DNA of 64,000 nucleotides, taken from Alphaproteobacteria bacterium (GTDB taxonomy: Bacteria > Pseudomonadota > Alphaproteobacteria > Bin95). The stretch is taken from contig CBDBGH010000003.1 of assembly GCA_965205265.1 (NCBI GenBank), forward strand, positions 1,632,001-1,696,000. Direction: 5' to 3'. Numbering within the stretch: position 1 is the first letter of the stretch; each line of letters opens with the position of its first letter. This document shows positions 1 to 64,000 of the stretch, piece by piece. A program made the position numbers and the translations under genes. The notes under the pieces are model-generated. The model searched no databases. It was not told the DNA's origin and was given only the letters and a program-made list of their open reading frames with translations.

Positions 1-433
1 ATACCCGGACTTGTTCCGGGTATCTCTCTCAAGCGGCTCTGCCGGGCGGCCGTATGGATGCCCGGAACAAGTCCGGGCATGACGATATGGGGGGCGGGCA
101 TGACGGGAACAGGGCTAGGCCGCCGGGCGTCGATCCGAGTCCCGATCCCGCCGAACCCCTCGAAACCCGGTTGAATCCAGGCCATGCGCTCTGTCCACAA
201 AATCCAAACCGGACAGCAATGGACTTGTTCCGGGTATCTCTCTCAAGCGGCTCTGCCGGGCGGCCGTATGAATGCCCGGAACAAGTCCGGGCATGACGAT
301 ATGGGGCGGGCATGACGGGGACAGGGCCGGGCCGCCGGGCGTCGATCCGAGTCCCGATCCTGCCGAACCCCTCGAAACCCGCTTGAATCCAAGCCATGCG
401 TTCTGTCCACCAAATCTAAGCCGGACAGCAGTG
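1..433. mobile_element. Two right halves of the REP-targeting MITE in tandem (probably nested; cut by the window edge)
   Basis: Units of 214 and 212 bp start at GGACTTGTTC (7, 221, 433). TIRs at 204-221 (CCAAACCGGACAGCAATG) and 416-433 (CTAAGCCGGACAGCAGTG). Near-identical to 21480-21699 and 38283-38503. Confidence 0.85.
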
Positions 434-510
434 GACTTGTTCCGGGCATCTTCCGCCACAGCTTCCGTCGGACGGCCGCATGGATACCCGGAACAAGTCC
501 GGGTATGACG
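434..510. repeat. Remainder of the target REP doublet
   Basis: GACTTGTTCCGGGCATC...GGATACCCGGAACAAGTCCGGGTATGACG, nearly identical to 38504-38580. Confidence 0.8.
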
Positions 511-540
511 GAGAGGACGCTACAGGAAGGATGGAACGGA

Positions 541-1005
541 ATGAGTTTGAACGAAGGCGACCCCGCCCCGGATTTCCAACTGCCTGCCGACGGCGGAAAC
601 ACCGTCGCGCTTGGAGACTATCGCGGGCGCAGGCTCGTGCTCTATTTCTACCCCCGCGACGACACCCCCGGCTGCACGACCGAGGCGCAGGCCTTTCGGG
701 ACGCATCTGAGGAGTTCGACCGGGCCGGCGCCGCCATTCTCGGCATATCCCCCGACACGCCGGCGAAACACGACCGCTTCAAGGCAAAACACGGCCTGCC
801 CTTCTCCCTCGGCTCGGACGAAGACAACGCCATGGCGGAAGCCTATGGCGTGTGGGTCGAGAAGCGGATGTACGGCCGCACCTATATGGGCATCGAGCGC
901 TCGACCTTCCTGATCGACGAGGCGGGCCGGATTGCGCGCATCTGGCGCAAGGTGCGCGTCAAGGGTCACGCCCAGGCGGTGCTCGACGCGCTCAACGGCG
1001 GTTGA
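541..1005 (+). CDS. bcp: Peroxiredoxin Bcp/PrxQ
   Basis: LYFYPRDDTPGCTTEA peroxidatic motif; GIERSTFLID. Confidence 0.95.
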   Translation: MSLNEGDPAPDFQLPADGGNTVALGDYRGRRLVLYFYPRDDTPGCTTEAQAFRDASEEFDRAGAAILGISPDTPAKHDRFKAKHGLPFSLGSDEDNAMAEAYGVWVEKRMYGRTYMGIERSTFLIDEAGRIARIWRKVRVKGHAQAVLDALNGG

Positions 1006-2209
1006 GGCCGCCGGCCAGCAACAGCAGCTTGGCACCGCCCATGACGGCGGCGCAGGCGAGGCCGATTTCGGCGAGTTCGGCGCCGGCATCCATCGCGCGG
1101 CCGAAGGCGGCCGGGGCAAGCGCGCTCGAAAACACCATCAGGACGAAATAGACCGAACGGATCGCGCCTAATTGCGCCACGCCGTAAACCTCCGCCCAGA
1201 TCGCGCCCAGCAGGGTTTGCGTCAGGCCGCCCGAAATGCCGAGCAGCGCCATGAAGAGGAAGGCGATCCACACGGCCTTGCCCGCCGAGAGCGCGAGGCA
1301 GGCCGCCATGAGCGGCAGCAACAGGGCCGGCAGCAGGGCGCGCGCGCTGAACCTGTCGATCGCAGGCCCGATGGCAAGCGACATTGCGATCTTGGCGGCG
1401 GCGAAGGCGGTGAAGGCGGCGGCGACGAGCTTCATGCTCCATCCCTGCTCCCCGGCGAGCGGCACGATGTGGAAGGCAAAGCCAGTGGAAACGAACGCGG
1501 GCACCAGCACCGCCGGCAGGGTCAGCAGGAAACGCCGGTCGCGGAACAGCATGCTCCAGGCGCCGATGCGCGCGGCGGCGGGCCGGACCGGCGGGGGCAT
1601 GCGCGGCAGCAGCAGCATGGCCGACGGCAGGATCGCCAGGACGAGCAGGGCGGAAGCGCCCCACCAGACCTCGCGCCAGCCGAGCCAGGCCGCGGCCGCA
1701 ACCGCAATAGGCGGCAGCAGGGCCTCGCCAAGCGGATGGCCGAGCATGACGACGCTCAACGCTTTGCCGCGGCCCCGGTCGAAATGACGGGCGGTTGCGG
1801 TATGGGCGGTGTGGGTAACGAGTCCCTGCCCGAAAAAGCGCAGCGCACAGAGCGCCGCCGTCAGCAGAAACACACCCGCTGCGCTTGCCATGACGGCGCA
1901 GGCGGCAGCCAGGCCAACAAGGGCGAAAGCGGCGTAGCGGCGCAGCGTAATGCGGTCGATCGCGCGCCCGGCGAAGGCGAAGGCGAATCCGCTGACGAGC
2001 GTGCCCGCCATGTAGAGCGAGCCGAACCCGGCATGGTCGAGCGCGAATTCGGCCCGGATCGAGGCGCCGAACAGCCCGATATAGAAGGTCTGCCCGAAGC
2101 TCGAGAAACAGGCCAGCAGGACTCCGAACCCGAGGAACGGCGCGTTCGCGGCGATGAAGCGGAAATAGGCTTGCAAGGACCTGACCGGTTGTGTCGCGTG
2201 CTTCGACAA
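992..2209 (-). CDS. MFS transporter
   Basis: About 12 hydrophobic segments, SSFGQTF N-terminus, GRAIDR motif A; start codon uncertain. Confidence 0.85.
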   Translation of the reverse strand: MSKHATQPVRSLQAYFRFIAANAPFLGFGVLLACFSSFGQTFYIGLFGASIRAEFALDHAGFGSLYMAGTLVSGFAFAFAGRAIDRITLRRYAAFALVGLAAACAVMASAAGVFLLTAALCALRFFGQGLVTHTAHTATARHFDRGRGKALSVVMLGHPLGEALLPPIAVAAAAWLGWREVWWGASALLVLAILPSAMLLLPRMPPPVRPAAARIGAWSMLFRDRRFLLTLPAVLVPAFVSTGFAFHIVPLAGEQGWSMKLVAAAFTAFAAAKIAMSLAIGPAIDRFSARALLPALLLPLMAACLALSAGKAVWIAFLFMALLGISGGLTQTLLGAIWAEVYGVAQLGAIRSVYFVLMVFSSALAPAAFGRAMDAGAELAEIGLACAAVMGGAKLLLLAGGLNRR

Positions 2210-2259
2210 GCCATAACCGGCCCGCCGGCAAAAATTAACGAGGAAACGGACGCATCTCC

Positions 2260-3045
2260 ATGTCGCACTCCGATTCGCTGTTCGATCTCTCGGGCGAGGT
2301 CGCCGTCGTCACCGGTTCCACCAAGGGCATCGGCAAGGCCATCGCCTGCCGCATGGCGGAGGCCGGCGCGCATGTCGTGGTCTCTTCGCGCAAGGCGGAT
2401 GTTTGCGATGCAGTGGCCGCCGAAATCAATGAAAAGTGGGCGCGAAACGGGGCGGAAGCGGTCTCCTGCCCGGCCCATGTCGGCCATAAGGACCAATTGC
2501 AGAAGCTGGTCGATTGCGCGGTGGATCGTTGGGGCAAGCTCACCATCGCGGTGCCCAACGCAGCGGCCAACCCCTATTACGGGCCGATAGCGGGAATCCC
2601 GGATTCGGCGTTCGACAAGATCATGGAGACGAATATCCGCTCCACCCACTGGCTGTGCATGCTCGCCCTGCCCCATATGGAAGCCGCCGGCAGCGGATCG
2701 ATCGTCATCATCGCCTCGATTGCCGGCCTGAAGGGCAACACCACGCTCGGCGCCTATGCGATCTCCAAGGTCGCCGAACACCAGATCGCGCGGAACATCG
2801 CCGTGGAATACGGCCCGAAGAACATCCGCGCCAACGCCATCGCGCCGGGCCTCATCAAGACCGATTTCGCCAGGGCGCTGTGGACGGACCCGGTGCGGCT
2901 GGAGGGCGTCAACAACGCGCTGCCGCTCAGGCGCATCGGCGATCCGGACGAAATCGGCTCGGTCGCCGTCTTCCTGGCCAGCCGGGCGGCATCCTATGTC
3001 ACCGGGCAGGTCATCAATGTCTGCGGCGGCGCCGCCGTTGTCTGA
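2260..3045 (+). CDS. SDR family oxidoreductase (DHRS4-like)
   Basis: TGSTKGIG, NAAANP, YAISK catalytic motif, NAIAPG. Confidence 0.95.
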   Translation: MSHSDSLFDLSGEVAVVTGSTKGIGKAIACRMAEAGAHVVVSSRKADVCDAVAAEINEKWARNGAEAVSCPAHVGHKDQLQKLVDCAVDRWGKLTIAVPNAAANPYYGPIAGIPDSAFDKIMETNIRSTHWLCMLALPHMEAAGSGSIVIIASIAGLKGNTTLGAYAISKVAEHQIARNIAVEYGPKNIRANAIAPGLIKTDFARALWTDPVRLEGVNNALPLRRIGDPDEIGSVAVFLASRAASYVTGQVINVCGGAAVV

Positions 3046-3052
3046 CCGGCCG

Positions 3053-4006
3053 ATGAAAATCGCCATCGCCGGGCTCGGAGCCATGGGCGGCATGATCGCC
3101 GCCCTGCTTGCGCGCGGCGGCGCGGAGGTGTCGGGCCTCGCGCGCGGCGCAACCCTGGAGGCGGTCCGGTCGCGCGGCCTGATCCTCGACTTCAAGGGCG
3201 CGCGGCACGAGGCGCGGATCGCCGTCGATGACAATCCCGCGGCGCTCGGCGTCCAGGACGCGGTCGTCATCGCCGTCAAGGAACCGGCCCTTGCGGGACT
3301 GGCGCCGTCGCTGACGCCGATGATCGGCCCTGAAACCGCCATCGTCACCGCCATGAACGGCCTGTCCTGGTGGTTCTTTCAAGGCCTCGGCGGCCGGCGA
3401 ATCGCCTGCCTGGACCCGAAGGGCGAGATCGAGGCGGCGCTGCCTTCGCGCCAGGCGGTCGGTGCCGTGCTGCATCTCTGGGCGACGGTGCCGGAGCCCG
3501 GCCGTATCGACGCCGGCCCCGGAGACCGGGTGATCCTCGGCAGTCCCGGCGCGATGGACCTGTCTGCGCTCGCCGCCGCCTTCGAGGCCGGCGGTTTCCA
3601 GGTGCAGCGCTCCGACGACATCCGCGCGGAGGTCTGGAGCAAGCTGCTCGGCAATCTCTCGGGCAATCCGATCAGCGCGGTCACGGGCGCGACGCTCGAC
3701 CGGATTCTCTCGCCCGATGGCACGCTCGACGCCGCCATGGCGCTGATGGCGGAGACAACGGCCGTCGGCCGCGCCATCGGCATCGAGCCGGTCATCTCGC
3801 TCGAGGCCCGCGTCGAGCTGGGCCGCAGCCTCGGCGCCTTCAAGACCTCCATGCTCCAGGATTTCGAGAACGCCAAGCCGCCCGAGATTGCCGCATTGCT
3901 TACCTGCGTCAGCGAAATCGGCGCGGCGGAGGGCGTGCCGACGCCGCTGATCGACGCCATGAGGGCCATCGTGACGCTGCGGGCGGAAACCGCCGGCCTC
4001 CTCTGA
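3053..4006 (+). CDS. panE: 2-dehydropantoate 2-reductase (PanE/ApbA family)
   Basis: MKIAIAGLGAMGG, AMNG, WSKLLGN, FKTSMLQD. Confidence 0.88.
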   Translation: MKIAIAGLGAMGGMIAALLARGGAEVSGLARGATLEAVRSRGLILDFKGARHEARIAVDDNPAALGVQDAVVIAVKEPALAGLAPSLTPMIGPETAIVTAMNGLSWWFFQGLGGRRIACLDPKGEIEAALPSRQAVGAVLHLWATVPEPGRIDAGPGDRVILGSPGAMDLSALAAAFEAGGFQVQRSDDIRAEVWSKLLGNLSGNPISAVTGATLDRILSPDGTLDAAMALMAETTAVGRAIGIEPVISLEARVELGRSLGAFKTSMLQDFENAKPPEIAALLTCVSEIGAAEGVPTPLIDAMRAIVTLRAETAGLL

Positions 4007-4054
4007 CCTGGAGACCCGCGCGGACTACGCATTTCCGCCGCTACAATCCCCGCC

Positions 4055-5257
4055 ATGCCGCGACCTTCACCAGCCGAGCGACGCTGCCTGTTCTGGATGT
4101 GCGTGCTGATCGGCGTCAACCAGCTCGGCTTCGGAGCGATCGTGCCGGTGCTGCCGCTCTACGCGCAGGCGTTCGGCGTCACCGCGTCCGCAGTCGGCAT
4201 GGCCGTCGCCATATACGGCCTGGCGCGCTTCCTCATTGCCATGCCCATCGGGCGATTGTCCGACATGCTCGGGCGCCGCACGGCGCTGGCGCTCGGCGGC
4301 CTCCTTTCTACGACCGGCAATCTGTGGTGCGCCTGGGCGGCCGACTTCCCGGAGTTCGTCGCCGCGCGCTTCATCGCCGGCGCGGGCGCGGGCGCGGTCA
4401 TAACGACCGGCCATGTCGTGCTCGCCGACATCACCCGGCCCGAATGGCGCGGGCGCGCCCTCGGCATCTACCAGGGTACGTTCATCTTCGCCGTCGGCAT
4501 CGGGCCGTTCCCCGGCGGTTGGCTGGCGGAGAACTGGGGCCTGGAAGCGCCTTTCGTCGCCTGCGGCCTCGCCAGCCTTGCGGCCGGCGCCATCGCCTGG
4601 TTCGCGGTCGGCGAAACCCGCGACATGGCAGGCAACGGACAGACGGCCGGACAGGACCCGGCCCCGGACTTCCTGCGGCAGTTGCGGCTCGTCTTCTCGA
4701 ACCGCGCCTTCCTGCTCGTGAGCTGGGTCGGCTTCATCAATGCCTTTTCGCGGACCGGCGGGCTGTTCACCATCGTGCCGCTCTTGGGCGCTTCCAGCCT
4801 CGGCCTCGGCACTGTCGAGATCGGCTTCGGCATCGCACTCGGCAGCGTTCTCGGCCTGCTTGCCGCCTGGCCGGCAGGCATGGTTTCGGACCGGTTCGGG
4901 CGCAAGAACGTGATCGTGCCCGCAACCGCGATTTCCGGCGGCGCGATGCTGCTGTTCGCGCTGGCGCCCTCCTATTTCTGGTTCGCGTGCGCGTGCGCGC
5001 TCTGGAGCGTCGCCACGTCGGTCGGCGGCGCGGCTCCGGCCGCCTATGCAGCCGACAACGCGCCTCCCGGCATGAACGCCGCCGCCATGAGCAGCTACCG
5101 CATGCTGGGGGATGCGGGCTATGTGCTGGGTCCCGTCCTGCTCGGCCTTGCGGTGGATGCCGGCGGCGACCGCGTGGCGCTTTACCTCGCCTCCGGCCTG
5201 CTTGTCGCGGCGGCGCTCGCATTCGCGGGCTTTGCGCGCGAGAGCCACCGTTTGTGA
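4055..5257 (+). CDS. MFS transporter (DHA1-like)
   Basis: GRLSDMLGRR motif A, 12 TM segments. Confidence 0.9.
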   Translation: MPRPSPAERRCLFWMCVLIGVNQLGFGAIVPVLPLYAQAFGVTASAVGMAVAIYGLARFLIAMPIGRLSDMLGRRTALALGGLLSTTGNLWCAWAADFPEFVAARFIAGAGAGAVITTGHVVLADITRPEWRGRALGIYQGTFIFAVGIGPFPGGWLAENWGLEAPFVACGLASLAAGAIAWFAVGETRDMAGNGQTAGQDPAPDFLRQLRLVFSNRAFLLVSWVGFINAFSRTGGLFTIVPLLGASSLGLGTVEIGFGIALGSVLGLLAAWPAGMVSDRFGRKNVIVPATAISGGAMLLFALAPSYFWFACACALWSVATSVGGAAPAAYAADNAPPGMNAAAMSSYRMLGDAGYVLGPVLLGLAVDAGGDRVALYLASGLLVAAALAFAGFARESHRL

Positions 5258-6783
5258 ACGCCGCCGCACCCGCGCGGATCACCGGCCGGCAGTGGCTGAT
5301 CGTCGTGACGGTGCAATCCGTCACCCTGCTTTTCGGCATCACGCTCACCAGCGTCACCGTCATCCTGCCGCAGATGAAGGGCGCGCTGTCGGCAACGCAG
5401 GACCAGATTTCCTGGGTGCTCACCCTCAACCTTGTCGCGACCGCGGTCGCCACGCCGCTCACCGGCTGGCTGTCCGGCAAGCTCGGCCAGCGCAATCTGC
5501 TGCTCGCATCCGTGCTCGGTTTCACCGGCGCATCCGTACTTTGCGGCTTCGCCGACTCGCTGGAAACGCTGATTGCGCTACGCGTCGTCCAGGGCGCATG
5601 CGGCGCGCCGATCTTTCCGCTGGGCCAGGCGATCCTGCTCGGCAGCTTCAACCGGGAGCAGCAGCCCTTCGTCGTGATGATGTGGGGCGTCGGAGGCGTG
5701 TTCGGGCCCATACTAGGGCCCACCTTCGGCGGCATTGTCGGCGAGCTGCTGGACTGGCGCTGGGCCTTCTTCCTGATCCTGCCGCTGGGCCTTGCCGCCT
5801 GCATCCCGATCTTGCTGGCCATCGACCACAGGGAGCGCGGCACGGCGCGGCGTTTCGACGCCGCCGGCTTCGTCATGATCGCCGTCGCCATCGGCGCCAC
5901 GCAGCTCTTCTTCGATCGCGGCCAGCGCAATGACTGGTTCGACTCGCTGGAAATCGCGGTCATGGCCGTTCTGGCAGTGGCGGGCTTCTATCTCTTCCTC
6001 GTCCACAGCTGGCTCGCGCGGGCGCCGTTGTTCGCCCCGGCGGCCTTCACCGACCGCAATTTCGTGCTGGGCCTCTTCTTCGCCTTCGTCATGGGCATGC
6101 TGCAGTTCACGCCCATGGTGCTGTTTCCGCCGCTGTTGCAGGAGTTGCGCGGCTATCCGGAGGCCGTTGTCGGCTACCTCATCGCGACCCGCGGCGTGGG
6201 CAACCTGCTGAGTTTCCTCATCGTGGCGCAATTCACCCGCCATGCCCCGCGCCTCTGCCTGGCGACCGGCATGGTCATACAGGCGGGCGCGGGCGTGTGG
6301 ATGGGGTCGCTCGACATCAACCTCAGGAGCGAGGACGTGTTCTGGTCGAACCTGATGCACGGCTTCGGCTTCGGCCTGTCCTACACGCCGCTGGCGATCC
6401 TGACCTTCTCCACCCTGCCGCCGGCCTATCTGACGCAGGGCAATGCCGTGTTCAGCCTGCTCAGAATGCTGGGCAGCAGCATCTTCATCTCGCTCACCCT
6501 GCTGCTTTTCGCGCACACGGCCGCAGAGGCGCGGGTGGCGCTGACAAGCATCGTCAGCGTGTTCGACTTCGGCCTGGGCGCCCCCTGGCTCGCGCCGTTT
6601 GCGGATGCCGGCGGCAGCGCCGATATCGGCCGGCTGGACCGCGCGCTCTTTCTCCAGTCCAGCATGATCGGCTATCTCAACACCTTCCACCTGCTGACGC
6701 TCGCGCCGCTCGCCGCCGCGCCGCTGGCCTTCCTGTTCGCTTCGCGCCGCGCCAATCCGATTGCCGCAGGCAACCGGTCCTGA
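5254..6783 (+). CDS. DHA2/EmrB family efflux MFS permease
   Basis: GTG start overlaps the previous TGA; [24 protein letters not shown]. Confidence 0.9.
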
Positions 6784-6821
6784 TAGACCGGCAATCCCGT
6801 CATTCCGGAGCCCTGAATTCC

Positions 6822-8987
6822 ATGGTTGAGCGAGTGCGAATCGGACAAAGCCAGGTCGCCGCCGAGCTGCACGCCTTTGTCGAGAACGAGGTTCTGCCGG
6901 GCCTTGGCCTCGAAGGCGATGCGTTCTGGCAGGGCTTCGACGCCCTGCTGCACGATCTCGCACCCGTCAACCGCGCTCTGCTGGCCCGCCGCGAGGCGCT
7001 GCAGGCGGAGATCGACGCCTGGCACAAGGCCCGGCGCGGCCAGCCTATCGACGCGGACGCCTACCGGGCTTTCCTCTCGGAAATCGGCTATCTCGTGCCC
7101 GAGGGGCCCGATTTCAGCATCGAGACCTCCCATATCGACGAGGAGATCGCGACCGTTGCCGGCCCGCAGCTTGTCGTTCCGGTAACGAACGCCCGCTACG
7201 CGCTCAACGCCGCCAATGCGCGCTGGGGCAGCCTCTACGACGCGCTCTACGGCACGGACGCGATCCCTGAAGACGGCGGCGCCGTGCGCGCCGGCGGCTA
7301 CAACCCGGTACGCGGCGCGAAGGTTATCGCCTGGACGCGCGCCTTCCTCGACGAGACGGCCCCGCTCGCCGCCGGCTCGCACAGCGATGTCACCGCCTAC
7401 CGGGTCGAGGGCGGCACTCTTGTCGCCGGCCTGCCGGGCGGCGGGTCGCCGCTTGCGGAACCCGGCCTGTTCGCCGGCTACCGGGGCGATCCGGCGGCGC
7501 CCGAAGCCGTGCTGCTCCGCCATAACGGGCTGCATGTCGAGATCGCGATAGACCGCAGCCACCCCGTCGGGCGGGACGACAAGGCCGGCGTTTCGGATGT
7601 GCTGCTGGAAGCGGCCGTCACCACCATCGTGGACTGCGAGGATTCCATCGCCGCCGTCGATGCCGGAGACAAGGTGCTCGCCTACCGGAACTGGCTCGGC
7701 CTCATCAAGGGCGACCTCGCGGCGAGCTTCGACAAGGAGGGCGGGGCGGTCGAACGCCGCCTCAATCTCGACCGCTGCTATACGGGCGCAGGCGGCGGCG
7801 AGATCGTGCTGCCCGGCCGCTCGCTGATGCTCTGCCGCAATGTCGGCCACCTGATGACCAACCCGGCCGTGCTGGACGGCGATGGCCGGGAGGCCCCGGA
7901 AGGCATACTCGATGCCGTGTTCACCTGCACGATCGGGCTGCACGACATCAAGGGCAACGGGGCTTACGGCAACAGCCGCGCCGGCTCGATATACATCGTC
8001 AAGCCGAAGATGCACGGGCCGGAGGAAGTCGCCTTCGCGGATACGCTCTTCGCCCGCGTCGAGGACCTTCTGGGGCTGGAGCGCAACCGCATCAAGATCG
8101 GCATCATGGACGAGGAGCGGCGCACCACCGTCAACCTCAAGGAGTGCATCCGCGCCGCGCGCCATCGGGTCGCCTTCATCAATACGGGCTTCCTCGACCG
8201 GACCGGCGACGAGATCCACACTTCGATGGAAGCGGGCCCCATGATCCGCAAGGCGGACATGAAGGCCGCGCCGTGGCTCAGCACCTATGAGGACTGGAAT
8301 GTCGATATCGGCATCGCCTGCGGGCTGCGCGGCCGCGCCCAGATCGGCAAGGGCATGTGGGCCATGCCGGACCTGATGGCGGACATGCTGGAGCAGAAGA
8401 TCGGCCACCCGATGGCCGGCGCCGACACCGCCTGGGTGCCTTCGCCCACCGCCGCCACGCTGCATGCGACGCACTACCACCGCGTCAGGGTGGAGGAGCG
8501 CCAGGAAGCGGCCGCGGGCCGCGCGCGGGCCGATCTCGGCGCCATCCTGTCGATCCCGGTGGCGCCGCGCCCCAACTGGTCGCCGGAGGACATCCGCGCC
8601 GAGCTGGAGAACAACGCCCAGGGCATACTCGGCTATGTCGTGCGTTGGGTGGACCAGGGCATCGGCTGCTCGAAGGTGCCGGACATCAACGATATCGGCC
8701 TGATGGAGGACCGCGCCACCTGCCGCATCTCCAGCCAGCACATGGCCAATTGGCTGCACCACGGTATCTGCACCGAGGAGCAGGTCCAGGCGGTCATGCG
8801 CAAGATGGCGGAGGTGGTGGACCGGCAGAACGCCGGCGATCCGGCCTACACGCCGATGGCGCCCGCCTTCGACGGTCCGGCCTTCAAGGCCGCCTGCGAC
8901 CTTGTCTTCCAGGGCCGAGAACAGCCCTCCGGCTACACCGAACCGGTACTCCACCGCCGGCGTGCGGAGGCCAAGGCCGCCGGCTGA
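6822..8987 (+). CDS. glcB: Malate synthase G
   Basis: [39 protein letters not shown]. Confidence 0.98.
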
Positions 8988-8996
8988 CGCTTCAGC

Positions 8997-9947
8997 CTAC
9001 ATCCCCCGGCCGAGGGCGAGAAAGCGTTCGCGGCGGGTGCGGCGGAGCGTGCTGCCGTCCATGCCGTCCAAATCCCGGAAGGCGTCCTCCAGGGCCTCGC
9101 CGAGAGAGGATATCGCCGCTTCGGGATTGCGGTGCGCGCCGCCCAGCGGCTCCCCGATCACGCGGTCGATGACGCCGAGGCCGAGCAGGTCCGCCGCCGT
9201 CAGCTTGAGCGCTTCGGCCGCCTCGGGCCCGTGCTCGCTGCTTCGCCACAGGATCGAGGCGCAGCCTTCGGGGGAAATCACCGAATAGATCGCATGCTCC
9301 AGCATCAACACACGGTCTGCGGACGCCAGCGCCACGGCCCCGCCGGAGCCGCCCTCGCCGATGACGGAGGCAATGAAGGGAACGCGCAGTTCGAGGCCGA
9401 TCTCGATGCAGCGCGCGATCGCTTCCGCCTGGCCGCGCTCCTCCGCCTCGACGCCCGGATAGGCCCCGGGCGTGTCCACGAAGGTCAGCACCGGAATGCC
9501 GAACCGGTCGGCAAGCCGCATCAGGCGTTGCGCCTTGCGGTAGCCTTCGGGATGCGCCATGCCGAAATTATGGCGCCGGCGGGATTCGAGGTCAGCGCCC
9601 TTCTCCTGCCCCAGCACGAGAACGGAGCGGCCGCGGAACCGTCCGATGCCGCCGACGACGGCCGCATCGTCGCGAAACGCCCGGTCGCCCGAGAGCGGCA
9701 GGAAACTCTCGATCAGCCCCTCCACAAAATGCGTGAGCCGCGGCCGCCCCGGATGGCGCGCCACCTGCACCCGCTGCCAGGGCGACAGCTTCGAATAGGT
9801 CTGGACCAGCAGCTTTTCGGCCTTGGAGCGCAGTTCGGCGATTTCTTCGGCGATGTTGAGGTCGTCGTTTCCCGTCAACTGGTTCAGCTCGTCGATCTTG
9901 GCTTCGAGCTCCAGGACCGGGCGTTCGAACTCCAGGGGCACCAGCAT
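8997..9947 (-). CDS. accA: Acetyl-CoA carboxylase carboxyltransferase alpha subunit
   Basis: NFGMAHPEGYRKA, DTPGAYPG, GEGGSGGA. Confidence 0.97.
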   Translation of the reverse strand: MLVPLEFERPVLELEAKIDELNQLTGNDDLNIAEEIAELRSKAEKLLVQTYSKLSPWQRVQVARHPGRPRLTHFVEGLIESFLPLSGDRAFRDDAAVVGGIGRFRGRSVLVLGQEKGADLESRRRHNFGMAHPEGYRKAQRLMRLADRFGIPVLTFVDTPGAYPGVEAEERGQAEAIARCIEIGLELRVPFIASVIGEGGSGGAVALASADRVLMLEHAIYSVISPEGCASILWRSSEHGPEAAEALKLTAADLLGLGVIDRVIGEPLGGAHRNPEAAISSLGEALEDAFRDLDGMDGSTLRRTRRERFLALGRGM

Positions 9948-10849
9948 CAGGAACCGTTCCTCGCTGCCAGCGGGTGATGATCGAAGACCGCGCGGCGCAA
10001 CTGGTCGTCCACGACATGGGTATAGATCTGCGTCGTCGCGATATCGGCGTGGCCGAGCAATTGCTGGAGGCTGCGCAGGTCGGCTCCGCCCTGCAGCAGA
10101 TGCGAGGCGAAGGCATGGCGCATGACATGCGGGGATACCCGGCGGCGGTCCAGGCCTGCGCGAACCGCCAGCCCGTCCAGCAGCTGGCCGATGCGCCGCC
10201 GCGTCAGATGGCCTTCCCTGCTGGCGGACGGGAACAGCCAGCGCGACTGCCCGCCCCGGCCGACGTAATGCGGGCGGACCTTGGTCCAGGCATCGATGGC
10301 GGCGCGCGCCGGGCGGCCCAGGGGCACGACCCGCTCGCGCCCGCCCTTGCCGCGCACGGTCAGCCAGGCGCGTCCGGGCGGCACATCCGACATGGCGAGG
10401 CCGACAAGTTCCGACACGCGCAAGCCCGCGCCATAGAGCAGTTCCACGATGCAATAGAGCCTGAGTTGCGCGGGGCCGTCCTGGCTCTCAATGGCTCCGA
10501 TCAGCCTGCTCACTTCCTCGACTCCGAGATGGCGCGGCAGCGGCCGGCCGGTCTTGGGCGCATCGAGCCGGTCGGCCGGATTGTCCTCCCGGTAGCCTTC
10601 CGCCGTGCAGAACAGGAAAAACTGGCGCAGCGCAGAGCGCCGCCGCGACACCGTCCGGGGTGACAATCCCGCTTGCAGCAGGTCGGCCAGGTAACGGCGC
10701 AGGTCCGCTTCCCCGGCTTCCTCCAGGCCGCCGCCGAACGAGGCTTCCGCATGTTCGAGGTCGCGGCGATAAGCGGCAACCGTGTTGGCCGCCGCCCCCC
10801 GTTCGACCGTCAGCGCCTCGAGGAAGGCGTTGAGAGCGCTGATGCTCAC
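9947..10849 (-). CDS. xerD: Tyrosine recombinase XerD
   Basis: LYGAGLRVSEL, SPHVMRHAFASHLL, LLGHADIATTQIY; conserved position next to accA. Confidence 0.93.
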   Translation of the reverse strand: MSISALNAFLEALTVERGAAANTVAAYRRDLEHAEASFGGGLEEAGEADLRRYLADLLQAGLSPRTVSRRRSALRQFFLFCTAEGYREDNPADRLDAPKTGRPLPRHLGVEEVSRLIGAIESQDGPAQLRLYCIVELLYGAGLRVSELVGLAMSDVPPGRAWLTVRGKGGRERVVPLGRPARAAIDAWTKVRPHYVGRGGQSRWLFPSASREGHLTRRRIGQLLDGLAVRAGLDRRRVSPHVMRHAFASHLLQGGADLRSLQQLLGHADIATTQIYTHVVDDQLRRAVFDHHPLAARNGS

Positions 10850-12552
10850 GGCGCCGCCGCCTCGACGAAGCACTCGAACGCATAGGCCCGCGCCTCCGCC
10901 GCCAGCCCGACGGCCGCGAGCGCGCGGACAATGGCAACCGCGGTCGGCATGTCGCTGCGGGCCCGGCCGCCCGACGCGATGACGGCGTAAAGAACGGCCT
11001 CGCCGATCCGCCCGCTCTTGCCGGCCGCATCGAGCCCCCGCCAGACGACCGGAGCCGGAAATTCGCCGGCTGTGCGCTGGAAGTCCGTCAGAAGGGCCGT
11101 CCAGTCCTGCTGGCGTACCGGCTCGCCCACGGCTTCCATCAGCGCAAACAGCATGGCGGCGCGCGAATAGGGAGGTTCGTCGCCGCCTGCTTCGAGCCAG
11201 CGCTGCAATCCGTCCTCGGCCCGGGACATCTTGTTTCCGGCATCGGCAAGCTTCATCGGCGCCCAGGCAAGCACCGCGCGATTGTTGTCCGTTTCGATCT
11301 CGGCGCCCCGCTCCGCTGCGGCGGCATACCACCGCTCGGCAATGTCGAAACGGCCTGCCGCGAGCGCGGCAAACACGGCGATCGAGGTATGCGGCGCCAG
11401 TTCCGGCGCCGGAACGATATCGGCCGCAAGTTCGATGGTGGCGCCCGCCACGGGCACCAGCAATCCCGCTGCAAGCGCATCCTGCCACAGCGGCGCCAGC
11501 GCCTGCATTCTCTGCTGCGGGTCCGTCGCCGCCATCGCCGCCTGCGCAAGCCGGGCGCGGGAATTATCGGTTTCGGCGGCCCGGAGATACCGGGCGAGCA
11601 GCGCCTTTGGCTCCAGCAGGCCGTCCCTGGCGGCTTGCTCGGCTTCGGCCTCCGTCCGGACCAGCCTCGCCCGCAGGCGCGCCGCCGCCGGGTCGCTGCG
11701 CAGCTTCCAGACTTCGGGCGGCGCTTCCCCGAGCCATGACAGCATTGCCACATTGAGCGCGGTAACCGGGCCGTCCTCCGGCAATGGCGGCGCATTCTCT
11801 CCGGCCGCATCCAGCGCGCGCAGCATCAGTCCTTCGAACAGCGGGTCTCCCCCTGCATCGACCTCGCGAAGGATGTCGAGAATGAGGTGCGCCCGGTCCG
11901 CTTCCCCGGCCATGGCGGCGCAGAACGCCGCTGCGCGCTGCACATAGGCCGAAGGCGCGCGTATCATCTCCGCGTTCGCAGCTTCGCAGGCGGTCTCGAG
12001 ATCGCCCGATGCCAGATCGGGATCGACAGCCGCGGAACCGGCCGAAGGCGGCGGCGTCTCCAGCCCCGCCGCCTCGGCCAGCAACGCCGCTTCCCGGTCG
12101 CGGCCGAGACTCTGAAGCAACCCGACCCGCAAGGGCGCCAGCCGCGGCCCCTCGCCCTCGGGCGGCGCCGCACCGGCCGCCAGGACCCGGAACAGCACGT
12201 CCCTCAGCGAAGGCGAGGCGACGGCCTGCGGCAGGCCCTCGAGCAGGCGGGCGACCGCCATTCTCGAACTGCCCCGCCAGAGCGGCAGACCGAACCCGCC
12301 TTCGAAACCCGGCAGGCCGGCCGAATCGGGATCGCTCGGTTTGGCCGGCGCGACCAGGACCGTCGGCCCCTGCGCGGCCGGCGCTTCCTGCTGCTGCGAT
12401 CGTTCCGCCGGCTCCTCATTCGTCTCGGCGCCGCGCGGAGGATCGGCCGGAAAGAGCCGGATCGGCGCGCGCCTGTCCTCGGCTGCGGCGGTTGCGGCCA
12501 TGAAACCGGCAGCGAGCCCGCAGATCAGCGCCCTAGCGAGGGAAACGGTCAT
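10846..12552 (-). CDS. Conserved exported alanine-rich helical hypothetical protein
   Basis: Signal peptide MTVSLARALICGLAAGFMAATAAA; LW..S motif; translationally coupled to xerD. Confidence 0.75.
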   Translation of the reverse strand: MTVSLARALICGLAAGFMAATAAAEDRRAPIRLFPADPPRGAETNEEPAERSQQQEAPAAQGPTVLVAPAKPSDPDSAGLPGFEGGFGLPLWRGSSRMAVARLLEGLPQAVASPSLRDVLFRVLAAGAAPPEGEGPRLAPLRVGLLQSLGRDREAALLAEAAGLETPPPSAGSAAVDPDLASGDLETACEAANAEMIRAPSAYVQRAAAFCAAMAGEADRAHLILDILREVDAGGDPLFEGLMLRALDAAGENAPPLPEDGPVTALNVAMLSWLGEAPPEVWKLRSDPAAARLRARLVRTEAEAEQAARDGLLEPKALLARYLRAAETDNSRARLAQAAMAATDPQQRMQALAPLWQDALAAGLLVPVAGATIELAADIVPAPELAPHTSIAVFAALAAGRFDIAERWYAAAAERGAEIETDNNRAVLAWAPMKLADAGNKMSRAEDGLQRWLEAGGDEPPYSRAAMLFALMEAVGEPVRQQDWTALLTDFQRTAGEFPAPVVWRGLDAAGKSGRIGEAVLYAVIASGGRARSDMPTAVAIVRALAAVGLAAEARAYAFECFVEAAAP

Positions 12553-12682
12553 CCGGCAACACCTTTTCCACCGTTGTTTCCGGCGGGAGCGAATCCACGA
12601 GTCCGAAATAGAGCAGCGCCGCCGCAACCGCCGCGCCCAGGAGCCCGAGCAGCAGGTTCAGGAACAGTCTCCGAGCGTCCAT
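12533..12682 (-). CDS. Small single-TM protein (49 aa)
   Basis: MDARRLFLNLLLGLLGAAVAAALLYFG...VEKVLPDDRFPR; RBS GAGGA. Confidence 0.7.
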   Translation of the reverse strand: MDARRLFLNLLLGLLGAAVAAALLYFGLVDSLPPETTVEKVLPDDRFPR

Positions 12683-12830
12683 AACCCTTCCTCGCTTTCG
12701 CCTCCGGGGTGGCGGTCCGGCGCTCATTCCCGATAATGCGATTCTAGCGAAAACCGTTCAAAGGCGCGAATGCGGCAAAAGCAAGGCTTTGCTTTCCGCC
12801 GCAAGCGCCCATATCCCGGGAATGCCGTCC

Positions 12831-13382
12831 ATGAGCCTGACCAGAACCGTCGCACTGATCGGCATGATGGGCGCCGGCAAGACCAAGGTCGGCCGCCTGC
12901 TGGCCCAACGCCAGGGACTTGCCTTCATCGATGCCGACAACGAAATCCAGGAGGCGGCCGGCTGCTCCATCGAAGACATTTTCGAAACGCAGGGCGAGGA
13001 CGCGTTCCGCGAAGGCGAACGCAAGGTGATTGCCCGGCTGCTGAGCGGCCCGTTGCATGTACTTGCCACCGGCGGCGGCGCGTTCCAGAACCCCTCCACG
13101 CGCGCCGTTATTGCGGAGCGCGCGGTTTCGGTCTGGCTTAAGGCGGACTTCGATGTGCTCTGGGAGCGCGTGTCCCGGCGCTCCAACCGCCCGATGCTCA
13201 AGACGGCAAACCCGCAGCGCACGCTCGCCGATCTCATCGAGCAGCGCTACCCGGTCTACGCGCTCGCCGAACTCACCGTGATGAGCCAGGCGGGGCCGGT
13301 CGAGGACACCGTTGAGCGAGTGGAAGATGCATTGCGCGGCGCAGGCTATCTGGCCAACGGGCGCGTGGAGAGCAGCCGATGA
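12831..13382 (+). CDS. aroK: Shikimate kinase
   Basis: [22 protein letters not shown]. Confidence 0.97.
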
Positions 13383-14494
13383 AGCCGGTGCGGAAGATCG
13401 AGGTCGGCCTCGGCGAACGCAGCTACGACATTCTGGCCGGACCCGGACTGATGGAGCGCGCTGGCGACTGGCTGCTGCCGGTGCTCAGGCGCCGCCGCGT
13501 CGCGGTCGTCACGGACGAGAATGTCGCCGCGCATCATCTTCCGCGGCTGGCGGCGGGGCTGGAGGCCGCCGGCATCGCGTTCGCGCCCGTCTCGTTGCCG
13601 CCCGGCGAGGCGACCAAGTCCTTCCGCCACCTGGAAGACCTGCTGAACCGGCTGCTCGATGCGGGGCTCGACCGGGGCGGCTGCATCCTCGCGCTCGGCG
13701 GCGGCGTGGTGGGAGATCTTGCAGGCTTCGCCGCCGCGATCCTGCTGCGCGGCATAGACTATGTGCAAATCCCCACGACCCTGCTTGCCCAGGTGGACAG
13801 CGCCGTCGGCGGCAAGACGGCCATCGATACGCCGCAGGGCAAAAATCTCGTCGGGGCCTTCCACCAGCCGCGTCTTGTGCTCGCGGATACGACCTCGCTT
13901 GCCACCCTGCCCGACCGCGAACTCCGGGCCGGCTATGCGGAAATCGTGAAATACGGCCTGATCGACCGGCCGGACTTCTTCGGCTGGCTGGAGGAGAACG
14001 GCGCGCGGGTGCTGGCGCGCGAGGACGACGCGCTCGCCCAGGCCATCGCCGTGAGTTGCGAGGCGAAGGCCGATGTCGTGGCGGCGGACGAGCGCGAGGC
14101 CGGACGCCGCGCCCTGCTCAATCTGGGCCACACTTTCGGCCATGCCTTCGAGGCGGAGGCCGGCTTCGGCGATGCGCTGCTGCACGGCGAGGCGGTTTCC
14201 CTCGGCATGGCGCTCGCCTTCCGGATGTCCGTGCGGCTGGGGCTCTGCCCGGCGGACGACCTCGCCCGTATACGGGCGCATCTCGCCGGCGCGGACCTGC
14301 CCGTGGACCCGCCGGGCGCCAATGCCTCGCCGGCGCGCCGGAATGAACTGGTCGAGCGGATGCGCCGCGACAAGAAAGCGGAAGCCGGCCGCATCGTGCT
14401 GGTGCTGGCCCGGGGCATCGGCCGCGCCTTCGTCCACCGCGATGTCGAGGAGGAGACGCTTGCCGCCCTGCTCGACGAGGCGCTGGCGGCATGA
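13379..14494 (+). CDS. aroB: 3-dehydroquinate synthase
   Basis: [32 protein letters not shown]. Confidence 0.98.
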
Positions 14495-15753
14495 CGCTGG
14501 AATTCTGGATTATCATCGGCGCCATACTGGCGCTGCTGGTGCTCTCGGCGTTCTTCTCCGGGTCCGAGACGGCGCTGACGGCCGTCAGCAGCGCGCGCAT
14601 GCACCACCGCGCGCGGCGGGGCGATGCCGGCGCCGCGGCCGTGCGCCGCCTGCGCGCCGACCGGGAAGGGCTGATTGCGGCGATCCTGCTCGGCAACAAC
14701 CTGGTCAACATTCTCGCGGCGTCGCTTGCGACAAGCCTCCTGATCGGCCTGTTCGGAGAGGCCGGGGTCGCCTATGCGACCGCGGTAATGACGCTGCTGA
14801 TCCTGGTCTTCGCCGAGGTGCTGCCCAAGACCTACGCCTTCAACCGCGCCGACCGGGTGGCGCCTGCCGTCGCGCCGTGGATCGCCCGTCTTGTCCTGGT
14901 GTTCGGGCCGCCGGCGCGCGCCATCCAGTGGGTCGTGCGCAGCGTGCTCCGCCTGTTCGGCATCGCGGAGACGCCGGCGGCCGGGTCCGAGGAGCACGAG
15001 GAGGAACTCCGGGGCGCAATCGAGCTGCACCGCGGCGAGGGCGAGGAAATCCGCGACGAACGGCGGATGCTGCGCAGCGTGCTGGACCTCGGCGACGTCT
15101 CCGTCGGCGAAGTGATGACGCACCGGAGCAACATGACGATCGTGGACCTCTCGCTGCCGCCGGAGGAGGTCGTGGCCCAGGTGCTGGCCAGCCCCTATAC
15201 CCGCCTGCCGCTCTGGCGCGACGACCCGGACAACATCGTCGGCGTGCTGCACGCCAAGGCCGTCCTGCGCTCCCTGCACGAAACGGGCGCGGCGGGCCTC
15301 GATGCGGCCGCGCTTGCTGCCAAGCCCTGGTTCATCCCGGAGCAGACCACCCTGCTCGACCAGCTGCACGCCTTCCGGCGCCGGCGGGAGCATTTTGCCC
15401 TCGTCGTGGACGAATACGGCGCGCTGATGGGGCTGGTGACGCTGGAGGACATTCTGGAGGAGATCGTCGGCGATATTGCCGACGAGCACGATGTCGCGGT
15501 GCCGGGCGTGCGCGCCCAGCCTGACGGCTCCTATATCTGCAGCGGCGGGGTGACCATCCGGGACCTTAACCGCGAGTTCGAATGGACGCTCCCGGACCAG
15601 GACGCCACGACCCTGGCCGGCCTGCTGCTACGCGAATCGCGGCGCATCCCCACGCCCGGCCAGGCCTTCGATGTCCACGGCTTCCGCTTCGAGGTGCTGC
15701 GCCGCAACCGCCAGCAGATTGCGACCATCCGCATCACGCCGCCCCGGCGGTGA
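14491..15753 (+). CDS. HlyC/CorC (CNNM-CBS-CorC) transporter
   Basis: [13 protein letters not shown] pair, [16 protein letters not shown]. Confidence 0.95.
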
Positions 15754-15806
15754 CGACAGGGCGCGGCCGGGGGCTATAATCCCCGCGACTTCGAGGGAGG
15801 GCCCCC

Positions 15807-16586
15807 ATGGCCGAGCGCGAATTCTGCACCGTCGAACGCGACGGACGCCTGCTGATCGTTACCCTGAACCGCCCGGAGCGCTACAACGCGCTGCACTTCC
15901 CGGCGCATTTCGAGCTTGCGGAGGTCTGGGACGAATTCGCGGACGACCCCGAGCTCTGGGTCGCCATCGTCACCGGCGCGGGCGACAAGGCGTTCTGCGC
16001 CGGCAACGACTTGCGCTTCCAGGCGGAAGGCAATGTCCGCAAACGCTGCCCGACCGGCTTTGCAGGGCTCACCAACCGCTACGACCTCAACAAGCCCGTC
16101 ATCGCCGCCGTCAACGGCTTTGCGATGGGCGGCGGCTTCGAGGTCGCGCTCGCCTGCGACCTGATTATTGCGGCCGAGAATGCGGTCTTCGCCCTGCCGG
16201 AGCCGCGCGTCGGCCTCATGGCGGGCGCCGGCGGCGTCCACCGTCTGCCCCGGATCATCGGCCAGAAGCGGGCGCTCGGCATGATCCTGACCGGGCGCCG
16301 CGTCGGCCCCGAGGAGGGCAAGGAACTCGGCTTCGTCAACGAGGTCGTCCCCGAAGGCGAGGCCGTGGCGGGGGCCCGTCGCTGGGCCGCGCAGATCCTC
16401 GAATGCGCGCCGATCTCGATCCGCGCCTCGAAGGAGGCGGTCTATGCCGGCTTGGACGAGGCAACCCTGGAGGCGGCCATCAACCGGACCTATGAGGAAC
16501 AGCATGTCCTGATCGACAGCGCGGACTACATTGAGGGCCCGAAGGCGTTCGCCGAGAAGCGCCCGCCGGTCTGGCGGAACGAATGA
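15807..16586 (+). CDS. Enoyl-CoA hydratase family (CaiD-like)
   Basis: AFCAGND, AVNGFAMGGGFE, LPEPRVG; TATAAT at 15775-15780 upstream. Confidence 0.93.
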   Translation: MAEREFCTVERDGRLLIVTLNRPERYNALHFPAHFELAEVWDEFADDPELWVAIVTGAGDKAFCAGNDLRFQAEGNVRKRCPTGFAGLTNRYDLNKPVIAAVNGFAMGGGFEVALACDLIIAAENAVFALPEPRVGLMAGAGGVHRLPRIIGQKRALGMILTGRRVGPEEGKELGFVNEVVPEGEAVAGARRWAAQILECAPISIRASKEAVYAGLDEATLEAAINRTYEEQHVLIDSADYIEGPKAFAEKRPPVWRNE

Positions 16587-17449
16587 TGGAGCCGCAAACC
16601 TGGCTCGACGGGGTCTGGCACGCCGGCAACCCGCCGATCTTCGGGCCGATGACCCATGCGGCCTGGATGGCTTCGGTCGCCTTCGACGGCGCGCGGGCCT
16701 TCGAGGGCGTCATGCCGGACCTCGACCGCCACGCCGCCCGCGCCATCGATTCCGCGCGCGCGCTCGGCCTCGAGCCGAAAATCCCGGCCGAGGAAATCGC
16801 CGCGCTTGCGGTGGAGGGCGTGCGCCGCTTCCCGGAAGGCACGGAACTCTATATCCGCCCGCTGTTCTGGGCCGATGACGGCTTCGTGGAGCCGGAGGCG
16901 GAGTCCACGCGCTTCATGCTGACGCTGTTCGAACTGCCCTTGCCCACGCCCGACGACACCGTGACGGCGGCCGTCGCCGACGAGCGCCGCCCGCGGCCCG
17001 CCATGGCGCCGACCGACGCCAAGGCGTCGTGCCTCTATCCCAATGTGCAGCGGATGATGCGCAAGGCGCGCCAGCGCGGCTTCTCGACCGCCGTGGTGCT
17101 CGACCCCGACGACAAGGTGGCGGAATTCGCGACCGCCAACCTCTTCATGGTCCGGGACGGCAAGGTCGCCACGCCCGCCGACAACGGCACCTTCCTCAAC
17201 GGCATCACCCGCCAGCGGATGATCCGGCTGTTGCGGGAAGACGGCCATGAGGTCGCGGAGCGGACCGTCGAACTGGAGGAACTGCTGGAGGCCGACGAGG
17301 TGTTCGCGACCGGCAATGCGCCCAAGGTCATCCCGGCGAGCCGGATCGAGGAGCGCGACTTCCAGCCGGGGCCGGTCGCGCGGCGGGCGCGGGAGCTCTA
17401 CTGGGCCTTCGCCCACGCCCACGGAAAGCCGGCCGATTTCGGCCTCTGA
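16583..17449 (+). CDS. Class IV aminotransferase (branched-chain type)
   Basis: FDGARAF, AKASCLY, FLNGITRQ. Confidence 0.9.
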   Translation: MMEPQTWLDGVWHAGNPPIFGPMTHAAWMASVAFDGARAFEGVMPDLDRHAARAIDSARALGLEPKIPAEEIAALAVEGVRRFPEGTELYIRPLFWADDGFVEPEAESTRFMLTLFELPLPTPDDTVTAAVADERRPRPAMAPTDAKASCLYPNVQRMMRKARQRGFSTAVVLDPDDKVAEFATANLFMVRDGKVATPADNGTFLNGITRQRMIRLLREDGHEVAERTVELEELLEADEVFATGNAPKVIPASRIEERDFQPGPVARRARELYWAFAHAHGKPADFGL

Positions 17450-17489
17450 CCGGCGACGAAACGCTCCCTCTCAAGGAGGTATCCGCCCC

Positions 17490-18116
17490 ATGGCTCTCAC
17501 GCTTTACGGCATCGCGTTCAGCCGCGCCTTCCGCTCGCTCTGGGCGGCGAACGAACTCGGGCTCGACTACACCCATGTGCCGACGCATTTCATGAAGGAG
17601 TCGAAGCAGGCGGACTATCTCGCGGTCAATCCGAACGGGCGCGTGCCGGCGATGGTGGACGGCGACCTCGTGCTCTTCGAGTCCATGGCGATCAACCTCT
17701 ATCTGGCCCGCGCCTACGGCGCGCCGCTCAGGGTGGACAATCCCGCAGACGAGGCGCGGGCTGTGCAGTGGAGCTTCTGGGGAATCACGGAGCTGGAGAG
17801 CACGCTGCTCCGGGCGATGTTCACCGCGCTCGGCCTGTTCGGCGAGGAGGCCGATCCTGCGAAGGCGAACGAGACGCTGAACAAAGGCTGCGGCCGCGCG
17901 CTCGGCGTGCTCGACCGGCATCTGGAAGGCCGCGACTGGCTGGTCGGCGAAAGCTTCAGCGTGGCCGATTTGAATGTCGCGGGCGTAATGAACCTCGCGC
18001 TCTCGGGGCGGCTCGACCTTTCCCGGTGGGGGAATGTCAAGGGATGGCTCGACTGCTGCTACGGCCGGCCGGGCGCAAAGAAGACGCTGGAGATGGCCCG
18101 CGCGGCGCGCGGCTGA
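17490..18116 (+). CDS. Glutathione S-transferase family protein
   Basis: NPNGRVP, LFESMAINLYL, FSVADL; RBS AAGGAGG. Confidence 0.95.
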   Translation: MALTLYGIAFSRAFRSLWAANELGLDYTHVPTHFMKESKQADYLAVNPNGRVPAMVDGDLVLFESMAINLYLARAYGAPLRVDNPADEARAVQWSFWGITELESTLLRAMFTALGLFGEEADPAKANETLNKGCGRALGVLDRHLEGRDWLVGESFSVADLNVAGVMNLALSGRLDLSRWGNVKGWLDCCYGRPGAKKTLEMARAARG

Positions 18117-18140
18117 GCGCTCCGGCGGCGGGAGGCGCCC

Positions 18141-19313
18141 ATGAAGATCGCGGATGTCGAGGCCATTGCGCTCGCCGTCCCGATGAAGAGGGAAATCGCG
18201 GCGCCGATCAGCATGCCGCGGGCAGACGAGGTCGCCGGAGTCGTGTTCCGGGAATACCGTTCGGTCATCGTCCGCATCCGCACGGACAACGGCATTGAGG
18301 GCGTGGGCGAGTGCATGACGCGGCTGTCGGGAACGGCGCTGCGCGACATCGTCGACTATGTCGCCCCGCTGCTGGTCGGCAAGGACCCGCGCGATGTCGA
18401 ATATCTCTGGGACCTGCTCTGGTCCGTGATGATGAACCGGGGCCACCAGAAGGGCTTCTACCTCGAGGCCATGGCCGGCATCGACACGGCGCTCTGGGAC
18501 ATCTGGGGCAAGTCCGCAGGCGTGCCGGTGTGGCGGCTGCTCGGCGGCAGGACCAATCCGAAGCTCTGGGCCTACGCCTCGTCGCTCAGGCTCCGCGACA
18601 TCGGCATCCTCCGCGAGGAGATCGACGCGCACAAGGCCAGCGGCTTCAACGCCATGAAGATCAAGATCGGCCGGGACCCGATGGAATGGCGCCGCGAAAT
18701 CCGGACCGTCGAGCAGATCAGGAGCCATGCCGGCGACGGCGTCACGCTCATGGCGGACGCGAATTGCGGCTACGGGCACGACCGCAAGACCGCGCTCCAG
18801 GTCGGGCAGGCGCTCGAAGCACTCGGCCTCTATTGGTTCGAGGAGCCGCTCGCGCCCGACGACATCGACGGCTACGCCTTCCTGCGGGACGGGCTGGGCA
18901 TCCGGATCGCGACAGGCGAGGCGGATTTCAACCGCTTCAGCTTCGCCCGCTTCTTCAGGCGCGACGCCATAGACATCGTGCAGCATGACGCGGCGCGGGC
19001 GGGCGGCATCACCGAGGCGCGGAAGATCGCCGACATGGCCTCCGCCTTCCGGGTGCTTTACGCGCCGCATACGGGCAGCTCGTCCAACATCGTCATGGCC
19101 GCATCGCTGCATCTCGCCACCTACGCGCCCAACTTCCTGATCTACGAATACATGCGGAGCGACTGGAACCGGGAGGAGCCCAACCCGCTGCGCTCGGAGC
19201 TGTGCGACCTGCCGATCGGGTCCTTCGAGGACGGCTGTCTGGAGATGGAAGACCGCCCGGGCCTCGGCATCGCGCTCAACGAGGAAGTCATCGAGAAATA
19301 CCGCCTGCCCTGA
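18141..19313 (+). CDS. Mandelate racemase/muconate lactonizing enzyme family
   Basis: DTALWDI, KIKIG, DAN, WFEEP, TGE, PH. Confidence 0.93.
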   Translation: MKIADVEAIALAVPMKREIAAPISMPRADEVAGVVFREYRSVIVRIRTDNGIEGVGECMTRLSGTALRDIVDYVAPLLVGKDPRDVEYLWDLLWSVMMNRGHQKGFYLEAMAGIDTALWDIWGKSAGVPVWRLLGGRTNPKLWAYASSLRLRDIGILREEIDAHKASGFNAMKIKIGRDPMEWRREIRTVEQIRSHAGDGVTLMADANCGYGHDRKTALQVGQALEALGLYWFEEPLAPDDIDGYAFLRDGLGIRIATGEADFNRFSFARFFRRDAIDIVQHDAARAGGITEARKIADMASAFRVLYAPHTGSSSNIVMAASLHLATYAPNFLIYEYMRSDWNREEPNPLRSELCDLPIGSFEDGCLEMEDRPGLGIALNEEVIEKYRLP

Positions 19314-19462
19314 TGCGGGAGCGCGCGCGGCCGGCGGGCCTCCTCGACTCCTGCCCCCGGCATGTGTCAGACTTTTCCTTTCAAATGCTTCCGGGGCTCC
19401 CGGATCGTACCGGGTGTATCAGAGCATTCTTCGTCCAGCCCCAACATGCAGAGGGATGACGA

Positions 19463-19676
19463 ATGGCCGAAGACTCCACCACCGAGCAACGCCTCGATCA
19501 CATCGAACAGGCGATGGTGTATTTCAATCGCCGCCAGAATGAGGACCTCGCCCTGTCGCAGGAGATGAGGCTGGACTTCCTGCAGGAGTTCAAGGCGGTC
19601 CAAGGCGGTCCGGAAGGCGATCTACATCATGGCGGCTGCGCTGGTTGTCACCACAGTCGCGATATCCTTTGTATGA
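19463..19676 (+). pseudogene. Small coiled-coil plus C-terminal TM protein, frameshifted by a 10-bp tandem duplication
   Basis: CAAGGCGGTC occurs twice (19591-19610). Removing one copy gives 67 aa ending FKAVRKAIYIMAAALVVTTVAISFV-stop. Confidence 0.75.
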
Positions 19677-19737
19677 CGCGCCATAGTGCCCGGAAGCCGT
19701 CGAATTCCTTCGGGCTTGTCAGAAACAGTATCCCTTT

Positions 19738-21300
19738 TCAGGGCATCACGCCGTGGCGCAGGGTCGGGGCCGGGGCCTCTGTGCGGCGCAGTTCGGCGCG
19801 GTCGAGGGCTTCGATGAGGCGCGGGCGCGTTTCCGCCGGGTCGATCACATCGTCGATCTTCATGGCTTCCGCCGCCGGCCAGGCCCCGCAGAGGCGCCCG
19901 TATTCCCGGACCAGGCGCTCGTAGAGCGCGTCGGGGTCCTCCGCGCTTTCGAGTTCCGCCTTGTAGGCCGCCTTTATGCCGCTCTCCAGCGGAATGGCGT
20001 TGAAGTCCGCCGTCGGCCAGGCGAGCACTGCCGACTGCCCGGCGCCATAGCCGCCCATCGCCGCAGCCCCGTAGCCGAAGGCCTTATGCAGCACTACGGT
20101 CACCAGCGGCGTGTTGGCGAAGGCGAAGCTGCTGGCGACCGCCATGCCGACCCTGAGCGCCCCCTCGCGTTCCGACTTCGGCCCCGTCATCACGCCCGGC
20201 GTGTCGGTCAGGAAGACGACCGGCAGGTGGTAGGCCGCGGCGAGGTCGATGAAGCGGCGGAGCTTGTGCCCGGCCGCGGCCGTGATCGCGCCCGCCATCA
20301 CCTTGGGCTGGTTCGCCGCAACCGCCACCGCCCGGCCCTCGAGGCGCGCGAAGCCGGTAATCATCATGCGGGCATAGTCCGGCTTCAGCTCGAAGAAGCT
20401 CTCCCGGTCGAAGATCGCCGCAATCGCCTTCTTCATGTCGTAAGGACGCCGCCGGTTCTCCGGGATGAGGTTACGCAGAACTTCCCCTGCCCCGTCGGGC
20501 GCCGGTTCCGCCTCCGCCCCCGGCGGCCAGGCCCAGGCATTCGCCGGCATGAAGGAGAGGTAGCGCTTCAGCTGCCGGACGGCGTCCGCCTCGTCCTCGG
20601 CGGCATTGTCGGCCACGCCCGAGACGCGGCAATGCACCTCCCAGCCGCCGAGTTCCTCCTTGGAGACGCGCTCGCCCGTGCCCATCGCCACCAGCGGCGG
20701 CCCGCCGGCGGCCAGCATGCCCTCCCCCTTCACCATGACGATGAATTCCATCATCGACGCCAGAAGGGAGCTGTCCCCGGCCGTCGGGCCCAGCACCGCC
20801 GCGATCGTCGGCGCCGTGCCGGAGAGCCGCGCCACATCCATGAAATGGTGCATCGGCGCGAGGCCCTCGCCGATATATTCGTCCGTGCGCGCGCCCGCCC
20901 CGTCGAACAGCCAGACCAGCGGCACCCGGTCGCGCAGCGCCAGCTCGATCATCCGGTGCTTCTTCGCGAAGTTCACCAGCCCGAGCGAGCCGCCGAGCAC
21001 GGTGAAATCTTCGGCGACCACGCCGGCAATGCGCCCGTCGATCCGCCCGAAGCCGGTCACGACGCCGTCGGCCGGAGTGTGCTTGTCCTTCACCGGCGTC
21101 ACGCGCGTCGGCGCGTGCCTCGCAAGCCCGCCGATCTCCGTGAAGCTGCCCGCATCCATGAGCATCGCGACCCGCTCGCGCGCCGTCTGCTTGCCGGCCC
21201 GGCGCTGGCGGGCGACCTTCGCCTCGCCGCCATGCCCTTCGGCTACGGCCCGGCGGCGCGCGAGTTCGCCCAGCGTCCCTTCCGCGAAGTCTCTGGTCAT
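19738..21300 (-). CDS. Acyl-CoA carboxylase carboxyltransferase (PccB-like)
   Basis: TARERV, DFTVLGGS, ANQP, DTPG, DDVIDPAETR. Confidence 0.92.
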   Translation of the reverse strand: MTRDFAEGTLGELARRRAVAEGHGGEAKVARQRRAGKQTARERVAMLMDAGSFTEIGGLARHAPTRVTPVKDKHTPADGVVTGFGRIDGRIAGVVAEDFTVLGGSLGLVNFAKKHRMIELALRDRVPLVWLFDGAGARTDEYIGEGLAPMHHFMDVARLSGTAPTIAAVLGPTAGDSSLLASMMEFIVMVKGEGMLAAGGPPLVAMGTGERVSKEELGGWEVHCRVSGVADNAAEDEADAVRQLKRYLSFMPANAWAWPPGAEAEPAPDGAGEVLRNLIPENRRRPYDMKKAIAAIFDRESFFELKPDYARMMITGFARLEGRAVAVAANQPKVMAGAITAAAGHKLRRFIDLAAAYHLPVVFLTDTPGVMTGPKSEREGALRVGMAVASSFAFANTPLVTVVLHKAFGYGAAAMGGYGAGQSAVLAWPTADFNAIPLESGIKAAYKAELESAEDPDALYERLVREYGRLCGAWPAAEAMKIDDVIDPAETRPRLIEALDRAELRRTEAPAPTLRHGVMP

Positions 21301-21337
21301 TCGCGTTGCCCCTTTTCCGTCATGCCCGGACTTGTTC

Positions 21338-21699
21338 CATTGCTGTCCGGTTTAGCCATTGGGCGAGGCTGAACGGGAGTCCGCCGGGGGTTTCGGGGGC
21401 GCGCGGCGTCTGCGATCCGCCCCTTGCCCGTGAGGCCCGAATGCCCCCTTCGACAGGCTCAGGGCAGGCTCTTTCGTCATACCCGGACTTGTTCCGGGTA
21501 TCTCTCTCAAGCGGCTCCACCGGGCGGCCGTATGGATGCCCGGAACAAGTCCGGGCATGACGATATGGGGGGCGGGCATGACGGGAACAGGGCCGGGCCG
21601 CCGGGCGTCGATCCGAGTCCCGATCCCGCCGAACCCCTCGAAACCCAGTTGAATCCAAGCCATACGCTCTGTCCACCAAATCTAAGCCGGACAGCAGTG
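21338..21699. mobile_element. Complete MITE (362 bp) inserted in a REP palindrome
   Basis: TIRs CATTGCTGTCCGGTTTAG and CTAAGCCGGACAGCAGTG; direct repeat GACTTGTTC at 21329-21337 and 21700-21708; no transposase. Confidence 0.9.
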
Positions 21700-21764
21700 G
21701 ACTTGTTCCGGGCATGACGATAGAGCGCGGCCGAGCCGGTGAGGTCGTGCGGCGGCCTCCGGAC

Positions 21765-22310
21765 TCAGATGACGCCCCTCAGCTTGAGTTTGAGACCGAC
21801 CACTGCGTAGCGGTCGAGGCCGGTGATCTCCGCAATCTCGGAGAACGGCAGGCGCGTTTCGTTGAGCAGCACGGTCGCATGCTGGACGGGCTCCAGCCGC
21901 CGCCGGCTTCGCCACACGAAACCCTGCCCCGCCCGTCTGGCAGGAGGTTCTTCCTCTCGATCCAACCCCCGCCGGAGCGCGTCTTCCCAGGCGGCCCGGA
22001 AGCGGGCGCGGTCCTCGTCCGCCCGCCTTTCGCTTTCCCGGAAGGCATGCGCCCGCGCCGCCGCGCGCGCCCTCCGCATCCGCTCGAACGGGCTTTCCTC
22101 CCGGACGGGTTCCGGCTCGCCGCCCCCCCGCGCCGCTTCGGCGAGCGACATGCCGTGGCGCGCCGCCAGCCGCCGGGCCGCCGCCAGCGCCGCCTCGCGC
22201 TCGCCGTCATAGGAACTGCCGGCCGCCAGCGCCAGCAGGCTCCTGAAACGCGTCCGCTCCGCCTCTGCAAACCCGGTCTGGATCGAACCTCTCCCAAGGC
22301 GCGAAAGCAC
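21765..22310 (-). CDS. DUF2786-like domain protein
   Basis: RSLLALAAGSSYDGEREAALAAARRLAARHGM; possible HTH at C-terminus; start uncertain. Confidence 0.7.
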   Translation of the reverse strand: MLSRLGRGSIQTGFAEAERTRFRSLLALAAGSSYDGEREAALAAARRLAARHGMSLAEAARGGGEPEPVREESPFERMRRARAAARAHAFRESERRADEDRARFRAAWEDALRRGLDREEEPPARRAGQGFVWRSRRRLEPVQHATVLLNETRLPFSEIAEITGLDRYAVVGLKLKLRGVI

Positions 22311-22407
22311 AAGCCTACAATCCCGGCGCTGCGATGTTAAACCGGGAATCGGCGGCTATGGCATGCGGCGGATGGCGCTATGCTGGCGTTAATGGGAGGG
22401 AAGCGTC

Positions 22408-22599
22408 ATGGCGGGCGAGACATTCGGCTTTATCGGCCTCGGAAACATGGGCGGCCCGATGGCGCGCCATGCCGCCGCGGACGATGCCCCCTGCCCGACA
22501 ATCGTCCGCGCCTACGATACCGTCGCCGCCTTCGCGGACTCCGACCCGGCCCAGGACATGATCCGCATCTATCCCTTCGTGCGCGACGGGGCTTCCTGA
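22408..22599 (+). pseudogene. Internally deleted beta-hydroxyacid (3-hydroxyisobutyrate-type) dehydrogenase
   Basis: FGFIGLGNMGGPMA Rossmann start, good RBS (GGGAGG), but only 63 aa. Confidence 0.7.
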
Positions 22600-22678
22600 C
22601 CCATGCGCAATTTTGTGGCGCCGACCCTGCCCGTTCGCGGGTAAGGTCCAGCGTTTCCCCGTTCCGGCCGGCCCTGTG

Positions 22679-23866
22679 ATGCTCAACGATCCCGTCAAGC
22701 GCAATGTGCTGCTGCTGGCCGTCTGCCAGGCGCTCTATATCTCCGGCACGACCCTGATGATCGTGACCGCGCCGCTGGTCGGCAAGATGCTGCTGCCCGA
22801 GGACCCCGGCTGGGCGACCGCGCCGCTCTTCTTCCACCATGGCGGCGTGATGAGCGCGACGATCCCGGCGTCGCTGCTCATGCGCCGGATCGGGCGGCGC
22901 GCCGGATTCATGCTGGGCGCCGTGATCGGGTGCATCGGGGCGCTGATCGCCGTCGAGGCCATCTATGAACTCAGCTATTGGGGCTTCTGCCTCGGCGTGT
23001 TCGTGATCGGCTGGTTCAACGGATTCGCGATCTTCTACCGCTTCGCCGCCGCCGACACCGCAACGCCGGAATTCCGGCCCAAGGCGATTTCGCTGGTATT
23101 GGCCGGCGGGCTGCTGGCTGCGATCATCGGCCCGGAGCTCGCCAAGCACACTCTGGACTGGCTGGCGCCGGGCTTCTACGCCGGCAGCTATCTCTCGCTG
23201 GTCGGGCTCTATGTGCTTTCCTTCTGCATTCTGGCCTTCGTGCAGATCCCCAGGCTGAGCGTGGAAGAGCGCCGGGACACGGGCCGCCCGCTGAAAGAGA
23301 TCGTGCGCCAGCCCGCCTGCATCGTGGCCATGCTGGCGGCGGTCGCCAGCTATGCCACCATGTCGCTGGTGATGAGCCCGACGCCGCTGGCGATGGAAGC
23401 CTGCGGCTTCGATACGGACGACACCTTCACCGTCATGCAGGCGCATGTCGTCGGCATGTATCTGCCCACTTTCTTCACCGGCCATCTCGTGTCCCGGTTC
23501 GGGGCCCGGCCGATCATCCTCACGGGCATTGCGCTGATCGCCGTCTGCGCGGCCGTCAATCTGTCCGGCGTCGAGCTGATGCACTTCGCCGTGGCGCTGT
23601 TCCTGAACGGGGTTGGCTGGTGTTTCATGTTCGTCGGCGGCTCCGCCCTGCTGACCGAGGTTCACACGCCTGCCGAGCGCGCCAAGCTGCAGGGCGTCAA
23701 CGATTTCGTCGTCTTCGGCTCGATCGCCGTCTCGTCGCTCTTCTCCGGCCACATTCACCACGATCTCGGCTGGGACTGGATCAATATCGGCATCCTGCCG
23801 ATGATCGCCGTATCGCTGCTGGCGACATTGATTTTCGCAGGATCCCGAGGGCGGCGGGCCGCCTGA
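22679..23866 (+). CDS. MFS transporter
   Basis: [30 protein letters not shown]. Confidence 0.92.
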
Positions 23867-23960
23867 GCCCCGCTCATGCGACAAATCGGGGCTTGAGGGA
23901 CACCCGCCCTTCCCTTACACGCGCCGGCGGCGCTTCCATCGACCCGAGGGGAACCGAGCC

Positions 23961-26069
23961 ATGTCGCCTGTCCTGATTTTCGTCGTCGTCTGCGGCCTCG
24001 CCGCACTGGTCTATGGCGTCGCCGCCTCGCGCTCCGTGCTCGCGGCGAGCCCCGGAAATGCGCGTATGCAGGAAATCGCGGCGGCGATCCAGGAGGGCGC
24101 GCGCGCCTATCTCAACCGTCAGTACCGGGCCATCGCCATCGTCGGCGTCGTCATCTTCGTCGTTCTGCTGCTGCTGCTCGGCGTTTACGAGGCGATCGGG
24201 TTCCTGATCGGCGCGGTCCTCTCAGGCGCCGCCGGCTATATCGGCATGAATGTCTCGGTGAAGGCGAATGTGCGCACGGCCGAGGCGGCGCGGCAGGGAC
24301 TCGCCCAGGGGTTGGCCGTCTCCTTCCGCTCGGGCGCGGTGACGGGGATGCTGGTGGCGGGCCTCGCTCTGCTCGGCGTCGGCGTCTATTACGCGATCCT
24401 CATTTCCGCGGGCGCGGAGGGGCGCGGACTGATCGACCCGCTGGTCGCACTCGGCTTCGGCGCGTCGCTCATTTCCATCTTCGCGCGCCTCGGCGGCGGC
24501 ATCTTCACCAAGGGCGCGGATGTGGGCGCGGACCTCGTCGGCAAGGTCGAGGCCGGCATCCCGGAAGACGACCCCCGCAACCCTGCCGTGATCGCCGACA
24601 ATGTGGGCGACAATGTGGGCGACTGCGCCGGCATGGCCGCCGACCTGTTCGAGACCTATGCGGTCACCGTCGTCGCCACCATGGTGCTGGCGTCCATCTT
24701 CTTCGCTGCCGACGCCGCGCTCGCGGGCACCGTCATGTCCTATCCGCTCGCCATCGGCGGCGTGTGCATCCTCGCTTCCATCGTCGGCACCTTCTTCGTC
24801 CGCCTCGGCGCCTCGCAGTCGATCATGGGCGCGCTCTACAAGGGCTTCATCGTCGCCGCGGTCATCTCGCTGGCCGGCATACTGGCGATGACCGCATGGA
24901 CGGTCGGCATGGGGCCCGTCGGCGAAAGCGGCTTCACGGGCACGCAGCTTTTCGTCTGCGGAGCCATCGGCCTCGTCGTCACCGGCCTCATCATCTGGGT
25001 GACGGAATACTACACCGGCACCGAATACCGCCCGGTCCGCTCGGTCGCCCAGGCTTCGACCACCGGCCACGGCACCAATGTCATCCAGGGCCTGGCGGTC
25101 TCGATGGAAGCCTGCGCACTGCCCGCCGTCATCATCTGCGTCGCCATCATCGCCTGCTACCAGCTTGCGGGCCTGTTCGGCATCGCCATCGCGGTCACGG
25201 CCATGCTGGCGCTTGCCGGCATGGTGGTCGCGCTCGACGCCTACGGCCCCGTCACCGACAATGCCGGCGGCATCGCCGAAATGGCGGAGCTCGAGGAGGA
25301 CGTGCGCGACACGACCGACCGGCTGGACGCGGTCGGCAACACCACCAAGGCGGTCACCAAGGGCTACGCCATCGGCTCGGCGGGGCTCGGCGCGCTGGTG
25401 CTGTTCGCGGCCTATACGGAGGACATCAAGTTCTTCAGCGCCGCCGGCGACGCCTACCCCTTCTTCGCCGGCATCGCGGACGAGGTGACCTTCTCGCTCT
25501 CCGACCCCTATGTCGTGATCGGGCTGTTCGTCGGCGGGCTCCTGCCCTTCCTGTTCGGCGCGATGGGCATGATGGCGGTCGGGCGCGCGGGCGGCGCCGT
25601 GGTCGAGGAGGTGCGCCGCCAGTTCCGGGAGATTCCGGGCATCATGGAAGGCACAGCAAAGCCCGAATACGGCCCCTGTGTGGACATGCTGACGCGCGCG
25701 GCGATCAAGGAGATGATCGTGCCGTCCATGCTGCCGGTGCTCTCGCCCATCGCGCTCTTCCTGCTGGTCTGGCTGGTCGCCGGCAAGGCGGCGGCGCTCA
25801 CCTCCGTCGGCGCGATGCTGCTCGGCGTCATCGTCACCGGCATCTTCGTCGCCATCTCGATGACCGCCGGCGGCGGCGCCTGGGACAACGCCAAGAAATA
25901 CATCGAGGACGGCCATCACGGCGGCAAGGGCTCGGAAGCCCACAAGGCGGCGGTGACGGGCGACACCGTCGGCGACCCCTACAAGGACACCGCCGGCCCC
26001 GCCGTCAACCCGATGATCAAGATCACCAACATCGTGGCGCTCCTGCTGCTGGCCGTACTCGCCCACTGA
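23961..26069 (+). CDS. hppA: Membrane-bound H+-translocating pyrophosphatase (K+-independent type)
   Basis: [36 protein letters not shown]. Confidence 0.97.
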
Positions 26070-26097
26070 CGGGCCGGCCCGGCAGGCCCCCATAATC

Positions 26098-26179
26098 GTC
26101 ATGCCCGGACTTGTTCCGGGCATCCATTTCCGCCACCGCGATGGTCCCGAGAGATGCCCGGAACAAGTCCGGGCATGAC
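26098..26179. repeat. Intact REP doublet (inverted pair)
   Basis: GTCATGCCCGGACTTGTTCCGGGCATC...GATGCCCGGAACAAGTCCGGGCATGAC. Confidence 0.9.
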
Positions 26180-26282
26180 GGGAAAGGAGTGAAGACGCCC
26201 GGTTTCGCCTCGGCCGAACACTTCAAAACCCGGTCGAATCCCGGCTAGGCTGACGGCCGCCCCCCCGACGGACCCGTCTTTC

Positions 26283-27836
26283 ATGCAGGCCGATACGGTC
26301 GACGACCTTTTCCGCCGTTTCGGCCCGAATTACCGCTGGTTCGTGACCTTCTCGGGTCTGGTCGGCGGCTTTTCGATGGTACTGTCGGCCACCATCGTCA
26401 ATGTCGCCGTGCCGGAGGTCATGGGCGCGTTCGGCGTCGGCCAGGACCGGGCGCAGTGGATGGCGACGGCCTTCCTCGCGACGATGACCGCAAGCCAGCT
26501 GCTCAACGCCTGGATCATGGACGCCTTCGGCCAGAGGCTCGGCTTCGCGCTGACGCTCGCGGTCTTCATGGCCGGCGCGCTGATGAGCGCGACCGCCACC
26601 TCGATGGACATGCTCATCCTCGGCCGCGTCCTGCAGGGCGTGGCGGCGGGCATCGTCATGCCGATGACGATGGTGACCATCTTCACCGTCTTCCCGCCGG
26701 AGCGCCGGGGCATGGCGATGGGCATATACGGCGCGGGCGTGGTGCTGGCGCCGGCGCTCGGACCCGCGGTCGGCGGCATCGCCATCGACACGCTTTCCTG
26801 GCGGGCCATGTTCCTGCTGCCGCTTCCCTTCTGCGGCCTCGCACTGGCCGCGGGCATGGTCTTCATGCCCTCCAAGGGGCGCATCGGCAGGCTGCCGCCC
26901 TTCGACTGGTTCGGCTTCGTGTTCCTGGGCGCGGCGCTCTTCCTGCTGATGACGGCCGCAGCGTCCGGGCCGCGCGAGGGCTGGCTCTCCGACCATATCC
27001 TGCTCTACGCCGTGCTCGGGACCGTCGCGGCGGCAGCCTTCGTCACCATCCAGATCAGGAGCCGGGCGCCACTGCTCGATGTGTCGCTCTTCCGCCACCG
27101 CGCCTTCACGGCGGCGGTCATCGTCGCCTTCGTGTTCGGCGTCGGGAATTTCGCGTCCAGCTATGTCATTCCGGTATTCGTCCAGCAGGTCCAGAGCTTT
27201 ACGGCGACCAAGGCCGGCCTGCTGCTCATGCCCGCCGGGCTGCTCCTGTTCTTCGCGCTGCCGCTCACCGGGCGCGCGGCCGACCGCCTGCCCGACCACA
27301 TCCCGATCCTGGCCGGGCTCGGCTGCTTCGCGTTCGGCACCTTCCTGATGGCGACGGCCGACGCCAATACCGGCTTCTGGGCCTTCGCCATATTCACCAT
27401 GATCAGCCGGGTCGGCATGTCCTTCATCATGCCGGCGCTCTCGGCCTCGGCCCTTCGCGCGTTGCCCAACGACAAGCTGGCGCAGGGGTCGGGCGCGATG
27501 AATTTCATCCGCCAGCTCGGCGGCGCGTCGGGCACCAACCTGATCGTCGTCTGGCTGCAATTGCGCACGCACTGGCACGCGGAATCGCTCGCCGCCACCC
27601 AGACCGCGGCCAACACCGCGAGCCGGGGCTTCCTCGAAACCGTCGCCGACCGGCTCGGCATTGCGGGCCTGCCGGACCCCGCCCGGCTCGGCGCGGCGCT
27701 CGACTATCTGGGACAGGTCGTCCATGCGCAGGCGCTGGCCTTCGGCTTCCGGGACTGCTTCCTCGCGCTCGGCATCGTCTTCGTGCTGGCGATGCTGCCC
27801 GCCCTCAATCTGGCGCGCCTCCCCCGCAGGGAGTAG
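26283..27836 (+). CDS. DHA2/EmrB family efflux MFS permease
   Basis: TIVNVAVP, GRVLQG, APALGPAVGG, RQLGGA. Confidence 0.92.
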   Translation: MQADTVDDLFRRFGPNYRWFVTFSGLVGGFSMVLSATIVNVAVPEVMGAFGVGQDRAQWMATAFLATMTASQLLNAWIMDAFGQRLGFALTLAVFMAGALMSATATSMDMLILGRVLQGVAAGIVMPMTMVTIFTVFPPERRGMAMGIYGAGVVLAPALGPAVGGIAIDTLSWRAMFLLPLPFCGLALAAGMVFMPSKGRIGRLPPFDWFGFVFLGAALFLLMTAAASGPREGWLSDHILLYAVLGTVAAAAFVTIQIRSRAPLLDVSLFRHRAFTAAVIVAFVFGVGNFASSYVIPVFVQQVQSFTATKAGLLLMPAGLLLFFALPLTGRAADRLPDHIPILAGLGCFAFGTFLMATADANTGFWAFAIFTMISRVGMSFIMPALSASALRALPNDKLAQGSGAMNFIRQLGGASGTNLIVVWLQLRTHWHAESLAATQTAANTASRGFLETVADRLGIAGLPDPARLGAALDYLGQVVHAQALAFGFRDCFLALGIVFVLAMLPALNLARLPRRE

Positions 27837-27849
27837 TCTCCGCCCCCGT

Positions 27850-27936
27850 GGCCGCTTGCTGGAATCGGTAGACAGACCGGACTTAAAATCCGTGGGGCGC
27901 ATGCCCGTGAGGGTTCGAGTCCCTCAGCGGCCACCA
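27850..27936 (+). tRNA. tRNA-Leu (TAA)
   Basis: GGCCGCT/AGCGGCC acceptor stem, CTTAAAA loop, long variable arm, GTTCGA, CCA. Confidence 0.92.
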
Positions 27937-27950
27937 GCCCCCGCCACAGC

Positions 27951-28403
27951 TCACGGATAGAAGACGATCAGCCCCTCGCCGACCATGGCCGGGCGGTCGG
28001 TTCCCTCGATCTCGATGGTGTTGTCCACCACGCAGCGCACGCCGCCGCCCTTGACCGGCTCCGTGGACGCCAGGCTCTGGCGCAGGCGGACCCGGGAGCC
28101 CGCCGGCACCGTGTTGGTGAAGCGCACCCGGTTGAGCCCGTAATTGATCGCGCGGCTGGCGCCCGGCACCGAGAACACCATCAGCCCGGCAGTGAGCGAG
28201 AGCGTGAGGAAGCCGTGGGCGATGGTCTTGCCGCCCGGCATGTCCGTCTTCGCGCGCTCCGTGTCGAGATGTATCCACTGGCGGTCCTCGGTCGCCTCGG
28301 CAAAGCCGTCGATCCGGCCCTGATCGACGGCGATCCAGTCGCTGACCCCGAGTTCCTTGCCGACCCAGCCCTCCAGCTCGGCGAGCGTTGCGATCTCCAC
28401 CAC
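27951..28403 (-). CDS. MaoC family dehydratase
   Basis: FAEATEDRQWIH, TIAHGFLTLSL, NYGLNRVRF. Confidence 0.93.
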   Translation of the reverse strand: MVEIATLAELEGWVGKELGVSDWIAVDQGRIDGFAEATEDRQWIHLDTERAKTDMPGGKTIAHGFLTLSLTAGLMVFSVPGASRAINYGLNRVRFTNTVPAGSRVRLRQSLASTEPVKGGGVRCVVDNTIEIEGTDRPAMVGEGLIVFYP

Positions 28404-28450
28404 GAGCACGGCCCTCCTCTCAAACCGGGCCGACCCTAGCCGATAAGCGC

Positions 28451-28906
28451 TCAGTTGGACAGTTCGGCCAGGATGCGCGGCCAGTGCCCGTCGGCGGATG
28501 CGATGTGGCCGGGAATGTCCTTCTCCCAGTTCTTCTGCACCGACTTGGAGTAGTTGAGGTAGAGCCTGCCGTCCACGACCTTCCACGCCTTGGGGTCGAT
28601 GGGCGCGGTATAGCCCTGCGAGACGGCCCAGGCGCAGTAGCCTCCGTATTGCGGCGCATAGCGTTCCGGATCGGCCTCGAAGGCATCGCGGTTGGCCGCG
28701 TTTGCGAAGCGCCACTTGGCGCCGTTCCACTCCACTTCGTGGCGCGACTTGCCCTTCACCGGCTCGCCGGCCTCGAAATAGGCGACAGGGTCGTAGCCGT
28801 GGATGGCGGCGCCGCTGCGCTGGAACACGGGCTCCTTCGCCGCCGCAAAGCCGGCCAGCAGGACGATCAGCGAGGTTGCCGCAAGACGTGTGAAGACGGT
28901 TCGCAT
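28451..28906 (-). CDS. Exported YHS-domain protein
   Basis: Signal peptide, GYDPVAYF, YAPQYGGYCAW. Confidence 0.92.
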   Translation of the reverse strand: MRTVFTRLAATSLIVLLAGFAAAKEPVFQRSGAAIHGYDPVAYFEAGEPVKGKSRHEVEWNGAKWRFANAANRDAFEADPERYAPQYGGYCAWAVSQGYTAPIDPKAWKVVDGRLYLNYSKSVQKNWEKDIPGHIASADGHWPRILAELSN

Positions 28907-28969
28907 TGGATGGTCCTCCACATGGGTTTGCTGCCGGGAAAGATCGGTCCCGCCCCCGGCATCGGCGAA

Positions 28970-29464
28970 TCACGATACGGTGAACGGCTCCTTGACGAAA
29001 TGGAACTCCGTCGTGTTCGACAGGTCGCGCAGCTCGCGGGTCCTGCCGGTCCGCCGGTAGCCGAGCGCCTCGTAGAAGGCATGCGCCTCCAGGAAGCGCG
29101 TGTCGGACCAGAGCTCCACGAAGCGGCTGCCCCGCCGCCTTGCCGCCGCTTCGGTCATGCCGACCAGCCGCCGGGCAAGCCCCTGCCGGCGTATCTCGGC
29201 CAGAACGTAGAGCTTGTGCAGCTCGGTGCCCGCGGGGTCGGCCGCAGGCGCCCAGCCGCCGCCGGCCGCGATACGACCGCCGGCATCTTCCGCAACCCAG
29301 TATTCGCCGCCGAGCGCGTCGAAATGACTCCGCATGGCGCGCAGCTGCGGCTCCTCGGCATCCACGTCGAGGATGCAGCCCTCATAGGCGGACCAGCAGG
29401 CATCGATCAGGCGGATCAGCCCCTCCGCATCGCTGTCGCGGACCGGGCGGATGGTGGCGTTCAC
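28970..29464 (-). CDS. GNAT family N-acetyltransferase
   Basis: LHKLYV..RRQGLA, WSDTRF..AH.FYE. Confidence 0.9.
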   Translation of the reverse strand: MNATIRPVRDSDAEGLIRLIDACWSAYEGCILDVDAEEPQLRAMRSHFDALGGEYWVAEDAGGRIAAGGGWAPAADPAGTELHKLYVLAEIRRQGLARRLVGMTEAAARRRGSRFVELWSDTRFLEAHAFYEALGYRRTGRTRELRDLSNTTEFHFVKEPFTVS

Positions 29465-30840
29465 AGCAGCACCGCGGCGGCAAGGCCCAGAAAGGCGAAG
29501 AAGCCGACGACATCGGTCACGGTCGTCAGCACCACGGAAGACGCGATGGCCGGGTCGATCCGCATCCGGTCGAGCGCGAGCGGGATGGCGACGCCGGAAA
29601 GGCCTGCGACCAGCAGGTTGACCGCCATCGCCGCCGCAATCACCGCGCCCAGCTGCCAGTTGCCGAACCAGGCGAAAGTCAGCGCCGCCGCGATTGCCGC
29701 GAACAGCATGCCGCTGAACCCGCCGACCAGCACTTCCTTGAAGACGATGCGCATGGCGTTGGTGGCCGAGAGCTCCCTGGTCGCGAGCGCGCGGACGGCC
29801 ACGGTCAATGTCTGCGTGCCGGCATTGCCGCCCATCGAGGCGACGATCGGCATCAGCACGGCCAGCGCGACAATGGCCTCGATGGTGGCCTCGAACTGCG
29901 CGATGACGACGGAGGCGAGCACCGCCGTGCCGAGATTGACAAGCAGCCAGGGAAAGCGCTTCGCCGTCGTGGCGGCCGCGGCGTGGTAGAGGTCGTCCTC
30001 ATAGACGCCGCCGAGCTTCAGAATGTCGTCCTCGTGCTCCTCGTCCATGACATCGACCATGTCGTCGATGGTGAGCACGCCCGCGAGCCGGCCGGTATCA
30101 TCGACCACCGGGGCGGAGGTCAGGTCCTGCTGGCGGAAGAGGAATGCCGCCTCCTCCTGGTCCATGCCGACCGGCAGCACCACCGGCTCGCCGTCCATGA
30201 TCTCCGCCAGCCCGACCGGCCGGCGGTTGCGCAGGATGCGCGAGAGCGGGAGGCTTCCGACCGGGCGGTGGCGCGGGTCCACGACGAAGATGTCGAAGAA
30301 GGTGTCCGGCAGGGAGGCGTCCGCGCGCAGATAGTCTATGGTCTCGCCGACGGTCCAGTAGGCGGGCACGACGACCGTCGCCCGCTGCATGAGCCGCCCG
30401 ACCGTGTCCTCTTCGAAGGTCAACGCCTGTTCGACCGCCAGGCGGTCCGCCTGCGGCAGGCGGGCCAGAATTTCCCGGCGGGTCTCCTCGTCGAGATCGG
30501 CGACGACTTCCACGGCGTCGTCGTCGTCGAGCCGGGCGACGGCCTGCGCAAGCTCCTGCGGCGCCATCTGCTCCACGACTTCGCCGCGCACCGTCTCGTC
30601 GAGCTCCGCAAGGATGTCGGGGTCGAGCGCGCCGCGCAGCGCTTCGAGCACAGCGGAGCGCTCGTCCGGCGCTATGCGCTCCAGAAGGTCCGCGACATCG
30701 GCGGCGTGGAGGGGAGCAAGCCGGACGCGGACAGTCTCGGCGTCGCCCGCCTCGAGGATATGCCGGACCAGATCCGGCGTCAGCGCCAGGGCCTCGTCCG
30801 CCCGGTCATCGGCGCGCGGGACCGTATGGGGCTCAGCCAT
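29461..30840 (-). CDS. mgtE: Magnesium transporter MgtE
   Basis: CBS domains, MPIVASMGGNAGTQ, DPAIAS..TTVTD. Confidence 0.97.
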   Translation of the reverse strand: MAEPHTVPRADDRADEALALTPDLVRHILEAGDAETVRVRLAPLHAADVADLLERIAPDERSAVLEALRGALDPDILAELDETVRGEVVEQMAPQELAQAVARLDDDDAVEVVADLDEETRREILARLPQADRLAVEQALTFEEDTVGRLMQRATVVVPAYWTVGETIDYLRADASLPDTFFDIFVVDPRHRPVGSLPLSRILRNRRPVGLAEIMDGEPVVLPVGMDQEEAAFLFRQQDLTSAPVVDDTGRLAGVLTIDDMVDVMDEEHEDDILKLGGVYEDDLYHAAAATTAKRFPWLLVNLGTAVLASVVIAQFEATIEAIVALAVLMPIVASMGGNAGTQTLTVAVRALATRELSATNAMRIVFKEVLVGGFSGMLFAAIAAALTFAWFGNWQLGAVIAAAMAVNLLVAGLSGVAIPLALDRMRIDPAIASSVVLTTVTDVVGFFAFLGLAAAVLL

Positions 30841-30867
30841 CGTATCCCTCCGCGCATGTTGGGCTCA

Positions 30868-30954
30868 TGGTGCGGTCGAGAAGACTCGAACTTCCACGGG
30901 GTTGCCCCCACAGCGACCTCAACGCTGCGCGTCTACCAATTCCGCCACGACCGC
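30868..30954 (-). tRNA. tRNA-Leu (GAG)
   Basis: Reverse complement GCGGTCGTGGCGGAATTGGTAGACGCGCAGCGTTGAGGTCGCTG...CGACCGCACCA. Confidence 0.97.
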
Positions 30955-31011
30955 ATCTTGGAGACGCGCTAGACTGCCCGTCTCAAGGCGGAGGCGGGAT
31001 AGCAAATCGCG

Positions 31012-31665
31012 ATGGCGCTTTCAAGACCGGTGGAATGGCGCATCGACGAGGGGCCCATCGGCTATGAGACGGCGGTCGCGGCCATGGAAGAGCGGGTCCG
31101 CGCCATCCGGCAGGACGGGTCGCCGGAGCTCGTCTGGCTGCTGGAGCATCCGCCGCTCTACACGGCCGGCACCTCAGCCGACCCGGCGGAACTGCTGGCG
31201 CCGGACCGTTTCCCGGTGTTCAGGACGGGCCGTGGCGGGCGCTACACCTATCACGGACCGGGCCAGCGCATCGCCTACGCCATGATCGACCTCCAGGCGC
31301 GCGGACTCGGCGTGCGCGACTATGTGTGCGGCCTGGAAGAGTGGCTGATCCGGACAGTGGCGCGCTTCGGCCTGGTCGGCGAGCGGCGCGAGGGGCGCAT
31401 CGGCGTCTGGGTCCGCCGCGGCGGTGCGGAGCGCAAGATCGCGGCGCTCGGCGTGCGTGTGCGCCGCTGGGTCGCGTTCCACGGCGTCGCGCTCAATGTC
31501 GAGCCCGATCTCGGGCATTTCGACGGCATCGTGCCCTGCGGAATCGAGGGCTTCGACATCACCTCGCTCGCGGCCGAAGGCATCACCGCCTCCATGCCTG
31601 AGGTGGACTCGGCGCTCCGGGCCTGCTTCGAGGAGGTGTTCGGGGAGGCGCCCCACCCTCTTTAG
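31012..31665 (+). CDS. lipB: Lipoyl(octanoyl) transferase
   Basis: [33 protein letters not shown]. Confidence 0.97.
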
Positions 31666-31669
31666 GCGG

Positions 31670-32086
31670 TCAGCGCTTCTTCTCCAGCCGGAAGCGCGTG
31701 TGGCACTGCTTGCAGATGTCCGCAAGCTGCCTTGCCGCCTCGCGGGGCGCGTCCGCATTCGAGGCCAATCCGCGGGCGGCGAAGGCAAGCTTCGCCGCCA
31801 ACGCATCGAATGCCGCCCGGTCGGCAGAGATCGCCGGCAGGGCTTCCGAGGGGTGGTGGAAGCTGCCGTCCGGAAACAGCTTCGGAATCTTCGCCGCATG
31901 CCCGGCAATCCGCATCGCGGCGTCCCGAACCGCATCGGGCTCGGAACGCCGGATCGCGTCCCGGATGGCCTTCGTCGCGCGTCCGATATCGACCATGGCG
32001 TCCATGCGCTGCTTGACGATGCCCGTGGCGCCGCCATGGGCGGTGAGCAGGAAACCGGCGAGCAGGAGGATGGCCGTTCGCTTCAT
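31670..32086 (-). CDS. Class II cytochrome c (c'/c556)
   Basis: Signal peptide and C-terminal CKQCH. Confidence 0.9.
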   Translation of the reverse strand: MKRTAILLLAGFLLTAHGGATGIVKQRMDAMVDIGRATKAIRDAIRRSEPDAVRDAAMRIAGHAAKIPKLFPDGSFHHPSEALPAISADRAAFDALAAKLAFAARGLASNADAPREAARQLADICKQCHTRFRLEKKR

Positions 32087-32109
32087 TGCCGCAGCATCTG
32101 CCGGTCCCG

Positions 32110-32138
32110 TTGACGGCGCAAGCGTCCGGGCCTAAAAG
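32110..32138 (+). promoter_or_regulatory. Sigma70-like promoter of tRNA-Met
   Basis: TTGACG-N17-TAAAAG ending 11 bp before the tRNA. Confidence 0.55.
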
Positions 32139-32149
32139 GCCGCTCCTTC

Positions 32150-32224
32150 GGCGGGGTAGCTCAGCGGTAGAGCAGGGGAATCATAATCCCTTGGTCGGGG
32201 GTTCAAATCCCTCCCCCGCTACCA
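32150..32224 (+). tRNA. tRNA-Met (CAT, elongator-like)
   Basis: GGCGGGGTAGCTCAG...ATCATAAT...GGTTCAAATCC...CCCCGCTACCA. Confidence 0.95.
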
Positions 32225-32272
32225 GTGAAATCCATGCGTTGGACATTGAACGGGCCGGCGGCAGCCGGTCCC

Positions 32273-33406
32273 TCAAAGCTCCTCCAGCCTCCTGATGAAC
32301 CCCCACTTGCGGGAATGCCGCCGCCGCAGGTCATCGAGCCGGTGCGTGAAGGCCGCCGCCGCGCCGTCCTCTTCCGCCAGCGCCTTCAGGTCGGACAACA
32401 GCGCCGCGACCCGGTCGTAACCGCTGGCATGGCGCCTGTCGGCTTCGCTCTCGATCTCGTCCCACACCGCCCCGCCCCGCTGCCTGAGGGCGGCGATCCG
32501 CGCGCGCTGCGCCTCTTCCGCTTCCCGCTCCTGCCGTAAGAGTTCGGCCTCGCGCCGTTCGGCTTCCGCCGCCTCCCTCTCCTCGTGAATGGCCGCCGCG
32601 CGCCTTCGGAGATCGGACACGGTCCGGCGGGCCGTTCGCGCGGCGCTGTCCGACGCCGACGCGGCCTGTCTTGCGCGGCGCCGGACTTCCGCGCCCACAT
32701 GCGGGTCGCCTTCGGCGGCGCGGCGAAGCAATTCCGTCTTCTCATCCTCGGACATGGCGGCGACAGCGGCTCCTATGGCGTCGGCCGACAGGTCGCCGTC
32801 CGCAACGCCCCCATGCGCCTCCGCCGCGGCCTCGACGAGGTCGGAGTCGATGCGGAAGAATTCGGCGAAGGCGGTGAGCGCGCCGGTCAGCGGGCCGATA
32901 CCCGGCAGGGGCTCGATTTCGTCGTCTTTCCGGCCGCCGAATTCCACCTCCGACAGCCATACCAGGTAAAGCAGGCGCAGGTCTCCCGAAAGCAGGTCCG
33001 CGCGAAGCGGCGCCAGGGCAGCGAGCCAGCCGGAGCCGTCGTCCCCGTCATAGTCTTCCGGCTCGCCGTCCTCGCAAATGTCGAGGATCAGCCAGTCGCC
33101 CGACTCGAACACTTCCGCCCAATTGCAGTCATGGAGAAAGGAGTCGAGCCGGGAGCGGTCGACCAGCCGCTTCGGCAGCCGGATCATGAACTGGCGCGTT
33201 CCCCAGTTGGCGAGATAGAGATGCAGGTCGAACCAGCGCGCCATGAGCTTGCGCGGATCGCCTCCGAAATCGCCCCAATTGTAGTGGTTGGCGAAGCTCG
33301 TGGCCGTAATGCGCGCCCGCGACGACAAGGCCCGTAGCGCCTCCCTGTCCGCCTCGTCGAGCGGGCGGTCAACCGCCTGGAACTCCAGATACTGGTATTC
33401 GCTCAA
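32273..33406 (-). CDS. Conserved hypothetical protein (MSEYQY.EF.A.DRPL type)
   Basis: TTG start with GGGGGAG RBS; acidic middle, charged helical C-terminus; host-like codon usage. Confidence 0.8.
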   Translation of the reverse strand: MSEYQYLEFQAVDRPLDEADREALRALSSRARITATSFANHYNWGDFGGDPRKLMARWFDLHLYLANWGTRQFMIRLPKRLVDRSRLDSFLHDCNWAEVFESGDWLILDICEDGEPEDYDGDDGSGWLAALAPLRADLLSGDLRLLYLVWLSEVEFGGRKDDEIEPLPGIGPLTGALTAFAEFFRIDSDLVEAAAEAHGGVADGDLSADAIGAAVAAMSEDEKTELLRRAAEGDPHVGAEVRRRARQAASASDSAARTARRTVSDLRRRAAAIHEEREAAEAERREAELLRQEREAEEAQRARIAALRQRGGAVWDEIESEADRRHASGYDRVAALLSDLKALAEEDGAAAAFTHRLDDLRRRHSRKWGFIRRLEEL

Positions 33407-33485
33407 GGCTCCCCCCTTGGCGACTTGCCCGATGTCCCGTGATATTGTGAACCCCGGCGTCCGAACGCCGCAAAGGCAGGGACAG

Positions 33486-33743
33486 ATGGACAAGCCGAAA
33501 ACGAGCGTTTCCGACACGGCACCGGGCGCCGGGCTGTTCGGACGCCTTTCCGGCAGGGCGAAAAGAAACAAATCCCTGACGGCCGTATCGGCGATAATAG
33601 TGGCCGTTGTGGGCTTGTCGTCCTTAATGGCATTGACCGATTCGGAAAATTCTCCAAGCCTTCTCGTAGTCCTGTTTGTGCTCGTAACAATTGGCCTCTT
33701 TTGCACTCTCGGCGTAATTTTCAATGCTCTGGATGACAAATAG
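33486..33743 (+). CDS. Small two-TM protein (85 aa), lower GC
   Basis: Two hydrophobic helices; AT-richer codons than neighbours. Confidence 0.6.
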   Translation: MDKPKTSVSDTAPGAGLFGRLSGRAKRNKSLTAVSAIIVAVVGLSSLMALTDSENSPSLLVVLFVLVTIGLFCTLGVIFNALDDK

Positions 33744-33802
33744 GCTCGCCCCTTTCCGCCTTCGTCGAGAAGGCCTCCACGGGGGGCAATCGGAGTGGAA
33801 AG

Positions 33803-33840
33803 CCGGCGGCAGCGGAGGGCTCCGCCGCCGCCGGAATTTG
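33803..33840 (-). terminator. Probable hairpin terminator between convergent genes
   Basis: CCGGCGGCAGCGGAG-GG-CTCCGCCGCCGCCGG. Confidence 0.55.
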
Positions 33841-33842
33841 CG

Positions 33843-35501
33843 TCAGGTCGTCAGCCAGCCGAACTGCTGCGGCTTGCGGCCGGCTTGCGGGTGCAGGCGG
33901 ACATTGACGAGCGCCGGGCCGTCGAAGGCAGTCGCCGCGTCCAGCGTCGCCGGCAGGTCCGCCGGGTCTTCGACAAAAGCCCCGAAGCCGCCGAACGCCT
34001 CCATCATCTTGTCGTAGCGCGCGCCGTAGATGAGCACGCCGGCCGGGTTGTCGAACGGGTCCTCGGGATATTCCGGGATGCCCTGCCCGATGCCGCCATT
34101 GTTCAGCACCACGATCTTGATCGGCAGCTTGTAGCGGCAGGCCGTCTCGATCTCCATGCCGGAGAAGCCGATGGCGGAGTCGCCGGAAACCGAGATGATC
34201 GGGCGGTCCGGATGGACCACCGCCGCCGCGACGGCGAAGCCCATGCCGATGCCCATGGTGCCGTAGCTGCCGGCGTCGAGGCGCAGGCGCGGCGCAGCGT
34301 TGGACAGCTGGGTGCGCCCGATATCCATGGTGTTGGCGCCCTCGCCGACGATGACCGCGTCGTCGCCGGCCCAGGCGCTGATGTCCTTGAGCGCGCGGTA
34401 ATAGTTGGTCGGCGTGGAATCGTCCTCCAGCATCGGGCGGATCTGCTCGGCATTGCCCGCCGCCTTCTCCGCAATCGCGCGGCGCCAGTCCGTATCGGCC
34501 GGGTAGAACCACTGCCGGCCCCCGAGCGCCGCGTTCAGCTGGCCGACAATCGCCTTGCCGTCGCCCACCAGCGCCACCTCCGTCGGCACATTGTTGCCGA
34601 TGGCTTCCGGCGAGATGTCGAGCTGGACGACGCGCACCTTCTTGTTGAAGCGCGGCGGCTTGCCGAAATGCATGATCCAGTTGAACCGCGCGCCCATCAG
34701 GAAGACCACGTCCGCCTCGCGGAGCGCATGGCTGCGCGCGGCGCCCACGGACAGCGGATGGTTGTCGTCGATCACGCCCTTGCCGAGCGGGGACGCAAGG
34801 AACGGCACCTGGGTGCGCTCGATGAAGGCGCGGACCTCGTCCTCGGCGCGCGACCACGCCATGCCCTTGCCGACGATGACCAATGGACGCTCGGCGGATT
34901 CGAGCGCGTCCAGCGCCGCCTCGATGTCCTCACCCATCGCCTGCATCCGGGGCGGATCGGCCACCGGAGCCGCCTCGTAGATGTCGTCTTCCTCGACCGC
35001 CTCCTGGATGATGTCGTCCGGCATGTCGAGATAGACCGGGCCCGGCCGGCCGTAGATCGAGGTGCGCACGGCCTTCTCGACATAGAACGGGATGCGCCGG
35101 GCGTGCTCGACCGCATGTGCGAACTTGCAGTAAGGCGCGGCGAGCTGGACCTGGTTCTCCTCCTGGAACGCGCCCATGCCGTTCTGATAGACCGGCGAAG
35201 CGCCGCCGATCAGGATCATCGGCCAGCAGTTCTGCTCGGCATTGGCGAGGCCGGCGAGCGCGTGGATGACACCCGGTCCGGAGACCGTGAGGCACGCGCC
35301 GGGGCGCCCGGTCAGGTAACCGGCAGCCTGCGCGGCATAGGACGCCGCCTGCTCATTGCGCATGCCGACATATTTTATGCCGACCTCCTGCGCCGCCTTC
35401 GCGATCGGCTGCACCGGAAAGCCGACGATGCCGAACATGTATTCGACGCCGTGCTTCTTGAGTTCGCGCGCCATGATCTCCGCGCCGGTCGAAGTGCCCA
35501 T
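33843..35501 (-). CDS. TPP-dependent 2-hydroxyacyl-CoA lyase / oxalyl-CoA decarboxylase family
   Basis: GIVGFPV, RNEQAASYAA, GDSAIGFSGME..LNN, C-terminal RKPQQFGW. Confidence 0.92.
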   Translation of the reverse strand: MGTSTGAEIMARELKKHGVEYMFGIVGFPVQPIAKAAQEVGIKYVGMRNEQAASYAAQAAGYLTGRPGACLTVSGPGVIHALAGLANAEQNCWPMILIGGASPVYQNGMGAFQEENQVQLAAPYCKFAHAVEHARRIPFYVEKAVRTSIYGRPGPVYLDMPDDIIQEAVEEDDIYEAAPVADPPRMQAMGEDIEAALDALESAERPLVIVGKGMAWSRAEDEVRAFIERTQVPFLASPLGKGVIDDNHPLSVGAARSHALREADVVFLMGARFNWIMHFGKPPRFNKKVRVVQLDISPEAIGNNVPTEVALVGDGKAIVGQLNAALGGRQWFYPADTDWRRAIAEKAAGNAEQIRPMLEDDSTPTNYYRALKDISAWAGDDAVIVGEGANTMDIGRTQLSNAAPRLRLDAGSYGTMGIGMGFAVAAAVVHPDRPIISVSGDSAIGFSGMEIETACRYKLPIKIVVLNNGGIGQGIPEYPEDPFDNPAGVLIYGARYDKMMEAFGGFGAFVEDPADLPATLDAATAFDGPALVNVRLHPQAGRKPQQFGWLTT

Positions 35502-35569
35502 CTTTCTCCATGTCCTTCTGAGGGGGTTCGGGCGAACCTAGCAGCGCGTGTCCCGCCATGTCATCCCGC

Positions 35570-36712
35570 TCATCGGCCTGCTCGGCCCGCTGCAAAGGCC
35601 GTAAGCCGCGCCGATACGGCTTCCGGCCGCTCCTGCTGGACCCAGTGGCCCGCCCCCTCGATCAGCCAGGTGCCCGCCCAGCGGGCCGCGCGTTCCTCCA
35701 TTGCCTCGAGCGCGCCGGGGCTCTGGTAAACGCCCCAGTCGGCCGCACCCGAAATGAAGCAGGCCGGAACCTCGAAACGGCGCCCGGAATAGAGCTCGTG
35801 CTCGCGGTCGAACAGCCCGCTCGTCCGGCAGCGATACCAGTTCAGCCCGCCCTGGAAGCCGGTGCGCTCGTATTCCTGCGCATAGACCGCGAGTTCCGCG
35901 TCGGGCAGCCAGCGGCAGGCAGCGATTTGCTCCGCGTCCGGCATTTCCCCAGCCACCGTCTCCGCCATCGTCCGGTCGAGGTCCATGATGTAGTAGGTCG
36001 GCATCCGGGCCAGCTCCCCGGCGGTCCATCCCGCCAGCCGGAAGGGGCGGTTCCCGGCCCAGTCGGCGCTCTTGTGGTGGAAATAGGCCCTGAGGAAAGC
36101 ATGGACGCCCTGCGGGCAATCCTGCATGTCGGCATTCGCCTGCCGGGTCGAGTAGTACCAGTGGTAGTGCTTGCGCGGCCGGTCCAGCGCCGACAGGTCG
36201 TCATGGATGGACCTTGCCGGCGGTGGTTGCGGCGAAATGTCCGGCGGTCCCGGAAACGGCGCGCTCATCAGCGCCAGCCTGCGGAAGATGTCGGGCCGGA
36301 TCAGCGCCGCCCACGCCGCCACCGATGCGCCGTAGTCGTGCCCGGCCAACAGCGCCGCCTCCCGGTGGCCGATTGAGTCCAGCAGGCCCATGACATCGCG
36401 CACGAGGTTGAAGAGCCGGTAGGGTGCGAGGTCTCCGTCATAGTCCGCGTCCCAGCCGGTCGTGCGCCCGTAGCCGCGCTGGTCCGGCGCAACGACTTGG
36501 TAGCCCGCCTCCGCAAGCGCCGGCATGACGCGCCGCCAGCTATAGGCCAGCTCCGGGAAGCCGTGCAGCAGCAGGGCGCATGGCCGGCCGGGCTCCTCGA
36601 AGCCGGCTTCGAGGAAGTGCATGTCGAGCCCGTTGCCATTCGCCGCCATGCGCGAGCGAATGCCGGGCGGCAGGGGAACCCGTCCGTAGGCGGTGTCTCG
36701 GTCTTCAAGCAT
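35570..36712 (-). CDS. Alpha/beta hydrolase (epoxide hydrolase-like)
   Basis: HGFPE, DQRGYG, GHDYG, GHWVQQE. Confidence 0.93.
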   Translation of the reverse strand: MLEDRDTAYGRVPLPPGIRSRMAANGNGLDMHFLEAGFEEPGRPCALLLHGFPELAYSWRRVMPALAEAGYQVVAPDQRGYGRTTGWDADYDGDLAPYRLFNLVRDVMGLLDSIGHREAALLAGHDYGASVAAWAALIRPDIFRRLALMSAPFPGPPDISPQPPPARSIHDDLSALDRPRKHYHWYYSTRQANADMQDCPQGVHAFLRAYFHHKSADWAGNRPFRLAGWTAGELARMPTYYIMDLDRTMAETVAGEMPDAEQIAACRWLPDAELAVYAQEYERTGFQGGLNWYRCRTSGLFDREHELYSGRRFEVPACFISGAADWGVYQSPGALEAMEERAARWAGTWLIEGAGHWVQQERPEAVSARLTAFAAGRAGR

Positions 36713-36804
36713 CCGGGCATCCTAGCCCGGTTCGCGCCCGCCCTTGCCAGCACGCAAGCCGTGGCGCAGACTTTCCGCCGGTTTCCATCCGACGGGAAAT
36801 GCCG

Positions 36805-37107
36805 ATGACCGCCTATCTGATCGTCCGCGCCGAGGTGCCCGAGAACGACCGGGACGCCTTCGACCGCTGGTATGCCGACGAGCACCTGCCGGATGCGAAG
36901 GCGGCGTTCAGCGTCGAAAAGGCGTTTCGCGGCTGGGGCGACGACGGCGCGCATGTCGCCTTCTACCGCTTCGCCGATCTCGCGGCCGCCGAGAAGGCCA
37001 CGGGCTCGAAGGCGATCGGGGAGCTCATCGCGGAATTCGACCGGGTCTGGCAGGACCGCGTCACCCGCACGCGCCGGGTCGTCGATATCGCGCAGGTGCT
37101 GGACTGA
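36805..37107 (+). CDS. EthD/DUF4286-like dimeric alpha+beta barrel protein
   Basis: FDRWYADEHLP motif. Confidence 0.75.
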   Translation: MTAYLIVRAEVPENDRDAFDRWYADEHLPDAKAAFSVEKAFRGWGDDGAHVAFYRFADLAAAEKATGSKAIGELIAEFDRVWQDRVTRTRRVVDIAQVLD

Positions 37108-37132
37108 GCGGCCGAAGGGGAGGAGTTCGATC

Positions 37133-37999
37133 ATGGCCTATCGGCATATAGACGTAAGGACGCTCACGCCGGCCGTCGGGGCCGAGATTCGCGGCGTGGA
37201 CCTTCGCGAGCCGCTGTCGGACGAAACATTCGGCGAAGTGCGGTCCGCGTTCCTCCGCCACCAGGTGGTGTTCTTCAAGGAGCAGAACGCGCTCACGCCC
37301 GACCAGCAGGTCGCCTTCGCCCGGCGCTTCGGCGGCCTTCACCTGCATCCGGCCGCGCCGCATCTGGAAGGCCGCCCGGAAATCTTCGTGATCCATACCC
37401 ACAAGGACTCGAAGATCGCGAACGGCAACGATTGGCACACCGACGTTTCCTGCGACGAGGAACCGCCGCTCGGCACGATGCTGCAATTGCACAAACTGCC
37501 GAGCCAGGGAGGCGACACGCTGTTCGCCAGCATGTATGCGGCCTGGGACGCGCTCTCCGGGCCGATGCAGGCGTTTCTGGAGACCCTGACCGCCCGCCAC
37601 GAGTCCGAGCACATTTATCGGGGCCGCTATTCGGACCGGAATGTGGACGACACCGGAAAGGTCTATCCGGAGACCACCCATCCGGTCGTTCGCACCCATC
37701 CGGAAACCGGACTCCGCGCGCTTTATGTCAACCGCGCCTTCACCACGCGTATCGAAGAACTGGGCGCGGCCGAGAGCAAAGCCCTGCTCAAGTTCCTGTT
37801 CGAACATATGGAGCAGGAGCGCTTCCAGGTCCGCTTCAAGTGGGAGGTCAACGACTTGGCCTTCTGGGACAATCGCTGCCTCCAGCACCATGCCATGTGG
37901 GATTACTGGCCGGAGGAGCGCAAGGGCCACCGCGTGACCGTACAGGGCGACCGCCCCTACCTCGCCCCGCTCGAGCTCCCGGCGGAGGCCGCCGAGTAA
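37133..37999 (+). CDS. TauD/TfdA family dioxygenase
   Basis: WHTD, GGDT.F, HPVVRTHPETG, WDNR..QH. Confidence 0.95.
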   Translation: MAYRHIDVRTLTPAVGAEIRGVDLREPLSDETFGEVRSAFLRHQVVFFKEQNALTPDQQVAFARRFGGLHLHPAAPHLEGRPEIFVIHTHKDSKIANGNDWHTDVSCDEEPPLGTMLQLHKLPSQGGDTLFASMYAAWDALSGPMQAFLETLTARHESEHIYRGRYSDRNVDDTGKVYPETTHPVVRTHPETGLRALYVNRAFTTRIEELGAAESKALLKFLFEHMEQERFQVRFKWEVNDLAFWDNRCLQHHAMWDYWPEERKGHRVTVQGDRPYLAPLELPAEAAE

Positions 38000-38117
38000 G
38001 GCCGCTTCCGCCGCGGACGAACGGCACCGCCCGTGCGTATCGGGACAGGACCGAAGGCATCGCCCCCCCTTTTCCCGTCATGCCCGACCCCCCTTATCGT
38101 CATGCCCGGATTTGTTC

Positions 38118-38503
38118 CATTGCTGTCCGGTTTAGCCATTGGGCGAGGCTGAACGGGAGTCCGCCGGGGGTTTCGGGCGCGCGCGGCGTCTGCGATCCGC
38201 CCCTTGCCCGTGAGGCCCGAATGCCCCCTTCGACAGGCTCAGGGCAGGCTCCTTCGACAGGCTCAGGGCAGACTCTTTGGTCATACCCGGACTTGTTCCG
38301 GGTATCTCTCTCAAGCGGCTCCACCGGGCGGCCGTATGGATGCCCGGAACAAGTCCGGGCATGACGATATGGGGGGCGGGCATGACGGGAACAGGGCCGG
38401 GCCGCCGGGCGTCGATCCGAGTCCCGATCCCGCCGAACCCCTCGAAACCCGCTTGAATCCAAGCCATGCGCTCTGTCCACCAAATCTAAGCCGGACAGCA
38501 GTG
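38118..38503. mobile_element. Complete MITE (386 bp) inserted in a REP doublet
   Basis: Same TIRs; flanks GATTTGTTC (38109-38117) and GACTTGTTC (38504-38512); internal 24-bp duplication. Confidence 0.88.
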
Positions 38504-38750
38504 GACTTGTTCCGGGTATCTCCCGCCACAGCTTCCGTCGGACGGCCGCATGGATACCCGGAACAAGTCCGGGCATGACGGAAGAGCCTGTCGAAGGGGA
38601 CGTTCAGGCATGATCGAAAGGGAGCGGATCGGAGACGCCGCGCGGTTTTCCCGCCCGCCGATTTCTGCGCTTTTGTGGGTAAATCGCTCGCTCCGGGCGG
38701 GCGAATCCGGTTAGGACCCGGCTGACCGACAGTCAGGGAGTCCGGGTTCG

Positions 38751-41700
38751 ATGCCTCATGCCGATTTCGTGCATCTCAGGGTGCATTCCGCCTACTCGCT
38801 GTCGGAAGGGGCGGTTCGGATCGAGGACCTGGTTTCGCTCTGCAAACGGTCCCGCATGCCGGCGGTTGCGGTCACGGACAGCGGCAATCTTTTCGGCGCG
38901 ATGGAATTCGCTGTCTATGCCTCGCAAGCCGGCGTCCAGCCTATCGTCGGCACGCTGCTTGCAGTCGGCGATACACCCCGTCGTCATACGCGGCACGACG
39001 ACGAGCCGGCGCCGATCCTGCTGCTGGCGCAGAACGAAACCGGTTACCGCAACCTGCTGGAGCTCGTCACTGCCTCCTTCCTGGAAACGCCCGGAACGGA
39101 AGCGCCGCATGTCGAGTGGAGCCGCCTCGAAGGCCGCACGGACGGCGTGATCGCGCTGAGCGGCGGGCCGCGCGGGCCCGTCGGCCGCGCGCTTGCGGAA
39201 GGCCGGACGGAGCTTGCGCGCCAGCTGCTGGAACGCCTGTCCGGGCTGTTTCCGGGGCGCCTCTATGTCGAGCTGATGCGCCATGGCGATGGCGGGCGCC
39301 CGGAGGAAGAAGAAGCGTCGATAGAGCTCGCCTATGCGCTGGACCTGCCGCTGGTCGCCACCAACGATGTGCATTTCGGCGCGGAGGACGACTACGAGGC
39401 GCACGATGCGCTGCTCTGCATCGCGTCTGCGCGCCGGGTCGAGGAGGAAGACCGGCCGCGCCTGACGCCGGACCATCGCTTCAAGACCGCCGAAGAGATG
39501 CGCGCGCTCTTCGCCGACCTGCCCGAAGCCGCCGACAACACGCTGGCCATAGCGCGGCGCTGCGCCTTCATGCCGACCGAGTCGGAGCCGATCCTGCCGG
39601 CCTTCGATCCCGGTGTGGACGAAGCGGAGGAGTTGCGCCGCCTGGCGCGCGAGGGCCTGGAGGGGCGGCTGGCCGAGCATGTCTTCCCGCAGGGCGCCGG
39701 CGAGGAAGACGCAAAGCCCTATCGCGAACGGCTCGAATACGAACTCGGTGTCATCGTCGACATGAAGTTTCCGGGCTATTTCCTGATCGTTTCCGAGTTC
39801 ATCCGCTGGGCGAAGAGTAAGGACATTCCGGTCGGACCGGGCCGCGGGTCCGGGGCGGGGTCGGTTGTCGCCTGGGCCCTGCAGATCACCGATCTGGACC
39901 CGCTGCGCTGGGGGCTCCTGTTCGAGCGCTTCCTCAATCCCGAACGCGTCTCGATGCCGGACTTCGATATCGACTTCTGCCAGGACCGGCGCGATGAGGT
40001 CATCGCCCATGTCCAGGACCGCTACGGCCACGACCGGGTGGCGCAGATCATCACCTTCGGCAAGCTGCAGGCGCGCGCCGCGCTCCGCGATGTCGGCCGC
40101 GTGCTCGGCATGCCGTTCGGGCAGGTGGACCGGATCAGCAAGCTGGTGCCGCACAACCCCGCGAACCCACCGAAGCTGGAAGACGCCGTCGCCAACGAGC
40201 CAGCCCTGCAGACCATGCGGGACGAGGACGAGACCGTCCGCCAGCTCATCCATCTGGCGCTCAAGCTCGAAGGGCTCTACCGGCACGCCTCGACCCATGC
40301 GGCGGGCGTGGTGATTGCGGACCGGCCGTTGCAGCATATCGCCCCGCTCTATCGGGACCGCGGCTCCTCCGACATTCCGGCGGTGCAATTCAGCATGAAA
40401 TGGGCGGAAGCGTCCGGCCTTGTCAAATTCGATTTCCTCGGCCTCAAGACGCTAACGGTTCTCGAAGATGCCCGCAAAATGTTGGCGGAAAAGGGCCTTG
40501 AAATCGACCTTCTGAAACTGCCGCTCGACGACAAAAAAACCTTTGAAATGCTCTCGAGAGGGGAGACTGTCGGCGTGTTCCAGATGGAAGGAGCGGGCAT
40601 GCGGGATACGCTGAAAAAACTGAAACCGACCCGGTTCGAGGACCTGATTGCCGTCGTTGCGCTTTACCGTCCCGGACCGATGGAGAATATCCCGACTTAC
40701 ATCAAGAGAAAGCATGGAAAGGAAGGCATAGACTACATGTATGAAACCCTCCAGCCGATATTGGAGGAAACATACGGCATTATAATTTACCAGGAACAGG
40801 TGATGCAAATTGCGCAGGTCCTGTCCGGTTACACGCTCGGAGGCGCGGATTTGCTGCGCCGCGCCATGGGCAAGAAAATCCAGTCGGAAATGGACGCCCA
40901 GAGAGAGACCTTCATCAATGGGGCGGTTTCGCGCGGCGTCGAGCCTAAATTGGCTGAAAAGATATTCAACCTGGTGGACAAGTTTGCAGGCTACGGCTTC
41001 AACAAATCCCATGCCGCCGCCTACGCGCTTATCGCCTACCAGACGGCCTGGCTCAAGGCCAACCATCCGGTCGAGTTCATGGCCGCGTCCATGACCCATG
41101 AGCTCGGCAATACGGACAAGCTCGCCCCCCTGCTTCGCGAGCTGGACAGGATGGACGTCGCGCTGCTGCCCCCGGACGTGCAGCATTCCGGCGCCCTCTT
41201 CCAGGTCGAGGCGGCGCCGGACGGCACGCCCGCCATCCGCTACGCCCTGGCCGCGGTCAAGTCCGTCGGCAGGGCCGCCATGGAGGCGGTGGAGAAGGAG
41301 CGCGGGTCCGGCGGCCCCTTCAAGAGCCCGTTCGACTTTGCCGGGCGGCTCGGCCCGAGAGCTTTGAACTCTCGGCTGCTGGAAAAGCTCGCGGAGGCCG
41401 GAGCCTTCGACTCGCTGGAGCCGGACCGGGCGCGCGTCTTCGCCGGCGCGGAAATGCTGATGCGCCACGCGGCCGTCGAGGAAGAGGAGCGGACGACCAA
41501 CCAGACCAACCTCTTCGGCGCCGTCGAGGATTTCGTGCCGGACCCGAAACTGCCCAACGCTCCGAATTGGGAGCCGATGGAGCGCCTCCAGCATGAATTC
41601 GACGCCACCGGCTTCTACCTGTCCGCCCATCCGCTGGACGAGTACGAACGCTATTTCCCGCGCCTGCGCGTCGAACCGATCCGGGCCCTGCCGGGCCTGG

Positions 41701-42197
41701 TGAAGCGGGGGCGCAATGCGGTCAACATCGCAGGCACCGTGCTCTCGAAGCAGGAACGCACCTCGAGGCGCGGCAACCGTTTCGCTTTCGTTGCCGTTTC
41801 CGACAGTTCCGGCCAGTCGGAGATCACCCTGTTCTCGGAAGTGCTGGCTACGGCAAGGACGCTGCTCGATACCGGGAAACCGCTGCTGTTCGCCTGCGAG
41901 GCCGCCATGGACGGCGAGGATGTCCGCCTCACCGCGAAAAGCGTCGAGCCGCTGGACGCGGCGGTCGGCAAGACCGGCAACGGCGTCAGCATCTTCATCG
42001 ACGACTACGAGGCCCTGCCCCGCATCCAGAGCGTGCTGCAACGGGAGCCGGCCGGCCGCGGCGAGGTCCGGATCCTGTTCGACATGGACAGGACGCATGA
42101 GGTCCAGATGTCGCTTGGCAGCCGCTTCACCGTCACGCCCGGCATGCTCTCCGAGTTGAAGGCGATGAAGAATATCGAGGAAATCCAGGAGATTTAG
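38751..42197 (+). CDS. dnaE: DNA polymerase III alpha subunit
   Basis: HLRVHSAYS PHP domain, GRGSGAGS, PDFDIDF, KFDFLGL, GYGFNKSH, OB fold. Confidence 0.99.
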   Translation: MPHADFVHLRVHSAYSLSEGAVRIEDLVSLCKRSRMPAVAVTDSGNLFGAMEFAVYASQAGVQPIVGTLLAVGDTPRRHTRHDDEPAPILLLAQNETGYRNLLELVTASFLETPGTEAPHVEWSRLEGRTDGVIALSGGPRGPVGRALAEGRTELARQLLERLSGLFPGRLYVELMRHGDGGRPEEEEASIELAYALDLPLVATNDVHFGAEDDYEAHDALLCIASARRVEEEDRPRLTPDHRFKTAEEMRALFADLPEAADNTLAIARRCAFMPTESEPILPAFDPGVDEAEELRRLAREGLEGRLAEHVFPQGAGEEDAKPYRERLEYELGVIVDMKFPGYFLIVSEFIRWAKSKDIPVGPGRGSGAGSVVAWALQITDLDPLRWGLLFERFLNPERVSMPDFDIDFCQDRRDEVIAHVQDRYGHDRVAQIITFGKLQARAALRDVGRVLGMPFGQVDRISKLVPHNPANPPKLEDAVANEPALQTMRDEDETVRQLIHLALKLEGLYRHASTHAAGVVIADRPLQHIAPLYRDRGSSDIPAVQFSMKWAEASGLVKFDFLGLKTLTVLEDARKMLAEKGLEIDLLKLPLDDKKTFEMLSRGETVGVFQMEGAGMRDTLKKLKPTRFEDLIAVVALYRPGPMENIPTYIKRKHGKEGIDYMYETLQPILEETYGIIIYQEQVMQIAQVLSGYTLGGADLLRRAMGKKIQSEMDAQRETFINGAVSRGVEPKLAEKIFNLVDKFAGYGFNKSHAAAYALIAYQTAWLKANHPVEFMAASMTHELGNTDKLAPLLRELDRMDVALLPPDVQHSGALFQVEAAPDGTPAIRYALAAVKSVGRAAMEAVEKERGSGGPFKSPFDFAGRLGPRALNSRLLEKLAEAGAFDSLEPDRARVFAGAEMLMRHAAVEEEERTTNQTNLFGAVEDFVPDPKLPNAPNWEPMERLQHEFDATGFYLSAHPLDEYERYFPRLRVEPIRALPGLVKRGRNAVNIAGTVLSKQERTSRRGNRFAFVAVSDSSGQSEITLFSEVLATARTLLDTGKPLLFACEAAMDGEDVRLTAKSVEPLDAAVGKTGNGVSIFIDDYEALPRIQSVLQREPAGRGEVRILFDMDRTHEVQMSLGSRFTVTPGMLSELKAMKNIEEIQEI

Positions 42198-42208
42198 CCC
42201 GGAGGGCG

Positions 42209-43279
42209 CTACTCCCTCCGGCGGGCGGCGGGCCAGAGCATGCGGGCGAGCAGCGCCGCGCCGATCACCACGACGAAGAGGCGTCCGGTGTGGTGCGTCG
42301 CCACGAAGGCGACATCGATATCGAGCGAGAGCGCAATCAGGTTCATTTCAGCGAAGCCGCCGGGCGTATAGGCGAGGTGGACGGCCTTGAAGTCGAAGCC
42401 GCCCAGTGCCGCCACCAGCGCGGCGACGAGGAAGGCCACGGCCAGAAAGAAAGCGTAATACATGACCGAGACGGCCACCGTCCGCCCGAGCTCGCGCGGG
42501 CGGACGCCGACGAAGCGCGCCCCCGCCCCGCAGCCGATGAACACCTGGGCCATCGCCAGCAACTCCGTCGGCGGGCGGGAGGCCGTCAGGCCGCCGATAT
42601 GGGCGGCGGCGCTCACCAGCATCGGCCCGACCATCTGCCAGGCCGGAATGCGCAGCAGCTTCGCCGCGCCGCCGCCGATGACCGCAGACGCCGTGAGCAC
42701 GATCCAGTCCTCGAGGCTGAGGTCCGTCAGCCGCCACCCGCCGAGATCGGGCGGCGGCACATAGTCGGTGAGCAGCCGGTAGGCCGGCGGCACGATGAAC
42801 ATCACCATCAGGATGCGGGTCGAGTGGGACAGCAGAATGGCGCGCTCGTCCGCGCCCAGGGAAGGGCCGAGCAGCGCCATCTCCCCGAGGCCGCCCGGCG
42901 CGGCGCAGAAGAAGGCCGTGCGCCGGTCCATGCGCCCGACGCGGCGAAAGAACCACGCGCCGGCCGCCGCGCCGGAAATGGTGAAGGCGAGCATGCCGGC
43001 GAACACGCCGCCCCAGGTCACCAGCCGGTCCAGCACATCGGGTGCAAAGGCGGCGCCGAGCATGACGCCCAGCACGACCATCCACACGCGCCGCACGTCG
43101 TTCGGCATGTAAAGGCGCACGCCCGCCAGCGCTGCGACCGTGCAGGCGAACAGGCTGCCCATCATCCACGGCAGGGGGCTCTGGATCAGGGTGAACAGGT
43201 AGCCGCCGCTTGCGCCGATTGCGAGCGTCTTGAGAAGCAGGGGCCAGTTCCGCGCGAGCTCGCGCAATGCGCGCATCAC
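42209..43279 (-). CDS. AbrB family membrane protein (putative ammonia monooxygenase-like)
   Basis: Duplicated halves with PLPWMMG, PGGLGEM / PGGFAEM. Confidence 0.88.
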
Positions 43280-44043
43280 GGTTGGAACTGCTCCTTCAGG
43301 ATGCGCTCCTCCAGGCTCCGGTCGGGATCGAACAGCAGGTGCAGCTCCGTGCCCTCATCGCGATGCACCAGCACTTCGGCCGCGTCGCGCACTTCGGTAA
43401 AGTCGGCCACCGCGCTCACCGGCCGTTTGCGGGCCTCGAGAACGGTCAGCCGCACAGACACCGTGTCCGGCAGGATCGCGCCCGGCCAGCGCCGCGGCCG
43501 GAAGGCGCTGATCGGCGTGATGCAGAGCGACTGCCCCCGGAGCGGCAGGATGGGCCCGTGCGCGGAGAGGTTGTAGGCCGTGCTGCCGGCGGGCGTCGCC
43601 ACGATGACGCCGTCGCACATCAGCTCCTCCATGCGCACGACGCCGTCCACCTCGACGCACAGCTTCGCCGTCTGCCGCGTCTCGCGCAGCAGCGAGACTT
43701 CGTTGATGGCGCGCGCCCGGCGCATCTGCCCGGCAAGCGTGCGCGCTTCCATCAGCAGCGGGTGGAGGCTGACCGTCTCGGCGGCCCCGATCCGTTCGGG
43801 CAGGTCGTCCACGCGAAAGCCGTTCATCAGGAAGCCGACGCTGCCGCGGTTCATGCCGTAAATGGGCGGCGGGCGGTCGCCGAAGCTGTGCAGGGTCTCC
43901 AGCATGAAGCCGTCGCCGCCGATCGCCACGACAATATCCGCCTCCGCCGGCGGCCTGTCGCCATAGGCGGCCACAAGCGCCCGGCGCGCCTCCTGCGCCG
44001 CAGGCGTCTCGGCGGCAACGAACGCCAGGCGCGGATCGGTCAT
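43276..44043 (-). CDS. nadK: NAD kinase
   Basis: [24 protein letters not shown]. Confidence 0.96.
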
Positions 44044-44061
44044 CCCGAAGAAGCGGCCGCG

Positions 44062-45084
44062 TCAGCCGCCGGTCACGCTCATATGGCGCGGGACCGAGAC
44101 CGCGCCCCGCCGCCGGTCGATGATGAAATCGTGGCCCTTCGGCTTGCGCGAGATCGCCTCGCGCACGGCCTCTTCCAGCGGAGCGTCTTCCGAAGCGGCC
44201 CTGAGCGGCGCACGGAGGTCGGCTGCATCCTCCTGGCCAAGGCACATATAGAGCGTGCCCGTGCAGGTCAGCCGCACCCGGTTGCAGCTTTCGCAGAAAT
44301 TGTGCGTCAGCGGCGTGATGAAGCCGAGCCGCCTGCCGGTTTCCTCCACCACGGCGTATCGCGCCGGGCCGCCCGTCATGTAATCGGTCTCGGCCAGCGT
44401 CCAGTTGCGCTCGATCTTCGCGCGCACCATGGAGAGCGGCATGTACTGGTCGAGGCGGTCCTCGCCGATGTCCCCCATCGGCATGACCTCGATGATGACG
44501 AGGTCGAAGCCGCGCTCGCCGCACCATGCGATCATGGCGTCGAACTCGTCGTCATTGACGCCGCGCAGCGCGACCGTGTTGATCTTGACCGAGAGCCCCG
44601 CGGCCTGCGCCGCGTCCAGCCCGGCCATGACCTGCTCGAACCGGCCCCACCGGGTGATGTCCTTGAATTTGGCCGGGTCCAGCGTGTCGAGCGACACATT
44701 CACCCGGCGTACGCCGGCCTCGAAGAGCCCTTCCGAGAAGCGGCCGAGTTGGCTGCCGTTCGTGGTCAGCGTCAATTCTTCAAGCCCGCCCCCGTCGAGA
44801 TGGCGGCCGAGCGAGTGGATGAGCTGCATCACATTGCGCCGCATCAGCGGCTCGCCGCCGGTGAGCCGCAGCTTGCGCACGCCCATGCGGACGAAGACGC
44901 TGCACAGGCGGTCGAGCTCCTCCAGCGTCAGCAGGTCGCGCTTCGGCAGGAACGTCATGTGTTCCGACATGCAATAGACGCAGCGGAAGTCGCAGCGGTC
45001 CGTCACCGATACGCGCAGATAGGTGATCGCGCGCCCGAACAGGTCGATAATCGGCGCCGCGCCGCCCCAGGGGCCGCCGTCCAT
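44062..45084 (-). CDS. moaA: GTP 3',8-cyclase
   Basis: [18 protein letters not shown]-terminal MSVTGG. Confidence 0.98.
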
Positions 45085-45254
45085 CGTTTAGTGCCCTCCT
45101 CCACCCAGTGCGAAGCAATATAGACAGCGCGCGCGCGCCGTGCCAGCCCCGGCGCTTGCCGCCTGTCCCCTCCCGCTCGGCGGGAGGAGTTGGGGGAGGC
45201 CCTTCCGGCGACGGGGCGTTCGTCGGGGAGAGTTTCGGGCGGGGAATGGCGCTC

Positions 45255-45683
45255 CTAATCCAGACGGCGCATTCGCAACCCGTCGAACCGTTCGAAGTCG
45301 CGGTCGTTCGTCAGGACCTCATCCACGCCATGCTCGCGGCACAGGGCGACGATCTGCGCATCGAACATCAGGTTGCCGCGCGCATCGGCTTCGTGCGCCA
45401 CCGCGAGAAGGCGGTCGATGAACGCCCCGCCCGGCCGCACGACCTCGCAAGTGGGAGCGGCAACGAGTCCTTCGATGAAAGCGGCCGCCTGCGCAATGCT
45501 CGACGGTGGGCTGAATACGCGCTTGTGCGTAACGACCCGCATAAACTCGGTGACGCAAAAGACCGGCAGCGCCCATCGTTCCGCGCCGGCGGCCAGAAAG
45601 CGGAGCTGCGAAACCGCTCTGTCGTGAAACTCGGTCTCGCCGCGGTGCGCGTAAATCAGGACGTTGGTGTCGACGGCGATCAT
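45255..45683 (-). CDS. vapC: PIN-domain VapC toxin
   Basis: AVDTNVLIYA, EFMRVVT, DAQI, TNDRDF. Confidence 0.92.
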   Translation of the reverse strand: MIAVDTNVLIYAHRGETEFHDRAVSQLRFLAAGAERWALPVFCVTEFMRVVTHKRVFSPPSSIAQAAAFIEGLVAAPTCEVVRPGGAFIDRLLAVAHEADARGNLMFDAQIVALCREHGVDEVLTNDRDFERFDGLRMRRLD

Positions 45684-45925
45684 ACGCGGTCGATTACATC
45701 GTAAAGCGCGTCCCGGTCGGAGATGTCGATTTTCGGTGGGCTGTCCCCGGTCACGGTCTCCAGCCGCAGCTGGAACGGGCGCTCCGCTTCGCGCGTGGAG
45801 GACGCGGAGGCCAGCCGGGCGCGAAGCGCGTCCTCGACGAAGCTTGCTAGCGACACGCCGTCCCGCGCCGCGCAGGCCTTCGCCCGGCGCAGCACCTTTT
45901 CGTCCAGATTGAGCGTCGCTTTCAT
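45680..45925 (-). CDS. Ribbon-helix-helix antitoxin
   Basis: MKATLNLDEKVLRRAK...VEDALR; 4-bp overlap with vapC. Confidence 0.88.
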   Translation of the reverse strand: MKATLNLDEKVLRRAKACAARDGVSLASFVEDALRARLASASSTREAERPFQLRLETVTGDSPPKIDISDRDALYDVIDRV

Positions 45926-45965
45926 GGCCCGACCGTATCGCAGAAGAACGGCCAGCGAAAGCTCG

Positions 45966-46418
45966 CTACCGCTCCGTCCACCGCTTCCGCCGGCGGCGGG
46001 CGCGGGCGAGGCGGCGTTCGCGCTCGAGGCCGTGGCGCTTCAGGAAGTTCTGCACCGTGGCCGCATGGAACTCCAACCCCTCGGCGGCCAGCGCATCGCG
46101 CAGTCCGTACATGGAAAGCCCCGGGCGCTTCGCCAGGATGCGGACGATCCGCTCCCGCTCCGGCTCGATCCGCGAGGCGCTGCCGCCCATGCGCTCGCGC
46201 CGCACATGGCCGCGCTCGCGAAAGCGCTTCACCCAGCGGCCGATGCTGTCCCTCGACAACCCGAACCGCCGGGCCGCGGCGGAGATGCTCATGCCCTCTT
46301 CCAACACCGCCGCCACCGCCAGGCGCCGCAGCTCCTCGCCGACCGGGCGGCCCCGCACCCCCCGCTGCAGCAACCCACCCGTCGATTCGCCTTCACAACC
46401 TCGGATCGATTCCGCCAT
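45966..46418 (-). CDS. IS630-transposase-like N-terminal HTH protein without a DDE domain
   Basis: S.SAAARRFGLS.DSI.RWVKR, MGG..S.I, L.DALA..G..FH..TV.NFL.R.G; RBS GGAGGA. Confidence 0.8.
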   Translation of the reverse strand: MAESIRGCEGESTGGLLQRGVRGRPVGEELRRLAVAAVLEEGMSISAAARRFGLSRDSIGRWVKRFRERGHVRRERMGGSASRIEPERERIVRILAKRPGLSMYGLRDALAAEGLEFHAATVQNFLKRHGLERERRLARARRRRKRWTER

Positions 46419-46656
46419 CGCCGTTCCTCCTCCGGCCGCGCCCGTGTGGCCTCCGTAAGCACCTCAACCCCAATGCAGCTTTCCGGTCCTCCGGCCGCCC
46501 AGGCAGACTTCGACAACCGGCAGCCGGGCCGAGCTCCCCTCTTGTTGCCGCGGAGCGGCGGGTTCGCAGCGGAGGTCCGGAAAAAGCGGCTGGCGCGGCT
46601 CCGGAAGCCCATCAGATCCAGATCATGGCCCTTTCGCTCTGTCAGGGATAACAACG

Positions 46657-46690
46657 GAACATATATAGAACTTACGGGAAGAATGTCAAG
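46657..46690 (-). promoter_or_regulatory. Sigma70 promoter overlapped by a LexA (SOS) box
   Basis: Minus strand CTTGACA-TTCTTCCCGTAA-GTTC-TATATAT-GTTC: TTGACA-N16-TATATA plus GTTC-N7-GTTC. Confidence 0.8.
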
Positions 46691-46696
46691 CGGTAG

Positions 46697-47869
46697 CTAC
46701 AGGGCGCTTTCCAGGATTTCGAGAATATCCCCGATGCTGCGCACCGGGCGCGGATTGGCGTGGACGAAGGGTTCGCGCATGGCCTGCTCCGCGATCTCCG
46801 GAAAGCGGTCCCGCCCGACCCCGACATCGCCGAGGCGCGACGGCAGGCCGAGCAGCGAGACAAGCTCGGCCACGAGGTCGGCCGCCGGGCGGTCCGGCTG
46901 CCCCATCGCCTCCGACACGACTCGCTGGCGTTCCGCCACCGCCTGCCGGTTCCAGCGCAGCACCGGGGCCAGCATGATGCAGGAGGTATAGCCGTGCGGC
47001 ACGTCGCAGGCGCCGCCGAGCACATGGCCTATGCCGTGGCTGGCGCCGACCGGCACCCCGGCGGTGACGCCGGCCATCGACATCCAGGCGCCGAGCTGGC
47101 TTTCGAGCCGCGCATCCACATCGCCGGGCGCCGCCTTCGATGCCGCGAGCGAGCGCGACAGAAGCCTGAGCGCCTGCAGATTCATGCCGTCGGTCCAGGC
47201 GTTGGCGCCCGGCGCGCAGAGGCCCTCTACCGCATGGTCCACCGCCCGGATGCCGGTAGAGAACCAGAGCCACTCCGGCGTATGCAGCGCGGCCCGGGGG
47301 TCGAGCACCACCGAAGTCGGGATCATATCCGGGTGCTCGTAGCCCTGCTTCTCCGGAATGCGCGTGTCGGTGCTGCCCTGGTAATGATAGTACTCGCCGC
47401 CGGAAAGCGTTGTCGGCACGGCGATCTGGCCGATATCGGGCCCCCGGAACTCCGGTTTCGTCTTCGTGCCGTCCGGCGCTACGACGGTGCGGAACGGTTC
47501 CATGTCGTCCACGGTTTCGAGCCCGTGCGCCAGCGCCAGCCGCGCCATCTTGCCGACGCCGGAAGCGGAACTGCCGCCGACGGTGACGATCAGGTCCGCC
47601 TTCGCCGCGCGGGCTTCGCGCGCCGCCGCGATCACGGTTTCCCGGTGGACATGGGCCGGAATGCCTTCGAACAGCCCGGCCGCGCGGTTTCCGAGGCCTC
47701 TGCGAATCTCCGAGACGACATCGCTCTCGCGGTTCAGCGTCCGGCTCACGATGAGGAAGACGCGCTCCGCCCCGAGCCGGCCCGCCTCCTCCGCCACGAC
47801 CTCCGCCGCGGGCCGTCCCCACACGACCCTCTGCATCCGCGAGAACACGACCTGGCCTGCCTTCGCCAT
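46697..47869 (-). CDS. Iron-containing alcohol dehydrogenase (maleylacetate reductase-like)
   Basis: VGGSS, VPTTLSGGE, DHAVE, SHGIGH..PHG. Confidence 0.9.
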   Translation of the reverse strand: MAKAGQVVFSRMQRVVWGRPAAEVVAEEAGRLGAERVFLIVSRTLNRESDVVSEIRRGLGNRAAGLFEGIPAHVHRETVIAAAREARAAKADLIVTVGGSSASGVGKMARLALAHGLETVDDMEPFRTVVAPDGTKTKPEFRGPDIGQIAVPTTLSGGEYYHYQGSTDTRIPEKQGYEHPDMIPTSVVLDPRAALHTPEWLWFSTGIRAVDHAVEGLCAPGANAWTDGMNLQALRLLSRSLAASKAAPGDVDARLESQLGAWMSMAGVTAGVPVGASHGIGHVLGGACDVPHGYTSCIMLAPVLRWNRQAVAERQRVVSEAMGQPDRPAADLVAELVSLLGLPSRLGDVGVGRDRFPEIAEQAMREPFVHANPRPVRSIGDILEILESAL

Positions 47870-47872
47870 GCC

Positions 47873-48583
47873 TCAGCCCCTCCCAAGCGCAATGCGCCAG
47901 CCCCTGAACCGCAACGGCTCGGCGGCGCGCGAATCGGAGAGATCGTAGCCCAGCCGGTCGAGTTTTCGGATATAGCCGCGTGTCAGCGCCGCGAGCGCGC
48001 GCCCGTAGCTGTCGCGGGCGGGCGCCAGAAGCGCCGCGGCCCGTTCCGCAACGGCGCGCGGCTCGGCGCCTTCGGGCAATGTCCAGCCGAAGAAGGCGGC
48101 GGCGCGCAGCCAGCCGACAAGCGCCCAGGCCGTGCCGGTATCCTCGCTGCCTGCCCGTCCGCTGACGATCTGCCCGGCAAGCGCCGCGAGCGTTCCGCCC
48201 GTCTCCCGCGCATAAGCCGGCAGGTCCGCGGGCGGCGTGGTTTCGAGATCCAGTTCCCGCGCATCGATAAGGCGGCGGAAGCGGTCCTCCGGCAAATCGT
48301 GATCGCGGATGGCGGCGGCCAGCGGCTGAAGCACGGCGTGGCGGCGCTCCCGCCCCAGGGCAGCTTCGTCGAGCGCATCGCGCCACCATTGCAGCCGCAT
48401 GGCGCCGAGAACCGGCTCGCCCGCGGTCTCGCGCAGCTGCGCCACTTCGAGATTGAAGGCGTGCAAGGCGTACAGGGCCGGGCGGGCCTCCGCCGGCTGG
48501 AAGGCAATGACGGCCGCGCGGTCCGGGTCGAAACGGCTGACCCGGTCCCGGCAATAGGCAGCGTCGTCATTCGATTCGGCCAT
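47873..48583 (-). CDS. Squalene/phytoene synthase family (NDUFAF6-like)
   Basis: ALHAFNLEVA, MRLQWWRDAL, LIDARE. Confidence 0.88.
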   Translation of the reverse strand: MAESNDDAAYCRDRVSRFDPDRAAVIAFQPAEARPALYALHAFNLEVAQLRETAGEPVLGAMRLQWWRDALDEAALGRERRHAVLQPLAAAIRDHDLPEDRFRRLIDARELDLETTPPADLPAYARETGGTLAALAGQIVSGRAGSEDTGTAWALVGWLRAAAFFGWTLPEGAEPRAVAERAAALLAPARDSYGRALAALTRGYIRKLDRLGYDLSDSRAAEPLRFRGWRIALGRG

Positions 48584-48748
48584 AGTCCATTGTATTCGGG
48601 ACGGGAAGTGTCGAAAGCCCGGACGGCTTTTCGCATTCGAGGCGGGCTTTGCAGCCGGGAAATCCCCAGCGGCAACGCAAACGCTGCTTGCTTTTCAAGG
48701 CGGCCCTGCTGATATAATCGCGCGAAAACCCGACGGGGAGGAGACTCG

Positions 48749-48844
48749 ATGAAGAACCCTTTGGAATCGCTTCACATGACGGTCGGACTGGGGGTCGTGT
48801 TGACCGTCGTCCTGATTATTGTCGCCCAGGCAATCGGCAGCTAG
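48749..48844 (+). CDS. 31-aa single-TM peptide
   Basis: MKNPLESLHMTVGLGVVLTVVLIIVAQAIGS; RBS GGGGAGGAG; TGnTATAAT at 48710-48718. Confidence 0.7.
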   Translation: MKNPLESLHMTVGLGVVLTVVLIIVAQAIGS

Positions 48845-48868
48845 GCGCGGAAGGGAGGACGATACGTC

Positions 48869-49372
48869 ATGGAAAATGAATTCCTTCTCCATCTCGTTCG
48901 CTGGTTCCATGTGCTGAGCGGAGTAATGTGGATCGGCCTGCTCTGGTACCTGAACTTCGTGCAGGTGCCGACCATGCCGAAAATCCCCGATGAGATGAAA
49001 CCCGCCATCGGCAAACACATCGCTCCGGCGGTGTTGTTCTGGTTCCGCTGGTCGGCGGCCTCGACGGTGCTCTGGGGCCTGTTGCTCGCGCTCATGCAGG
49101 GCACGTTCGGCGACTGGCTCGCCATCGGTCTCGCCGACGGCAGCAGCGTCAGCGCCTTTATCGGCATCGGCATGTGGCTCGGCCTCATCATGGCCTTCAA
49201 TGTCTGGTTCGTGATCTGGCCCAGCCAGAAGATCGCGCTCGGCATCGTTGACGCGCCCGATGACCAGAAACCCCCGGCTGCGCGGCGTGCGCTCCTGTTC
49301 TCGCGCACCAACACCATGCTCTCGATCCCGATGCTCTACGGGATGCTTGCAGCGCAGAACCCGCCCTTCTGA
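48869..49372 (+). CDS. PuuD-like (Urate_ox_N) membrane protein
   Basis: RWFHVLSGVMWIGLLWYLNF, LFWFRW, FNVWFVIWP.QK, SRTNT. Confidence 0.85.
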   Translation: MENEFLLHLVRWFHVLSGVMWIGLLWYLNFVQVPTMPKIPDEMKPAIGKHIAPAVLFWFRWSAASTVLWGLLLALMQGTFGDWLAIGLADGSSVSAFIGIGMWLGLIMAFNVWFVIWPSQKIALGIVDAPDDQKPPAARRALLFSRTNTMLSIPMLYGMLAAQNPPF

Positions 49373-50535
49373 TGGCGGCTGCCGGGCCGGCGTCGCCAGC
49401 GCCGGCCGGCCCGGCAATCAGGGAATATGCGCTGGCGCTCGGCTTCGACGCCGTCGGCTTTGCGCCGGCGGCGTCGCGCCTCGAGGTCCGCCGGAACCTG
49501 CGCGAATTCCTGGCGGAAGGACGCTACGGCGACATGGGCTGGCTCGCCGCGTATGAAGGCCGGCGTTCGAGTCCCGACGGGCTTTGGCCCGAAGCACGGA
49601 CAGTCATTGCGCTTGCCATGAGTTACGGTCCGGCGGCCGACCCGCTCGACCTGCTCTCGAAGAAGGAGCGGGGTACGGTCTCGGTCTATGCCCGCACCGC
49701 GCGCGACTACCACGATGTTATCAAGCGAAAGCTGAAACGGCTGGCCCGCTGGCTGGTCGAAAGCTATGGCGGGGCGGTCAAGGTCTTCGTCGATACCGCG
49801 CCGGTCATGGAGAAGCCCGCAGCCGAGGCTGCCGGTCTCGGCTGGCAGGGCAAGCACACCAATCTGGTATCGCGCCGCTACGGCTCCTGGCTCTTCCTCG
49901 GCGAGATATTCACGACGCTGGCGCTCAAGCCGGACGAGCCGCACGAGGACCGCTGCGGAAGCTGCCGCGCCTGCCTCGATGTCTGCCCGACCGACGCCTT
50001 CACCGCTCCCTACCGGCTGGACCCCCGGCGCTGCATTTCCTACCTCACCATCGAGCACAAGGCGCCCATTCCGCATGAGTTCCGCCGCGCGATGGGAAAC
50101 CGGATTTACGGTTGCGACGACTGCCTCGCCGTCTGCCCCTGGAACAAGTTCGCCGCCCGCGCCAGCGAACCGGAGCTACTGCCGCGCATCGAGCTGACAG
50201 CCCCAAAGCTCGCCGATCTCGCGGGTCTCGACGACAAGGGCTTCCGGGAGGTGTTCGCCGGCTCGCCGATCAAGCGCACCGGCCGCAACCGCTTTTTGCG
50301 CAATGTGTTGATCGCGGTCGGAAACAGCGCCGATGAAAGGCTCGTTCCGACCGCAAGGCAGGCGCTCGACGATCCGGCGCCGCTTGTGCGCGGCGCGGCC
50401 GTCTGGGCGCTCGGGGAGCTGCTGCCGAAAGAGGAATTCGACGGGATCAGGCGCACGCGCCTGCCTGCGGAAACCGAGGCGTCGGTCCGCCGGGAGTGGA
50501 CTTATGAGGAGCCGTCGGCGTCGAGCCGGCGATAG
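49372..50535 (+). CDS. queG: Epoxyqueuosine reductase
   Basis: DYH, VDTAPVMEK, CGSCRACLDVCPT, GCDDCLAVCPWN. Confidence 0.97.
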   Translation: MAAAGPASPAPAGPAIREYALALGFDAVGFAPAASRLEVRRNLREFLAEGRYGDMGWLAAYEGRRSSPDGLWPEARTVIALAMSYGPAADPLDLLSKKERGTVSVYARTARDYHDVIKRKLKRLARWLVESYGGAVKVFVDTAPVMEKPAAEAAGLGWQGKHTNLVSRRYGSWLFLGEIFTTLALKPDEPHEDRCGSCRACLDVCPTDAFTAPYRLDPRRCISYLTIEHKAPIPHEFRRAMGNRIYGCDDCLAVCPWNKFAARASEPELLPRIELTAPKLADLAGLDDKGFREVFAGSPIKRTGRNRFLRNVLIAVGNSADERLVPTARQALDDPAPLVRGAAVWALGELLPKEEFDGIRRTRLPAETEASVRREWTYEEPSASSRR

Positions 50536-50999
50536 CCGCCCGCGAAAAAGATCAGCGGCCGACCCGCCCCATCCGTCGCCAGCGTCTTGGCGCGGCCGAT
50601 GAGGATGTCGTGGTCGCCGCCGTCATGGATGGCTTCGGTCGCGCATTCGATCTGGGCGACGGCGCCCGCCATCAGCGGCGCGCCGCTCGCCTCACCGAGG
50701 GAATAGTCGAGGTCGTGCCAGGGCCGGGGCGCATTCTTGGTCGCGAAAATCGAGGAGAGCGAAGACTGGTCCTCCGCCAACACGTTGACGGCGAAATGCG
50801 TGCTGTCGAGAAACGCCTGGCGGCAATTCGCATCCTTGTCGAGGCAGAACAGCACCAGCGGCGGCTCCAGCGAAAGCGAACTGAAGGACCCGATGGTCAC
50901 GCCGTGCATTTCGCCGTCCTGCGCCGTGGTGGTTATCACGGTCACGCCGGTCGGCATGCGTCCGAGCGTATCCCGGAAGGCGCGTGGCTCGACGGTCAT
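50502..50999 (-). CDS. Flavin reductase family protein
   Basis: PTGVTVIT, SLSLEPPL, GGDH. Confidence 0.93.
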   Translation of the reverse strand: MTVEPRAFRDTLGRMPTGVTVITTTAQDGEMHGVTIGSFSSLSLEPPLVLFCLDKDANCRQAFLDSTHFAVNVLAEDQSSLSSIFATKNAPRPWHDLDYSLGEASGAPLMAGAVAQIECATEAIHDGGDHDILIGRAKTLATDGAGRPLIFFAGGYRRLDADGSS

Positions 51000-51192
51000 C
51001 CCCGGTTCCCCTCCCATTCCGGCGCGAGGCCCGCCCCTTGCACCGGAACCGGCGACCGGAGCGTCATGCCGATCATCCTATTGGCCCCCGTGCCGGCGCG
51101 CAAACCGGGCATGGCGTCTGGGGACAACCGATACTTGCCGCGCCGGCAGAGGTTCGGCCATATAGAGGCCCGAAGGATCGGGAGAAAATCGA

Positions 51193-52227
51193 GTGGAATA
51201 CCGGAATCTCGGGCGGAGCGGGCTCAAGGTCTCGAAACTGTGCCTGGGCGCCATGATGTTCGGAGGTCCGGCGGCGCCAGAGGACAGCGAGGCGATGATC
51301 GACGACGCGCGCGCCGCCGGCGTCAACTTCATCGACACGGCCGACGGCTACAACCGCGGGCGCTCGGAGGAGGTGGTCGGCCGGGCCGTGGCGCACGACC
51401 GGGACGACTGGGTCATCGCCACCAAGCTCTTCAACCGGATGGCCGAAGGGCCCAATGGCGGCGGCCTCTCGCGCAAGTGGATGAGGCGCGCCTGCGAGGC
51501 CAGCCTGAAACGCCTCGGCACCGACCGCATCGACCTCTACTACCTGCACAAGGAAGACCCGGACACGCCGCTCGAAGAAACCGTGCGGGCGATGGACGAC
51601 CTGATTCGCGCCGGCAAGGTGCTCTATTACGGCGTCTCGAACTACCGGTCCTGGCGCGTCGCGGAAATCTGCCGCATCGCCGATGACCTCGGAGCGCCCC
51701 GCCCCATTGCCAGCCAGCCCTATTACAACGCGGTCAACCGCATGCCGGAGGCGGAGCATCTGCCGGCCTGCAACTGGTTCGGGCTTGGCGTCGTGCCCTA
51801 CAGCCCGGTCGCGCGCGGCGTGCTGACCGGGAAATACCGCCCCGGCGCGGAGCCCGAGACCGGCAGCCGGGCGGCGCGCGGCGACCGGCGCATCCGTGAG
51901 ACGGAATTGCGGGACGAATCGCTGGAAATCGCCGCGAAGGTGGTCGCCCACGCCGGGCGGCGCGGCATGTCGGCGGCGCAGTTCGCGACACTCTGGGTGC
52001 TGAACAACCGCTTCGTCACATCGGTCATCGCCGGCCCGCGAACCGGGGCGCAATGGCAGGACTATCTGGGCGCGATGGACCGCGCTTTCACCGGCGAAGA
52101 CGAAGCGCTGATCGACGCCTTGGTGGCGCCCGGCCATCCATCCACGCCCGGCTACAACGATCCGCAATATCCCGTCGAGGGCCGGCCCGTCTGGACCGCC
52201 GCGCCGGAACAGGAGGCTCTGCAATGA
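51193..52227 (+). CDS. Aldo/keto reductase
   Basis: LGRSGLKVS, DTADGY, DLYYLH, GVSN. Confidence 0.95.
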   Translation: MEYRNLGRSGLKVSKLCLGAMMFGGPAAPEDSEAMIDDARAAGVNFIDTADGYNRGRSEEVVGRAVAHDRDDWVIATKLFNRMAEGPNGGGLSRKWMRRACEASLKRLGTDRIDLYYLHKEDPDTPLEETVRAMDDLIRAGKVLYYGVSNYRSWRVAEICRIADDLGAPRPIASQPYYNAVNRMPEAEHLPACNWFGLGVVPYSPVARGVLTGKYRPGAEPETGSRAARGDRRIRETELRDESLEIAAKVVAHAGRRGMSAAQFATLWVLNNRFVTSVIAGPRTGAQWQDYLGAMDRAFTGEDEALIDALVAPGHPSTPGYNDPQYPVEGRPVWTAAPEQEALQ

Positions 52228-53453
52228 CGGCCGACCGCTCCGCCTATGCCGGGCTTCGCGTATGCGACCTGACGCAGGGCGTCGCCGGTCCGCATTGCGC
52301 CTTCCTGCTGGCCCAGCACGGCGCCGACGTCATCAAAATCGAGCCGCCGGGCGGAGACTGGGGACGGGGCATCGGCAAGCGCCACGGGCCCTATTCCGCC
52401 TTCTTCCTCCAGGTCAACCGGGGCAAGCGCTCGCTCGCGCTCGACCTCAAGCAAGGGGAAGCCAGGGACGCGGCGGCCAAAATCGCGGCAAAGGCGGATG
52501 TGGTGCTCGAAGCCTTCCGGCCCGGCGTCACCGCAAGGTTCGGCCTCGACTATGAGAGCGTCCGCGCCGTCAATCCCGATGTCATCTATCTCTCCGTCAC
52601 GGGCTACGGCCAGCACGGCCCCTGGAGCGACCGGCCGCTGACGGACTCCATCGCCCAGGCGGTGACCGGCATGATGTCCATGAACCGCGACAAGGACGGG
52701 CTGCCGCAGCGGGTCGGCATGATCGCCATCGACGTGATGACGGGCCTCTACGCCTTCCAGGCCGTCTCGGCGGCGCTCTACGCCCGCGCGGTCCAGGGCG
52801 CTCCCGGCCGCTATATCGACATGAGCCTGCAACAGGCCGCCGGCGCGTTCATGGCCGCCAAGATGATCGAATACCACCTCGAAGGCCCGGTGCCGCAGGT
52901 TGTCGGCGTTCCCGTCGGCACCTTCGAGAGCGCGGACGGCTTCGTGACCGTCAATGCCCGCCGGGAGAAGCATTTCGAGGCGCTTTGCGGCCTGGTGGAC
53001 CGGCCGGAACTCGCCACCGACCCGCGCTTTTCCACCTACGAGGCGCGGATCGAGAACGAAGCCGAGCTGCTGGCGCTTCTGCGCCCGCTCATCGAACAAC
53101 GGCCCACGGCGGAGTGGGTCCGGCTGCTTGGCGAGGCGGACATCATCGCCGGGCCGGTGAACGATTTCGGCGACTATTTCCAGGAGCCGCAGGTCCTCCA
53201 TAACGCTTCCGTCGCCTGGCAGGAGCATGACGCGGTCGGGCGCGTGCCGATGCATGCCGTGCCGGGGATCGAGACGGCGCCGGAAGGCAGCTTTCTTGCA
53301 ACCGCGCCCGACCTGGGAGCTCACAGCCGCACCGTGCTCCGCGAATTCGGCTACACCGAGGCGCATATCGACAGGATGGCGGCCTCGGGCGCGGTCGTCG
53401 ACGGCGCGCGCATGGACAGGGACGACGCGGGGGCGCAAGCTGCCGCGGATTAG
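52224..53453 (+). CDS. Family III CoA-transferase (CaiB/BaiF)
   Basis: AGP, GADVIKIEPP.GD, NRGKRS, FRPG. Confidence 0.93.
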   Translation: MTADRSAYAGLRVCDLTQGVAGPHCAFLLAQHGADVIKIEPPGGDWGRGIGKRHGPYSAFFLQVNRGKRSLALDLKQGEARDAAAKIAAKADVVLEAFRPGVTARFGLDYESVRAVNPDVIYLSVTGYGQHGPWSDRPLTDSIAQAVTGMMSMNRDKDGLPQRVGMIAIDVMTGLYAFQAVSAALYARAVQGAPGRYIDMSLQQAAGAFMAAKMIEYHLEGPVPQVVGVPVGTFESADGFVTVNARREKHFEALCGLVDRPELATDPRFSTYEARIENEAELLALLRPLIEQRPTAEWVRLLGEADIIAGPVNDFGDYFQEPQVLHNASVAWQEHDAVGRVPMHAVPGIETAPEGSFLATAPDLGAHSRTVLREFGYTEAHIDRMAASGAVVDGARMDRDDAGAQAAAD

Positions 53454-53477
53454 AGTACCGGGGGGAGGCAAGGGCGG

Positions 53478-55070
53478 ATGGACCGCTTCGACTATATCGT
53501 TATCGGGGCCGGATCCGCCGGCTGCGTCATGGCCAATCGCCTGAGCGAGAACCCGAATGCCAGCGTGCTGCTGCTGGAGGCGGGCGGGCGCGACCTCAAC
53601 CCGTTCATCCATATCCCCGCCGGCTTCTTCAAGACGCTTTACGACACCTCCGTCAACTGGTGCTACGCCACGGAGAAGGAGGAGAACAGCGGCAACCGGG
53701 CCATCCATTGGCCGCGCGGCAAAGTGCTCGGCGGCTCATCCGCGATCAACGGCCATCTCATCGTGCGCGGCCAGCCCGAGGACTATGACGGCTGGGCGCA
53801 GCTGGGCAATCGCGGTTGGTCCTATGAGGAAGTTCTGCCCTATTTCAGGAAATTCGAGAACCGGCCGGGCGGCGACCCGGAGATTCGCGGCCGGGGTGGC
53901 CCGATCAACGTCATCGACCCCATAGAGCAGCACCCCCTGACGCAGCTCTTCATGGAGGCCTGCGTCGAGGCCGGCATCCCGCGCAACAACGACTACAATG
54001 ACGGCGAGCAGGAAGGCGTCGGCTATTTCCAGCATGCCATCCGCAACGGCCGCCGGGAGAGCACCGCGCGAACCTATCTGCGCCAGACGGACGGCCGGAC
54101 GAACCTGCGGGTGGAGACCCATGCGCTTGCCCAGCGCCTCGTCGTCGAGGAGGGGCGCGTCGTCGGCGTCGTGTTCCGGCAAGGCGATGTCGTCCGCGAG
54201 GCGCGCGCCAACGCCGAAATCATCCTCTCGTCCGGGTCCATCGCCTCGCCGCAACTTCTCGAATTATCGGGTATAGGCGACGCGGAACGGCTGAAACCGC
54301 TCGGCATCGAGCCCGTGCATCACCTGCCCGGCATCGGCGAGAACCTGCAGGACCACTATGTCGCCCGCATCTGCATGAAGGCGAAGGGCATCCGCACCTT
54401 CAACGAGCGCTCCCGCGGCCTGCCGCTGCTCTGGGAGACCGTGCGCTACGCGACGACGCGGACCGGGTTGCTCACCGCCGCGCCCGGCAATGTCAGCGCC
54501 TCGGTCAAGATCATGCCTGGCGTGGCGACGCCCGACGCGCAATACAGTTTCGCGCCGGCAAGCTACAAGGACGGCCTCATCGGCGTGCTCGACGACTATC
54601 CGGGCATGACGCTCGGTTTCTGGCAACACCGGCCGGAGAGCATCGGTTCCATCCATATCGACGCCGACGACCCGGACCGCCATCCGGTCATCCGCCCCAA
54701 CTACCTTGCCACGCAGACCGATTGCGACACCATGACGGGGGCGCTGAAACTCGCGCGGAAGATATTCGGGCAGCCGGCCATTGCGCCTTATATCGAGTGC
54801 GAAACCATACCGGGCGCCGAGCGGGCGAGCGACGACGAACTGCTCGACTACTGCCGCAGCAACGGCGCGACGGTTTATCACCCCATCGGCACCTGCAAGA
54901 TGGGAGACGACCCGATGGCCGTTGTCGATTCCTCGCTGCGGCTGCGCGGGCTGGACGGACTGCGGATCGTCGATGCTTCGGTGATGCCGCGCATGGTCTC
55001 GGCCAACACCAATGCGGCCGTGCTGATGATCGCCGAGAAGGCCGCGGACATGATCAAGGCGGGGACCTAA
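53478..55070 (+). CDS. GMC oxidoreductase (choline dehydrogenase-like)
   Basis: GAGSAG, GKVLGGSSAING, HPIGTCKMG, NTNA. Confidence 0.95.
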   Translation: MDRFDYIVIGAGSAGCVMANRLSENPNASVLLLEAGGRDLNPFIHIPAGFFKTLYDTSVNWCYATEKEENSGNRAIHWPRGKVLGGSSAINGHLIVRGQPEDYDGWAQLGNRGWSYEEVLPYFRKFENRPGGDPEIRGRGGPINVIDPIEQHPLTQLFMEACVEAGIPRNNDYNDGEQEGVGYFQHAIRNGRRESTARTYLRQTDGRTNLRVETHALAQRLVVEEGRVVGVVFRQGDVVREARANAEIILSSGSIASPQLLELSGIGDAERLKPLGIEPVHHLPGIGENLQDHYVARICMKAKGIRTFNERSRGLPLLWETVRYATTRTGLLTAAPGNVSASVKIMPGVATPDAQYSFAPASYKDGLIGVLDDYPGMTLGFWQHRPESIGSIHIDADDPDRHPVIRPNYLATQTDCDTMTGALKLARKIFGQPAIAPYIECETIPGAERASDDELLDYCRSNGATVYHPIGTCKMGDDPMAVVDSSLRLRGLDGLRIVDASVMPRMVSANTNAAVLMIAEKAADMIKAGT

Positions 55071-55104
55071 GGCCGCTTCGGCCCTCAACAAGGGGAGAAA
55101 TCTC

Positions 55105-55809
55105 ATGGTCGAATACGCACCCTACCCGGAGGGCACGCAACCGGCAGTCCAGTCCGAGCGCTATTTCCGGACGAGTCAGCTCGCGCCTTCACAGCCTTTC
55201 GTCGAGGCGCCGGTAACGCTTTCGGAGATCACCGGGCCGCTGTTCACGCGCGAGGGCGTGTCGCCGGAGGAGGCGGACCTGACAGCAGGCGGCAAGGCGC
55301 TCGGTCAGCTGATGGTCCTCGCAGGCCAGGTCCGCGACGAGGATGCGCGCCCGCTTCCGGGTGTCCTGGTGGAAGCCTGGCAGGCGAACGCCTCCGGCAA
55401 ATACCGCCATCCGGTGGACGGGCGCGACGCGCCGCTCGACCCCAATTTCATCGGCTCCGGGCGTGCGGTCACCGATGCTGAGGGCCGCTACCGCTTCGTC
55501 ACCGTCAAACCCGGTGCCTATCCGGTCCCGAATTCCGGCAATTGGTGGCGCCCACCGCATATCCACCTGTCCATCTACGGCTACGCCTTCATGAGCCGGA
55601 TGATTACCCAGATGTATTTCCCGGGCGATCCGCTGAACGAACTCGACTCCATCTTCATGTCCGTGCCGGACGCTGCCGCGCGGGACCGGCTCGTCGCCCG
55701 GGCCGATGTGTCGCTGGGCCTGCACGAGCACGCACTCGGCTACGGCTTCGACATCGTGATGCGGGGCCGGGACCAGACGCCGATGGAAGAGGAAGGGCCC
55801 GCGGCATGA
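55105..55809 (+). CDS. pcaH: Protocatechuate 3,4-dioxygenase beta subunit
   Basis: WQANASGKYRH, PGAYP, WRPPHIH (Fe ligands Y, Y, H, H). Confidence 0.9.
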   Translation: MVEYAPYPEGTQPAVQSERYFRTSQLAPSQPFVEAPVTLSEITGPLFTREGVSPEEADLTAGGKALGQLMVLAGQVRDEDARPLPGVLVEAWQANASGKYRHPVDGRDAPLDPNFIGSGRAVTDAEGRYRFVTVKPGAYPVPNSGNWWRPPHIHLSIYGYAFMSRMITQMYFPGDPLNELDSIFMSVPDAAARDRLVARADVSLGLHEHALGYGFDIVMRGRDQTPMEEEGPAA

Positions 55810-56366
55810 ACCTTGCGCCGACGGCTTCGCAGACGCTCGGGCCGTTCTTCAACTATGCCCTGCCGTTCAATGCCGACCTGACCGGCGGCGGCAAGGCCGA
55901 GGGGCGCAGCATCGTCCTGCGGGGCCGGGTCCTGGACGTGAACGCGGCTCCCGTTCGCGACGCGCTTGTCGAGGTCTGGCAGGCCAATGCAGCGGGCAGC
56001 TATGCGCACCCGCTCGACAGGGACGAGGCGCGCCCGCGCGACCCCCACTTCAGCGGCTTCGGGCGGGTCCTGACGGACGCCGGGGGCGGCTTCTCCTTCA
56101 CGACAGTGATACCGGGGCCGGTGCCCTTAGAGGGCAATCGCTGGCAGGCGCCGCATGTCTCGGTCGCGGTGTTCTCCGCCGGACTGCTGCGGCGGGTGCG
56201 GACCCGCGCCTATTTCCCCGGAGAGGAACTGAACGCGGACGACCCGGTGCTGGCCGCCGTGCCGAAAGGACGCCGGGCGCTACTGGTTGCGGTGGCCGAG
56301 GACGATGGCTACCGTTTCGACATTCGCCTGCGGGGCAAGAACGAAACGCCGTTCTTCGGCGACTGA
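55806..56366 (+). CDS. pcaG: Protocatechuate 3,4-dioxygenase alpha subunit
   Basis: TASQTLGPF, WQANAAG, QAPH, ETPFF; ATGA overlap with pcaH. Confidence 0.9.
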   Translation: MNLAPTASQTLGPFFNYALPFNADLTGGGKAEGRSIVLRGRVLDVNAAPVRDALVEVWQANAAGSYAHPLDRDEARPRDPHFSGFGRVLTDAGGGFSFTTVIPGPVPLEGNRWQAPHVSVAVFSAGLLRRVRTRAYFPGEELNADDPVLAAVPKGRRALLVAVAEDDGYRFDIRLRGKNETPFFGD

Positions 56367-56377
56367 GACGGCGCAGG

Positions 56378-57223
56378 TCAGAGACGCGGTCCGAGGCTTT
56401 CCACCAGGGCGTCGAGCTGCTTCAGGCTCTCGGCCTCATCCACCGACGGCAGCATGAAGACTGCCCGCGCGACGCTCGCGGCCTCGGCCCTGTCGAGTAG
56501 CGCTTCGTCGGGCGCCACGCCGAACAGCGTCACCGCGATCTCATCCGGGTTGCGGCCTGCTTCGGCGGCCATCTGCCGGAAGCGGGGCAGGACCTCCAGC
56601 ACATCCTGGTTGCGCCCGCCTATGGGCATCCAGCCGTCGCCATAAGCGATCGCCCGGCGCGCGCCCCAGGGAAAAGCCCCGCCGACGATCACCGGCGGGT
56701 GCGGGCGCTGCACCGGTTTCGGCCACTGCGCCATGGAGTCGAAATCGACGAACTCGCCGTGGAACTCCGCCTTGGCCTCGGTCCAGATCGTCTTCATGGC
56801 GGCGACGCGCTCCTCCATCAGCGCAAAGCGCGTCGAGAAGTCGGTGCCGTGGTCGGCCATCTCCTCGGCATTCCAGCCGCCGCCGATCCCGAACAGGAAA
56901 CGCCCGTTCGAGAGCCGGTCGAGCGTTGACACTTCTTTGGCCGTATAGATCGGGTCGCGCTGCACGACGAGGCATATGCCGGTACCGAGCTTGATCCGCG
57001 AAGTCGCCGTCGCCGCGCTGGCGAGCGCCAGGAACTGGTCCATTACGTCGTAATACTGCTTCGGCAAGTCGGCGCCGCCCGGCCAGGGGGACTGGCGCGA
57101 CCAGGGAATATGCGAGTGCTCGGGAAGCCAGAAGGACTCGAAACCGCGCTCTTCGGCCGCGAGGGCCAGGGTAGCCGGCGCAATGGAATAGTCGGTCGGG
57201 AAATAGGCGATGCCGTAGTCCAT
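56378..57223 (-). CDS. LLM class (luciferase-like, F420-type) oxidoreductase
   Basis: PEHSHIP, STLDRLSNGRF.FGIGGGW, KPVQRPHPP. Confidence 0.92.
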   Translation of the reverse strand: MDYGIAYFPTDYSIAPATLALAAEERGFESFWLPEHSHIPWSRQSPWPGGADLPKQYYDVMDQFLALASAATATSRIKLGTGICLVVQRDPIYTAKEVSTLDRLSNGRFLFGIGGGWNAEEMADHGTDFSTRFALMEERVAAMKTIWTEAKAEFHGEFVDFDSMAQWPKPVQRPHPPVIVGGAFPWGARRAIAYGDGWMPIGGRNQDVLEVLPRFRQMAAEAGRNPDEIAVTLFGVAPDEALLDRAEAASVARAVFMLPSVDEAESLKQLDALVESLGPRL

Positions 57224-57339
57224 GGCGTGTTCGTCCTTCTGCTGCAACTCCGGGAAGTGGGCGGCAGCGTAGCCCATTGCCGCAGCATCTACACGGATTT
57301 GCCCTTGAACTGCCACGGAATCGGACCGACTCTTTCCTC

Positions 57340-59804
<2,465 letters not shown>

Positions 59805-59808
<4 letters not shown>

Positions 59809-60077
59809 ACGATTCGCCGGCAGGCCAGAGGCTCGACCGGTGGCTGTGGTGCGCCCGCTTTTTCAAGACGCGCGGGCTGGCCACCAAGCTCTGCCAGGCC
59901 GGCCGGGTGCGTGTGAATCGCCGACCGGTACAGAAGGCCCACCACATTCTCCGGGTGGGCGATATACTGACTTTCCCCCAGGCGGGCGGCATACGGGTTG
60001 TGCGGGTCGAAGCGCTGGCGGAACGGCGCGGACCGGCGCCCGAGGCGGCCCGTCTTTACGCCAGCCTCGACGGTTGA
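59805..60077 (+). CDS. S4 domain RNA-binding protein (Hsp15-like)
   Basis: [24 protein letters not shown]. Confidence 0.92.
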
Positions 60078-60147
60078 CAGGCACGGCGCGGCTGCTAAAT
60101 GGTGCCTTCCATTATGCCGCTTCGCTTGCGGCCCGGAGACATTGCCT

Positions 60148-60480
60148 ATGACCTATATCGTCAATGACGCCTGTATCCGGTGCAAATACACCGATTGCGT
60201 CGAGGTATGCCCGGTCGATTGCTTCTATGAAGGCGAGAACATGCTGGTTATACATCCCGACGAATGCATCGATTGCGGCGTCTGCGAGCCCGAATGCCCG
60301 GTCGAGGCGATCAAACCGGACACCGACCCCGGCATGGAGGAATGGGTCGAATTCAACCGGCGCTACTCCGAAAGCTGGCCGAACATCACCTACCGCAAGG
60401 ACGCGCCGCCCGACGCAGAGTCCTGGGAGGGCGTGGAAGGCAAGCTGGAAGCGCATTTCAGTCCCAATCCCGGCGGTTGA
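60148..60480 (+). CDS. fdxA: 7Fe ferredoxin
   Basis: [30 protein letters not shown]; TTGACA at 60074-60079 upstream. Confidence 0.97.
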
Positions 60481-60765
60481 GGCCGTCGCGCGCTGGGTGT
60501 GCCGACACCGCAGGACGGGCCGCATTCCTCCCGCCTGTCTTCCGGCCTTTCGGAGCGAAACCGCCGCCAGCCGCTCCAATGGACAGGGGCAGGCGCCGCA
60601 AGGGTCGCCATTCGGTTGAATTTATGCTAAAGTCGCGCGTGGGTTTTGGAGGAGACCCGACCAGCGGCAACAGAGCGTCGGCGCATTCGCTCGCCGAAAG
60701 CGGCACAGCGAGCTGCGCTCCCGTTTGGTGCATCGTTACGGAATTCTGGGGGCCAACAGGACAGG

Positions 60766-61263
60766 ATGACAAAACGCGCGAATTTCAAGGCAGGTAATCA
60801 CGTGGTCTATCCGGCGCATGGCGTCGGCAAGGTCCTGGCTGTCGAGGAGCAGGCAATTTCCGGTTACGAGTTGGAGATGCTGGTCATCGAGTTCGAAAAG
60901 GAAAAGATGCTCCTGCGCATCCCGACGGCAAAGGTGCAAACGGCGGGCCTGAGGACACTATCCACAAAGAAGGAAATGCAGAACGCATTAAAAACCCTGA
61001 AGGGCAAGGTGCGTATCAAGCGAACGATGTGGAGCCGGCGCGCCCAGGAATACGAGGCGAAGATCAATTCCGGCGACCCGAACCTGATCGCCGAGGTGGT
61101 GCGGGACCTGCATCGCAACGCAGACCAGCCGGACCAGTCCTACAGCGAGCGCCAGATCTACCAGGCCGCGCTCGAACGGCTGAGCCGGGAACTTGCGGTG
61201 GTGGAGAGGATCGACGAGGACAAAGCCGTCAAGAGAGTGGAAATGGTCTTGCAGGCCGCTTGA
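60766..61263 (+). CDS. carD: CarD family transcription regulator
   Basis: VVYPAHGVG, MWSRRAQEY, EVVRDL. Confidence 0.97.
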   Translation: MTKRANFKAGNHVVYPAHGVGKVLAVEEQAISGYELEMLVIEFEKEKMLLRIPTAKVQTAGLRTLSTKKEMQNALKTLKGKVRIKRTMWSRRAQEYEAKINSGDPNLIAEVVRDLHRNADQPDQSYSERQIYQAALERLSRELAVVERIDEDKAVKRVEMVLQAA

Positions 61264-61290
61264 CCCGATAGCGACAAGATATCGCATCGA

Positions 61291-61332
61291 AAGGCGGTCT
61301 GCTCGGAGACGGGCAGACCGCCTTCGGCTTTT
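61291..61332 (+). terminator. Intrinsic terminator after carD
   Basis: AAGGCGGTCTGCTCG-GAGA-CGGGCAGACCGCCTT followed by CGGCTTTT. Confidence 0.7.
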
Positions 61333-61440
61333 CGGGAGGACAGAGCCGAAAGACCGGTTGAATAACAACGCAATGCTGCCCACCTCTTGAAGAGCGGTGC
61401 GCCCGTCCGGGAACCGGAACGCGGCGCAGGAAGGAACGAG

Positions 61441-62325
61441 ATGAGCTATCTGGACCGGTCGGCAAATAGCAGGGGGGCGCTGAATTTCGTCCGCCATGCG
61501 ATGAGCACGCCGCTGCTCACTCGCGAGCGCGAACAGGAACTGGCGCTGCGCTGGCGCGACCTGAAGGACGAGGCGGCCCTGCACGAACTGGTCAACGCCT
61601 ATGCGCGGCTGGTCGCAGCCACGGCCGCGAAATACCGGAATTACGGCCTGCCCATGGCGGACCTGATGCAGGAGGGATCCGTCGGCCTGATGCAGGCGGC
61701 GGCCCGCTTCGAGCCGGAGCGGGAGGTTCGTTTCTCGACCTACGCCTCCTGGTGGATCCGCTCGGCAATGCAGGACTATGTCCTGCGCAACTGGTCCATC
61801 GTCCGTACGGGTTCCACCTCGTCCCAGAAGTCGCTGTTCTTCAACCTGCGCCGGTTGCGCGCCCGCATCGAGGGGCGCACCGGCAAGCCTCTCGACGACC
61901 GGGGACGGGAACGCATTGCTGCCGAACTCAAGGTCGCAACCAGCGATGTGGAGTCCATGGAAAGCCGGCTTACCGGAGCCGATCGCTCGCTCGATGCGCC
62001 GGTCGGCGAGGACGGTGACGAAACCTGGGTACACTTCCTGGCGGACCAGCGCCCGTCTCCCGAAGATAACGCCATGGAGCATCTCGACGGCGACGAGCGC
62101 GCGCGCTGGATCAGGGAGGCCCTGGCCGAATTGCCGGCGCGCGAGGCAAAGATCATCCGCGAACGATTGCTGGAAGACGATGCCCGCACGCTGGAATCGC
62201 TCGGACGGGAGCTCGGCGTAAGCAAGGAGCGCGTCCGCCAGCTGGAGGCCCGCGCGCTGGCGAAGCTGCGCCGCAGCCTGGAAGCTCTCTGGCGCGCGGA
62301 CGGCAACGCTCTCCCCGACGCATAG
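61441..62325 (+). CDS. rpoH: RNA polymerase sigma-32 factor (RpoH2-like)
   Basis: RpoH box QKSLFFNLR, RFSTYASWW, SKERVRQLE. Confidence 0.92.
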   Translation: MSYLDRSANSRGALNFVRHAMSTPLLTREREQELALRWRDLKDEAALHELVNAYARLVAATAAKYRNYGLPMADLMQEGSVGLMQAAARFEPEREVRFSTYASWWIRSAMQDYVLRNWSIVRTGSTSSQKSLFFNLRRLRARIEGRTGKPLDDRGRERIAAELKVATSDVESMESRLTGADRSLDAPVGEDGDETWVHFLADQRPSPEDNAMEHLDGDERARWIREALAELPAREAKIIRERLLEDDARTLESLGRELGVSKERVRQLEARALAKLRRSLEALWRADGNALPDA

Positions 62326-62492
62326 CCGCATAGCTGCGCTGCGCCTGCACGCTAAAATGGGACTCTGCGGCGAGCCGGCATAACGCCGGGCCGGAAGGGG
62401 CTATGCGAGCGTGTGAAGAGATCGGAGTGGATATCTGTCGTATCGAGACGGGGCGAAGACGGACAGGCACTGTCACCCTGGACCCCGCTATC

Positions 62493-62620
62493 GCCACCCC
62501 GGACTTGTTCCGGGGTCCATCCCTGACCGTTTGCGCCTGCCGCAGCCGTTTGAACGGGACCGGACCGCCTGCGTGTGCCGAGAAAGCCGGAGCTGGACCC
62601 CGGATCAAGTCCGGGGTGAC
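62493..62620. repeat. Variant REP doublet
   Basis: GCCACCCCGGACTTGTTCCGGGGTCCA...TGGACCCCGGATCAAGTCCGGGGTGAC. Confidence 0.8.
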
Positions 62621-62788
62621 AGAGGGGGCGTCTGGGATGACGGACGGGGCGTTCGGGGTGATGGTTTGGGGCAGGTCCTGCCGGCCGGCGGGGGCAGACC
62701 CGGACTGTTTCCCGCCGGACGGGCGATGCAGCGCCGGACAGATCCGATTCCTTCACACGCCCATGCTCGGGAAGACGGCGGCACTCAG

Positions 62789-63755
<967 letters not shown>

Positions 63756-63772
<17 letters not shown>

Positions 63773-64000
63773 AACCGTCTGGGCCGTCGTTACCCCGGTG
63801 TACGAAGACGGCGATTCCTTTGCCTCGCTTTGCCGGGACCTCGCGCGTCTCGACGCCGGGGTTTCGCTGGAGGTCTTGGCGGTGGACGACGGAACGATCG
63901 GGGCGCCGCCGGCGGTCGATGCCATCCGGGGCGCCGGGCTGGCCGGCCGGATAGTCCGCCTGAAGCGCAACAGCGGCCACCAGACGGCGATCTGGGTGGG
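63756..64000 (+). CDS. Glycosyltransferase family 2, 5' part (runs off the window)
   Basis: [19 protein letters not shown]. Confidence 0.8.

Follow-up and report, generated by a model that had tools for sequence, protein, structure and literature searches.

A REP-carrying MITE with IS4-type ends lodged in REP palindromes of an alphaproteobacterial genome

The window considered here is a 64-kb stretch of alphaproteobacterial DNA (G000:C3:1632001-1696000) from an assembly of 5.70 Mb in three contigs. Within it, a REP hairpin is split in two by a 362-bp element that lacks a transposase gene (21338..21699, plus strand). What is this element, what moved it, and how did it come to lie inside a REP?

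The element, its target and its nested copies

The element was characterized by sequence reading, inverted-repeat search, copy alignment and tblastn. It is bounded by 18-bp TIRs, CATTGCTGTCCGGTTTAG on the left (21338..21355, plus strand) and CTAAGCCGGACAGCAGTG on the right (21682-21699), which match at 16 of 18 positions when the latter is reverse complemented. The left TIR has its counterpart in the right end of the parent IS described below, and the right TIR forms part of a right arm (21600..21699, minus strand) in which about 90 nt are homologous to the left end of that IS. An internal REP doublet (21474..21563, plus strand) comprises two inverted hairpins with 29-nt arms that are 93% complementary. 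The flanking sequences, CGTCATGCCCGGACTTGTTC on the left and GACTTGTTCCGGGCATGACG on the right, are the two halves of one symmetric REP hairpin with an asymmetric loop, CTTGT. The left half (21318..21337, plus strand) ends in the 9-mer GACTTGTTC (21329-21337), and an exact second copy of this duplication (21700-21708) opens the right half (21700..21719, plus strand). The sequence-only reading had described this same structure, 362 bp with 18-bp TIRs and an exact 9-bp duplication, and had proposed that removal of the element restores the hairpin with its CTTGT loop; both statements were confirmed.

On one side of the element is a DUF2786-domain gene (21768-22310, minus strand); on the other, a carboxyl-transferase gene begins (19741-21300, minus strand). 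ORFs overlapping it reach at most 131 aa, and tblastn with the transposase of the parent IS (P0001, see below) found no similarity inside the MITE copies. When the REP doublet was compared with Rfam, the matches were to microRNA-like hairpins and fell below threshold (≤39 bits versus gathering scores of 90-100). The 9-mer GACTTGTTC occurs 17 times in the 64-kb window versus 0.21 times expected, a count that was reached in 0/100 shuffles.

At the orthologous site, the MITE was found in 0/10 genus relatives. In eight of the ten, only a short spacer (about 70 bp in most), devoid of REPs, is present there. G006 carries a degenerate REP doublet at the corresponding position, and the longer spacer of G011 includes a REP doublet. 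A comparison of filled and empty sites, which had been suggested as a check, thus established the absence of the MITE from the relatives and yielded no clean filled-versus-empty pair among the ten. In four public short-read runs, the contigs end in the repeat, two of the runs extending into both TIRs, and no contig spanned an empty allele of the site.

A second complete copy in the window (38118..38503, plus strand; 386 bp) is 92% identical to the first, has an internal short tandem duplication, and is inserted in the first REP of a doublet. Its flanking 9-mers, GATTTGTTC on the left and GACTTGTTC on the right, match at 8/9 positions. All four right ends in the window (221, 433, 21699 and 38503) are immediately followed by GACTTGTTC (at 222, 434, 21700 and 38504), as had been noted from the sequence alone. 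There are two left ends, 21338 and 38118, the latter adjoining GATTTGTTC with its one mismatch. The REP doublet that had been taken to be empty near 26098 is indeed uninterrupted (26097..26180, plus strand).

The right ends at 221 and 433 belong to a nest that begins upstream of the window. Positions 1..221 (plus strand) are the 3′ part of an inner MITE (whole copy, G000:C3:1631860-1632221), which lies in REP1 of the doublet of an outer MITE (G000:C3:1631703-1632433). The remainder of the outer MITE (222..433, plus strand) consists, in order, of the duplicated 9-mer with the right half of REP1, a linker, REP2, the right arm and the right TIR, and is followed by the duplicated 9-mer together with what remains of the REP doublet into which the outer MITE inserted (434..510, plus strand). 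The left arms at C3:1631703 and C3:1631860 are the partners of the right ends at 433 and 221, respectively. The inner copy is 362 bp long and the outer pair spans 731 bp, both with perfect GACTTGTTC duplications, and the inner copy interrupts REP1 of the outer copy's doublet exactly at the loop. In the genome as a whole, six places have a left-type end lying within another left arm at an offset of 157-158 bp, which corresponds precisely to the internal REP1; the further five are C3:840709/840867, 2362994/2362836, 2533097/2533255, 3218561/3218719 and 3968892/3969050. A right-end nest in the internal REP2 is found at C3:912577/912734, 157 bp apart. Because the internal REP doublets hold nested copies, the REPs carried as cargo are real targets, and the proposal that the element has captured its own target holds good.

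Could the same pattern reflect a BIME-like REP cluster, formed by unequal recombination or tandem duplication of a REP-plus-linker unit, with the TIRs as part of the repeat? The 9-mers recur with a period of 212-214 bp (window positions 1-510 and 38290-38570), and the orientation of the REPs alternates, their spacings being fixed at 57 bp (short) or 157 bp (long). However, the periodicity at the window start arises because copies nest, the two left arms upstream accounting for the 214-bp period. Furthermore, as described below, one copy of the whole unit lies outside any REP, flanked by a 9-bp duplication of its own, and in a sister species a transposase gene is enclosed by the same ends. We consider a cluster of this kind very improbable.

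Ends, duplications and REPs across the genome

The whole genome was searched with both TIRs, allowing up to 3 mismatches. This gave 93 matches, all on the chromosome contig C3. An end was considered supported if its adjoining arm sequence was common to at least one other end, which was the case for 85/93. Eighty of the 85 supported ends are located at the REP-loop 13-mer, either as CCCGGACTTGTTC (n = 51) or in the loop-inverted form CCCGGAACAAGTC (n = 29). The five exceptions are both ends of the copy at C3:636222-636584 and the ends at 2533097, 2540411 and 3611080. Among the eight unsupported matches, four adjoin REP loops and one adjoins a different REP; the other three (C3:1620299, 1990284 and 2171367) look like chance matches. 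Stack pairing of the ends resulted in 35 pairs, including three nested outer pairs and a 488-bp IS remnant, and the single copies were 307-386 bp in length, with the exception of one truncated pair of 168 bp. Direct 9-bp duplications were present in 27/35 pairs (23 perfect, four with one mismatch). The sequence-only reading had proposed REP targeting and asked for the flanks of the TIRs to be tabulated genome-wide; the tabulation supports the proposal at both the loop and the duplication.

In 8/35 pairs, one of them the IS remnant, the flanking 9-mers are instead the reverse complement of each other (GACTTGTTC versus GAACAAGTC). We tentatively ascribe this either to mispairing of ends where copies are nested or to recombination between copies, which would involve REPs of opposite orientation, for example the pair within a doublet. 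Overall, the genome holds roughly 35-45 MITE copies. Three copies are 98-100% identical and identity ranges down to about 73%, which suggests old as well as fairly recent bursts of transposition, all of them either predating the loss of the IS or powered by an enzyme that has since disappeared.

The inverted arms of the first element can be extended to 38 nt, 82% complementary, in such a way that they take in the REP halves. The element might then be ≈402 bp long, have TIRs of 38 nt (21318-21355 and 21682-21719) and lack a duplication, and would make REPs rather than target them. This arrangement is scarcely credible. In the 27 pairs, the asymmetric loop recurs as a direct repeat, with GACTTGTTC on either side, whereas a TIR would give the reverse complement. 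Moreover, 300 intact REPs occur without the element, and copies of the MITE and of the IS at non-REP sites have no REP halves. One such MITE copy, C3:636222-636584, is flanked by a perfect duplication, CGCCGGCCG; since it has its own duplication at a non-REP site, the whole 363-bp unit, doublet included, moves in one piece.

The 300 intact REP cores in the genome (217 exact; the reversed-sequence control gave one) include none on the two small contigs. In 261/300, CGTCAT is present on one side only; the target of the 21338-21699 element is tagged on both sides, as are seven intact REPs elsewhere in the genome. The REPs form 115 doublets, one order throughout, in inverted orientation and with a modal spacing of 57 bp. 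With its GC-rich stem-loop, an unpaired tag at one end and its occurrence as dimers, the target REP belongs to the CGTC-tagged REP superfamily. In the sections available to us, Di Nocera et al. (2013; PMC3733652) describe CGTC-tagged REPs as predominant in Alphaproteobacteria and often dimeric, and state that they “apparently lack a dedicated transposase”.

By context, 26 of the 115 doublets are inside complete MITEs, 16 are beside one MITE arm, and 73 are free, so that 42/115 are found in a MITE context. In 30 of the 73 free doublets, similarity to the MITE interior continues past the doublet for at least 25 bp on one side or both, and in 42 it does not; one had no spanning match. MITEs of 305 and 317 bp in sister species carry the doublet seen in the present genome, while others of 231, 256 and 364 bp carry a different palindrome, of the CCCCTCTCCCCGC...GCGGGGAGAGG type. 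The interior can therefore be described as a changeable cargo bay that has repeatedly held REPs. That the MITE is a vehicle for REP spread is demonstrated.

Both the cargo and many of the targets are inverted REP doublets, the architecture of a REPIN, and a REP-associated tyrosine (HUH/Y1) transposase might accordingly move the element in a REPIN-like manner, with the internal doublet as the active part. Unlike in the REPIN/RAYT system, no cognate Y1 (RAYT) gene was found in this genome: a profile search for Y1_Tnp (PF01797) gave no match here and was positive in 1/17 genus genomes, this one included, while the same search matched 6/14 reference genomes as a control. TIRs together with a 9-bp duplication of fixed length are characteristic of DDE transposition, and the absence of a dedicated transposase reported for CGTC-tagged REPs in the available part of PMC3733652 also argues against such an enzyme. 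The chance that a Y1 transposase moves the element seems remote.

The parent insertion sequence and the transposase

An ungapped TIR pattern was run over 17 genus genomes; when read backwards as a control, it gave no matches. The pattern was present in 12/16 relatives and, in G010, a sister species within the genus, the matches pair 1270 bp apart. G010 contains four IS copies of 1270 bp with CACTGCTGTCCGGTTTA at both termini. The three copies that were fetched are identical, and the fourth matches them in its ends and length and encodes a 100% identical transposase. Two copies are located in REP loops, both with the 9-bp duplication GAACAAGTC, and two are at non-REP sites, with the duplications CAGCGACGG and CGCCGTGGC. 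The CAGCGACGG copy interrupts a long ORF that by eye is ammonium transporter-like.

The single ORF of the 1270-bp IS encodes a 384-aa transposase, P0001. It matches DUF4372 (70.9 bits) at the N-terminus and DDE_Tnp_1 (PF01609; 106.3 bits) in Pfam, and scores 243.9 bits against the NCBIfam model NF033592, “IS4 family transposase” (cut-off 115). IS4-family transposases have a Y-x2-R-x3-E-x6-K signature around the catalytic E, and the TIRs of the family begin with 5′-CA and are accompanied by target duplications of about 9-12 bp. P0001 contains YKRRWAVELFFRWVK, which fits this signature, and the IS has the TIR CACTGCTGTCCGGTTTA and 9-bp duplications in all four copies, in agreement with the ends of the family. 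The search for a full IS with the same ends, another check suggested at the outset, thus led to a transposase-bearing element in a related genome, and the assignment to the IS4 type stood.

The MITE and the 1270-bp IS have the TIR, the 9-bp duplication and the REP target in common. Over ≈90 nt, from the TIR through to the ribosome-binding region upstream of the transposase start, the right arm of the MITE can be aligned with the left end of the IS, while the MITE left arm shares the TIR with the IS right end and has weak similarity to it beyond. The interior of the MITE contains REPs and is not IS sequence. The MITE is therefore a derivative of the IS ends with foreign, REP-bearing cargo and not a plain deletion. 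Thus, the earlier description of an IS4-type internal-deletion derivative was correct as to the IS4-derived ends (≈90 nt plus the TIR), but not as to simple deletion.

No intact cognate transposase was found in the MITE's own genome by tblastn with P0001. Two fragments were detected, corresponding to residues 84-159 (65% identity, with one TAG) and residues 282-336 (69%), both of them within the TIR-bounded 488-bp remnant (C3:1981754-1982241), which is lodged in a degenerate REP. G010, with four copies, is the only genome of the genus in which the transposase was found intact. In G011, it is broken into pieces with 71-83% identity, and the IS ends detected there at the four loci scanned all adjoin REP loops. 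G005 has a single weak match (39% over residues 134-334, E = 4.5e-33). At E ≤ 1e-30, the transposase was not found in 14/17 genus genomes, the present one included, although draft assemblies may hide copies. MITE ends are far commoner across the genus than the transposase. With only a decayed parent IS left in this genome, the MITE copies are now orphans, and because an intact cognate transposase was not found, current mobility in this genome is unsupported.

A PF01609 scan of this genome gave 82 matches, and ends could be assigned to three multicopy PF01609-type ISs (1920, 1704 and 1472 bp). None of the three qualifies as the parent, as their ends (CTCCTGACTTCG..., TCAACCTAAATCC... and CCTACCGTATGC...) are unrelated to the MITE TIR. 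A 1.9-kb interval, C3:687902 to C3:689777, was also considered as a parent and rejected, since by eye its 406-aa ORF resembles a squalene/phytoene synthase and not a transposase. The 98-100% identity of three copies suggests fairly recent movement, although no cognate transposase is present, which raises the question of whether the MITE was cross-mobilized here by an unrelated resident transposase, such as that of a 55-copy IS1634-family element, and not by an ISRel1-like enzyme. The IS1634-family transposase is a distant relative of P0001, with weak tblastn matches at 27% identity. However, its element has direct repeats of 0-573 bp, not 9 bp, and the unrelated termini of the three multicopy ISs likewise count against resident enzymes of this type. 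Cross-mobilization is highly unlikely.

The anatomy of the element, its copies across the genome, their target preference and nesting, and the parent IS with its family are established. The best explanation for the whole is that the element is a non-autonomous, REP-homing and REP-carrying MITE of an ISRel1-like IS4-family IS, presumably mobilized in trans; we put the probability of this reading at about 0.9. According to this model, an IS4 DDE transposase of the Tn5/Tn10 type, supplied in trans, would bind the two 18-bp TIRs, excise the MITE, presumably by a cut-and-paste mechanism, and join it to the target through cuts staggered by 9 bp, the repair of which would produce the 9-bp duplication. 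The preferred target would be the 9-bp window centered on the dyad of a CGTC-tagged REP, made up of the 5-nt loop and 2 bp of each stem. A two-fold symmetric transposase complex would presumably read the symmetric, GC-rich palindrome as double-stranded DNA. Each insertion would destroy one REP and bring in two new ones, and because the MITE carries a REP doublet, copies would nest and the REP would spread with the MITE.

REP targeting across the transposase clade

The nearest named relative of P0001 is an ISRel1 family transposase of Rhizobium etli CFN42 plasmid p42a (70.6% identity over 384 aa), labelled “IS4-like element ISRel1 family transposase”. The right end of this element has the TIR core in common (...CCGGACAGCAGTG) and adjoins a REP-like half site; the left end of the p42a copy was looked for and not found. 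Unlike the MITE, ISRel1 is a full-length IS, and its host is in another order of Alphaproteobacteria. No title or abstract opening about ISRel1 was found in the open literature, where its target preference may nevertheless be in print.

Relatives of P0001 were collected more widely; 146 were confirmed and 79 loci kept, with 56-75% identity. Their hosts are Rhodospirillales and other metagenome-assembled genomes, Rhizobium, Aliidongia, Bradyrhizobium, Methylosinus and Mesorhizobium, with a few records labelled otherwise. Both IS ends were found in 57/79 loci, the remaining 22 being dropped because of a contig end or a missing TIR. These ISs are 1270-1345 bp long with TIR cores CAC[T/G]GCTGTCCGG, and 39/57 loci have 9-bp duplications with 0-1 mismatch. 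Palindromy was scored by pairing the 11 positions to the left of the central 5 nt with the 11 to the right, with a threshold of at least eight pairs. By this measure, the duplication is centered on a palindrome in 32/39 loci, versus 0.41% of 20,000 random sites in the present genome. The host palindromes vary (...GCCCGGGCTTGTCCCGGGC..., ...TCCTTGGGCTTGACCCGAGGA... and ...GGCCGCCTCAAGGGCGGCC...), while the geometry, a 5-nt loop plus 2 bp of each stem, is constant. Constant geometry over varying palindromes favors recognition centered on the dyad. Targeting of the REP axis is thus a trait of the transposase clade and not peculiar to the MITE.

That REPs serve as targets of ISs is not new. Tobes & Pareja (2006; PMC1525189), in the parts of the paper available to us, describe REPs as targets of five IS families, with the IS4-family ISRm22 of Sinorhizobium meliloti among them, and place all copies of ISRm22 in REPs, at the axis of the palindrome. 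The MITE, the G010 IS and the G011 ends present what these authors call a “type 1 association”, that of a REP-targeting IS. Some ISRm22 copies have imperfect direct repeats, which are ascribed in the same accessible text to recombination, the explanation that we also propose for the eight pairs with inverted flanks. A copy on S. meliloti pSymB encodes a protein 39.6% identical to the parent transposase; it is 1299 bp long, has the TIR CAGGGCTGTCCGG, and has a 9-bp duplication, CCGCCTGCG, on the axis of a host REP palindrome. From a table in the accessible part of PMC1525189, this copy is probably ISRm22, the sequence record being unannotated at that place. There are several differences from the present system. 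ISRm22 is an autonomous IS, with no MITE derivative described in the text available; its host REP is a different one (CCCTCTCCCCGC...GCGGGGAGAGGG); the direct repeats are given there as 6 bp, versus the 9 bp that we read in the pSymB copy; and the identity between the ISRm22-like pSymB protein and the parent transposase is only about 40%.

IS1397 and ISKpn1 (IS3 family) and ISPpu9, ISPpu10 and ISPa11 (IS110 family) are also site-specific for REP hairpins and, like the MITE, are left flanked by two REP fragments, according to the accessible portions of PMC1525189 and PMC3184786. However, they belong to other transposase families with a different chemistry, RNA-guided in the IS110 group; their duplications are different or absent, and none carries its target. 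Tn5/IS50 and Tn10/IS10, which are IS4-family elements, resemble the parent IS in their 9-bp duplication and in a DDE transposase with the signature. Tn5 prefers symmetric 9-bp targets (cited in PMC1525189, as far as the available text goes). The preferences of Tn5 and Tn10 amount to a weak consensus, whereas here one palindromic repeat is used near-exclusively, and the N-terminal domain of the parent transposase, DUF4372, is unlike theirs.

MIC231 is an IS4-family MITE derived from IS231. To our knowledge, MITEs of the MIC231 and Nezha type have not been described as REP-homing or target-carrying. Both resemble the present element in being short, in having the TIRs and duplication length of the parent IS, in lacking a transposase, in their many copies, and in being mobilized in trans; for Nezha, these features are taken from the available sections of PMC3184786, which likewise contain no mention of REP homing or of a carried target. 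No description of a REP-targeting MITE that carries REPs was found in the open-access literature searched. Thus, both IS4-derived MITEs and REP-targeting ISs are already known, the latter with an IS4-family member among them. The newer elements are a MITE that carries its own target, the nesting, the link to REPs that have no transposase of their own, and the 42/115 doublets in MITE context.

Two wider suggestions follow, both of which we put forward only tentatively, as the less likely outcome: that CGTC-tagged REPs in this lineage multiply largely as MITE cargo, and that the IS4 clade that includes ISRel1- and ISRm22-like elements reads the geometry of the hairpin and not a fixed sequence. 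REPs of the CGTC type can spread with the MITE because it carries the very repeat that is targeted. If the first suggestion is correct, this would amount to a self-reinforcing loop, in which one target is lost and two are gained with each insertion; if the second is correct, the transposases of the clade would track different REP sequences in different hosts. On a practical level, nested arrays resemble tandem repeats and break short-read assemblies. The clade described here, kin to the structurally well-known Tn5 and Tn10 enzymes, offers a tractable setting in which to ask how a DDE transposase picks out REP hairpins. Its occurrence over many Alphaproteobacteria with differing REP stems provides natural variation with which recognition could be tested.

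Distribution along the genome

The REPs, the CGTC-tagged palindromic repeats of the host, and the MITEs that insert in their loops are unevenly distributed on the chromosome contig (C3). REP counts per 500 kb along C3 were 40, 27, 52, 39, 27, 34, 22, 28, 15, 6 and 10, and a search of the whole contig found no MITE ends from about 4.10 to 5.42 Mb; none were found on the 193-kb and 43-kb contigs (C1 and C2) either. In contrast to the REPs and MITEs, an IS1634-family element is common in the REP-poor part of C3.

This 1920-bp element is present in 55 copies on C3, outside the window (for example, at C3:126628-128547). Its 551-aa transposase was assigned to the IS1634 family by a match to NF033559 at 341.3 bits (cut-off 100). 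Long duplications of variable length are a hallmark of this family, and the direct repeats around the copies are perfect and highly variable in length, from 0 to 573 bp, with repeats of at least 33 bp at 43 of the 55 copies. One copy lies within a MITE (C3:2360072-2362314), where the same MITE end is present twice, 2242 bp apart, with the IS1634-family copy in between, implying a duplication of ≈322 bp.

Variant MITE copies and a pair of facing MITE halves

What distinguishes the 386-bp MITE copy from the 362-bp one is a short tandem duplication (cttcgacaggctcagggcag...; window 38226-38273), located directly before the first REP of its internal doublet. In the sister species G002 and G007, we found versions of 231, 256 and 364 bp (loci L022, L023 and L025), in which the CCCGGACTTGTTCCGGG doublet is replaced by an internal palindrome, CCCCTCTCCCCGC...GCGGGGAGAGG. 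A palindrome of this same type is found in S. meliloti, as the REP on either side of the related IS copy on pSymB.

At C3:687902-689777, two left-arm MITE halves, each lying in a REP loop, point towards one another; the 1.9 kb between them includes a 406-aa ORF, which by eye looks like a squalene/phytoene synthase. The arrangement could be a composite one, or the halves could be two copies that were truncated.

Transposases and target range

Besides the intact parent IS, the sister species G010 carries at least eight copies (for example, at G010:C2 397166-398155) of another IS4-family transposase, which shares 39% identity with that of the parent IS (P0001).

A second type of REP, with stems CACCCCGG.../...CCGGGGTGAC, forms a doublet at window 62489-62620, the first hairpin of which has the same loop 9-mer. 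A half site related to this type, ...CACCCCGGCC(C/T)CC(A/G)AGC, adjoins the MITE end at C3:61135 in the genome under study (G000), and MITE copies of two sister species (L014 and L017) likewise adjoin such a half site. Other palindromes, too, are therefore accepted as targets by the transposase.
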